The notes beneath the pieces were generated by a model. That model saw nothing but the letters and a program-made list of their open reading frames with translations, searched no databases and was not told where the DNA came from. Positions 1 through 64,000 of a stretch of 64,000 bases of DNA are shown here, in pieces. Every line of letters starts with the position of its first letter. The stretch's first letter is position 1. The DNA is from Octopus vulgaris. Taxonomy: Eukaryota. The translations under genes and the position numbers were made by a program. The stretch lies in the NCBI GenBank assembly GCA_951406725.2, contig OX597819.1, positions 66,588,001 to 66,652,000 on the forward strand, written 5' to 3'.

Positions 1-101
1 CACACACAAACACACACGTATACGTATAGATATACATGTATATGTGCACATGTACGGATATACGTATATATGTACGTATACACAAACATATATGTATAGC
101 T

Positions 102-162
<61 letters not shown>

Positions 163-307
163 TATATGTTTGTGTCTGACTATTGAAAATGTTGCAAGAC
201 GCAACGAAAATTTTTGGAAAATATAAATAAAAAATAAGTGGAAATTTTACCGGTGACTGAGTTAAATTATACGGCACAAAAAGAAAATGACTCTCCCCAG
301 ACACAAC

Positions 308-352
<45 letters not shown>

Positions 353-420
353 AAATATATGAATGTATGTATGTATGTATGTATGTATGTATACACACAC
401 ACATATATATGTATATATTA
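1..420. repeat. Compound (CA)n/(TA)n/(TATG)n microsatellites
   Basis: Directly visible di- and tetranucleotide tracts; source of the YIYI/THTH ORFs. Confidence 0.95.
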
Positions 421-669
421 ATTGATATCAGAAACGTGATGCAGTTTAGCACCGCTTATACTACAATAGCTAAGTTAACTCCAATGCCACCAAACAAATA
501 TAGTCACTTTTGTGACTACTATCAATTATGCCTTTAGGTTTTAATTGATAATGAAACACCCGTTTAATTTCTTGTTTACACTTCTTCCGTTTTGAATATC
601 AGAACATGTTTTCAACGGTTTTTCTTATGAGATGAACAAAGTAAGTCGTGTGTAACCCCAGGCGTTTAG

Positions 670-725
670 AGCCGCTGATGAGAATTAAGTTGGTCTACAC
701 TAAAATACGAAATCGTGACACGGTT
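670..725 (+). ncRNA. Decayed type-I hammerhead ribozyme motif
   Basis: AGCCG-CTGATGA(675-681), imperfect stem II, GAAA(709-712)-TCGTGACA-CGGTT. Stem I AGCCG/CGGTT pairs, but the cleavage triplet is ACA rather than NUH. Confidence 0.5.
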
Positions 726-917
726 ATTGGTTTGTTTACGACAACGTAACTTAGGATATTTTGCTTTAAAATAGGTACCGAAATTTAAAAAATAACAAGT
801 AAAGGAGTCGGTTTCTTCGACTAAACCCTGCATGGCAATACCCTAGCATGGCCGCCATCCTATGATTGAAATAAGTGAATGGAAAATATAAGATGAAAGG
901 CAAACTTCCTGTCCTAC

Positions 918-1462
918 CTTCTGTGTAACGTCAACCGAAATAACTACAACGGACAAAGGAACAAACTATTCATAGTGATCGTAATAGCGGTGAAGGAGGC
1001 GGATTCTGTAACGCTGATGTTGAATATGGTGAATACCGATTACATGATTATAGCCTGGCCGAGAGATCATATCCATTGTTTGAGTCAAGCATATGAATTT
1101 GACTAAATAATTTAATGTCTGGAAATTATTTTATCAATGGGCAGTACTTGAACTGCTAGATTAAGTACATTAGCATTATCACTGGCTTCAAACACTGTAA
1201 GCATGCAATCATTCGCACACATAGATCCAGACATATACAACAAAATGAATTTCCATATTGGTTTTTCTACCAACTCGAGGGTGAACAGAAAACTCCTCTT
1301 GAATGTAGAACATAATCCAGAATATCATGGATTTGAAGCGAAGCTCGTACCTCTTCCTGTTATCGATATTTTGCTTCAGTGGACAAGTAATATAACATGC
1401 CCATAGTATTGTATCATAGGTACCTCTGGTTGAAGTCTAGCCTCCATCAACTTTTCTCTGGC
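918..1462 (-). other. Candidate internal exon (probably non-coding)
   Basis: Minus-strand acceptor tctttattttcAG at 1463-1464 and donor AAG|GTAGGA at 917-916; no frame open across the exon. Confidence 0.3.
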
Positions 1463-1655
1463 CTGAAAATAAAGATGAAAGATAACATACCAGTGTTTAC
1501 TAAGGCTATTCTCTCATAGACGTAAAATAATATTATAGCAAGATTAATTCTACGATTTCGTTTACTTTATGACATAAAGTGAAAAATCACAAGTACTAGT
1601 TCTCAAGTAAGATGGAGTAGAGAATCTATAACGAGAACCATAGCTGCAGAGATGT
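1389..1655 (+). repeat. Local duplication, copy 1 (copy 2 at 3333-3607)
   Basis: catcataggtacctctggtt...ttatagcaagattaattct...cgatttcgtttacttt...agagatgt occurs twice with scattered substitutions. Confidence 0.9.
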
Positions 1656-1666
1656 TGTCTTCTTAC

Positions 1667-1709
1667 CTTTGTACAATGAAGAATGTACATATGTGAACTT
1701 TTACACCAT
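1667..1709 (-). other. Candidate 43-nt exon
   Basis: Minus-strand acceptor tttgaactgattctatAG (1711-1710) and strong donor AAG|GTAAGA (1666-1665); would leave a 204-nt GT-AG intron before the exon starting at 1462. Confidence 0.3.
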
Positions 1710-2394
1710 CTATAGAATCAGTTCAAAAGTAACAGAATTTTTATAAGGAATTATATACTTTAAGGCTTAGCATTGTACAGTTTTGAATTTGACCATGTCA
1801 CTTCCACAAGTACTTCTCATATGTGAATGTAACAAGAGGATATAAAAGCCGAGGAGCAATGGAAAATAAGATTAACCTCTATGAAAAAATAATTTCCATT
1901 AACTAAGTAAGTCTAAATCAATTAAGATACTTAAAAAGATAAAATAACTAAATTGTTGAATTGAGAAATGCTTTAACTGAATTGCACAATCGATAAGATA
2001 ATGATAATTTTATCGTTATCAAAATCTAATAAAGAAAAAAAAAAAAAAAAAAACAAAAAAAAAACGGACATATTATTGAGAATAAATAGTTTATAATAAT
2101 AGTGAGCCGATGAAAATAAACTCAAAATTGCTGAAAATACGATCTGATAATTGATAGTATTTTAGATATTTTAAATAGATTATTTTTTACGGTGGAACTC
2201 GAAGTAGATAAAGTTATAAATAATAACGTGTACCGTATTTGGTTTTAAAAAACCTTGGCACGGAAAAACGTTGAACACTGTCCATAGAACACGAGCCCAC
2301 CCACATTTTTTTAAAACAAGATTTGCTTTTTGCTTCTAAGTGTGTGTGTGTGTCTCTCTCTCTTCAGCTGACTGCCTGTGACTATGGTTTAGAA

Positions 2395-2586
2395 CAGTGA
2401 TTGCCAAACTGGAGCCCACGGACCCTGGCGATCTGCAAATTCAATATTGGGGGTCAGTGAACTAAATTCAAAATTTCATCTATCTATCTATCTTTATATA
2501 TATATATATACATATACACACATAAGAATAAACATATTAAAAGGGATCCGTTGTAAAACATTTAAGTAAAAGGGTGTGAACCACTG
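2395..2586. mobile_element. hAT (Charlie-like) MITE remnant
   Basis: Ends CAGTG...CACTG; 8-bp flanks GTTTAGAA / GTTTGGGA match 6/8, consistent with an old hAT target-site duplication. Confidence 0.55.
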
Positions 2587-3332
2587 GTTTGGGATGTTGA
2601 TTTCACCGTCGCAATATCGTGTTTCCGGCTCCCAGACCGGCAGTGCATTCCGATCATGAGCAAGACACATCTTTTTACGTTGCGATAAGCCACTAAGCTG
2701 TAAAACGACCAAACTTGCGACGGCCTAGCACCCGTTCAGTGGGAATGTTGTGATCTGGTTAACCCATACACCAGTTCCACCGTACTTAATATCTACTTAT
2801 CACCTGAAGTTTTTAAGTTCGTGTAACAGTATCTAATAACAAAGGTAAACCAAAATTACGCTCTGTCCTATGTAAATAACATCGAGTGGCATTAGCATTA
2901 AAGTATAATCATTGGACGAATGTGGTAATGAGTAATAAGATTTAAGTGAGTCCCACATATCGCTTGAAGTTTGCCAATTGTGAAAATCATCCCGCTTCAT
3001 GTAAGAAGTGACATCCTGATACAGTTTTATATTCGATGCAAGTGAAATGACATTTTTATGGCATGCATACTAATTATGGAAACATAGAACTGTTGTTCGT
3101 GAAGCAATTATAAGGAACATATTGTTCGTGAAGCAATTATAAGGAAAGGAGAAAAGCGTTAGTCAAGGAATAGAAAAAATTGTGGAGACAGAGTGTTAAA
3201 GTAATGAATAACGGTGTTATCATCTGAATATATCAGGATGTATTAACAAGCTCGAAGCAATATATAGAACACGTGATCAGATGAAAATTTTAAAGAGGCA
3301 GTATAGAAAAAAGTATTACTCGCGCATAGATA

Positions 3333-3607
3333 AATATAACCTCCCCATAGTGTTGCATCATAGGTACCTCTGGTTCAAGTCTAGCCTCCGTCACCTTTTC
3401 TCTGACCTGAAACTAAAGATAACAGATAACATACTATTGTTTGCTCCATCTATTCTCTCTTAGACGTACTGTTGTAAAATAATGTTATAGCAAGATTAAT
3501 TCTGCGATTTCGTTTACTTTAAGACATAAAGTGTAAAATCATAGCTACCAAATCTCAAATAAATGATGTAGACAATATATAACGAGAATACATAGCTGTA
3601 GAGATGT
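3333..3607 (+). repeat. Local duplication, copy 2 (copy 1 at 1389-1655)
   Basis: Collinear with copy 1; ends where a (GT)n tract begins. Confidence 0.9.
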
Positions 3608-3837
3608 GTGCGCGTGTGTGTGTGTTTTATGCGTGTGTGTGTCTGTGTTATATACACATATGTGTATGTGTGTGTTACATGTACATATGTGTATGTATGT
3701 GTCTGTGTGTAATTTTGTGTAAGATTACAATTTAAAGTGAAAAAGCTCGCAATATATAAACAGTTTCGGCAATGACTTTAACAACTGCGATCAACACAAA
3801 GCAGAGAACATAGTTTATATATGAGCGTGTGTATATG

Positions 3838-3890
<53 letters not shown>

Positions 3891-3943
3891 CAAATAAGAA
3901 AATGAAGAAACAAATATATACAACAAGGGACATGACTGCTACA

Positions 3944-4544
3944 TGGACAACCCTTATGCTAGAAGTCGATCCACTATGGTGTTACCACTAAGAAAGGAAT
4001 GTTCTCAAGAAAATTTTGCAAACGCCAGAACGCAAGCGAGCACGAGAAATGAAAAGAAACAAAAATATATATTAATCAGGTACAAGTTTTGCTATCAACA
4101 GTTACGCAATTTACTTACGCAATTTGCCCGTAGATCTTCAGTATGATCGCCATTGCAAATATAATTTGAAGAACTATGCGCGAGACGTCCGCTGGAGATT
4201 GAACAAGTATACAGTTCTACCAATTACACTTGGTGTTATCTTTCAAAAGACTTAGTTTTGGCGCGCTAAAATACCGGAAATAATTTTGCAGAAAATAATT
4301 CTCTGCGGTGAGTTTTGCCGGTTAGAGAACAGTTATTTAAATTTAAATTTAAAATAAGGGTGAAAACTTGAATATTTATTGGATTAATATCAATTTAAAA
4401 CCAGTGGTCTAGCATATTAAAATCTGAAGGTTCAGAAAATTATATTACATACATATAAGTTGGATAACCACTGTGTGGACAACCCTTATGCTAGAAGTAG
4501 ATCCGCTATGATCTTACCACAACGAAAGGAATGTTCTCAAGAAA
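3944..4544 (-). mobile_element. ~600-bp element with ~68-bp terminal direct repeats (retrozyme/pLTR-like)
   Basis: tggacaacccttatgctagaagt...aaaggaatgttctcaagaaa at 3944-4012 and 4476-4544; ends at (TA)n; minus-strand CTGAAGA at 4141-4135 without an intact GAAA. Strand is tentative. Confidence 0.5.
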
Positions 4545-6119
4545 TATATATATATATATATATGCAGAGCGAGCGAGAGGTATGTATAGGTGCGCGTTTA
4601 TTCCCGTGGGAACAGTAAGCATCGATGCTAATGTTATTAATTTCATAAAATATTTTTGTGCCACAAGTATTCGTGAATAACTTGATTTTCTTAAAACTAT
4701 TTCCTATTTTCAACTAAGATCTCATGTTAGCATTGATATATCTCATAAATCTAGAACTTCCTATCGCAATTAGAATAATCATCTAAAGAAAGAAGTAAAG
4801 TATCTAATATACTCTAGATTATAATTCCTACAAATAGCTATTTATCAACTTTCATCTAATTATTTATTTAGCTACAGGTAGAAAATATATTAACCGATCA
4901 TTCCTGTGTATTTCTGGTTTCTTCTACCCCAATGTAATATGTATTCTGCACAAGCTACCCTGGATAGAAATTCTACTCTGTATTTTCTCTATGTTCATTT
5001 TTGCCATTTTTTTCTTATTTTCATATTCAGTAATCTCTGACACGTTAGTATTTATTTCAATCAATGTTTTTCACACTCATATATGTAAAATGATATCATG
5101 TATTAGGAAGTTTGTTTTTTGGTTTGATAACGCGTCGGTTTCAAACGAAGTTGAATCTTCGCACTTATTAATTACAAAGCTCGCATAAGCATAAGGTGTC
5201 TCAAGTAATTAATTAATTTTATTATTAACATATATACATACGTACATATGTACATAAGTAAGTAAATAAACAGATATATATATGTGTATAATTTATTATT
5301 ATAATCTGTTTATGAATTGCACTACATATTTGACATACACGTGAGATAAGAAAACGGGGAAATTCGGTGAAAACACTATTTCATTTTTATGTTCTAAGTT
5401 TTACTACATTATAGGCTCTCTGGAAAATCAGGGAATTTATAGAAATTTGGACACCTAGACCTTTGAGACCCCGCGTCAACGGAGCAGTGCACCCTGGCCA
5501 TAAGGCGGGACCAGCGGTCTTTCGCAACTGTGCATAAACGTGTAACAACATGCGGTTTTTTCCCTATAATGAGCTCATATATATATATACTACAAAACAG
5601 ATACGGACTAATTTCAGCACTTAATATCATGAACTGCTGAATATCAATAACCTAAACGCTGCAGTTCACCTACAAATTTCATTAATTTTCTATTACTATG
5701 ATAAAAGCCAAACTACTGCTGGAAAATCTCGGATGTTCTATGTTGTGACTCTAATTGTAATTTGGGCCTTGATTAGAAGACTTATATAATATCACCCACG
5801 AGATTCCAGCGTTGAAGGAAAAATTCGTAATTTATTTCACTTGGATGAGAGTTAGATTCGGACAGTCAGCAGGAAAAAAAAACTCTGCGCTAGGAAAAAT
5901 ACTCAATAAAGTACGCACACTTAGAAGAAAAGAGTTGACTTCAGGGACACGACCGGTTGAATGACACGTTCACGTCAAAAAATTCGATTGGTCGTCTTAC
6001 CCCTAATATTAGTGTGTGCCTTAGTTAGATATTAAAAGTGGGTGAGTTTCAGAAATCTTTTATGCTCGAACGTACCATTTAAGGTTTTCCTTGGATCACA
6101 GATATTGGTAGATTTTCTG

Positions 6120-6440
6120 TAATGTCGAAGGAGCAACACCAAAGGAGGCAATGGCAGAATGATGTGTAAAATTTTTATACGGAATAATATAGATCAGAGG
6201 AATAAATTTGATATAAATGAGAGTTGAGGAAATGAAACAAAGAATCAAAGTAAAAGGTAGAGATATACCGAACTAGGTTATATGAAATTTAACGTTATAT
6301 GTGATGACTCTAAAATGTATGGAGAAGCCATACATTTGACGATGGAATGTATTTTATTAGGAGAATGTAAAGGAAATATGAAAATTACCTGAAGAAACAG
6401 ATTCTTAGATGACGGTTTTCAGGTATTTTGAGGACAGTTA
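6120..6440 (+). pseudogene. Highly decayed RTE-type LINE ORF 3' end
   Basis: Broken translation (INE.LR...YRTR...VM...LTME...G...RFLDD) resembles the RTE C-terminus; many stops and frameshifts. Confidence 0.35.
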
Positions 6441-6765
6441 ACTAGAGGAGCAGACAGGAAGGAAATGCGAGATAATATTAAAAGGAGAAGAGTTCCTAGA
6501 GAAATCTAAGAAAATAATTTTTGAATAATCTTCAAAGACACGCAACATCATCAATTTATACGGGCAACCAAATAGACGTTGCTGTGCATACACACACTGG
6601 TATACATATAAACTAGTATAAACATACACATATGAACAAGCAAACATACACGCGGCCAACATAAGAAAACATCAATATTCATTTAGAATCACAAGAAAGT
6701 TACGTGTATGAGTGTATGTATTCATGTGTGTGAGTGTGTTTTCCTTGAGTGTGTGCATATAAGTG

Positions 6766-6766
6766 C

Positions 6767-6818
<52 letters not shown>

Positions 6819-6820
6819 AT

Positions 6821-6855
<35 letters not shown>

Positions 6856-6905
6856 CATATATATACATATATATATATATATATAAATGTAGATAGATAG
6901 ATAGT

Positions 6906-6993
<88 letters not shown>

Positions 6994-7003
6994 CAGACAC
7001 ACA
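6766..7003. repeat. (TA)n/(GATA)n microsatellite
   Basis: Directly visible. Confidence 0.95.
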
Positions 7004-7797
7004 TACTAGGTGACGTACCCGGTAATTATCCCTTGATTTCTTTCTCATAACTGTTTCGCTAATCCACTGACAACAATACAAAGCAAGTGCATTTACAGAG
7101 AATAGCGAACTGTCTTACATAGGATCAGGATCTTGTTTTAGGATTTCCCAATAAGTTACAAATACCCAAATTGTGAAGTCAGTTATTTAATAACATAAAA
7201 TTAGATACCCGATAGTAAAAATTCAAATAAAGTAGCCCGAAAAGGGCTTTAATGCGTTTCCACAGCATATAGAACGCAGAAGGAAATAATGTGGTATGTA
7301 TACTAAAATTGTGAAGCATATTACATAATAACTGGTTAATCAGATATGAGATAATAATTCAAAGTCAATAAATCTGAAAAGAGCTATTGACTTTGAACTA
7401 TTATCTCATAAAGAAAATTTGCGTTCCCAGAGAATATTAACCTCAGCGGTGCTAGTGTTGGTATATTCGAAATAAGTAGGTCTATTGTTTAGGAAAATCC
7501 TGTTTACTTGTTTAAGAGTTGTACTGGATAAAGTGCGAAAATAACTCTAACAGTTCAAATACTAAGAAATATGCATACTCAATTTGATTTATATCAAGTT
7601 ATTTAGGAAATTGATTGTGTTATTTCCCTTGGCTGTTAACATGAAATATATTAGATATATATAAGGATCCCTTCCAGGGGCCCTATAATCGATTTTTCAA
7701 CAATCTGAGTATGCAACAATGTTTCCAGGAATTACTTCTACTCATGTGTCAAGTATCATCAAAATCGATAACACGATGTAGGAAGAGTTAGCTAACA
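7004..7797 (+). mobile_element. Non-autonomous Helitron/Helentron-like element
   Basis: Starts TACTAG-GTGACGTACCCGG, the same terminus type as 45858; ends in ...caagtatcatcaaaatcg...tgtaggaagagttag. Family call rests on recalled terminus style. Confidence 0.45.
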
Positions 7798-8091
7798 ACT
7801 CCACAAACACACCAAAATTTCCCACATATGTAGTAGATATATGTATGCATGTATGTATGTTTGTATATAGGGACTTTTATATACAAATATACACACACAT
7901 ATGTTTCTGAATGTGGGTGTATATATACCCACACGCACTCACAAGCACACGCAAGCACACACACACAAACACACACACACACACACGCACACGTGCACAT
8001 AAGTAATATCCTCCCTTACTTATCGTCTAAAATTGAATGACTACGTTAATCCCTCATCTTCCATTTCGTTCTGCTTTGTATTTTATCGAGG

Positions 8092-8127
<36 letters not shown>

Positions 8128-8128
<1 letters not shown>

Positions 8129-8286
8129 GACGGGCTTTCTTCAGCTTCCATCAACCAAATTCACTCATAATATTTCGGTGGGGCCCCAGGATATTGTAGA
8201 AAATGCTTCTCCAAAGTATCACCAATTGGGAGGGAACTCCAAACCTTTTGGATGTAAGCAAAGTGCTTACCACGCCATCTCGCCTT
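8128..8286 (-). mobile_element. tRNA-derived SINE, family B (decayed)
   Basis: Reverse complement of the head of the copy at 23886 (acgacgggctttcttcag...). Confidence 0.7.
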
Positions 8287-9107
8287 TATATATGTGCGCG
8301 TGTTTGTATGTTCGTGTAAGAGTGCATGAGTGTGTGTGTCTGTGTGTTGTATGTATGTCTCCTATTCATATACAAATCTACAAATATAGTGGAAAGTTAA
8401 TGTTAACATCACGTCATCATCCTCGTGTCGTATCCGTGGATATCTGAACTAGAGTATGCACTTATCTACTTACGTTTCTTTTATATCTATAATTATGTTT
8501 CCATCTGCGCAATAACTGAATTCTATGCTTGTGAGCGCACACAAACATCTCTGTGTCTAAGATCAATACCCGTTCTCTCTCATTTGTATTTTATTGAAGT
8601 ATTGTTACAGACACTGCTCCGGAATTGTTTTAGATGCAATATTGTATACTGTTGACATCATTGTGTGTACATACAAGTGGATAATCTTTAATAGAAGTTA
8701 CATTGTTTAATGTTTAACCATCATATGATGCTACAAATCTAGACCGTTTACTAGTAAAATTTGATAAAGCATTGCAGATGTAGTATACCAATTTAGTATT
8801 AATGGTTAAAAAGAAACAAAGTAGTTTCACTATTGTGCTATACCTATAAAACAAAATGTATGTAAGTCGCTGACTGTATTGAAAATCTATTTTATACAGT
8901 TGCATGGCAAGTCTACGCAAATTTCCACAGATTCGTTCACCATATCGTTGCATGATTAATCCTCTTTTTATTTCGTGTTATATATTTATCCTGAATAAAT
9001 ATGTATCCTCTCGAGAAACCCGTACATACAAAGCTTCTGAGTTTTGTATAAAATGTTTTACTATCTTAGTAGATTTCTATTCGATTTCAATTTGATTTGC
9101 ACACACA

Positions 9108-9354
<247 letters not shown>

Positions 9355-10349
9355 GTACACTTGACTGCACTTCATAGAGAGTCTAACTATCATTCTATCT
9401 TAAACATGCCTTCTATTATATTTACATTTATTTTCGTTTCATCTGTGCCAGATATGCATTTCTTAGCTTCCATGTGTTAAGTATTACCAGGTATTTAACA
9501 GCCTTTCCTTGATTAATGATCTGCTTCTTCTCTCTCTTCTAGACATCAATACAAATGTTTTGGGATTGGTTTGTATCCGTTAATTCTTTAGTAACTTCAA
9601 CATACGACTTAACCATTGAGGAAGAGCAATATAAATATGTGTTTAGTTGGTTAAATTATGGTTCATTACCTTTTAGTAAATATCGTTAATCACCGTCTAT
9701 CTCTGCTCTGTGGCTTTCTTATCAATGGCAGAAAAAGAAGGTTTGCCATGTAGTCGTACAACTATAAACCAATCAATCTTCTCTCGAAACAATTCGTTTA
9801 GAATATTTTCCAAACTGTTCTGTTGTCAGCTGTCATGTAACCCATTTAATCGAAGCTATTATGTCTACTGGCAACCTTATTCAGATCTCAAATTGATACG
9901 TGTGCGTGTATGCATTCTGTGCTGTATCGAACCACACATTCACTACAAAATCATAGATATTACCTACCGAAAGATCTAGATTTCGTCTGGTATTATTACT
10001 AAAACCTATCGCAAACAGTTTCTCGGTATATAAATGTAGAGAGGCAGAATCATTCACAATTTTGGCGAAGGTTTGTGCTACATTTCCAGTGTTTTGTTAA
10101 ATTAATAAATGGGTGGTCCATACACATTGACTTCAGAAATTTTCAGGGTATAGTTTTAATATTGATATACATTAATACAGGTTTCCAAAGAAATAAAAAG
10201 AAAGTATTGGAAACATTTGTTTTACATAAAAACAATATCTTCTGCTAAATACGTTTATATGTATAAAAAATTCTGATTATGAGTTTAAAAAATTACGCGT
10301 AGAAATGAGAGATGGGTTCATGCTTATTGTCCCCTGTACATTACACTGG

Positions 10350-10637
10350 TAACAGCAACAGCACGCCCCGACTTGTCCTCACAGCAGCGCATTCCACTCC
10401 GAGAGAGCAGAATTTAACGAAGCCCGCCGGTGGCTACAGGCCAATGACAACTGGGCCTCCGCAGCTATAGTCTGCGATTGCAAATCATTGGTTGGGGCGC
10501 GAGACAACCCGTTCCCCCCTCAGACCCGACAATTAGAGAATTGCAACAAACAGCATCCCTAGTAGCAGCTGGCAAGATTTTGACGGTGATCTGGGTGCCG
10601 GGCCATTGCTACCTCCGCGGCATTGAATTCGCAGATA
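10350..10637 (+). pseudogene. RNase H domain fragment of a non-LTR retrotransposon
   Basis: Translation with one frameshift: SSAFHSERAEFNEARRWLQANDNWASAAIVCDCKSLV...LTVIWVPGHCYLRGIEFAD, matching RNase H1 motifs E, D and WVPGH-x-GNE-x-AD; GC-rich island. Confidence 0.8.
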
Positions 10638-10682
10638 TGCATATATCTATATATATATCAGTTCCATGTGTTTGAATGCTTT

Positions 10683-11870
10683 GTATCTCTGCCGTAAGGC
10701 TTCATTTCCACACACGCCAGCTGAATTCAATTCGTCCCCTGTCGAAAGACACATGTTGTTATTATTATTTTTTTAAATTGTATTTTGTATTTATATTTGT
10801 GTAACATCGTCTGCTTTTCGTCCTTGTTTTCGTATACATTCGATGTTTTCTTCTAAGGAACCTAATGCTCTTAGCTTAGTTTTTCCTTGGGGTTGGCCAG
10901 ATTACAGCAATCTCAAGATTAATTAGCCGAGATTGCGGGGAGGATCCTGTTCTTGACTGAGGATAGAAAACTTTGAATGACCCGTCCTTATTATTTTTTG
11001 TATCGTCTATCTGGATGTTTTCTGGTCTCTTTTTGTATCACCTAGTTGTCCAGATGTTTTGCGTTCTTTTCCCATTTTGTATTATATATATAAATATAGC
11101 GGCGTTCGTACATTTTGTTCTGTTATATATAAGAACAAATTTTACCAAATTTTGTACGAGTCTATTAACCTTTTCACACTTATTCGTTCATTCCACTCTT
11201 CGTTCTTTCTTTTCCCCTCTCTCACATTTCTTTGCCTTCTTTTCTTATTCACTTTTCACTTCACTATGTCCCTGTCATTTTTTCTCGCCCCTCTTTAATT
11301 CTATTGTCCATCTGCTTCTACAACTCTCTCTCTTCTCTTCCCTCCCCTTAATTCATTTGTTCCGCTTTTTCACTCTCTTCTCTTCGCAAATGACCGATAG
11401 GCCAGACTGCTAGCCTCCTTTTTCCGTCTGACTGTGGTCAGTGCAACCTCGATATTCTTCTCTGTGTGTGTGTGAAAGTTTGGTATCTCTGCCGTAAGGC
11501 TTCATTTACACACACGCCAGCTGAATTCAGTTCGTCCCCAGTCCTAAGGCACTTGTTATAGCCTGTTATTATTATTTTTATTGATTTTGTATTTATATTC
11601 GTGTAACATCGTCTGTTTTTCCGTCCTCGTTTTCGTATGCATTCGAGGAATCTAATGCTCTTAGACCAGTTTTTCCTTGGGGCTGGCCAGATTACAGCAA
11701 TCTCAAGATTAATCAGCTGAAATTGCGAGGATGATCAGGTTGTTGACTGAGGATAGGAAGCTTCGAATGACCCGTCCTCGTTTATTTTGCATCGTCTATC
11801 TGGATGTTTTGTTGTCCCTTTTTGTATCACCTAGTTGTCCGGATGTTTTGCGTTCTTGTCCCATTTTGAA
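10683..11870 (+). mobile_element. Two adjacent copies of one repeat family (period ~800 bp), each ending at (TA)n
   Basis: gtatctctgccgtaaggcttcatt...cccattttg at 10683-11079 and 11483-11868. Confidence 0.8.
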
Positions 11871-11871
11871 T

Positions 11872-11940
<69 letters not shown>

Positions 11941-12820
11941 TTGTGTGTACTGATAGATCATTAATGAAAAATATTTCAATCGATTGATAAATGAGCCCGG
12001 AACCATGAGATTAGGAAGCAAACTACTACGCTTCTTACCAAACAGGCAATCTTCTTACCACACAACTCCGCCTGTGCCTGTGTAAACAAAAAATAATTGG
12101 AATTTTAGCATAAATATCGATTTCCAATTTGGCATAGCAATTTCAAATTTGGCCAGCAATTTTTGGGGACGAGTAAGTCGATTAAAGCGACTCAAATGTT
12201 CAGCCGTTAGTTATTTTATCGACCCTGTGTTTTAAATGCAAGCTATAGACGATATTTTCATACGAACATTTTATACAATGAATTCTCATTGAAATCATAA
12301 TTATAGTTACTGTTTTATTGTTATTAATAATATCAACAGTTAAACATTAAATACTGAATGTCTCTGTAGCGCTGTATCAAAATTCGCTTCTTATTTAATT
12401 AGGAATTTTCTTCATTATTGCTAAGTAAACGGATATGATAAATATTTCATAACATTATTTTTTCCAATTCTAATTTGCAATATTACACATTTTAACAGCG
12501 GTGAATTCCATCATTACAGTACATTACAGGCGTTAATTCCTCTCTAGTATGAGTCTTCGGATAATGTTGGTTAAGTTCTAAAAGTGCAATTTACTTATAT
12601 TAACTCTTGAAAATAGCATGGGTGATATTATATTGGTGTTTGTAAGGTTGTGTGGCTATGGAGATCGTTCTGCAACTTCTTGTTTCTACTTCAGCTCAAC
12701 TACGCTAAATCTTGGGCAAGTGACTTGCAGTATAGCCCCGAGTTGACCAATTTCAGGCGAAAACTGTATGGAAATATATTGATACATACATGGATACATA
12801 TATACATAGATATACCCCCC

Positions 12821-12861
<41 letters not shown>

Positions 12862-12869
12862 TATATATA

Positions 12870-13172
12870 TTACCGTGATCACCGTGATCACCGTGACCGA
12901 CCAGACTATCAGATGTTGCTAAGCATCGCTGGTCACAATGCGCTTCGGATTGTTTTAGCCTTCAAATGACGCTACCCCGCTGGCTAAGCGTGCAGGCCAA
13001 CAGAAGAAAGAGTGAGAGAAAGTTGTGGCGAAAGATTACAGCAAGGATCGCCACCAGCCCCAGCCGGAGCCGAGTGGAGCTTTAGGTGTTTTTGCTCAAT
13101 AAACACTCGCAACGCCCGGTCTGGGCATCGAAACCGTGATCCTACAACCGCGAGTCCACTGCTCTAACTACT
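12870..13172 (-). mobile_element. tRNA-derived SINE, family A
   Basis: Reverse complement of the head at 29013 (gagctttaggtgtttttgctcaataaacactc...gggcatcgaaacc). Confidence 0.8.
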
Positions 13173-13320
13173 ACGACGGTCTTCTTTCCCTTTCCGTCAA
13201 ATACATCCACTCACTAGGCTTTGGTAGGCCCGGGCTCTAGTAGAAGGCACTTGTCCAATGTTGGCAATTCGTATCGAAGCCAGGTTGGAGAATAAGCTTC
13301 TTACCCGACAACCACTCCTA
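13173..13320 (-). mobile_element. tRNA-derived SINE, family B (decayed)
   Basis: Similar to the reverse complement of 23886-24050. Confidence 0.65.
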
Positions 13321-14068
13321 CAACGTGTACTGGTTTTCATAATTGTAAATACGTCGGTGAAAAGAATCTTCCCCTACGTGTTGTAATACTGTATTAAACG
13401 TTTTAAACATAATCGTGTTAACGATTATCCGTTTTTCTATCTCTCTTTTATACTGAGCCAATGCATTCCTCTCACACGCACGCATAAACACACACAACCA
13501 CATAATCACATATACATGCATAGATTCATTCATATGGTTACGTATTCATATGTTTTCGTATATTTTCTGATTATGAAAAACACGTCATAACCTCTTTTTA
13601 TAAGGATTCTGAAAAATTGATGAATTTAACTTGAGGCAACATGTCAAGTAATCTCCTAAATTTATAGAATGCATGCTCCCTATAAATTATTGATAATGTT
13701 GACTTAACGTGTGTGACGTGTGCAAATTCTTTAGGGAAAACAACTTTATTGAGTGAGTAAATGAATAAGTTATACTGTCAAAAAGTATGTAAATAAGAAT
13801 ATAAAACGCGTCGTATTTATTATAAATATCGAAGCAGGTACGTATTGGTCATTAATTTCGACATTTCGTATTGGAGTGTTTATAAAGTTTGCAGCATCTT
13901 AAAATAAGAAAGAGAAATACATGAATCTATTTTTTTTTATGTTTTTAATTTTAAATGCTTTTTTAAAAAACACGTTAAATTCTTGAATACCTATTGTTTT
14001 CTATTTGTAAAAGTCCGACATTTCTGAGGAAAAAGAAAACGTAATTTCTGACATTGATTTAGTTGATG

Positions 14069-14080
14069 ACTACTACTACA

Positions 14081-14150
<70 letters not shown>
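14069..14150. repeat. (CTA)n microsatellite
   Basis: Directly visible. Confidence 0.95.
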
Positions 14151-14224
14151 ACACAACCACCACCATATGTGTGTAGATAGATATGTGAAAAAATATATAT
14201 ATTATTAGTGATATTATTATCAGC

Positions 14225-14760
14225 ATTATTGAGACAGCTGTGCATGCCATCAAAGTGACCCTGGGCTAAAATATGCGAAGCCCAATATACCCATCTTGAC
14301 TACCTGTTTTATAATGGTACAACAGGCACAACCATATGAATGCGATTATTTGAACTCATACCAAGGTAAACAGTGCGTGACCTCGCAGGTGAGTTAGAAT
14401 TTTCCTCAGGTTGAGTAGCCCATCCTGATCAAAAGGTCCCAGAATAAGGTTTGTGTAAGAATGATGAACGAAACATTTTGGCTTCCTGAAATGAATTATT
14501 GGAAACCCAAAGGATTGCTCTCAACAAATGGTTATGATGCTCCCCTATTACTCCTGCTCGAGATCGCCAGCCACTAACGGACATGCCCAACTGGTTAAGG
14601 TCAAGCAACTGACAAGTACATGTGTGGTATTGAGGAGAATATTTGCTGTAGCCCATCTTCTATAGCAAGACAAAACAATGCACATGATAACACTTTCCGA
14701 TCAGTTAAAATGAGAAACCAAGGGAGCCACAGCCAGGTACTGCATCTAGGCATTTATTAT
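14225..14760 (-). mobile_element. Interspersed repeat, inverted sister of 17185-17680
   Basis: gcatgccatcaaagtgac...ttagaattttcctcaggt...caactggttaaggtcaa...gtagcccatctt is the reverse complement of blocks in 17185-17680. Confidence 0.75.
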
Positions 14761-14834
14761 TATCTATCAACATCATCATCCTTATTTTCTCTATATCAGA
14801 GGTTTTTTTGGAGCTCATAGAGTCTTGCATACGT

Positions 14835-14914
14835 AGATGGACGCAGTATAATTATGCCTAAATATCCAAGACTTCTTGGAGATTTTAGGTATAATTATAC
14901 TAATGTGTCCATCT
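14835..14914 (+). other. ~80-nt imperfect hairpin upstream of a hammerhead
   Basis: AGATGGAC..AGTATAATTAT.CCTAAA..TCCAAGA-ct-TCTTGGA..TTTAGG.ATAATTATACT..GTCCATCT. Confidence 0.85.
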
Positions 14915-14942
14915 GTTCTAATTTAATTAAACTCTATGTCAT

Positions 14943-15033
14943 TCTGCAGCTGAAGATCGCACTGCATTTTAAAATGATGTAATGATTGCATTGTTCAATT
15001 AAATGGAGTAGCATGAAACGATCGTACTGCAGA
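14943..15033 (+). ncRNA. Type-I hammerhead ribozyme with long stem II
   Basis: Stem I TCTGCAG/CTGCAGA (7 bp), core CTGAAGA 14950-14956, imperfect rod-like stem II, GAAAC-GATC-GTA; predicted cleavage after 15026. Confidence 0.8.
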
Positions 15034-15151
15034 TATCCTTGTTGTTTATTTTTATTTTTATCACCTTACTTTGAAATTGTATGTATAATACCGTACTAAA
15101 TTCTTGTGCCTCAACTTAAGTACCATATTCATCTGAATATATATATATATA

Positions 15152-15440
15152 CAGGAATCACTCGATGGTTGCGGATGTTACGTTCCAAAACCTCACAGGA
15201 TATGAGAAAATTCGCGAAGTAGAAACATGTACTGTATATAGTTTTTATCATTTCGATAATTTGTATTTGTTTATTTTATTCTAAATTCAAAACAATACCA
15301 CACACTCACCTCCAGATATTCTTTTCCCATACACTATCTGTGATTCTTTGTTTACTCATCATCATGTATTTTCTTTTAATATATTCCAATTATACAGTGC
15401 GTCCACAATAGGTGAACCGCGATTTGGTGAGGGATTACTC
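15152..15440. mobile_element. Tigger/pogo-like MITE
   Basis: TA-CAGGAATCACTC...GAGGGATTACTC-TA imperfect terminal inverted repeats with TA flanks. Confidence 0.55.
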
Positions 15441-16389
15441 TATATATTAAAATCTAAACATATACATACATACAATCATAGATATATTCATATTACATGT
15501 GCATATATACACAAACACACAGAATAGACTAAAAGTACTAATTCGATCGTTTGACAGATAGACAAATGTATGAATAACTAGACTCGCATATTTAAGCATA
15601 CAGACGCACACATACATGTACGACACGTTTGTATGAGCTTATAAATGTGTAAAAGTTACAGATTCTAGAAGCATTTTTTTGTTGTTTTTTACTTAATCCC
15701 TTAAAGATAAAAATTTGTAATCTTGTTCTTTGTTGTTATATAGAATGTAGCGAACGCTGAAATTTTCGAAACCTTCGTCTTGCACTCCGTAGATACCTCT
15801 TTCTGACTGAGACTAACACTGTTATTAAATTATACTTCGAGTAAAATATTTAAAACAAACTAAAATTTCGACATTTATGACACGTTTTTATACACAGTGA
15901 CTCCCTATCGGTCGCTGTTGGCCCTTCCTTCATTCATTAACAAGCTTAGTTGTACATTATGGACATTTTAAAATGATGTGACAACGGTAAGGTAAGTTAA
16001 AATGCGTTATCTTAGATAACAAATTTGTAAAATATTCACCTGAATGAAAATTTTATTCCATTATATCTTTTATATTCCACTTGTCATTGTAAAAATGCAT
16101 ATATTTTTGTGGGCGCTTTTCATCAAATGCTGCTGTAAAATATGGAGGGAAATGCAAGAGAGGCAAACCATAATTCCATCTAAATAAGAGCTGCATATAT
16201 CTTCTCTCCCACATACATGCAACATTTAATATCTTTCTTCTTTCAATTAATTAAGCTTTATCTTCTTTACTTCCAAGTCATATATTTTGATATGAATGTC
16301 ATATGGTAAAAATATTTCAGCGCCATTTTGTATATCTCGAAAGATAAAGCTGTAGAAAATGAGCATTACTAAATTTACCCACCTTTATG

Positions 16390-16677
<288 letters not shown>

Positions 16678-16679
<2 letters not shown>

Positions 16680-16987
16680 GGGAGTAGACCTTTTTGTGGT
16701 AGATAAAAGACAAAAGTGAACCTAGTTAATAGATATTAACATACCTGGGGATGCACATGTAGATGACAAAGAGCTTGCAAAGATGGAGAAATATGAATTA
16801 CTAAAAGACAAAATACAAGAATATAAAATGTGGGTAATAAGGGCAGTAGTTTTAGGGGCACTCGGAGTGCTAACAACGTGGTTCGAGAAATATATGAGAT
16901 AAACTAGAACTGATATGAGGGCAGAGCAGACCCAAAATCTGATCTATTAGGGACAGGTAGGATTTTGAGATTGGTGCTTGTGTGTTG
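16678..16987 (+). pseudogene. R4/Dong-clade LINE 3' end (restriction-like endonuclease remnant)
   Basis: Broken translation [10 protein letters not shown]...LIDINIPGDAHVDDKELAKMEKYELLKD...VVLGALG...LLGTGRILRLVL resembles the REL motifs RPD..D..P.D..KE..K..KY, VIGALG and LLGT..ILR. Confidence 0.75.
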
Positions 16988-17152
16988 AGTGTTAACATCC
17001 AGGTACCAAAGCTTTTAATTTCCGAAAGTAACCCTGTGAGAACTCAAAAAATGAAGTTGTTTTCCGCTCTCACAGAATCAATCAGAGCAAAGAAAACCAA
17101 GAATTCTGTGAAGTAAAATAATAATAATAATAACAACAACAACAACAACAAC

Positions 17153-17184
<32 letters not shown>

Positions 17185-17189
<5 letters not shown>

Positions 17190-17680
17190 TCCTTTGTCTT
17201 GGCATAAAAGATGGGCTACGGCAAATATTCTGCTCAATACCAGATTTACTTGTCAGCTGATTGACCTTAACCAGTTGAACATGCCCCTTACTAGCTGATG
17301 ATATGTGCATCTCTGATCGCGAGCAGAAGTAGTGGGGGAGCATCATAGCCATGTGCTGAGAGGAAGTATTTGGGATTTGTATAATTCACCTTTGAAAACA
17401 TGGGTGTTTCGGTGAACATCCTTAAACGACTCTTCTTTAGAGACCTTTTGAGCGGATGGCCCACTCGACCTGAAGAAAATTCTAACTGGGCCCCACCTGC
17501 AGGGTCACGCGATGTTTATCTTGATATAAGATCATCATGTCGCGCACATATGGTTGTGATGCATGTGCCTAGTGTACCTTTATGAGACGGGTAGACGCTG
17601 ATGGGTATACTGGGCTTCGTATATATTACCCTAATGTCAGTTTGATGGCATGTGCTGCTCTATCACTCAACAACAACAAG
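17185..17680 (+). mobile_element. Interspersed repeat flanked by (AAT)n/(AAC)n, sister of 14225-14760
   Basis: Shared blocks in inverted orientation with 14225-14760. Confidence 0.75.
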
Positions 17681-19804
17681 AATAATAGAAATTCGAGCCT
17701 AGAAGTATTGAAAGACTAAATATGGCGTTCCAAAGTATAAGATGTTAGCAAGCAAAACCCAACATTCGAAACACTAGATTATACGAATCCAAACGGATCT
17801 GGGTTAGGAAAAGCACAAGATCTCACTACTGACAGATATGTGCGGATCCCAAGTATTAGATGTAGTCTTTCTGTAAATAGTTCCCACCATAACTTTGAGA
17901 AAATTTGATTGAAGTCGAGCATGTAAATATGCCTGCAAACTATGTTGCTGCTGGCATTTAAAATTTATTTTAATATATCAATTTATCAAATTCAAATGTC
18001 GACAACTGGAAACCTATTAATCAGAACATGGATGGACGATAATTAATAAGACAGTGTGCTTAATGTGTCACCTTACAGTTTGTCACTCTACTAGGATTTG
18101 CGCCTATCATTATTAATATCAATTATCGCAATTAGATTAATAATCCTTACTGATCATTATTCATATTTAATAATCTCTTATGTAAATAAGAAAAACATTT
18201 CTACCACCAGATTTATATGTGTGAAACAAATATTATAAACTTGCGTAAAACTTTTATATTCAAGTCATAACTTGCACAATAGTAAACTATATTTTAAAAT
18301 TCCTATAACAGGATATTACGTATCCTAAGATAACGATAGTGGAATTTACCTCTCCTTTATGGACCCCCCCCCCCCGAAAAATGGCCTCTTTATAAAATGG
18401 CAACCAATCGACATGAATTGAAGCAATAATTCAGAAATCATTCATAACATTATCAAAGCATAAATGGTTTTAAAACAAGATATTTTCCAAAGCAAGCATT
18501 CCAGCGAGTTCAATCTAACAATCAATGACCCATTCTGCCATATGATTTAATCCATGGATATATGTAAACAGCTATATTGCGACTGATTTTTATTCTTAAC
18601 AGTAATATTATCTCATCAGGGTACCAGAAAGAGTGAAAAAATGTTACTCCTCATCCATGTAAGCTTGATAATTTCATACTGAAATCATTAATGGCGATAT
18701 AAAACAAAGTTTTTAAATGCACGTTTCATTATCAAAACTTTAGTAATTTTGTCACCATTCACCTCTTCATTACCGTTGCTGGTGAAACAAACTGGTTATA
18801 GATACAGGTGCTCTAGACAAGATAGCATTCCCCTATATGAATGATACGGGAACCATCTACATGTAACAATCCGTTGTAGAATATTCTCTAAGCTATACAT
18901 GAATTCAATACTAATATTTAATAAAAAGTGATACAAATATGCCATTTTATTGTGAAGAAGAAAATTAATTCAAATTCTCAAATATTTAAATGAGGCATTT
19001 ATGATTAGAATTAGAATTATAATAATTATAGTAATTATAATAGTTATAATCTGAAAGATCTAATACTATTCAATTTAGAGACAAGCACGAAACAATATCC
19101 TAAATTCCAGAAATGTTAAAATGCAAACCCAGCCAGGAATTACTAATTAGATATAAAATGATAATCAACAAAATTAAAAGGATCAAATAGAGAAAATCAG
19201 AATATGTCTCTCTCTGTTCTGAATAAAATATTATAAAATCTTTAAAGGGAACATACAAAAAGAAGAAATATACCATACTGTTAGAGAGGAAGGAATACCT
19301 TGATAGAAATAAGGAATTATTCCAAAGCAAGCGCCGAGGTTCATGGAAATTACTTCGAAGCAAGCAGAGTTTTATTTTGTAGTAAAAGTGAAACTGCAAA
19401 CTTCAAACGTTGTTTAAAAAATTAAGGTGATATTCGTTTTTAAGCGTAGAACTCGGAGTAGATAAAACTACTTATAATACGGAGTAAATATTGTGTTAAA
19501 TTTCTTGTGGATAGAAAAAGTCCAATGCTGTCAGTGCGACTTGAGCCTACGTCTTCTGTACACACGTCAGACGCAGAGCTTCTGCATCAAAACAATCAAT
19601 GCCTTCCTCCAGCCATTTAAAAGCTTTGCTTATCATCAGCGAGAATGTTGCACGTCGTAACAATTGAGATATTGGAAAGACGCATTTTTCTGTAGTATTT
19701 AAACGGTAGCAATTGAAAGCTAGTCATGTGACTCGAACCCACTCCACCTCTAACAACCGATAAAATAGTTATGAATTCCGGGTGGCAAACCACAGACCCA
19801 AGCC

Positions 19805-20290
19805 AATAAGTGGGAAGAAACAAGATTTCTTTACCCTCAAAGGGCTGGCTCGCAAAACAGCGAGCCTTCTCTGGGGTGTCAAACAGCAAACACCGTTGGA
19901 TATTTGACACCCCTAGAGATATACACCAACTCCTGCTTAATCAGCTGCTTGGAAAAGATGGCAATGGTGTCGAAAACCTTCGAATACGTTCTCAACACCA
20001 ACGTCCTCTCCTCTTGCTGTCTCATCTACTCCTTAGGTGGGACAATCTCCCACTCTACAATCTTATCCGTATTTTTTGCCCTGTTTAAAATTTAAAAAGT
20101 CCCAAACAATAGTTCACGAATTTCAAAAAGAGAAGAGAGAAATCAAAAGGAAACAATAGGGAAGAATAAAAAAGCAAACAGTTCAATAAAAAGTAACATT
20201 AAACAATAGAAGAAGAAAACAACAGTTTAACAAAACACACCAAAAAGTCTTCTGGGCATTCGGGTACTCCAAGCCCTCTGGTACTCAGAT
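19805..20290 (-). pseudogene. L1/Tx1-type LINE 5' region and ORF1 start (decayed)
   Basis: Minus-strand translation TDKIVEWEIVPPKE*MRQQEERTLVLRTYSK...LVYISRGVKYPTV / FDTPEKARCFASQPFEGKEILFLPTY, with one stop and one frameshift. Clade call is from recalled similarity. Confidence 0.45.
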
Positions 20291-20469
20291 TAGAAACTGG
20301 TCTGCTCCACTTGAAATACAGCTTTCAAATTGTTGGTAAACGTTGTAAAATACACACTATTTACAAACAGCGAACAACTTTTGGTGGCAGGATACGTCAC
20401 CAAACTGTACTTCTCACAATGGGAAAAAATGTTCACTTGATGTGAACAGTTGAAATACAGTTTTACGCA

Positions 20470-20830
20470 GAGGTCCACTTTGCCTTTCATCCTTTCGGGG
20501 TCCATATATTAAGTACAAATTGCGTTCTGGGGTTGATCTAATCGACTGGATCCTACCCGCAAAATTTCGGCCCTTGTGCGTAGAGTAGGAAAAAATTATT
20601 TTTTGTGTGGAAAGGTTTGCAAGTTGGCAGAAATATTTGCATGCCAAGCAATCTGCTCAGCGGAATTTCGTCTGTCTTTACGTTCTAAATTCAAATTCCG
20701 CCGGACTTGACTTCGCCTTTCATCCCTTCGGAGCTATACTAGAAAATGCTTGCCCAAGATGCCACGCAGTGTGATTGAAACCAGAACCATGTGGTTGGAA
20801 ATAAACCTACTTATTACACAGCCACTCCCG
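20470..20830. mobile_element. Cluster of SINE fragments (family C on +, family B on -)
   Basis: actttgcctttcatcctttcgggg, ttcaaattccgcc and cttgcccaagatgccacgcagt blocks. Confidence 0.7.
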
Positions 20831-20832
20831 TG

Positions 20833-20880
<48 letters not shown>

Positions 20881-20886
<6 letters not shown>

Positions 20887-21260
20887 CAAATTAGAGACAA
20901 AACCACTATTAGGCAAATCAAACAAATTAACTTAGACAAATTAACTTGGCGAGTTCATTGTTTAAACCTCGCCAAGTTAAATATTTAAACCACCTGATGA
21001 ATGACTGCGACTCAAAAATTTGAAGATGTTAGCAGGCATGAAACGATCGTAGTGTGATATTAATTATATTTTTTTAATAATTTTGTTATATATTTAAATA
21101 ATATAAATTAAATAATATTATGTATTGGATTAAGTTTTTCATTGTTTGATTTGCCTAATAGTGGTTTTGTCTCTAATTTATAATAATATAATATTTTACT
21201 ATAAAATTGGATTCAATCCTAAATCTGATTTTTCCCTGTAAGTTTGGATTTATTCCCTAA

Positions 21261-21263
<3 letters not shown>
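20881..21263 (+). mobile_element. Penelope-like fold-back element carrying hairpin plus hammerhead, inserted in (TA)n
   Basis: 38-bp perfect inverted repeat (20888-20925 vs 21142-21179), unpaired 3' tail to 21263, (TA)n on both sides; sister copy at 43696-44030. Confidence 0.75.
20991..21054 (+). ncRNA. Type-I hammerhead ribozyme
   Basis: CAC-CTGATGA-ATGACTGC...GCAGGCAT-GAAAC-GATC-GTA-GTG; stem II 7 of 8 pairs; predicted cleavage after 21051. Confidence 0.85.
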
Positions 21264-21312
<49 letters not shown>

Positions 21313-21316
21313 TACT

Positions 21317-21966
<650 letters not shown>

Positions 21967-22305
21967 GTTTCATGTACATATATGCAGTACCATATAGTTT
22001 TATATCTACACATGCTTAATTAACTTGTTGTGTACTAAAGTTTTTACAATAATATGATTGAAACGGCAACAGTGTTTTAATGTACTTTCAAATTTTAACA
22101 TTATTTAGCACTCGTTGTTAAATCTGGGAACATAATGTGAAAGAAATATAGAGAAATTCACACTCCAGCTTTCATTGTTGTGCGTACACTCCCAATCCCA
22201 CGAACACACACAACACACAAGCATTCACTATGACTAACGTTAATACATGCTCGTTGTTGCCGAAGCTAAACAATATAATGACAAACTTGTATAATTACAT
22301 ACCTC

Positions 22306-22384
<79 letters not shown>

Positions 22385-22394
22385 TGCGTGCGTA

Positions 22395-22535
22395 ATGAGT
22401 TCAAGTTTCGCCGAAGATGACTTTGCCTTTCATCCTTTCGGGGTCGATAAATTAATTACTAGTTGCCTACTGGGGTTGATCTAATCGGCTACCCAGTTCC
22501 CCTCAAATTTCGAGCCTTGTGCCTAGAGTAAAAGA
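22395..22535 (+). mobile_element. SINE family C fragment
   Basis: gagttcaagtttcgccgaagatgactttgcctttcatcctttcggggtcgataaa. Confidence 0.75.
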
Positions 22536-22629
22536 GAATATATGTATGAGTGTGTATGCATGTATATATATATATATAAATATGAATGCATGTACATATA
22601 TATATATACGTGTGTCTATATGTGTATGC

Positions 22630-22678
<49 letters not shown>

Positions 22679-22809
22679 CACACAAACATACACATTTATA
22701 TATATATATGTGTGTGTGTATACATTTTTATCTATCTACGTATAACCGGATAGGATACGTAAATGAACTGCCATATGTATGTATACACAGGCCATATATA
22801 TATATTTTT

Positions 22810-23032
22810 TTTTACTACCCACAAGGGGCTAAACAGAGGGTGCAAACAAGGACAGACAAAGGGATTAAGTCGATTACATCAACCCAGTGTGAAACTGGTA
22901 CTTTATTTATCGACCCCGAAAGGATGAAAGGCAAAGTCAACCTTGGCGGAATTTGAACTCAGAACGTAGCGACAGACGAAATACCGCTAAGCATTTCGTC
23001 TGGCGCGCTAACGTTTCTGCCAGCTCGCCGCC
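22810..23032 (-). mobile_element. SINE family C, near full length
   Basis: Reverse complement reads ggcggcgagctggcagaaacgttagc...gagttcaaattcc (Pol III A/B-box-like); multiple copies in the window. Confidence 0.85.
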
Positions 23033-23742
23033 TTCTCAGGCCATATATAAACGTATTCCGGAAATCCCACGTAACTGGCCCAAACAGAAACACGCAAAGC
23101 ACCTCTAAATGTATAATATATGCACATTATCCCGTCTCCATTTACGTACTCATTCTTCTCTTTTACTTTTATTATATACGATCTCAGATCACCTGGTTTT
23201 TCGTTTTCTTCTATATTTCGTTTACACATCTTTGTCCACCCGTCTCTCTCTCTCTGTCTCACTCTCTCTTTCACTCTTTCTCTACTAAACGCCTACACAC
23301 ATTTGATTCAATTGAAATTTATTCTTTACAAGTGAAATCGGAGGAAACACATCTATACTAACAACAAAAGCTAAATGCGTTTCTTTAGCGCTGCATTTGG
23401 AGGAAGTCATGAAGCAGCCTCATTTAAAACAAAAGCTTTTGTATATGTCTCACACGCACGTGTACATTGATCACAAAGAATAATACATTCGCAAAAAGGA
23501 CACCCATTCCTATATTTCACGCATAGATTCAAATGTTACAGTCAACGAATGTGCAAGGGAGTTGTCAATGCATGTTGTAGATTATAAGATTCATTTAACG
23601 GTATTATATTTATCGCGATACGAATATTTTCCTTTGTGAATCTCGGGAAAGAATCGTCATAAACGAGTAATAGTGTAGTGAATACACATTCTACATTGTG
23701 TTACTTTTTAATGGTATTAAATTTATCGCAATGCGATAGTTA

Positions 23743-23811
<69 letters not shown>

Positions 23812-23885
23812 CCATCTATTTGTCTGTCTATTTATCTAACTTTCCATTTATTTATCTGTCTATCTATCTATCTATCTATCTTTAT

Positions 23886-24059
23886 AGGCGTAAGAATGGC
23901 TGTGTGGTAAGTAGCTTGCTAACCAGCCACATGGTTCCGGTTTCAATCCCACTGCGTGGCCCCTTGAGAGAGTCTCTTCTACTATAGCCTCGGGCCGATC
24001 AAATCCTTGTGAGTGGATTTGGTAGACGGAAACTGAAAGAACCCCGTCGTATGCATGTG

Positions 24060-24124
<65 letters not shown>

Positions 24125-24320
24125 AGGTATATGTTTGCGTGTCTGTGTTCTCCCCCCCCCACATCGCTTGACAACTGGTGTTTTTTCGTCCCCGTAACCT
24201 AGCGGTTCGGGAAAAGAGAGTACTAGGCTTACAAAGAATATGCCGTGGGGTCGATTTGCTCGACGAAAGGCGGTGCTCCAGAATGGCCACAGTCAAGTGA
24301 CTGAAACAAGTAAAAGAGTA
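23886..24320 (+). mobile_element. tRNA-derived SINE family B, full length with internal microsatellite
   Basis: tggctgtgtggtaag (A-box-like), gtttcaatccc (B-box-like), tail gactgaaacaagtaaaagagta. Confidence 0.85.
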
Positions 24321-26001
24321 TCTAAATATATATACCCTTGCATATATACTAAATATTTTGTCATCTATTAACAATCTGATATTCGGTATGGGATAGATTG
24401 TTTCTTGACTCCAATAATGAAGCGCGATTATTATTATTGTTAAAATCACTATTATGATTATTGTTGTTGTTGCTGTTGTTGTTGTTGCTTCTGCTGTAGT
24501 AGTTGTTCATATTATTTATAAAATTATTATTATTTATAATTTTCCGCCGTTGTTTTAGTTGATTTTGCAAAATATGGTTATTAAACAACCATATTTCATC
24601 AATGTATTTGCCATTAATACATACCTGGTAATATTAATAAATATGATGCCACTATCTTCAAAAAATATATATTATTCTGTATATTTATTCGATCTCTCTG
24701 CTATATTATTCATAAATTTATATTTTTCTAACCATTTTCTTTTATTCGCATTCCAGCATGTCAATACAACACGAATAAATAACACAGCAGAACCACTTCT
24801 GGGAATATTTACCTAACTGCTGAAGCACGTCTACATTTGTTTCCGGCTCGCATTCTCACAATTATTTTTGGATGTTTTCATACTCTTCTACAATGCTATT
24901 ATTCTCTTCTGATGGATTTATTTTCATTTTAATTTATTTATTTAAAAAATCGCATAAATCTATTCACAACTATGTGTTCTTATCGCAAAATTCATTGCTT
25001 CTTTCAACTTTACATTTCTCTCTTATTTCTTGTTTTAATTTCTTTTTGCTGTATTCTTTTTTTTTTTCTAGTTTCTAAATTGATATAATCGTCTGTCAAT
25101 GTGAATGATCGTCTGCAAATTATTACGATCTTCTGTCAGTATTTATAGTCGTCTGCTTTCTCATTATCATTTATCTATCTGCTTTTTCTCAACGCCACCA
25201 TATTGAATTTGAAATACTGCATTTACATCCGTTAATAGTCAACTATGTATAAATATATCGCATTTAAATAATTCCATATAATTCTATTCCATTCTTTTCT
25301 CTTCATAAATATGTTTCACTAGCCAAAACGAAAATGTAAAAAATACAATTATGTTGCATATTATATTGAAAAAAAAACTAGTTTCAAAAGCGTACAATGC
25401 CTTTCTAATTAAGAAGTCTTTATCTACTGAAGCTGTTTCGCTTTTGCCTCTTGCTGACTACTTGCATAATTCAGTACCTCTTGTCACTAGTATAATATAT
25501 CTGTCTATAATATAACGTGTTTGCTCAATATTCCGTCCATTTATTTCTTTATTTTAACCCTAGTTTATAACATTATAATGCACAAAACAAACGAAACCAA
25601 ATTCCAAAACACACTTCTTTCTTTGAAAACAAAGTTTCGTTTAATAAATAGTTTTAGGTGCGAATAATAGTTCTAGGGGAAACATGGGATGTTTAAAGTG
25701 GTAATGTTTTTAACAGAATATTTGCAAGCTCAAAACCGACGTAACATTCCCTTTAAGAAAATATTACACCAAAATTTTACTTACTATGAAACATTTATTA
25801 CAGATAATAATATCAGAAACACATGTACATATACGGTAATAGAATGTATATACATCCTGAAATACTTGGTGTTTGGTGTGGCAAGCGGCCAATGTGAATT
25901 TCGTATTTGAATAGGGTTGAAGAGTCTTGAATTCACACAATCTGACATTGAAACCCTGGCAAGGATTTTAGCAACCACAGACAAATCCACACATATACGT
26001 A

Positions 26002-26122
<121 letters not shown>

Positions 26123-27905
26123 GTATGTGTGTGTGCGTTCGTGTGTGTGTGTGTGAGCGCTGATGGATGTCTTCGACAAACGTACATTTTTAAATAATAG
26201 TGATAATTGGACACTACCAATTTTGATACGTTCATTTACATTTATGATAGCTGTTATGGAATATTTATGTACAGTTGCTGTAATGTCTTTCAGAAAATAT
26301 TAAATATTAATATTCAATTTGAACCTCGGCTCAGAACTTCAATGAGATAGTGATAGAGAGAAAGAGTAAGAAATGTCCTAGCAAACTTCGTCCGATAAGG
26401 ATGTAGGAAGAAACGCTTAGAATATATTTGTTGCAAATAAAATGAGAATACTGGGGTGAATGTTTTTTGTTTGATTTTTCGCCTATCATCGGTCTACATT
26501 TTTTCAGCACACCTTTAATGAAACGATTTCAACCACGAGCAGCCAGTTCTTTTCTTAAAAGCAATGCCATTTATTTAGAAAAGGCTGACAATTTTGAGAG
26601 AGAGAGGACTATTCGCCCACGACACAGTATTTGATCATACTTCACTTTATCGACCCCGAAAGGGATAAAAGAGATTAGCGACCCTTTCAGGTGTATGTGT
26701 GTGGACGGGGGTGGGGTGGTGTTCGTCACGTATGCAATGAAAACCAGAAAGCGAGAAAGTAATATCAATGGGTCGACGACGAAGACGAAGACGACGACGA
26801 CAACGATGATGATGATGATGATGGATGTGCTGCAAAGGAAGTTGCCAACTTTGGAATTTTGATACGTAAACTTTAAATGTCCGAAGGAATCTCGGAAGAC
26901 ATTTTGATCCACATAGACAGCGAATACAGTATGAATTATTAAATATGTTCTCACCCTATGTGTTTAGGCATTGTTTTAATTTTATAGAGATGCGATTGTT
27001 ATTTGTAACGTGTGACGCTTTCACGTCAATGATTTGTCTTTGCGTACAAGAGATATCATAGTTCTTGTCGTTTAGCAAATTGGTCAGCTGTGCCCATGCC
27101 CATCGAATGATCAAAGATGCTCCAGTTGTGACAGACGGGAAAACCACGACATTTTTAGTTTTTAATTTCTTTCTGTATCTTATTTTTACCTTTATTATTT
27201 TTATTTATTTGTCCAGATAAAGCATTTCTACGAATACATTTGTATCTACGTTAATCCAGTTTTAGATATTACGAACTTGTTATTTGTAAAGGAATTTCAC
27301 TAGACATTCTATGAGCTTCAGTGAACACGCAAATACTTGAGCTTTCTCTCTGATGGTGTGGGCATTGAAAACAAAAGGTAACTAGGGAAAGAAAAAGCGG
27401 GAACTTGTGAGATACTTGACTTGAAAGAAAGACGAAACAAGACGCAAGCAAGGGAAATAAATAATGCTGTAGAAAATTACAGCAGACAAAAAAGAACAAA
27501 ATTTCTTTATATTGCCATAGAACGAACGATTTCGTAATAATAAAAATAATAATAGAAACAATAAAAATAAATGTTCTTGTCATCGCTGTTGTCGCTGTAA
27601 AAATTATGTACGTTTATATGTTTCTTCAAAGTTTATAGTATTTCATTGTCGTAAATTCATTTTGATGATATTTGAAGTGTAACAAGAGAAATGAGATGAA
27701 TAAATATATTACATGGAGTCTATGATGGATGTGTATTTGTGTGAGCAGAAATTACTTTTGCGCCATTGTTGACTGGAGGGTGTTTTGAACATTATAATCC
27801 TATTACACAAACGTACAAAAACACAGAAATATTTACTTCTCTATATAAGTCTATAAAGCTGTATGTGTAAGCCTATATTTATGTATATACATATATGTAT
27901 GTATG

Positions 27906-27963
<58 letters not shown>

Positions 27964-28041
27964 AAGAGTGAGAAAAAGTGAGAGAGACGTGTATACATGT
28001 GTATATATATGAATTTGAATATAGACGTGTCTGTATTTATG

Positions 28042-28087
<46 letters not shown>

Positions 28088-28361
28088 CATACATATATAC
28101 TTATATAAAACTCTCTATATATATATAGATATAGTTACATGTGTATGTGTGTGTGTCATTGTGCGCATGTGTCTGTCTGAGTGTTTCAATGTACGTTCGT
28201 GTTTGAGCAGGCTTGCCAACATTAATGTTTGAGAGTGTGTATACAATACATAAACCTATTATATATATATATATATATATATATACATAAATATATATAC
28301 ACATATATACATACTTAAGTTAAATATATATGTAATTATATATATATATGTATATACATGT

Positions 28362-28397
<36 letters not shown>

Positions 28398-28861
28398 ACG
28401 TGTGTCTGTGTGTATTAATAGATACAGATATAAATGCAATGGATAGAATATGTGTATACCATTAAAGGAAGTTTCGAAAATATTGAATTCTTCAATGCTC
28501 GAACATTTGCAATTACAATATATAATATTTACCAAGATCCATTCCTCAAGTGTAATGAATTTCACTTCTATAATGTATATCGTAAGCGGTTACTTGGTGT
28601 ATATATATTCGTATATTAAAATTATTTGAAAATGTAAACAATTTCTGTAGATGCATATCAAATAAAATAGTGAGATACTACTTAAAGTATAGCATTGCTA
28701 TTAATATCTATATATCTATGTTAAGTGCATCAGCTCAGCCCTTGCACTCTTTGTCTAAGAATATCTCTATAACCACAGATATGTACACATGTATTTATGT
28801 GTGTGTGTGTGTGTGTGTATGTGCGTGTGTGATTGTGTACCCGTGTGTCTTTACGTATATG

Positions 28862-28892
<31 letters not shown>

Positions 28893-28907
28893 AGATATTC
28901 ATATATG

Positions 28908-28963
<56 letters not shown>

Positions 28964-29012
28964 GGTGTGTATGTGTCTGTGTCTGCGTGTGTGTGTGTGT
29001 CTGCGTGTGTGT

Positions 29013-29520
29013 GGAGGCGCAATAGCCCAGTGGTTAGGGCAGCGGACTCGCAGTCGTAGGATCGCGGTTTCGATTCCCAGACCGGGCATTGTGAGTGTTT
29101 ATTGAGCGAAAACACCTAAAGCTCCACGCGTCTCCGGCAGCGGGTGGTGGTGAACCCTGCTGTACTCTTTCACCACAACTTTCTCTCACTCTTTCTTCCT
29201 GTTTCTGTTGTACTTGTATTTCAAAGGGCCAGTCTTGTCACACTCTGTGTCACGCTGAATCACCTCGAGAACTACGTTTAGGGTACACGTGTCTGTGGAG
29301 TGCTCAGCCACTTGCACGTTAGTAAATGTGCTGCGACGTCAATGGTGCCAAGCTGTATCTGCCTTTGCCTTTCCCTTGGATAACATCGGTGGCGTAGAAA
29401 GGAGAGGCTTGTATGCGTGGGCGCCTGCTGGTCTTCCATAAACGACCTTGCCCAGACTTGTACCTCGGAGGGTAACTTTCTAGGTACAATTCCATGGTCA
29501 TTCATGACCGAAGGAGGTCA
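29013..29520 (+). mobile_element. tRNA-derived SINE family A, full length
   Basis: ggaggcgcaatagcccagtggttagggcagcggactcgc...ggtttcgattccc tRNA-like head with A and B boxes, followed by a long non-tRNA body. Confidence 0.85.
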
Positions 29521-29586
<66 letters not shown>

Positions 29587-29639
29587 GATACATATGTATT
29601 TAGAGACATTTATATATATCTTATCCCTTATTTCTTACT

Positions 29640-31390
29640 CGTTTCAGCCCAGGGTTGAGGTCATGCTGGTGCACCACCTGCAGTTACTCGATGTTGTTTC
29701 GGGTATTGTTTTTAGCGAAGTAGCGGGTTGGACGGAGCTACACTTCTTTGCGTCTCCTGCTGCGATGTGAGTTCATGTGGTCTCTAATCCTGTCCAGACG
29801 TGCCTTGAAAACTTCCACATCAACACCATGTAGACATCTGTGGTTTCCTGTCAGGATGTTGAACAATTGCGGGCTATTGAGACGCAGACTATTGCAGTAC
29901 TGTGTCGTTACTTTAGATGGGGAATACGGGATTTGTGGAAGAATGCAGGGCCATCGAGTTCGAGGATTTGTACAGCTTTCAATTCCAAAACTGAGAGCTA
30001 ATCCCTCCAAGGTCTTCGAAACAAATATCACTGCATATTTCTCTCGTCCTCTCTCCAGGGAATAGAGACTCACCTCCTTTAGCCTCTCCAAATAGCGCAT
30101 CTTTTGTATCGAATCAATCTTCTTTGTGTATTGGCGCTGGATTGCTTCGAGTTTGTTTCACACTCTCTGGGGACCATAGTTGGGAGCAGTAGTCCAAGCA
30201 GCTGAGAAGGAAATTCCTCCATAGGAGTAGCAGGGCTTCCCTTTTTGTGGTTCTGAATGTCCTCAGAATCCAGCTAGCCACTCGTTTGCATAGTGTTGCC
30301 AGCTTAGTAATATGCATATGAAATGTTGCATCATTGCTCATGTGAATTCCCAGGTCACGCACCGAATTTGACTCTGGGGTCGTATTAACTTCTGGTCTAG
30401 TGTATTCCGATTTTAGCCTGCTGTTCGACCGATAGTGGAGTACATGAAATTTCATAGCATTGAATTGCATGTTATTTTTGTTAGTCCGTTTGTATATTTC
30501 AGTCAGGTTTTTCTGCGCTATTCTTGTGTCGTCAGCATAACTGGTCAGAATGGTTGACTGTACAGCGGGGGGCATTTTTGAGAGGGACACCACAAATATT
30601 AATTGCCCCAGTACAGTTCCCTGTGGGACTCCGCTGAGAATTGGTGTCTCTTCAGAGTGTGCACCACTGGCTACAACCGTCTGACTCCTGCCCTTCATTA
30701 AATCATGCAGCCACTCTCCCAGTTTACCGGTAATACCAAGGTTTCAGAGCTTGTGACATCATTAACCTTGTCTAAGGCCTTAGCAAAGTCGAGGTATATC
30801 ACATCTACTGCTGACTGGAGTAGCTGTTGTTTCAGTACCCAGTCAATGTGCTGCAGCAGCTTTGTGAGTCATCTACTCCTTAGACAGAAGCCATGCTGTG
30901 TGTTTCAGAGAAAGTTGTTTTCTTCTAGGCACGTGATCAACCTTTTTCTTACAATTCATTCCATTGTTTTGCTAACATATGAGGTCAGAGCCTGTAGTTT
31001 TTCGCATCTGCTCTGCACACTCCTTTATGGACAGAACATATTATGCCCTCTTTTAGCATGTTGGGAAGTTTACCACATGCAAGGAAACTCCGAAGGATTA
31101 TCTACAGGGACGTTGCAAGAGCCTTTTTCCATGTGATTAAAAGAACAACCGGGAGTCCATCTAGGCCCGTTAATGAGTTTGATCTCATCTCATCAATGTG
31201 TGATATTACGCCCACTTCTGTTATGCTAATGTAATCGATAGTTGCCTCTTTTTCGAATATACTCTCTACATTGAAAAACTCTTCAGGCTTGTTTGCATAC
31301 TTCCCATTGGAAAATTGAAGACACTTGCTTATTTAGTGCTTCACTTATCTTTCCCGGGTCTGCAGTTATTGAGCTATTTTTACCTAATTT
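29640..31390 (-). pseudogene. CR1-type LINE reverse transcriptase, 5'-truncated and frameshifted
   Basis: Motifs QHGF, VDVIYLDFAKALDKV, SGVPQGTVLG, SYADDT, VRDLGI, LDYCSQLWSP and YLERLKEVSLYSLER spread across several frames. Confidence 0.9.
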
Positions 31391-31585
31391 CAATCTCCAA
31401 GAGTTCCACTGTCAGGAGGGATTTCCCGTTGTCATTGAGGTGTTTGTTTTAACGATTTGAGACCTTTATTCTCCGCCACATGAATATTCTCATGCTTCGG
31501 GGAATGATTTTGTGTGTATTGAGTCTCTTCTCTGGGACATATTTAATGCATATGGCTCGCATTACTGGCATGAATTTATTGAGTT

Positions 31586-31618
<33 letters not shown>

Positions 31619-31669
31619 TATATATATATATATATATATATGTATATGCATATATATATATATAAATAA

Positions 31670-31732
<63 letters not shown>

Positions 31733-32840
31733 TACACTCACATATATATATATATATATATATATAACGAAATTATATCAACTAGAGTCCAGATAGGAAA
31801 TAACTATATCCTCAGATTAGGTGTCCTCACCGTCCACCATAACTTCAAGATCCTACTGCATGATTTTCTGGCTGAGTCCCTGGGAAGATCTTTGTAAACA
31901 TCCTCGATGATGGCTAACTGATCGGTCTCGGTGTTGCAGGCAGATTGATTGCTTTCTTTCTCACCTACATTTTACACATAATAATCCACGACATAACAGC
32001 TCGGAGAACTAGGTGGCCAGTAAATTGAAATGGTGAAGTGGTAGAAATTCTCTAGGAAAAACCTCTGACTCTTACTGAATGTATAGCAAGGAGCCAAATA
32101 CTGATGCGACATATACAGCCTTTCAATAGCATTCCTTGCCAACCAGTGAGTGACCACAGTGTCCAGCAGCTTCACAGAGCCCTCTGAATTGAGCTTAAGA
32201 ACTTTCCTGTAGTTATTGAATAAAAATCGACGCGTGGACGCAGTCAAAATGCCTATTGTGTCCCTTCCTTTCGGCCACGGCTTTGTAGTAACCATGTCTC
32301 GTCTTATTGTTAGTATTGACAGAGCTTTGAGCAGTCGTTACAACGTCGGCATTTTGATACTTGGCGCTTGTCATCAGGAAATATGTATCAATTTACCAAT
32401 ATACAGATGGCTTCTAGTCCTCCTTATCAGCTAACGTCTTCTCAAGTACAAATTTAATCTTTGTCCTCTCCAACGCCACTGACTATCCACAAAGAGGCGG
32501 CAGAAAATCTTCAAATTTAGTCTTAAGAGATTGCATGTGTATACGCATATCTCCCATTTGTGTAACATTCCAAAAAATGCGGACTTGCTGGTGCACTATT
32601 CACGAAATTATTAATCAGTCAATTTAAATTCAGTGTTTATTTATAAATCATTTATTTAGGTTTTGAAGAACTGAGAAACTGTGATATAAATTATTTGATA
32701 TGATATACAAATATGCAAACTTGTCAAGCAAATATAGGTACAAACACACGCGCGTGCTAACACACACACTTTCTTATCTCTCTGGTACACGCATATGCAC
32801 GCACTCACGAACAGGCACGCATAACAACATGCTGCCAGCG

Positions 32841-32946
<106 letters not shown>

Positions 32947-33038
32947 CGTATATATATACGCAGGGACAGAGAATCTGAGAGACAGAAGGAGAGAACGATG
33001 TGTATATATACATATATACATATATGTATATGCGCACG

Positions 33039-33093
<55 letters not shown>

Positions 33094-33125
33094 TTTATTT
33101 AAAGCAGCAGAAAATTCAACAAAAC

Positions 33126-33163
33126 CTGTTACTCTGAGTTTCCCGTTGCCATTCGTCGGACAG
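33126..33163 (-). ncRNA. Minimal hammerhead (CCGANGA variant), left arm
   Basis: Minus strand CTGT-CCGACGA-ATG-GCAA-CGG-GAAAC-TCAGA-GTA-ACAG. Confidence 0.7.
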
Positions 33164-34186
33164 TTTTTGCTAGAATGGAACCGATATGTGAATTCTATCC
33201 AGACTATTACAAACGCTACACCTTTAAAAAATAGACTTGTTTGATTGGCCCTTTAGAAATAACGCCGAATTTTCGAGCGATAAACAAAGATGAGTTCAAA
33301 TATATATATAGATATATATATAAAATATAAAATATAAAAAATATAAAAATATATAAAAAAAATATAAAAATATATAAAAAAAATATAAAAATATAAAAAA
33401 TATATAAAAAAATTATAAAATTCGAGGAAAAACCTTACGTTGAATAAAATACATATTGACCTTAATGAAGGAAATATAATTAATACATGGAAATTGAAAT
33501 GCATTAAAAATATGCATTAAAAATATAACACAACAATACATATTCATATTAAAGTATACATATATATCAACATACACAGAATTGATGCGTGCGAACCCCA
33601 TACATATACAGACGTATAAATATAAAGCTAAAATATACACGAAAATGCATGTATACATATGTATGCGGAAGCTAAAATCATAGTAGGTTAAGTATCTTTC
33701 GTGCGAGCTAGATTGCGTATACATATGTATACATGCATTTTCGTGTATATTTTAGCTTTATATTTATACGTCTGTATAAGTATGGGGTTCGCACGCATCT
33801 ATTCTGTGTATGTTGATATATATGTATACTTTAATATGAATATGTATTGCTGTGTGTTATTTTTAATGCATTTCAATTTCCATGTATTAATTATATTTCC
33901 TTCATTAAGGTCAATATGTATTTTATTCAACGTAAGGTTTTTCCTCGAATTTTATAATTTTTTAATATATTTTTATATTTTTAATATATTTTAATATTTT
34001 TTATATTTTTTATATTTTTTTATATTTTTATATATATATATATATATTTTTTTGAACTCATCTTTGTTTATCGCTCGAAAATTCGCCGTTATTTCTAAAG
34101 GGCCAATCAAACAAGTCCTTTTTTAAAGGTGTAGCGTTTGTAATAGTCTGGATAAAATTCACATACCGGTTCCATTCTAGCAAAAA

Positions 34187-34224
34187 CTGTCCGACGAACG
34201 GCAACAGGAAACTCAGAGTAACAG
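34187..34224 (+). ncRNA. Minimal hammerhead (CCGANGA variant), right arm
   Basis: CTGT-CCGACGA-ACG-GCAA-CAG-GAAAC-TCAGA-GTA-ACAG; predicted cleavage after 34220. Confidence 0.7.
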
Positions 34225-34326
34225 GTTTTGTTGAATTTTCTGCTGCTTTAAATAAAGCATATTACTCTACCACTGGTATTTGAGTAATCTTTGTTCCACC
34301 TTGTTTCACATTTATGTGTTTACTCC

Positions 34327-34380
<54 letters not shown>

Positions 34381-34440
34381 AGTGTTTGTGTGTATGTATG
34401 TATATATATATATATATATGTACATACGCACGCACACTTA

Positions 34441-34478
<38 letters not shown>

Positions 34479-35156
34479 ATACAGGTAATTGACAAATGGC
34501 CATGGCGTGTGGCTATAATGATTGTGAACATGGTGTCAGGAATAACAGTAGGTTTCACAGCCTGCGTGGGAGACGCGTACGTCCGAATTTGAGCAGTGAG
34601 GAAAGTTGAGTTATATTGCTTTAGATCTCTGCATGAAAACGCTTTGCACTTTTTTACCAATCCAATATAATTTCTATGTGCTGGTCTTTTACTTATAAGG
34701 TGTATCCCACTTTTTTATTTGTTTCTCTCTTCCATATTCCATATCGTATCGTTCTTCAGCTCATTTCTGTTCTATGCATTACGACAGCCAGGCTTGAAAC
34801 GAAACATGTTTATATTATCATGTGTGATCCCTTCTACCACAATCCTCATCTCTCTACCTCCTTAATGCCTTCATGCTGCCTAAGTAACTGTAGAATACAT
34901 GCTACCGGCGGATGTCTAGAAAAAGTCGTAGAAAGCTCTACATTTACCATTCTGTAAGGGTTGCTTTCAATACCATTCTTGTAGATCACCCTCTCGCTAA
35001 CCTAATAGTTATCGCTCACACTCGCTCCCACAAACACACATTTAACCTGTATATAACTAACCATAATCGCCCCTGGTTTGCTTGTTCAATAATTATTGAA
35101 ATAAACCACGTTCTCTTATCACATTCAACTCCTCTACTATCAAATGGTATCTGCTT

Positions 35157-35203
<47 letters not shown>

Positions 35204-35819
35204 CTAGCAATCGACTGAATTCCATTAGTATCACGCATTACCTTTCGCCGTTAGTTATTCCCTCATTTATGTGTCACTTTCCATGCTTTCAGACTCATTA
35301 GATTGCCCTCCTCTTACATACTCATCCCTATTCCTCTATCTTACTTCACTTTTGTAATTATCTTTCCCTGCTTGTAACGAATGTTGACAATATAAAGTCA
35401 ATTTAGATTGCTTCGAACGAGATAACCCCATTGATGCTGGTGCTAGGAAAATTTACGATAGTTGTGACGATAACGATAAAAAGGAGAACAATGACAAAAA
35501 GCAATAACAAAAACATCCTCACCTACAGCAACAACAACAACAACAGCAGCAACACCACGCAAACTGCTACCGGAGAGACTGGAATATATTAGAACTGAGA
35601 ATCGCATTATCGACCAGATGGAAACTGTCAGCCTGTATACTTTAAGAACAATACAAAAGATTCTTGGAGAGCTTTGCTATCAGCGAACATGAGGATGGCA
35701 TTTCTGCTAATTAAATTATTATATAATAGCTTTACAATAAAAATAGTAATAATAACGTAGCTAACAGACGGAATACATCAACTTGGATAAATCACAATAG
35801 ACCGGAGTATGATGCAAGG

Positions 35820-36050
35820 TAATAGATTTTCCCCCTGCGCTGTCATTGATCCTATATCACACATCCCAGTGATAAGAAAAGTAAACCTGGTTATAGCTTA
35901 GAATAAAATAAACAGGATATAGCGAATTACTTGCAATTCCTGGATAATCTAAATCTATAGAACAAAGCTGACTGGGTATTTGGGAAGTTCGTCTGTACTG
36001 TGAGAGTGATAGGCAACTATATCAGACATTGGTATTAGAGATGAGAGGAT
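35820..36050 (+). pseudogene. Decayed R4/Dong-like RT fragment
   Basis: VIRKVNL/GYSLE*NKQDIANYLQFLDNLNL*NK...TVRVI resembles GY.L...INHLLFMDDLKLY...TVRVF. Confidence 0.45.
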
Positions 36051-37225
36051 TTTAGTACTCATCAAACAGTTCTCGGTGTTGCTGTTCGTGTTGATTTCGT
36101 ATTAACTCAAGTCTGATCGAATAAAATAGTGATATAAAATATTCTAATCGTGATACAATCACTTTCTATAGCAAAGTGGAAACTATTTCCTAATATCAGC
36201 CTCATTCTTTCTTTAATAATAAAAAAGGAAATTTATAAAATTTTATTGCTATCTATGCTGAAATTTTCCCGATTTTCTAACATGATTACTTCTTTCCACT
36301 CAATGATTCTATAACAATACTTTCATCCTTCACCCATGTAACCAACGAAGGAATCCGTGGGTGGGAGGCTGTATTCCTTCCAAGTTCTTCAGGATGGAGA
36401 AATCCTCTCATCTTCAAAGTTTCAAAACTATAACATGAATGCAACACTTTTATGCTGAAAGTGTCTTTTAAATCCGCCACATCACCACCTTATACTGCAT
36501 AGACGTTATATTGTGTCTAAGCTAAATACATTTATTGTCTAAATTGTTCAGTTCAGAAAGAAGCTATTGTTAAAGTTTCATACATACAATGCATTCGATA
36601 TTTTAAATATTCACCGATAATTCATATACATGTAATATAAATGCAATTTTTGCATGAATGCATGGCATATATTTAAAACTTATCCTTTATATAATACATG
36701 AAAATGCAAAAGACGCCTGGTCTTACATAAGAATTATTGATCACATATTTTGTGAATCGCCATAGCTTATAAAATGTCACGAATCTAGCATAAGAGATAA
36801 TCATTTACTTCCGGCATTTAGCTTTCGTCTATAATAGAAAAGAATTACACTACACATTTGGCTTTTCAAAATTTTCTAAAACTAAGCGGCCATTATTTAA
36901 GAGTTAACAACACGACCAAAGGTAAAGTGTACCGTAAAAGGAAGTCAAAGAGTTTGAATAATGCTAATTGCGGGAACGGTTATTTATTTTAGATGTAGTT
37001 TTGAATGCCAAGAAATCTTTTAACTGCTAAATAATAGGTGCAAGACATTTTTTTTAACATATATGTGTGTGTGTGTGTGTGTATGTGCGTGTGTGTATGT
37101 GTGTGTGCGTGTGTGTGTGTGCGTGTAATTATTTTTACTTTTATGCAATATAAAAGAAAAACAGACTTTTCAAATTTCATTGTCCTTCTCCAGAAATGTC
37201 ATTATCAAAACATATAATAGAATGA

Positions 37226-37381
37226 ATGATGATGATGATGATGATGATGATGATGTGGAGGAAGAGGAGGAGGAGGAGGTGGTGGTGGTGGAGGAGAAGA
37301 TGTGTTGATGTAGATATTGAAAATATAACTAATATATATAATGATAATGGCACTACTACTACTACTACTTGCTGCTGCTAC
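37226..37381. repeat. Compound trinucleotide repeats (ATG/GGA/GGT/CTA/GCT)
   Basis: Directly visible. Confidence 0.9.
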
Positions 37382-40300
37382 CGCTGTTTCTGCTTTGACT
37401 GCCTCTACTACGCTATGTAACGTGAAGATTGTTTTTTGCATTGGGTGAACGATGCGAACATTTTAAAATAGAATGTTGCATTTATCTGCAGAGAACATTT
37501 TTCTTTATATTTTCATGCCTCTCGGTCACGCCTTGTGTGCCTGGAGAACTTCTGTCCACTGTTATTACCTTGCAGTCGAACTACGTTGTCAATAACATTT
37601 CGGGGATAATGCAGTTTCGCACCACTCCTTGAAAAATGCAGTTTTTTATTTTAAATTCGGATTCCTACGTTTTATATGTCGGAGATAGGAATAAAGTTTT
37701 TAAATTTAGCCCGCCCCCACTTCCTCAATTTACTTGAAAGAGATCGCAGGGAATTGACGAGCATAAGCAAATCGAAATTAAAACCATACAAAAACATTAA
37801 AGTGGAGAGAATTTGCATTTTACTTGTGTAAATAAGAATATAATGTAAATTAAACATACACCATTTTATGAGAAAAAATATTAATGTTTAATGATTAATG
37901 TTATAAAGTTTAATAGAATTTCAACCCCTCCATCAATTTTAATTTTTTTATCAAATTATTTATCTGTCTATCTATTTATCCCTGTCCGTTTATTCATAAA
38001 ATATATTTGTCAACTAAATGTGATGGTCATATGTAAAACAGTGTTACTGTTGCTTTTAGCCCGAGGAAGACATTTATATCTATTTATCTCTTTATAAACA
38101 TATCCATATGGTTACTGAATTTAACATTTTGAAAAACGTGGTTTCTTACATATTCGGAATCTCTTTCATGTAAAACTTAAGTGGAAAAAAATTTTGAAAA
38201 CGTTCAAAATTTTAGCAGTAGTGTTAAAATTTGTTTTTTTTGTGCTTTTTTTGCATATTCGTAATCTCCGACATGTTAAACGTTGGTATCCGAAAAATGC
38301 TTTTCAAAAATATGCATTTTTCAAGGAGAGGTTGGAAACTGCATTAGCCCCATCATTTCAATGCTGTTCTTGGATCCTGGCTCTACAAGAAAAAAATCTA
38401 CTTAACTTGTCTTCATCAACATTGAGTCCATGAGAGCGTAGAAACCTGGTCCTCATGCTCAAACATCTAGATAACATTTTTGCTGTTTATCTACCAAACT
38501 TATTTTTAGATAAGTATGAATAAAAAGTGAAAGCGGACATACCTACTCACAACCTAAGTTTCTCCTCATATGTTGTAGCCTCTGCGTCGGTTTGTGAATT
38601 ACAAGTCAGAGTAAATCAAAAATCAACCCTTCCTCGAAGGGGAAAATTTTAGCAGAGAAGTATCTGAACCAAACAAATACGCTTCTTCCATGAGAAACAT
38701 AAGGAAACGAGTATTTTAATTGGATTGAAATAAAGGCTGGACAAACATTGAAGCTATAATTCTCTTTAAAATATTTCTGTGTGAGATTAGGTACTCAGAT
38801 TATTATTTTGTGCTAGCTCTCAGCGATTAGTTCGTTTGACCCGAAGCGTTCTCTAAAAAATTAAATATGATTAACTCTCACCTAAAATAGTATTAAAATT
38901 AAATCAGAACTTAAAGAACCTGGAGGAATGCGACTGAGTATTTTGTCCTTCATGCTAACTATTCTCACAACTCGCCACTTTTATTTCAATGTTTACTAGT
39001 TTACAAATCTTTTTAAAGTGAAAAACCATCTTATACAAACGGTGCTTAAATAAATATATTTTTCTATTAAATAATTTTATCTTTTTTTTTCCTTTTTACC
39101 AATTTAATATTCTCGAAATTGCTAAACACATTTTTTCCGTTCCTCGCATCCATTTTAATTTAATCCTATTCCTTCTTTTCTTTCGTTCCTTATTTATAAT
39201 CGTTAATGTATTTTCTTTATTCTGCTCTTTTCTATCTTTGAACTACGTTTTTTTTTTTATATTCTCAGCATTTCTCAGAATTTCACTTTTACTTGCCAAA
39301 CATATCATTCTTTGCCTTTCTGCTTTAATATATTTATTCCCTATTTATGTATTTATATATCTATTTGCGTTTAATGCTTAGCACCTACGGGGTTGCAGGC
39401 TCCGTCCAATAATATTTTTGGCAAGAAAGTTTTGCTGATCAATTTCTCGATAATCAATTCCTTGTGAGTCAACTTGTTGCTGAATATTTTTCGGAAGCCC
39501 GTCATTTACCAACACATACACGTATATACATGCAATTAATAAACCCACCTGAAGCAGTCATTACGTATAACATGTATGAAGGGTATTAAAATAGGGAAAG
39601 ACACCAGTTGTAATAATATGTCTCAGCGCGAAAAACATATGAATTTGCTCTGAACGCTTACATACACTTTTCCAGCCATATTTACTCACATCTTTGAAAA
39701 TAGTTGTAGATATTAAATACATCATACACATCGATATTGTAATCTAAAATTGTTTGAAGTCTGTATGTCAAATTTATTCTTGCCGAGTTTGCTTGCAGTA
39801 TGTCAAGGAATGTTTTATCCACTGATTCCTAAACACAAAAAAGCCATTTCTAGGTTTTTCTCAAAATGTTTAGTTTATTGGGCATTAAGGGGAAAAAGCA
39901 AATTCAAGGCACAGCGTGTGTTGATCTACCGTCGATCGGAGCAAAGGTCTCTGTTTTAAATATTCAGATCTATTGGAGATATTCGTGTGTCAACACATTA
40001 CCGATTGTGCAATTAGATATTTATGTACGTATAATACATATTATGCACACCGGTATGTGCATCGGTATATGTATATCTCTCTATGCATGTATGTGTGCGT
40101 ACGTATTTGTTCTTGTGTCTACGAGTGTGTGTAAGCGTCTGAGTGTTTTCTTTGGATATGAAAGTTCTCACACTGTTTTTATCACCATGAGTTAATTTGT
40201 TTACGTCTGCGCAACTTCGCGATTTCACATAAGATAGCAACAACATATTTACCAGACTTAAACCGACTTACTCTCAGAGTTAGGTAACTGTTCACTTAAC

Positions 40301-40454
40301 TCTGCCAGACGCTGCTATATCATCGCCGTATTCCAATGACTGAACATAGTAAAGGTGTGAGACTGTGTTTCTGACTTTCTCAATCATATATCTTTTAAAT
40401 TTATCTTAAACTTTCTACTCTAATTCTTTTATTCTTTGATATTTTAGTGAATAT

Positions 40455-40825
40455 TCTTTTATTCGTTTACTTCTTTCACTCATTTGACTGCGGCCATAGT
40501 GGAGCACCGCCTTTAATCAAGTAAATCGACCGCAGGACTTATTCTTTGTAAGCCTAGTACTTATTTTATCGGCCGCTTTTGCCGAACCGCTAGGTGACGG
40601 AGACGGAAACACAACAGCATTGGTTGTCAAGCGATGTTGGGGGGAAAAACACACACACAGACACACACACATATATATATATATATATAATATATGAAGG
40701 GCTTCTTCCAGTTTCCATCTACCATATCTACTCACAAGGCTTTGGTCGGCCCGAGGCCATAGTAGAAGACACTTGCCCAAGGTGCCACGCAGTAACAGTG
40801 AACTCGGAACCATGTGGTTGGTAAG
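40455..40825 (-). mobile_element. SINE family B
   Basis: Reverse complement of the copy at 23886-24320. Confidence 0.85.
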
Positions 40826-40888
40826 TATCACTTTTTCATTTCAAAAATATTTTTTCTTTCTTTTATTTACTTTACATTGTGTTTCTGT

Positions 40889-41200
40889 GGAGGCACATGG
40901 CCTAGTGGTTAGAGCAGCGGACTCACGGTCGAGAATCGCGGGTTGGAATCTCAGACCAGGCGATGTGTGTGTTTATGAGCGAAACGCCTAAGCTCCACGC
41001 GGCTCCGGCAGAAGGTAATGGCGAACTTCTGCTGACTCCTTCGCCACAAATTTCTCTCACTCTTTCCACATGCATCTTGAAGTTCACCTACGACGGACCG
41101 GCGTCCCGTCCAGGTGGGGAGCCTATACGCCAAGGAAACCGGGAAACCGGCCCTAATGAGCCAGGCAGGGATTGAGAAGGAACAAACAACAATAACAACA
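40889..41200 (+). mobile_element. tRNA-derived SINE, family A-related
   Basis: ggaggcacatggcctagtggttagagcagcggactc...gagcgaaacgcctaagctccacgc; (AAC)-rich tail. Confidence 0.85.
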
Positions 41201-42281
41201 TTGTGTTTTGAGTTGTTTTCTTGTGTGTGTGTGTATGTTTCGAAATTTCGTTCAGTTTATACTCTCTCTTTCAGATCTTTTTCTTCAATTTCTTTCTTTC
41301 TTTTTGTTCCTATTATTCAATCCTTCAATTATTTCATTCATTTAGCGTCTCTTGATTTATATTCATCACTCCCACCATCTTTATATTTCTACCCTGCTTT
41401 TATTTCGCTTTCTATCACTTAATCACGTTTCATTCATAACTGTTTTTGCATCATATTTTCTTTCTTCTGTCAATTCTTCTAACTCAGTTTTTCTAACGTA
41501 ACATTTATAATTTCTACTTTCATTTGTCTTTCTTATTCCTGTCTCTATTCGATTTTGTTTTTACTATTCTTCTTCTTTTATCAATCCGTTGTTTCTTCTC
41601 ATTTTCTTTTATTTCTTTCCATCTTTTAAACCTACCTCGTCTTCTTGTCTGTCTGACTTGACTCTGAGATCATATTAAGTGTCCTGTGTAATAACACAAC
41701 AACCAATCGGAATCAATTATAATCGTATAAGTAGGTTCTTAGGCCTGTCCTAAAGAGCAGCAGTATTTAGTATTAAAAGTGACAGTTGAAACATCTTAAG
41801 AATGTGAGCTCTTTAACTATCTCATCAGAACAACATGATACAATGCAGGCATGGACATACGTTGTAGTCGCAGAGAAACGGGAGGAAGACAGGGAATAGA
41901 TGAAACGGATAGGGAGGCGAAGTATGAAGGTGAAATAAGAAGTAGACGGTATAGTATTTGTTGTTGAGACAAACGGCTCAGACATCTACTCTACTCACCT
42001 TTTGTTGAGCTAATACGCACACACACACATGTTCACATACGTACGCACATATACATGCATATGCATGCCGATATACACGTGTGCTATATTTTATAGCTAA
42101 CAACTATATTATATGCCAATACAAAATTATGAACTATGCAATATGACACCATAGCCGTGGAATATGTTCACATATGAATACAATACATACGCACTGATGC
42201 ATACACAAACATGGACGCTTACATACGCACAAACGCAGATCTCAACCGCATAGGATTGGAATACACATGCACGCATACACA

Positions 42282-42321
<40 letters not shown>

Positions 42322-42535
42322 AATCAATCAATATATGTATGTTTATATATACACACTTATATATATATATACATATGTATACATACAAACATATATATGC
42401 ATATATATGTATGTATATACATACATATATATATTATTATCTATATATCTATGTATATATGTATATATGTATATATATATGTATATATATATATACATAT
42501 ATTTATATATATATATGTATATATATATATGTATA

Positions 42536-42635
<100 letters not shown>

Positions 42636-42929
42636 GTATATGTATTTCACCGTTGATGTATACATAGATAAATAGAGACCTATAGATACAGAAACAGAGA
42701 GAGGAAGAAAGAGAAGGAGAAAGGGATTTTGCTGAGTCTATAACCAGTTCTCAAATGTTAACTATATTGATAAATCTAATGTATTTATTGGTTCCTGTTT
42801 ATTTCTCTCTTTTTCGGTTTTCTGTCTCGCTTTCTTTCTCCCCCACACACACACTCTCTCTCTCTCTCTTTGTTGAGTTGCAGATGGCTAGAATTTCAGT
42901 CACTAAAACTACTAAATTGTTTAATATTT

Positions 42930-43080
42930 CTACAATCCTGTCAGCAAGCATAATTCTGGACAGGAACCGAAGTTCAGATGGCGGAATCGAAGTAGCATTG
43001 GCTGATATTTATTGAACTATGTCGACAAAGGTGACAGCCGAGGTAAAAGACCGCATTACCATCCGTGTGTCAACGAAAAT
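42930..43080 (+). pseudogene. Possible very old RTE apurinic-endonuclease remnant
   Basis: Frame-hopping FWTG..DGGIEVALAD..YVDKV..VKDRI loosely matches FWxG..GGVGILL..WVDKV..DRI. Confidence 0.25.
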
Positions 43081-43610
43081 CATTGGCTGGAAGCCTCATA
43101 AATTTGAATACTATGCGAGCGTAGCAATTACTAAACGTCTCTTGTCACCATCAACGGTGATAAGTGGGGAAATGGTACTTAGATATATCGCAATTGGCTT
43201 ATCAGAAAATGGAGAAAAAAAATTTTTTTCTTGGTGAATCATCTCATTTATGCATTTGCCTAATTCGCCACTCGTGACAGCAAAAACAAGCCTTAAACTC
43301 TAATTGATTGGTACTTTGGAAATTTATGTAGGTGGTCTCTGAGGATTAATAGTTCGATGCTCTATATAGCAGAAATTATATCAGGAGTATCTGAGCATTT
43401 TGGCTGAAAGTTTCCTTTCTATGGTAGACATATTATTCCCTGTTGATAACGCGAAGTTCATGGATGATAATGTGTCGATTAACATATTTAATATCGTTAA
43501 AAAAACTTTTTTATAGAAGCAGACGCCTTCAATTGGTTTTTACAAACATTGGATCTCATTGTGATTAGATTTCCATCGTATGTTATATGAGTGTGTGAGT
43601 ATATATATAT

Positions 43611-43693
<83 letters not shown>

Positions 43694-43695
43694 CA

Positions 43696-44033
43696 TATTA
43701 TATTAAATTAGAGATAAAACCACTATTAGGCAAATCCTACAATGAAAAGCTTAAGCCAATACATAATATTATTTAATTTATATTATTTAAATATATAACA
43801 AAATTAATTAAAAAAATATAATTAATATAACACTAATTTTGTTATATATTTAAATAATATAAATTAAATAATTTTATGTATTGGCTTAAGTTTTTCATTG
43901 TATGATTTGCCTAATAGTGGTTTTATCTCTAATTCAATATAATATAATATTTTACTATAAAATTGGATTCAATCCTAAATCTGATTTTTCCCTGTAAGTT
44001 TGGATTTATTCCCTAATATTTATTATTATATCT

Positions 44034-44073
<40 letters not shown>

Positions 44074-44116
44074 GTATAAATATAATAATAAATATTAGGG
44101 AATAAATCCAAACTTT
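43696..44116. mobile_element. Fold-back sister copy of the 20881 element lacking the hammerhead core
   Basis: Arms 43696-43806 and 43834-43944 are inverted; the tail is near-identical to 21180-21263; a short third inverted piece lies at 44080-44116. Confidence 0.8.
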
Positions 44117-44165
44117 TATATATATTTGAATACTATATTTATACATATATATTTATACATATATG

Positions 44166-44236
<71 letters not shown>

Positions 44237-44297
44237 ATATATTAATATATATTATATATAGAGATAGGCAGATAGATATAAATAGATAGATAGATAT

Positions 44298-44940
44298 GTT
44301 TCTTTATTAGCCACACAGGGCTGCACACAGATAAAACAAATTACAAGGTAGAGCTTTTCTTTTGAAGGTTTAAAAAAAAAATGGGAGGGGGAGTTTCGAT
44401 CAAAAGGGATCGTAAAAGGAGAGAAAGAGGACAAAAAAAGGGGGGTTAAAAAAAAGGGGGAGTGGAAAAAAAAATTGATCAATAGGGATCGTTATCACAG
44501 AAATGTCAATATGAAGTGTAAAGGGGAGGACAGGTGAGGTTTACCCGTGGAAAGAAAAGCCTACGGAAAAGACCACGGTAACCTCGGTCAATGGAGTCAC
44601 ATGTTATATTTCTTTCTTTTTTTTTTTTTGCGAATAAGCAACTCTCTGTTTTCAATTTCTGAGTTCATAGGATCATGCTCAAGGTGGCTTCGTCATTCAT
44701 ACGTGCCATTCTTGCTACATTCACCCATCTTTTTTTAAAACATTCGCTAGACAAAACTTGCCTCTCTACTCTCACTTTCCTTTTCAAGTGGTACTTGAAC
44801 AAGTTGATGAGAGATTGACCAGAGAGGAAAGTGTTTGTCTCCAATCCTTTCAGACGCGTCCACCAGATACATTCTTTCGCCATAGCCACAAGGATGATGA
44901 AAATAGCTCTTCCTTCCCGTTTGAAGGAAGGAGGCGTGAC
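44298..44940 (-). mobile_element. L1/Tx1-type LINE 3' end (ORF2 C-terminus plus 3'UTR)
   Basis: Open frame VTPPSFKREGRAIFIILVAMAKECIWWTRLKGL...KKRWVNVARM...MIL* (IWxxR and F..RW pattern); 3'UTR ends in aataaagaaac on the minus strand; flanked by (GATA)n. Confidence 0.65.
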
Positions 44941-45020
<80 letters not shown>

Positions 45021-45791
45021 GGATAGATAGATAGATAGATAGATAGTTAAACAGACAGATAAACAGACATGGAATATGTATTTACTTTAACATTGAAGTA
45101 GTATATTAGAAGTTGATTCCTTTTATTCAAAATACATTTTTTAACCACTGATATTTATATGACATCCTTGACCTCGTACATACACGCGTTTTCACACGCA
45201 CACACGAGCGGGGACACACACACAAACACTCTGAAACACACTCTCAGACACATACGCACACACAGATTCGACATTTAGCTATATCCATACCTACCAGTGG
45301 TTCTCTGAATATGCTTGGGTTTCTACGTGTGTAAATGTTTGTGTCTGTGTGTGAACCCGCGTGCTCATTGCGTATATGTGTATGTCTATGCTTCTTCAAT
45401 ATAGCAAACATTTACTCATTCAGTTCCATTTTTCTTCAGACAGATACAGTTTTCAGAACACTAACTTAATTAATTTCGAATTACTTATTGAACACTTTCG
45501 ATGAGAAATAACACGTTTTTAAATAGTCTAAGGTGTGTAGTTGAAGTACACTTGTCTGTGGATTATCCCAATAGAGAAATACGCACGTACACATGCATTC
45601 GTGCACATCTCTTAATACACATATAGAAAATCTATAACATGATGTGTGCAATGTTTATCACTTCTGTCACTATCGCTTGGTTGGAAGCATTCGGTGCATT
45701 ATTCTGACGGGAATACATATATATGCTTACATGTAATGGTTATCATGTCTTTTCTATCTATCGATCTGTCTATATATATACATATATATAT

Positions 45792-45855
<64 letters not shown>

Positions 45856-45857
45856 CA

Positions 45858-47010
45858 TACTAGCAGAGATACCCGGCGTTGCCCGTGTTACATGCAATTG
45901 AAGAATTAGACATTTCTGTTATATTTTCTGTAATGAACTGGAATATCTATGTTTCGAATTTCATCAAAATTGCAGATGAGGGTTATTTCCCTCTTTACAC
46001 AGCCTAAAAAGTAATCGTGTTACATGTACCCCATACTACTGATTTTTATGCGCATATTCCAAAATTCCAGTCTTATTGAACCTGTTAAAAAGATTTTGCT
46101 CCTGAAAAATTGAAGGTCACGGAGCGCTAAAATGTGAGAAGTAAGTTGGGTTTGCAAAAGAGAGCAAAGCTACAGGAAACCAAAAGACGAATGATCACAA
46201 TAAGCAGTCAGCTACCCTAGTCGTTACCACTCCCAATGTAGGATTTCTCACCATCCAGGTGACAGGCACAGCCGTAAGATGCATTCCGAATCTATAGCAA
46301 TTGGTAGGGCGTGACGCAACTGAAATAAACATTAACAACTGTGTGACGTGAGGGCTAAGAAGAAATTAAAGTTTCACCTCTGGAGTTTGCAAATGATCAC
46401 TATACAGATACGTAACTGGACAGAATAAATTTACAATCTATAAATGTCTTTGAATAACTAGTCACTCATCTGGGAAGGCCTTGAAATCAATGTTACCGTG
46501 TGGGGACTATGTGTGACCAAGTGATAATAAAAAGACTGAAAGAAGGTCTGCAATCAAATAAATTTACTCAACACTTTGCAACTGAATCAATGGAGTCATT
46601 AATTGACAATTTATGCCCCACATTGCAGAAATCACAATGTAAGTGTATGTCAAAGCAAACTGTTACACTGTTGTACCATTGAATTACAAATAATGCTCGG
46701 GTAACCCTACAGCTTCCAAGAGCACAACTGTATTCGTTTTGCTTAGTTGAAATGACAAAATTATGGAAGGGCCTTTCTAACTTGTAAGGAGATGAAATTT
46801 TATAAATATTACTTCATTTGTGTCTAATATCTATGGTTAAAATTTTATCAACAGCAAAAATATATGAATTGTCATGGGGGTTATGGCCCTTATACATAGA
46901 ATATAATTTCCAAATTTCATAAAGATCCATTCAGTACTTTTGACATAGACTTGGATCATAAGAGAAATTAATAAAATTTGGGAGTTAAGGCCCCCATTAG
47001 GGTGTTATAT
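45858..47010 (+). mobile_element. Non-autonomous Helitron/Helentron-like element
   Basis: Starts TACTAGCAGAGATACCCGGCGTTGCCCG; distal ccaaatttcataaagatcc block; resembles 7004-7797. Confidence 0.5.
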
Positions 47011-47028
47011 AAATACATATATATATAC

Positions 47029-47089
<61 letters not shown>

Positions 47090-47097
47090 CATATACT

Positions 47098-47169
<72 letters not shown>

Positions 47170-47187
47170 TATACACACACACATACA

Positions 47188-47450
47188 AGATAAATTGATA
47201 GATACAACTGAGTGGGCAAACAACTATATGAGACACAGCCTAGTGTTTTTTTATGTTGATAAGCCTGGGATTTATTCTATTAGTTTGTTCTCGTGAAACC
47301 AGTAAATTATAGGGATGTAAATAAAAGAACACCATTTGTGAAGCAGTGATGAGGGTGAAACACAGAGACAAAGACATACACATACACTTACATATATACA
47401 TACATATATATATACATATCGTATATATATATGTATCGTATATATATATG

Positions 47451-47490
<40 letters not shown>

Positions 47491-47531
47491 CATATATATA
47501 TACGATTGATTTGTTTCAGTTCCTGTCTACG

Positions 47532-47581
<50 letters not shown>

Positions 47582-47810
47582 GTATGTATGTATGTAAACA
47601 CATTCAAAGATAAATTGATAGATACAACTGAGTGGGCAAACAATATGAGACACTGCCTAGTGCTTTTTTTTTCATTTGATAAGCCTGTTACTTATTCTAT
47701 GAGTTTCTTCTTGTAAAACCAGTAGGTTATGGGGACGTAAATAAAGGAACACCAGTTGTAAAGCAGTAATGAGGGAAAGGCACAAAGACACACACATAGA
47801 CTTGCATATA
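47188..47810 (+). repeat. Tandem duplication (~420-bp period) of a decayed SINE-containing unit
   Basis: agataaattgatagatacaactgagtgggcaaacaa at ~47188 and ~47608. Confidence 0.85.
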
Positions 47811-47832
47811 TACATACACACATACATACATA

Positions 47833-47879
<47 letters not shown>

Positions 47880-49057
47880 ATAGATAGATAGATACGTATT
47901 ATAATATCAGTCTTGTTAATATATTACAAAAATATGATACTTATTATCCTTATTAAATTGGTTCTAAGCCTTGCACTTCGGCGACTCTAATCAATCAGCC
48001 ACCCTCGGCTTTTAGATGACAGCAGTATCCACGGACTTTTACATTGGTTACCCTTGCAAGGCCTTTCTTTTATAAGTATGTGCACCGTAGATTCTTCCAT
48101 CCCTTTATGAAATTTCATTTGGTTTCACTCACTTTGTTGACATAACCGACTGCAGCGAATATACTTTTTTCGCGAAGTACACGAACGTGTTTCGAAACCA
48201 TTATCAGATTGGTCGTCTCGAGGCTACAGTAGAAGATACTTGCACAGGTGGCAAGAAGTGGGACTGAACGCGTAACCATGTGGTTGGAAAGCAAACTTCT
48301 TACCAGACAGCCACACATGAATGTTCTGAGATCGGAGAACAATCGTAAAAGCTCGATGTTAGCTTAAAAATTCATTCGCTTATGACATTAAAACATTTTA
48401 CGTTGCGCTGTAAAAAACGGTGTCTGTGGTACCTTAGTGGCGTAGTTCATACGATATTTACCTGTAATATGTTGGATAATATTATTGATTGTGAAATCAG
48501 ACGACTGTATACTTCGCTTAGACACATTTTTATTGAATCAATGAAAGGATTCGTTATTGCTAAGGTTGTTGTATATGGCAGTCTATACATATATACGTAA
48601 AGAACCGGATATCAGGCCATTATGTTCTGGCAAGTTTTAAATTTCACTTGGGTCTTGTGTCCGCTTCATCCTTCCGGGAATATGAAAGTAAGATTGGAAA
48701 TGGGTGTGCATAAGCGTGTGTGTGTGTGTGTGCATATATATACGCACATGTGTGTATGTATGTGTGCGTGAGCATGTATATATGTAAGTGTGTTTGTGAG
48801 AGCTTTTTCATGTACGTATGATTTCAGTTTAATGTGTCTGCGCTCAAAGATATTTGTCTATAGAGGCGAACATATCCGACCAAGTCTATTATCACACAAA
48901 TTCACAAACACACACGCACACATTTATTTATAAATACAGCATCTATCTACATATAAGTATATATATATATGTGTGTGTGTGTTTGTGTGTGTATTTATGT
49001 ATAAGTGTGTGTGTATATTGACGCACACATACACATAAATGCATGTATGACTTAATG

Positions 49058-49131
<74 letters not shown>

Positions 49132-49879
49132 CATGACCTGTGGTTGCCTTTGTACGCGTGTGTGTCTTTGTTCTTTCTTGTCTCTATGTGTGTTTCTGGG
49201 TGGTTACTTATTTGACTATTTGTGTGTTTCGGGCCAGGCAGCATTCAACTCACACATGTCATTAAGTGAAAGGTTAGCTCATAACACTTCACTGTTTATT
49301 ACGTTCTCTGCAATATATCTGCAAGCATTACTATTGTCCGCTCTGACATATTGACATATTCATAAATATGGATTTGCATATATTGGGAGATCGCCTCTGC
49401 TGCTATGGAAAGCAAAAATCCATCAAACACAAGCGGAAGGAAATCGTAGAAATCACAGAGGATAAATGTAACTAAAGAAATGTATATTACACACACAAAA
49501 TCATATATGCACACACACACACACACATATATATAAAGAAACAGAGAGGCAGAGAAATAGAGTGTGTTTATGATTATGTGTGCCTATGTATAGAAATATT
49601 ATATATCTATGTATGTATATCTATATATATATGTACGCATACTTATATATATATATATATTTACACAAAGCTTTGTATGTATGCATATATCTATTTGTGT
49701 GTATACATATATGTATTTATGTGACATATGTATCTATGTGTATGTAAAACGGGATGGTAGTTGGCTGCCATTACATTGCTGTGTGCATAGAATGTCTTGG
49801 ATTTATCGTACTGACATTTGCACCGGGAGTTCAAATAGAAGTAAAGAAGATGTTTAAATTTGTTGTAGTGGCGATGAAA

Positions 49880-50595
49880 ATTGGTTTGAAATTTTGACAG
49901 AAGGCAACTAATTTCTGAGGTGGGACTTGTCTATTACATCGTTCCCTGTGCTCAACTGGTATTTATTTTATGGGGTCTGAAGAATGAAATGCAAAGCCGA
50001 GCTCAGCGGAATTTGAGCTTAGTAAAGCATGAGCTTAGAAAGACATTAAATGTCGCTAAAACCTTTTGCCTAGCCCGGTAACTATTCTGCCAGCTGACCA
50101 CCTTCTCGTCCATAAATATTCCTGTCTACTATGAATATTCCATCCTGCTCAAGTCTCAAAACCTGAAATATTCGAGGATTGGGTAGTTGATTACATCGAC
50201 TCCATTGCACAACAGGTACTAATCTTATCGACCTTAAATAGATGATAGGGAAAAATCAACTTCGGCTAAATTTGATCTCAGATCAATTTCGGTCGGAAAA
50301 AACGGACGAAATGCCTCTTAGTATTTCGCCTGCCATGTTAACGATTCTGCCAGCACGCCACCAACGAAATATCGATGATATTCCTTTCTTACTCTAGGCA
50401 CAAGGACCGAACTTTTGGGGGAGGAACCCAGTCGATTAGATCGACCCCAGTATGTAACTGATACTTAATTTATCGACCCCGAAAGCATTAGAGGCAAAAT
50501 CGATGTCTGCGGAATTTGAACTCAGAACATAAAAACAGACGAAATACTCCTAAGCATTTCGCCTGCCGTGTAACGTTTCTGCCAGCTCGCCGCCT
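49880..50595 (-). mobile_element. Three consecutive same-orientation family C SINEs
   Basis: The ttctgccagc head terminus recurs at ~50085, ~50346 and ~50577, each preceded by a family C body. Confidence 0.75.
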
Positions 50596-50642
50596 TTTAT
50601 ATGGATAATATTAACTCCATTTCTAAACTGAGTTGAAATTTG

Positions 50643-50748
50643 AAGTAAAAAGATTTTATCTTCTGTTTAGGGGTCAAAAACATGTTCTTGACCCTCAGGT
50701 CAAAAACATGTTCTTGACCCTCAGACAGAAGACAAAATGCTTTTACTT
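50643..50748 (+). other. Long hairpin with duplicated apical segment, upstream of a hammerhead
   Basis: AAGTAAAA..ATTTT.TCTTCTGT..GGGTCAA / TTGACCC..ACAGAAGA.AAAAT..TTTTACTT; the 26-mer ggtcaaaaacatgttcttgaccctca is duplicated (50672-50723). Confidence 0.85.
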
Positions 50749-50769
50749 AAGATTTTTATAAATTGTTAC

Positions 50770-50806
50770 AGATATCTGATGAGATACATCGAAATCGATA
50801 ATATTT
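50770..50806 (+). ncRNA. Minimal type-I hammerhead ribozyme with intact core
   Basis: AGATAT-CTGATGA-GAT-AC-ATC-GAAA-TCG-ATA-ATATTT; palindromic stem III ATCGAT; predicted cleavage after 50800 (AUA). Confidence 0.8.
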
Positions 50807-51033
50807 TCTTTATATAAATTTCCATCAAATTCCCTCTTAAACTGAATGTCATAGACTTAACTCTTAGCTATTTCCACCTACATCTTTTATATATAAAAAA
50901 TTGATTTGTATAGATCTCCAATATTTTTTCAAGTGTATATATATATACACACACAAAATATATTTAAAATAAAGAAGGAAAATGCAATTTCCATAGATTT
51001 AATGTAAATTTTAAATGGTATAGTATTTTTGTA

Positions 51034-51065
51034 GTCAACCGGTTTCGCGTTTCGCTATTCACGAC
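51034..51065 (-). ncRNA. Hammerhead-shaped motif with altered core
   Basis: Minus strand GTC-GTGAATA-GCG-AAA-CGC-GAAAC-CG-GTT-GAC: all three stems form, but the core is GUGAAUA rather than CUGANGA. Confidence 0.45.
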
Positions 51066-51145
51066 ATTGATTATATGGGGATTTTGTATTTTCTTAATAC
51101 GTTTATATTCCATGTTCATGAATGAAAAAGTTTCTATGTGTGTGT

Positions 51146-51196
<51 letters not shown>

Positions 51197-51719
51197 TACA
51201 TATAGGTATACATTTATAGACAATGACATGAAAACTCATATGAATTTTATTGAAGATGCATTGATATGTATATATATATATATATATATATAAACACAAC
51301 ATTTTTTGGATAAATATGGCATAGAGTGTCGATGGAAATAACGCGCAATGTTGGGATTTAAGGTCTCAAAGATACGGCTCGGATAACTTGAAGAATTATC
51401 CGAGCACTTTTTACTGTATACCAGGAATTATTATCAGCTCTTCTAGGAATGAAATAAGAATCAGCACAATAAATATTATAATAAAGAGAAATATATTTTA
51501 AACACAAATTGCCTGCGAACGGGATTATCAGCTCATTTCTCCTTTTCTTTCTTTCTCTCTGGTACTCTCCGTTTCCCCCTATGTGACTCTCTCTCTCTCT
51601 CTTGTGCCCTGAATATATAAAGGCCTAGTTATATACATGCGTGTTTCTGATTGTCACTCTGTGTGAATATGTGTGTAAGAGTTTATATAAGCATACATGC
51701 ATACAGATAGACAGACAGG

Positions 51720-51750
<31 letters not shown>

Positions 51751-51781
51751 CTACATACATACATACACACATACTCAGACG

Positions 51782-51812
<31 letters not shown>

Positions 51813-51823
51813 ATGTGTGTATA

Positions 51824-52693
51824 CAGGACGCGGAAAATGATCTGACATATTTGTAAGTTTAATAAAAGCAAAATAGAGTAAATAATGAAAATATGTTTTT
51901 ATTTTAGAAATGCATTATTTAATGCCATTTTGTTTCCTTTGGTTTTAAATATGTCAAGTGGGTGCCAATACTGTCTACACACTGTCGAAGGGTTTCACGA
52001 AAAGTGTCCATAACTCGGCTGGTCCTTTCGTGTGGAATGGCACCAATTACTTCTCGAATGACATCTTTTAATTGTCCAATAGATCGAGGGCGATGACTAC
52101 ATACCTTTGATTTCATGTCTCCACTAACTTTGATTCCAGCTATCACCACAGAGATAACTAGCACGGGTTCACATTAGGTGAGCCAGCGTGACAAACAATG
52201 ACACCGTGCAACGAGATAAAAATGACCGGGGAACGTCCCCTTCAAAATCCCCACCGCAAATGGATTGCTTCCCCATCCTGTTGAAACCAAACATTGTCGC
52301 TTTCGTCAAGTTCATTCATTTTGGGTTTCAGAAACTTCTCTAGCATCACACAGTATCGATCAGAGTTCACAGTCACTGTAACATTGTCTTCTTCGAGGAA
52401 GTACGGATACCAAATGCCGAATTCTGTTGCCGCAGAATTTCGAGTAGGTACAGGATCATGTCTAACCAGCCTTAAGTGCACACGGAACACTCTTCGTGTT
52501 GCACTTACGAATTCGCTGTTCTTGATAAACGTGATGCTCGCCCGTCTAATCCATGTTGGCTGAAAACTAAATGAGACAGCACCAATTAAAATAAAATAGT
52601 ATATATATATGTACATTTTGAAACTAAAAACACATTTCTCTATTTCACTTTTATTAAACCTACAAATGTGTCACATCATTTTGCCGCACTCTG
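51824..52693 (-). mobile_element. Internally deleted Tc1/mariner (rosa/DD41D-like) transposon
   Basis: TA-CAG...CTG-TA with ~85-bp imperfect TIRs; transposase remnants PYFLEEDNVTVTVNSDRYCVML..VWFQQDGEA and MKSKVCSHRPRSIGQLKDVIREVI. Confidence 0.85.
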
Positions 52694-52711
52694 TATATAT
52701 ATATATATGTG

Positions 52712-52912
52712 TGACCTCGTGAGTACCGCTGGCGATTTTTTTCCTCTGTCTTCCCTTCTCGGGATCTTTCCTTCTCCTATGTTTCCGACGAAGAGCTCCG
52801 CTCGAAACGTTAAACCCTCCTTCTTCCCTTCTTTCCTGAGCGTCCAATAATATTTTATTTGTTCCACGTCCTCGCGTAGTTGTGTTTTTTTTTTGTGTTT
52901 TCTTGCTTGGAT

Positions 52913-52917
<5 letters not shown>
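52712..52917 (+). mobile_element. Short hammerhead-bearing PLE pLTR-like element between (TA)n tracts
   Basis: Pyrimidine-rich ~200-bp unit containing the HHR at 52781; (TA)n on both sides. Confidence 0.65.
52781..52815 (+). ncRNA. Minimal hammerhead (CCGANGA variant)
   Basis: GTTT-CCGACGA-A-GAGC-TCC-GCTC-GAAAC-GTT-AAAC; palindromic stem III AACGTT; predicted cleavage after 52811 (GUU). Confidence 0.75.
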
Positions 52918-52955
<38 letters not shown>

Positions 52956-53307
52956 TTAATGTTCGTTTTGATGATAAAATAGAAACAAATATTACACCAT
53001 ATTAAGATATGCCCCAATAGTAAGTTCTATATACCTAAGTAAATACTAACAGTTAGTGCTTCTGCATAGTTCAAAATATAAGTTTCCACACCATCTTACC
53101 ACCACAATCTGCCATACAGCCAAACAGAATCCAAGAAGCCTTTTGAACTGATCAGTGAATATGTAAAATCAATATGAACTTGGGTGCGTTACAGTAAGCA
53201 GTTGGCTTAGCTGACCAAAACTTCGAAGAATAATCTTGTTAGAGAATGATACACACACGCACACACACTCACGCACCACATACACATATACACGCACACA
53301 TACATAT

Positions 53308-53940
53308 AAAGATCGGGAACAGCGATGGGCCCGCGTACTGCACCATCTTTTGCCAACCTAGAGATGGGATACCTCGAGATAATACTCTACCAGATAACAC
53401 TCGAGAAATTTGGAAACACCTTCTCCACCTATATCCAGAACAACTGGAAAAGATACCTCGATGACTGTTTCATCATCTGGGACAAAAGTATAGAGAAACT
53501 TGAGGAATTTAAGATACTATTAAATGGAATAAATGATAATATACAATTCACGATGGATCATAACGAAGAAGAATTACCATTTTAGACATCCTCATTAAGA
53601 AAACCGGCAACAAAATAGAGACAGATATCTACTATAAACCGACAGACTCCAAACAATACCTACCCTTTGATTCATGCCATCCACGACACACTAGAATAAA
53701 TGTCCCTTTTTGTTTAGCTAGAAGGATCTGCACCATAATATCAGACACAAACACCCGACACACACGTCTCCAGGAACTTAGAACCACAGTCACAAATAGA
53801 AACTATCCACAGCCCCTAATAGACAGTGCAATCCAAAGGGCACTCAAATTAAGTATAGAAGATCTGAGACAAACAAAACCAAAAAAGAAAGAACAATTAA
53901 AAACCCTTCCCTACATCTCTACACACAACCCACTCAACAA
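53308..53940 (+). pseudogene. Penelope-like element reverse transcriptase fragment (Neptune-like)
   Basis: GTAMGPRTAPSFANLEMG...WKRYLDDCFIIW...IQFT...LPF/LDI...TDIYYKPTDSKQYL...SCHPRH..VP..LARRI...RNYP; one 1-nt frameshift at ~53580 and otherwise open. Confidence 0.9.
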
Positions 53941-54732
53941 TATATATACTAACACACACACACACACACACACACATCTACACACAACCCACTCAACAAT
54001 ATATATACTAACACACACACACACACACACATCTATACATACATATGTGCATGCGTGTGTGTATATGAGTGAACGCGTTCGTGCGTATAAGCTACCCAAG
54101 AGGTCACGCAGAAAAGACATGTCACAATATGCAAGGAATTTCTTGCTGGAGCCAACTTCCCATGCGCTGGTTGTCAGAAGAAATGTTATGCAGGTCGAAC
54201 CTGCAACCAGTTGTGTAAGTCGCTGGCATGAGGCAAAAGCCATTGTTCTCCTCTCAACATGAAATGCTATGAGACACAGTATTTAGTGAGCTATAGTCAT
54301 ACTTGATTACCGAATCAACAGTGATGAAGCACAAATACAAACACACACACAGATATGTGTGTGTGTGTGTCTGTGCACCCGTATTATAGCAAAGTTGCAA
54401 TAGCAACGGTTATTAATCGGTACAGCTGAAACATGTGTAGGTTAAAGTAACGCTGTATACATATAAATAGAATTAAATGTAATGCTAAGCCACATCGTAA
54501 TGATCCTTAACATTATTATCACATACTCTAGGAAACCTATATAGTTAAGGTAATATATTTAGAATTATCCTACAGTATATATCTCTAAATTCTTATCTTA
54601 TGAGAATATTATTGCATTTATATATAAACTGTTGAATAACATATTTGGAATACCTGAGACCTAACCGTAAACGTTTGGAGTAATCCCTTACTATTTGCAA
54701 ATATATATATGTGTGTGTTCGTGCGTACGTGT

Positions 54733-54772
<40 letters not shown>

Positions 54773-55463
54773 GCCATTTACATTCTATACAGCGAAGTCA
54801 AAAACGTAGGTTTGCTTCTCTATGCGTTCCAGCATCGTCAAACACACATATGCTAGTCGTTGTTATGTATGTCACAGAAATTCTCTCTTTTATAACACGA
54901 CACCGGTGTTTCGATATAATGTGTCACGTCAGCCACAGTTACTTGGAAGTTTGAGGTCTAAACAACCTAATGGCCTTATTCCTAATTTTAGCGAAAAAAT
55001 GATTACCGAACATTACTTAAACCAGCAAACCGATAAAATAAGTCATTTATATTGTGCACACTACGATCTTACACGCAGATTTGCATACGTCTTATGAATG
55101 CATTGTACTCATGAGACGTACATGTAAATGACTAGCGTATCTGCGTTTGAATGTACTGGAATATATTAAAGATATGCAAGACATCATTGGTGCGTGCGTG
55201 AGTGTTTGTGTGGTGTATGTGTGAGTGTATATATAAGTGCATATATATATATATATATATGTATTCATACATGTATATAGATAAATATACGTATGTATGT
55301 ATGTAGGTATATATATATATGTATATAAATACATGTATATATATATATATGTGTATATATATATATGTATATATATATAAATATATGTATATAAATATAT
55401 GTATATATATGTATATATATATATGTATATATATGTATATATATATATGTATATATATATATG

Positions 55464-55543
<80 letters not shown>

Positions 55544-56189
55544 CATACATATATGCAATGGTAAACAGAACCCCTATGTTGCTAATGAACGGAATTTTAT
55601 AGCGTCTTACGTCCGTTTGTAGTCTAAAACTTTATGACTTACCCGGAAACGATATTCATAGCTTCCGTTTGGAAACCTTGAATTTCAGTTAGTTTGATCA
55701 CTGAACCGTTGACATTCTTAGAAACTGATTGCGCCGACTTCTCCTGAACATCAATGTGTTCAGTGGCATAATATCTATTTATGTATATTTTGATTTCTCT
55801 ATTTAGCCAATTATTTTTCTTGGTTATCCACCCTTCTAACACACACAAATTTAAACACGTGCGCGCAAACACACACACACACATATATATATATATTTAT
55901 ATATATATATACATATGGACACACACATTCATACTGAGATATGCATGCATATAAGCTTGTAGGCACACACATAGACAAACGTATTTATGCTTACGTATGT
56001 ATATATATATGTACATATATGTATATATATATATGCATATATATGTATATATATATATATATACGTATATATATGGATATATAAATATATATACGTATGT
56101 ACGTGTGTATAAATATGCATATGTGTGTGTATATATATATGTGTATATGCGTATAATCATACACACATATATACATGTATGTATATATA

Positions 56190-56287
<98 letters not shown>

Positions 56288-57615
56288 GATCTGTTTTGTA
56301 TTTCGTTCATTGGATTACGTCCATGCTATAATATCGCCTTGAAGTGTTGAAATGTTCAGTTGAAAGACATATATGAATAGGAGGGAGAGGGCTGGGAGAA
56401 ACATGCAACTGTAGAAACATTATAGGATCAACCATCAAAATATGTCAGCGTCTTATTAAGGATGCCGGATATGCACCCTCAATATGGCCCTACCAAAACG
56501 CCTCATGTGCTCGAACCGACGCGAAATGTTACACGTGTATAACAAAAAAATATAATGAAAATTGTTGCAAAGGAAGATGTAAGATATAATAACATGCTTT
56601 AGTCGTGTATGAAAATGTTATTTCTCAATCGTGAGGTAATAATGGATAGCAATGTTCGAGTTAATGTTTCACTGTAATTAGGAGCTTTTGCAACACACTG
56701 TTACATTTCATTACAAGTAACATTACAGCTCATATTCCGAATATTTGCTCGAGTCACACTAAACATATAATGAATTGTTCGTCTGATAGAAATATTTTAG
56801 CTTATCTTACCGTCGTTCTTAACACAGTTCTTCAACGACAGAGCATAGTGTTGTGTTATGGAGGTATTATTTTAATGGTTATTTGAATGGCATTTTTGAA
56901 AATGGACTAAAAAGTACGATATATGTAAAAAAGATTAATCAGTAGAATTTATTTACTGAGGATTTTCATGTTCAACAACTATAGAAAGAAAATACGTATT
57001 TGACAGTCAAACTATTGAAGAATATCAGGAAAACGCCTTTATTTATCCCCAAGGATCATCCAGATAATAATTGTTACATGACTGATGAAAATGAAATTGT
57101 GGAAACGGCAATCGAGTATTATAAGTGAGAGACTATAAGAAGAGTAAACTCCAAAACGAAATAAGTAAAAAAATAAGTAAAAAAAGAAAAAAAAAACAAA
57201 TATGATACTCTTTTTTTTTTCTAAAAAAGCCACAACAACATCTCAGAGATCAGATCTAGGAGGTTAACTTAAATGGGAACAGAAAGAATCTTAGAAGCAA
57301 TGCATCTATTCTTTTGATTAAAAGGTTTGAGAATTAGGATGCCATAATTCAAGAATTTAGCAATAAGTAGTTGTGTGTCCTTACTGCATTTGTTGCTGCA
57401 GTTATTATAAGCATGAACCTAACTACTATAATCAATAGAATAGTTTGTTTCCTGATTGCTATGCATAGATTAGATTATGGAGGCGTTAGTTCCAAAATAT
57501 TTAGTTAGGTTTATCGGAAAAACCTTGTGTTTGATAGCCTGGGGTCCGAAAAAAATCATGTAAATGTTAATCATTCCATTACCATTATTATTCTTTTCTT
57601 TCTATTTCTATAACA

Positions 57616-57830
57616 CGGCGAGCTGGCAGAAACGTTCGCATGCCGGGCGAAATGCTTAGCGTTTATCGTCTATCTTTACGTTCTGAGTTGAATTTTCGCC
57701 GAGGTCGACTTTGCTTTTCATACTTTCGGGATCAATAAATTAAGAACCAGTTGCGTACTGGGGTCGATCTAATCGACTGCCTCCCTTTCCCAAAATTTCG
57801 GCCGTTGTGCCTATATTAGAAAAGATTATT
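57616..57830 (+). mobile_element. SINE family C
   Basis: cggcgagctggcagaaacgttcgcatgccgggcgaaatgcttagc...gaggtcgactttgc. Confidence 0.85.
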
Positions 57831-59389
57831 GTTTATTTTCTATTGAGGCCTTAAGGTTAATGTAAAATAAGGTTTTCTAATTTAGACACAATGCCAACGA
57901 ACTTGAGGAAATGGTATATTTGATACTGTCGACCCTTGCTTCTGCCAGATGGAGCAATAAGAGACAACTTCTGACAGATGATATGTTAGTCTATTTATTT
58001 GTTATACACATGAAAGTGCATAGCACAGACATTATTCTGTTAAAGTCTTGACTGTACGTTTGAGAGTTCTATTCCTGACCTAGTGGGGCGCAGGTGAGGT
58101 TTCGCTTTGTGCGAGGATCGCATTTTACGATGTTCCTGGAAAAGCTTAGAAACTTAGTGCTTCTGCCAATTTGGCTCCCTCCGAGTTCGGAATATTGTCT
58201 GCCTCAGTTCGTGATTACAGAGACATCCAGTATACACTTAATATATACAATTATGTTACCTGGCACATTTGAATATGAATCACGGTTATATCTTATCTTT
58301 GTCTATAAGATTCTTTATAAATCTCTTCTCGATTGAGTTGACTCAGTGCAGATTCCAATGCATGGAACAATCCCAGCATACCGAGAGTTTCCGATATATC
58401 TCAGATAAAAGGATGTTACGCACCTGCAGGTTTGCATTCACCTGGAAATAAAACTCATCTTTGTGTTACTGTGTAACTTTGTGAACATGAATGTATTAAA
58501 GTAAACGTGCGTAAAATATTTTGAATTACAAACTATATTTCAATGAGTATATGAGTTGACCTTATCGAACAAGTGGAACAATCTTAGCGAAATGGAAGCG
58601 GAAGCTGATTATTATTGATATCTTTGTAACGTATTCTTGACAAAGAGCTGAAGTGAAACAATGTAAAATAAAGTATCACACTCCGAAACCTATCACGATG
58701 ATGTCAATGGATTTTTAAAACTCATAACCAATGGTTAGGCAATAACAGCGTCTCAGACACACAGCTTTCATCATTGTTAGAGTTACACAAGCACACATAC
58801 GGACAGATAATGCATACAAAGCCATCTTGGTCAATGAAGATATTGGCTTAATTTAAATCTTTCCAAAATTGCTGATGCAAGAACAGATATATTTACGACG
58901 GCAAATTCACGACTGTAAAACTTACATAAACTCTACTGTTTATAACAGTTATGTTGCTACACAACTAGATGGAAGGCAATACCAATATAAAATAGCGTTA
59001 ATATAAGAAATTCTGCCAAGATCAACATTCTCACCTAAAAATTTCTTTCATATTAATATATTAAATTGGCTTTACGCCTAAGAGAAAAATTATATTAATG
59101 TCTTCGTCACATTTTCTCCTGTAAGGTATACATTTAATTAGCAATAGGACATTGCGAAATGACTTGGAGAAATGACTCACTCCCACACTACCCCAATTCA
59201 TCCTCCTCTCTCTCTCTCTCTCTTTCACTTATATGCACATATTCAATTTTTCTTTCTCTGTTTCTAGTCAATGTAACTCGCGTCGATTTTAAATTAATTG
59301 TGTTTATGCATACATAGATACATACATAACACACACATACACACACACATTTAAATATATATATATATATATGCACATAATTAGGTATA

Positions 59390-59436
<47 letters not shown>

Positions 59437-59721
59437 GCATACATATATACTTATGTATATGCATGTCTATATACATACACACCCATATGTATATATATTT
59501 ATTTATATGAATATAACAACCGGTCTACCCACGTATTCATCTATCACCACATATGCATAATATATATGTATGCATAATTTTATGTGAATGTGTGCACGCA
59601 CCTGTAGATACATTGACATCCATATAAACATATAATACATAACCACAAGATTTACAGACACAGATATCGACCTATATATACATGCATATGCATATCCATA
59701 TATGTATGCACGCATTCTACG

Positions 59722-59739
59722 CTCTCTCTCCCTCCCTCT

Positions 59740-59791
<52 letters not shown>

Positions 59792-59885
59792 GAAGCTTTG
59801 TGTGTATATATGTATTTGTATCAATCAATCAATCTATGAATATATCTATCCACCCATATAACCATCTCTCTCTCCTTCTCTCCCT

Positions 59886-59940
<55 letters not shown>

Positions 59941-60013
59941 CACGAAGCTTTGTGTGTATATATGTATTTGTATCAATCAATGAATCTATGAATATATCTA
60001 TCCGCCCATATAA

Positions 60014-60058
<45 letters not shown>
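59722..60058 (+). repeat. Tandem duplication of a microsatellite-containing ~155-bp unit
   Basis: tacacgaagctttgtgtgtatatatgtatttgtatcaatcaat...cccatataaccatctctctc occurs twice. Confidence 0.85.
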
Positions 60059-60099
<41 letters not shown>

Positions 60100-60335
60100 T
60101 AATACAAACAAACGGACATATATAATTAAATGAACCAAGTGTAAATGAAGTTAACATATACAGTTTGTTTGAGAAATGACCTGAATGTGTAACTTTTCGT
60201 GTGTGTGATTCCTCGTTGGTTTGCTTACGTCTGTGGAAGTGTATATATATATATATGTATGTATGTATGTATGAGCAGCTTTTGTACACACATACACATA
60301 TACACATATATACGTGTGTGTTCATGTGCGTAAAT

Positions 60336-60373
<38 letters not shown>

Positions 60374-60434
60374 TTCTGTATACAAATACGTAAATATATA
60401 TACTTATATATTTATACAAATACATATGTACTTC

Positions 60435-60466
<32 letters not shown>

Positions 60467-60492
60467 CATATATGGATGTATATATATGTATG

Positions 60493-60555
<63 letters not shown>

Positions 60556-61227
60556 ACACACACACACACATATATAGATATATATAATAATTATTGTACA
60601 ATATGATATATTTTAGGTTACGAATTTATAACTGCCACGATCTTTTCTCTATTTCTTCTGCAAAGCCAATCAAATTTGAAAGTATTCTCACCAAGTGGGG
60701 TAACATAATCGGAAATCAAAACGATTGTAGTCACATGCTTGCTAACGCTTTGATAAACATGACCATAAAACGCACATGTTGTAAGTAATGAGATATTTTG
60801 TATTCATGGGAGTGGTAACTCCTTTTAATATTGAAGAGAGATAAAACGGTTAAGCAAAATTCAGGCTGGTATCTTGAAATTCTAACCGCGCATTTATTAT
60901 CCAGTTTTAGGTTTTATTCTTATTTTAATATAGTGGGAATAATGTATGATGCCACACACAAGTATCACATGGTGATCTGCTTCATAAAGTGTGCTCCAGC
61001 ATGGCCACAGTCAAATGACTGAAACAAGTAAAAGAGTAAAAGAGTATAATAAAAATGTGAGAGAATTGTGGAAAAAACAGTACAATTCTAGTTATGTAGC
61101 GTTTCGTCTTGTGTTCTACGAATCGTCGGCATAAGAAACCGATAAGAGAAGTACCAAACTAAATATATGTACTAAGGTCGATTTGTTCCACAGTCTATTG
61201 GCTGGAACAACATGTGAGTGAGTATTT

Positions 61228-61260
<33 letters not shown>

Positions 61261-61264
61261 ACAT

Positions 61265-61457
61265 AGGTATTTCGTTCACGTTACGTTCTGAATTCAAATT
61301 CCGCCGAGTTCGACTTTGCCTTTCATTCTTTCGGGGTCGATAAATTAAGTGCCAGTTACGCACTGGGGTCGATATAATCGACTTAATCCGTTTGTCTGAC
61401 CTTGTTTGTCTCCTCTGTGTTTAGCCCCTTGCGGGTAGTAAAGAAATAGGTATTTCG
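61265..61457 (+). mobile_element. SINE family C, 5'-truncated
   Basis: Matches 62140-62330; taggtatttcgt at both ends. Confidence 0.8.
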
Positions 61458-62091
61458 TGTGTGTGTGTGTGTAAATGTTGAATGTGGAGTCAGATATCGT
61501 TAGAGTATGCAGGGGTCGTATGGGCTATCTACTATCATAAAACTATTGTTCTTCTCCGTCACGGCATATAAATGAGAAAGGAAGGGCTAATATTTGAATA
61601 AGGAAGAAATGGTGATGTGCGGATGGTAAACTCCTCGTGGGACCGTTTCAACTCTGTGTTAGTATATGTGAGTATGTGTGTGCAAGTACAAGGGTAATTA
61701 TGTGAATGTATGTGTGGACCAGGGTTCTTTCAGTAACAAACTGTGATCGATGTCATATCTCAAAAGACAACCACTAGATGAAATTTAAGGTGCATTTATT
61801 TAATTTAACATCCATATTTATATATAAATTACTACAATTAGCCGTCATTTTCGACAGCACATCTCACTTAGTCATTATATAAATCATATGACGCAACAGA
61901 TGCCTAATACCCTGATTATTCGTGGTTCACCGTTTTCCAAATGTTAATGTATGCATGTCAGTGTGTGTGTGTGTGTATGTGTGTGTGTGTGTGTGTGTGT
62001 GTCCCCATGTGAGATTGCAATGTGATATTTTTTAGTTTATGACTTAAGTAATTCAGTTATACAGAATTGTAACAGAAAGATAATACTGTAA

Positions 62092-62445
62092 GGTGGTGAG
62101 CTGGCAGAAACTTTAGCACGCTGGGCGAAATGCTTAGCAGTATTTCGCCTGTCTTTACGTTCTGAGTTCAAATTCCGCCGAGGTCGACTTTGCCATTCAT
62201 CTTTTCGGAGGCGATTAAATAAGTATCAGTTACGCACTGGGACCGATGTAATCGACTTAATCCGTTTGTCTGTCCTTGTTTGTCTCCTCTGTGTTTAGCC
62301 ACTTGTGGGTAGTAAAGAAATAGGTATTTCGTCTGTCGTTACATTCTGGGTTCAAATTCTGCCAAGGTCGACTTTGCTTTTCATCCTTTCGGGGTCGTAT
62401 GCACTGGAGTCTATGGTAATCGACTAGCCTCCTTCTCCAAATAAT
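62092..62445 (+). mobile_element. SINE family C with partial tandem second unit
   Basis: ggtggtgagctggcagaaac head; body block repeated from ~62325. Confidence 0.85.
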
Positions 62446-62571
62446 TTTGTGTATCTTTATTCAAGTGTCTATATTTCTGAGATTACCGTTAAAGAACTGG
62501 TGTTGGTGTGTGTACGACCACATAAATTACAAACACGCACACACAGAGCCACACGCGCGCACACACAGATG

Positions 62572-62654
<83 letters not shown>

Positions 62655-63462
62655 TATATGTATATATATATGACGGGTTTCTTTCAGTTTTCGTCTACCA
62701 AATCCAGCCACAGAATAAGCGTTTGGTGTAGATATCGATAAAAGGAACTGAGACACAGATAAGGCGCTGCAGCATAAACGTAAGCGGATTTGAAACCTGT
62801 AAAATAATTAAACAAAATGGTTCTTGATTTTAAACAATATGGAATTCTTATACACATATATACGTGTGTGTGTATGTGTGTAAGTATGTGGACAAAGGTT
62901 GGCTCTCCGACGTTTTCCTCAATCTATTCCCATATGTTGTACATATTTGAACAGTAAATCCACCATTTTGAAAACAGTGCCATGGGTTCTTTTATAGCAT
63001 TTCTTTACATTTTGGATATATTAGGATTGAATTTTATTTCCATTACATTCATTTCAAAATTATAATTGGTCTCCAATTGATTTGTCTCTCCTCCTTTTAC
63101 CGTTGAACATTTTATTGTTTCATATATACTGTCTACGTGTATATTTCTGTCCATTATATTTATAACATTATATTACTCGTAAATACCAGATTGTTATACA
63201 TTAATATAGTTCAGTGAATATTAGCTAGAATTCTGTTTTACAAATCCATTTAATATTAGTGTATATTTTCCGACTGTATTTTTCAATACTTTCTCTCGTA
63301 ATGTCTATTTCTGCCTGATCAATCACATCTCTCGCTAGAACTGTTCAATACAAAACATCTCAAATCAGTGCAATTTATTGCTATTTTATTCAAATATATG
63401 AACAATTAATACATAAATACAGCCATCCCTATACATGCACACACACACACACACACATACAC

Positions 63463-63511
<49 letters not shown>

Positions 63512-63825
63512 AGCATTTATCTATCTAGGTTCTATCTATCTATCTCTCTGTCTATCTATCTATCTATATATATAACATTCATTTGGCTTGACAGTTCCCA
63601 CTTTCCTTGACTTTGCCTCTAATATCAAAGTATCAGAGAAAGGTTAATATTCGATATATTACGGTCATGGTAAATATATTATTGCGTGAGAATGGTTAAG
63701 GAATTTGGTTCGTCATCCTGTATTCCTCAGTGTATGACATTTCATGGCATCTTCTGCAAGCATGTTAACTCGACTCGCGATTTGCTTATTGAACATTCAG
63801 CCATTTTGCACGTTACGATCATGAT

Positions 63826-64000
63826 GTTAAGCATGGTCATTACTATCGTCAATGTGGTCACAGTTGCCATCATCATCATCATCATCATCATCATTGTCGT
63901 CGTCGTCGCCGTCGCCACTATCATCATCACCACCACCTCTACCACTACCACCATCGTTATCATCATCATCATCATTATTCCCATCATCACTACTAATACC
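63826..64000. repeat. (CAT)n/(GTC)n/(CAC)n low-complexity tract
   Basis: Directly visible. Confidence 0.9.

What the first reader, a model, noticed from the sequence alone, without database searches (positions are those of the whole stretch)
43696..44030. Fold-back breakpoint coincides with the predicted ribozyme cleavage site
Seen: this copy is a sister of the 20881-21263 element but lacks the hammerhead core. Its left arm, read on the minus strand from 43833, is GTGTTATATTAATTATATTTTTTTAAT, matching the sister from 21052 (GTGTGATATTAATTATATTTTTTTAAT). Position 21052 is the first base after the predicted GUA cleavage. A 2-nt TA microhomology (43834-43835) joins it to the direct arm. Inference: the insert was reverse-transcribed from RNA whose 5' end was made by self-cleavage, and the RT folded back on reaching that end. 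This would be a genomic fossil of in vivo ribozyme activity and of how inverted pLTRs form.
Basis: partly seen in the sequence, partly recalled or inferred. Interest (0 to 1): 0.8.

Follow-up and report, generated by a model that had tools for sequence, protein, structure and literature searches.

The report
Penelope hairpin ending at ribozyme cut
This small hairpin is a dead scrap of a Penelope-type jumping gene with one arm ending within two bases of the element's predicted self-cutting site; related copies across the genome pile up at that site and pieces of U6 RNA are fused right at it, so the ribozyme likely cuts in living cells, but the hairpin was probably not made by simple fold-back.

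Summary
Observation confirmed. 43696-44019 is a head-to-head pair of 5'-UTR pieces of a Hydra-clade Penelope-like element. The inverted arm ends at the base equivalent to 21052, or at 21050, because the junction TA is also the UA of the GUA triplet. This copy alone therefore cannot show cleavage (about 50%).

The family supports cleavage. In 183 copies sampled without regard to their 5' ends, 75 of 218 arms at risk stop 0-12 nt past the cut, against 16 of 143 in the 13 nt before it. Genome-wide, 54 arms end at the cut (neighbours 8 and 18); 1307 run through. All 6 palindromic U6 loci found join U6's 3' end at a predicted hammerhead cut, in four families (one parse uncertain by 1 nt). That is the product expected if RtcB ligates U6 to a 5'-OH.

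Simple fold-back fails: the unpaired loop lies on the inverted arm here and in 64 of 137 copies. More likely one RNA was copied from two internal starts and the cDNAs were joined.

Against: a young subfamily shows only 8 versus 1169, and there is no RNA-end or bench test. The scan noted similar cases earlier on other DNA.

The parts
43696..43833 (-). Inverted arm: reverse copy of the element's 5' UTR, equivalent to 21189 down to 21052 (first base after the predicted cut)
43834..43835 (.). TA shared by both arms (21078-79 of the direct arm, 21050-51 of the inverted arm); makes the breakpoint 21050-21052
43834..44019 (+). Direct arm, equivalent to 21078-21263; its last ~69 nt (43951-44019) are the 'tail' absent from inverted arms
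43600..43695 (.). (TA)n target on the left; (TA)n resumes at about 44030; no target duplication can be told in the repeat
44080..44115 (-). Extra inverted fragment of the tail end (21240-21275)
20952..20980 (+). Sister copy: exon-1 leader beginning AGTTCATT, the inferred transcription start; in longer genomic copies it is followed by a GTATGT intron, so these stubs came from spliced RNA
20990..21055 (+). Sister copy: type I minimal hammerhead (stem I CCAC/GTG, core CTGATGA, long stem II, GAAA, palindromic ACGATCGT stem III, GTA); predicted cut between 21051 and 21052
20872..20925 (-). Sister copy: short inverted arm (21194-21142)
21056..21263 (+). Sister copy: rest of the direct arm, with the two fixed family end points near 21194 (inverted arms) and 21263 (tail)

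Best explanation
This is a dead, protein-free insertion of a Hydra-clade Penelope-like retrotransposon, two head-to-head pieces of its 5' UTR in a (TA)n run, likely made when one element RNA was reverse-transcribed from two internal start points and the two cDNA ends were joined; the family's ends pile up at the predicted hammerhead cut, so the ribozyme likely cuts a minority of these RNAs in cells. SHOWN: arm anatomy; fixed ends near 21194 and 21263; link to an 838-aa RT-endonuclease ORF; loss of the 5' intron in the stubs; the pile-up and single-base peak at the cut; U6 joined at the cut in four families; both arms of a copy share one source. INFERRED: the endonuclease opens both strands of a (TA)n target and each end primes a cDNA on the same RNA. 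Each cDNA runs until it drops off or meets a physical 5' end (cap or ribozyme cut). The two 3' ends are joined, often after loss of 3-10 nt. The cut leaves a 5'-OH that RtcB sometimes ligates to U6. Cut RNA would give only stubs of about 210 nt or less unless re-ligated. Separate odds: cleavage in vivo about 0.9; this copy from cut RNA about 0.5; two-pass rather than fold-back about 0.65.
For: Stop rate 75 of 218 in offsets 0..+12, against 16 of 143 (-13..-1; p=5e-7) and 25 of 243 (+13..+25; p=3e-10); similar in subfamily A (56/162) and B (19/56). Genome-wide exact-end counts for subfamily A: -3: 10, -2: 40, -1: 8, 0: 54, +1: 18, +2: 13 with control 8; 27 of 30 inspected offset-0 hits are true ends. 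Ends at the inferred transcription start spread similarly (8 of 82 exact and 59% at +3..+10, against 6 of 100 and 62% at the cut). U6: 6 of 6 palindromic loci join right after a hammerhead-type triplet in 4 families; every U6 end found upstream of this family's conserved motif is at the cut (4 of 4 arms, 2 loci), and likewise 4 of 4 for family F4. RtcB needs U6>p and a 5'-OH (PMC6789731, passages). Stem II varies but stays paired, and the dimer palindrome switches ACGATCGT to ACAATTGT. One source RNA: arms in a copy differ by 1.8%, against 9.9% from a random copy, and both arms carry the same U6 joint. Both geometries occur, also in the least diverged copies (9 inverted-longer, 6 direct-longer, 4 equal). 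The lizard PLE protein extends both strands from two internal starts (PMC11167929 parts 1-2).
Against: This copy's breakpoint is ambiguous by 2 nt. Only 6 of 320 sampled arms end exactly at the cut; all six are in the first 91 copies and none in the 92 added. Offsets +3 to +9 are each as common or commoner (6-13), and that stretch is AT-rich, holds short palindromes and lies at the foot of stem I. The -2 class (40) is large. The young ORF-intact subfamily C shows 8 exact ends against 1169 through (p=2e-8 versus A) and a stop rate of 8 of 80. The start-site and cut-site spreads are not identical (KS p=0.023). The F3 cut is parsed only to within 1 nt, and F2-F4 have non-canonical cores. The two U6 loci of this family could share one ligation event. 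In the lizard element, hammerhead mutants inserted normally and no RNA-seq reads began at the cut. Two-pass copying is inferred from geometry only.
Confidence: 0.6

Rival explanations
1. Fold-back: one cDNA primed at the tail end reaches the cut 5' end, folds back and copies itself to 21194; the loop was later flipped or partly deleted.
For: Explains arms of one source and correlated ends (both within 0..+30 in 32 of 137, odds ratio 11). Five offset-0 copies have the predicted geometry, as do 2 of 6 U6 loci. Palindromic junctions were read as self-priming in rotifer PLEs (PMC3846280, passages).
Against: This copy has the mirror geometry. Inverted-longer outnumbers direct-longer 64 to 40 (p=0.024) and 12 to 5 among tail-assignable offset-0 joints. 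Flipping cannot exceed 50%, and there is no trend with arm divergence. In 3 of 6 U6 loci the short arm holds more of U6.
Confidence: 0.2
2. This particular copy came from uncut RNA: the cDNA ran to 21050 or beyond and was joined to the other arm through the TA microhomology.
For: The TA matches the template at 21050-51. 40 arms genome-wide have this -2 end. Chance overlap from true offset-0 ends would give only about 15 (my estimate from A=T=0.43). Most arms run through the site.
Against: Some -2 joints in one subfamily fit an end at 0 with a 2-nt AC match. The partner end at +26 lies in the zone where partners of offset-0 arms cluster (13 of 19).
Confidence: 0.5
3. No cleavage: the pile-up comes from the reverse transcriptase stalling at the hammerhead's helices and from AT-rich palindromes that favour joints.
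For: The broad peak at +3..+10 sits at the 3' foot of stem I and on ATATTAAT-type palindromes. Subfamily C has an intact-looking hammerhead but a GC-rich stretch after the cut and little pile-up.
Against: Does not explain the single-base peak at 0 with dips at -1, +1 and +2, nor U6 joined at the triplet in four unrelated sequence contexts.
Confidence: 0.08
4. U6 was attached by a reverse-transcriptase jump from the cut RNA's 5' end to U6's 3' end, not by RNA ligation; cleavage is still required.
For: End-to-end jumps are known for R2 (recalled; not read here). The DNA product would look the same on a single arm.
Against: Both arms carry the identical joint, which would need two identical jumps. 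No U6 joint was found at this family's transcription start, which is at least as common an end, though there are only 2 loci.
Confidence: 0.2

Closest known systems
Hydra-clade Penelope-like elements (Craig et al. 2021, PMC8557442; section 11 and passages read)
   Same: Single ORF with C-terminal GIY-YIG, DKT, CxCX5C linker, CxxC and CxH motifs, no CCHH, a hammerhead, (TA)n targets, inverted 5'-truncated copy plus tail.
   Different: The tail here is about 69 nt rather than 30-40. The paper calls hammerhead function unclear; in the passages read it gives no breakpoint mapping against the cut.
Poseidon of Anolis carolinensis, PAc (Frangieh et al. 2024, PMC11167929; parts 1-2 of 4 read)
   Same: Two internal start sites that define the tail; both target strands cut and extended; uncut RNA is the main template.
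   Different: They saw no RNA reads at the cut and cleavage was dispensable in vitro; here a minority of genomic ends and all U6 joints found map to the cut.
Minimal type I hammerheads of metazoan PLEs (Cervera and De la Pena 2014, PMC4209133; parts 1-2 of 4 read)
   Same: Long stem II, short stem I, palindromic stem III, an intron ending just 5' of the ribozyme; a U3-A8 core variant like those of F2 and F4.
   Different: That paper reports low activity in vitro and says in vivo evidence is absent.
U6/LINE-1 chimeric pseudogenes made by RtcB ligation (Moldovan et al. 2019, PMC6789731; passages read)
   Same: U6 3' T-run joined directly to a retroelement RNA and then retrotransposed.
   Different: L1 joints are at variable positions with an unknown nuclease; here they are at one base set by the element's own predicted ribozyme, and on both arms.
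R2 HDV-like ribozyme setting 5' junctions (Eickbush et al. 2013, PMC3774820; abstract only)
   Same: The ribozyme cut site is mirrored in genomic 5' junctions.
   Different: In R2 the cut makes the normal 5' end; here it marks a minority of short stubs.

Membership tests
Hydra-clade PLE | Single ORF with RT and C-terminal GIY-YIG, linked to this repeat | tested here: met
   838-aa ORF in L366 with YRDD and C-terminal VYKC..VYIGST; the repeat lies just 5' of it at 88% identity over 159 nt; L373 has it on both sides of a 695-aa ORF. By motif only: Pfam and PDB gave no hit.
Hydra-clade PLE | DKT, CxCX5C linker, CxxC and CxH, no CCHH | tested here: met
   QSDKTRN, CTCRDKSNC, CYLC, CRH in L366 against the clade description
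Hydra-clade PLE | N-terminal RWK motif | tested here: inconclusive
   RIKWK is present, that is KWK
Hydra-clade PLE | (TA)n targets, inverted 5'-truncated copy, tail | tested here: met
   137 of 183 copies have an inverted arm; flanks seen
Hydra-clade PLE | Placement in the clade by RT phylogeny | not tested
   No reference Hydra sequences were fetched
Minimal type I hammerhead | CUGAnGA, GAAA, NUH triplet, stems I and II, palindromic stem III, with covariation | tested here: met
   9 variants seen in 4 or more arms (of 81 distinct): stem I 3-4 of 5 pairs, stem II kept, palindrome perfect in 8 of 9. Rfam gave no hit.
Minimal type I hammerhead | Self-cleavage after GUA | not testable with these tools
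   Only indirect genomic evidence
U6 chimera by RtcB ligation | Intact U6 3' T-run joined directly to the partner RNA | tested here: met
   12 of 12 arms at 6 loci read ATATTTTT then element sequence; U6 confirmed by Rfam in L335 and L342
U6 chimera by RtcB ligation | Chimera formed as RNA, RtcB-dependent | not testable with these tools
   No raw RNA reads were offered
L1-type twin-priming inversion | Inverted and direct parts cover adjacent, mostly non-overlapping parts of the RNA (recalled, not read) | tested here: not met
   The two arms overlap by 112 nt, 21078-21189
Non-LTR retrozyme | Head-to-tail units each with a hammerhead (bioRxiv 10.64898/2026.07.22.740005, part 1 of 5 read) | tested here: not met
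   Copies are head-to-head stubs, and this one has no hammerhead

The most novel reading that the evidence does not exclude
Penelope hammerheads, including non-canonical U3-A8, A3-U8 and GCAA cores, cut their RNA in animal cells and leave 5'-OH ends that RtcB ligates, recorded in DNA as U6 fusions at the scissile base. The inverted pLTR arises because a dimeric enzyme copies one RNA twice from two internal starts and joins the cDNAs end to end. The same ligase could circularise full monomers to give partial tandems.
Probability: 0.45. Interest if true: 0.85.

Novelty: new variant of a known kind. Interest (0 to 1): 0.68.

Why it matters
Whether the weak hammerheads of animal Penelope-like elements cut in vivo, and how inverted pLTRs form, are stated open questions (PMC4209133, PMC8557442, PMC11167929). 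The genome gives two cheap read-outs: a breakpoint cliff at the scissile bond and U6 fusions that mark the bond to the base. They name the exact nucleotides to test, include unusual catalytic cores, and offer a natural contrast between subfamilies A and B (strong pile-up) and C (weak). My eight answered paper searches listed no paper whose title or abstract opening reports either read-out; the library lacks most subscription journals.

Tried and rejected
Rfam on the window and on 20900-21250: no hammerhead hit. Whole-window repeat search was swamped by microsatellites. Sequencing runs: no RNA holder listed, contigs only; laying four of them showed no place where many molecules begin or end, which contigs cannot show anyway. 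Pfam and PDB for the ORF: nothing. Naiad clade considered and dropped (endonuclease is C-terminal, hammerhead present). Two independent RNAs from different loci: rejected as the rule, since only 14 of 226 arm-to-arm differences were alleles shared with other copies. The first BLAST end points were too coarse and were replaced by best-parent alignment; one search lacked subfamily B parents and was not used for counts. An excess of T before the cut base (46 of 54, about 46 expected from B letters at A=T=0.43) is not evidence of untemplated A. The pattern did not match family F2, so F2 has no specificity test. No run-through count was made for subfamily B (11 offset-0 hits, three from one locus). 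The sequence after U6 in the first 30 of 177 U6 loci matched none of the four families. PMC5785218 is not held. No supplements were read; they may hold the Hydra consensus sequences.

Full report
Observation. The stretch is as described. The minus strand from 43835 to 43695 matches the sister at 21050-21189 (93.6%), and 43834-44031 matches 21078-21275 (94.9%). The sister has a type I minimal hammerhead with a predicted cut between 21051 and 21052; Rfam does not detect it. The junction TA matches both arms' templates, so the inverted arm ends at 21050-21052. If the TA guided the joint the RNA was uncut; if the RNA was cut the TA is chance.

What it is. The window lies in a 2.8-Gb assembly. A 36-nt piece of the tail has 1187 exact matches. 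Inverted arms start near 21194 and direct arms end at 21263, matching the two internal start sites that define the PLE tail in PMC11167929 (parts 1-2 read). A fragment in L132 led to long ORFs. L366 has an 838-aa ORF just 3' of this repeat with DKT, CxCX5C, a C-terminal GIY-YIG, CxxC and CxH, and no CCHH. These are the Hydra-clade marks of PMC8557442 (section 11 and passages). Pfam and PDB gave no hit and I built no tree. Longer genomic copies carry the leader followed by a GT intron, whereas 94 of 104 classified long arms carry the leader joined directly to the hammerhead. The stubs are therefore copies of the 5' end of spliced RNA. The hammerhead keeps its stems across variants and its stem III palindrome switches between ACGATCGT and ACAATTGT, as expected for a dimeric ribozyme (PMC4209133, parts 1-2).

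Breakpoint test. I sampled by the tail alone: the first 100 of 1187 matches and the first 100 of 264 matches of a second pattern. After removing overlaps there were 185 copies; I dropped 2 tandem duplicates, leaving 183 copies and 320 arms (inverted arms counted only at score 60 or more, 137 copies). Of 218 arms at risk 75 stop in offsets 0..+12, against 16 of 143 in -13..-1 and 25 of 243 in +13..+25 (p=5e-7 and 3e-10). Subfamilies A and B agree (56/162 and 19/56). Only 6 of 320 stop exactly at 0, all in the first 91 copies; +3 to +9 hold 6-13 each. Whole-genome patterns that demand two non-template letters gave, for subfamily A: -3: 10, -2: 40, -1: 8, 0: 54, +1: 18, +2: 13 (reversed-pattern controls 0, 0, 0, 1, 2, 8), against 1307 arms running through. 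Of the first 30 of the 54, 27 were true ends, 2 were small substitutions and 1 was unassigned. Nineteen were joined to a partner arm, 15 of them without microhomology. As a positive control, ends at the inferred transcription start show a similar spread (8 of 82 exact, 59% at +3..+10, against 6 of 100 and 62%; KS p=0.023). The broad peak is thus what run-off plus trimming looks like in this family.

Against: the young, ORF-intact subfamily C gave 8 exact ends (one probably chance, two from one locus) against 1169 through, and a stop rate of 8 of 80 among 91 arms from the first 100 of 2935 matches. Its ribozyme may be weaker, or sequence context may shape the peak.

U6 fusions. Inspecting offset-0 hits of subfamily B, I found U6's 3' end joined at the cut (Rfam). 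A search for head-to-head U6 ends gave 6 loci, all inverted-arm-plus-tail insertions in microsatellite runs. Two belong to this family. For the other four I fetched relatives. The base joined to U6 follows GAAAC-nn-GTA in F2 (18 of 29 relatives show the full motif), GCAAC-nn-GTA in F4 (25 of 29) and a looser TAAAC..GTT/GTC in F3 (17 of 28; parse uncertain by 1 nt). Every U6 end within 280 nt upstream of this family's conserved motif is at the cut (4 of 4 arms), as are 4 of 4 for F4 (the pattern missed F2). Two more F2-type joints appear in the listed matches but were not fetched. RtcB joins U6's cyclic phosphate only to a 5'-OH (PMC6789731, passages), and a hammerhead cut leaves a 5'-OH (established chemistry). 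The two loci of this family share no derived change, so they may or may not be independent.

How the hairpin forms. Fold-back of the tail-primed cDNA puts the unpaired loop on the tail arm. Here it is on the inverted arm. Across 137 copies the inverted arm runs further in 64, the direct arm in 40, and 33 are equal; among offset-0 joints with an assignable tail it is 12 to 5; there is no trend with arm divergence. Yet both arms come from one source: 1.8% apart against 9.9%, correlated ends (odds ratio 11), and the same U6 joint on both arms. In the six U6 loci the short arm holds more of U6 in 3, the tail arm in 2, and 1 is equal. The simplest reading is that one RNA is copied from both internal starts at the two ends of a cut target and the cDNA 3' ends are joined. 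This is inference; fold-back followed by rearrangement remains possible (0.2).

Literature and earlier notes. Eight answered searches listed nothing that reports this; I saw listings only for papers not named above, the abstract of PMC3774820, passages of PMC3846280 and PMC6765202 and part 1 of the retrozyme preprint. No supplements were read. The scan's earlier notes hold similar cases in this and other genomes, some negative; I found the U6 joints before seeing those notes, and they are not independent support.

Verdict. An ordinary dead PLE stub whose own breakpoint is ambiguous, in a family that carries good indirect evidence of ribozyme cleavage in vivo. New variant of a known kind, interest 0.68.

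Noticed in passing
L486 (G000:C4:31799587-31799724), L490 (C25:22215561-22215709), L485, L487, L488, L489: Six palindromic U6-PLE chimeras, U6 joined at the predicted hammerhead cut of four families; F2 and F4 have U3-A8 cores, F4 has GCAA for GAAA, F3 an apparent A3-U8 core.
   Followed up: yes
L380 (G000:C6:116842851-116842892): Both arms of one subfamily C insertion end exactly at the cut, with a 6-nt palindromic insert between them.
   Followed up: partly
L345, L346, L348, L353, L355 near 3000; window 20952-20980: The leader is exon 1: in long genomic copies it is followed by a GTATGT intron that ends just 5' of the hammerhead; most short copies are spliced, a few keep the intron end or follow the ORF's 3' UTR.
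   Followed up: partly
L366-L376: A young subfamily with many open frames of about 830-860 aa, probably recently active; its insertions show little pile-up at the cut.
   Followed up: partly
one search list, e.g. L455-L462: Most of the 177 U6 3' ends counted are not PLE joints; many of the 100 listed are followed by a few recurring short-repeat 3' ends, which suggests a large set of other U6 chimeras. L463-L466 look like a tandem U6 gene array.
   Followed up: no
window 20927-20951: In the sister copy a 25-nt filler before the leader includes an inverted copy of 20968-20980, forming a 13-bp hairpin at the element's 5' end.
   Followed up: partly
window 44080-44115: A lone inverted fragment of the tail end lies 60 nt right of the insertion.
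   Followed up: no
L296 (G000:C5:17338081-17339055): A whole palindromic insertion is repeated three times in tandem.
   Followed up: no
run X8 contigs on window 21076-21175: One contig of a run guessed to be RNA carries a cluster of A>G differences in the arm region, as editing of a hairpin would give; strain or allele differences are not excluded.
   Followed up: no
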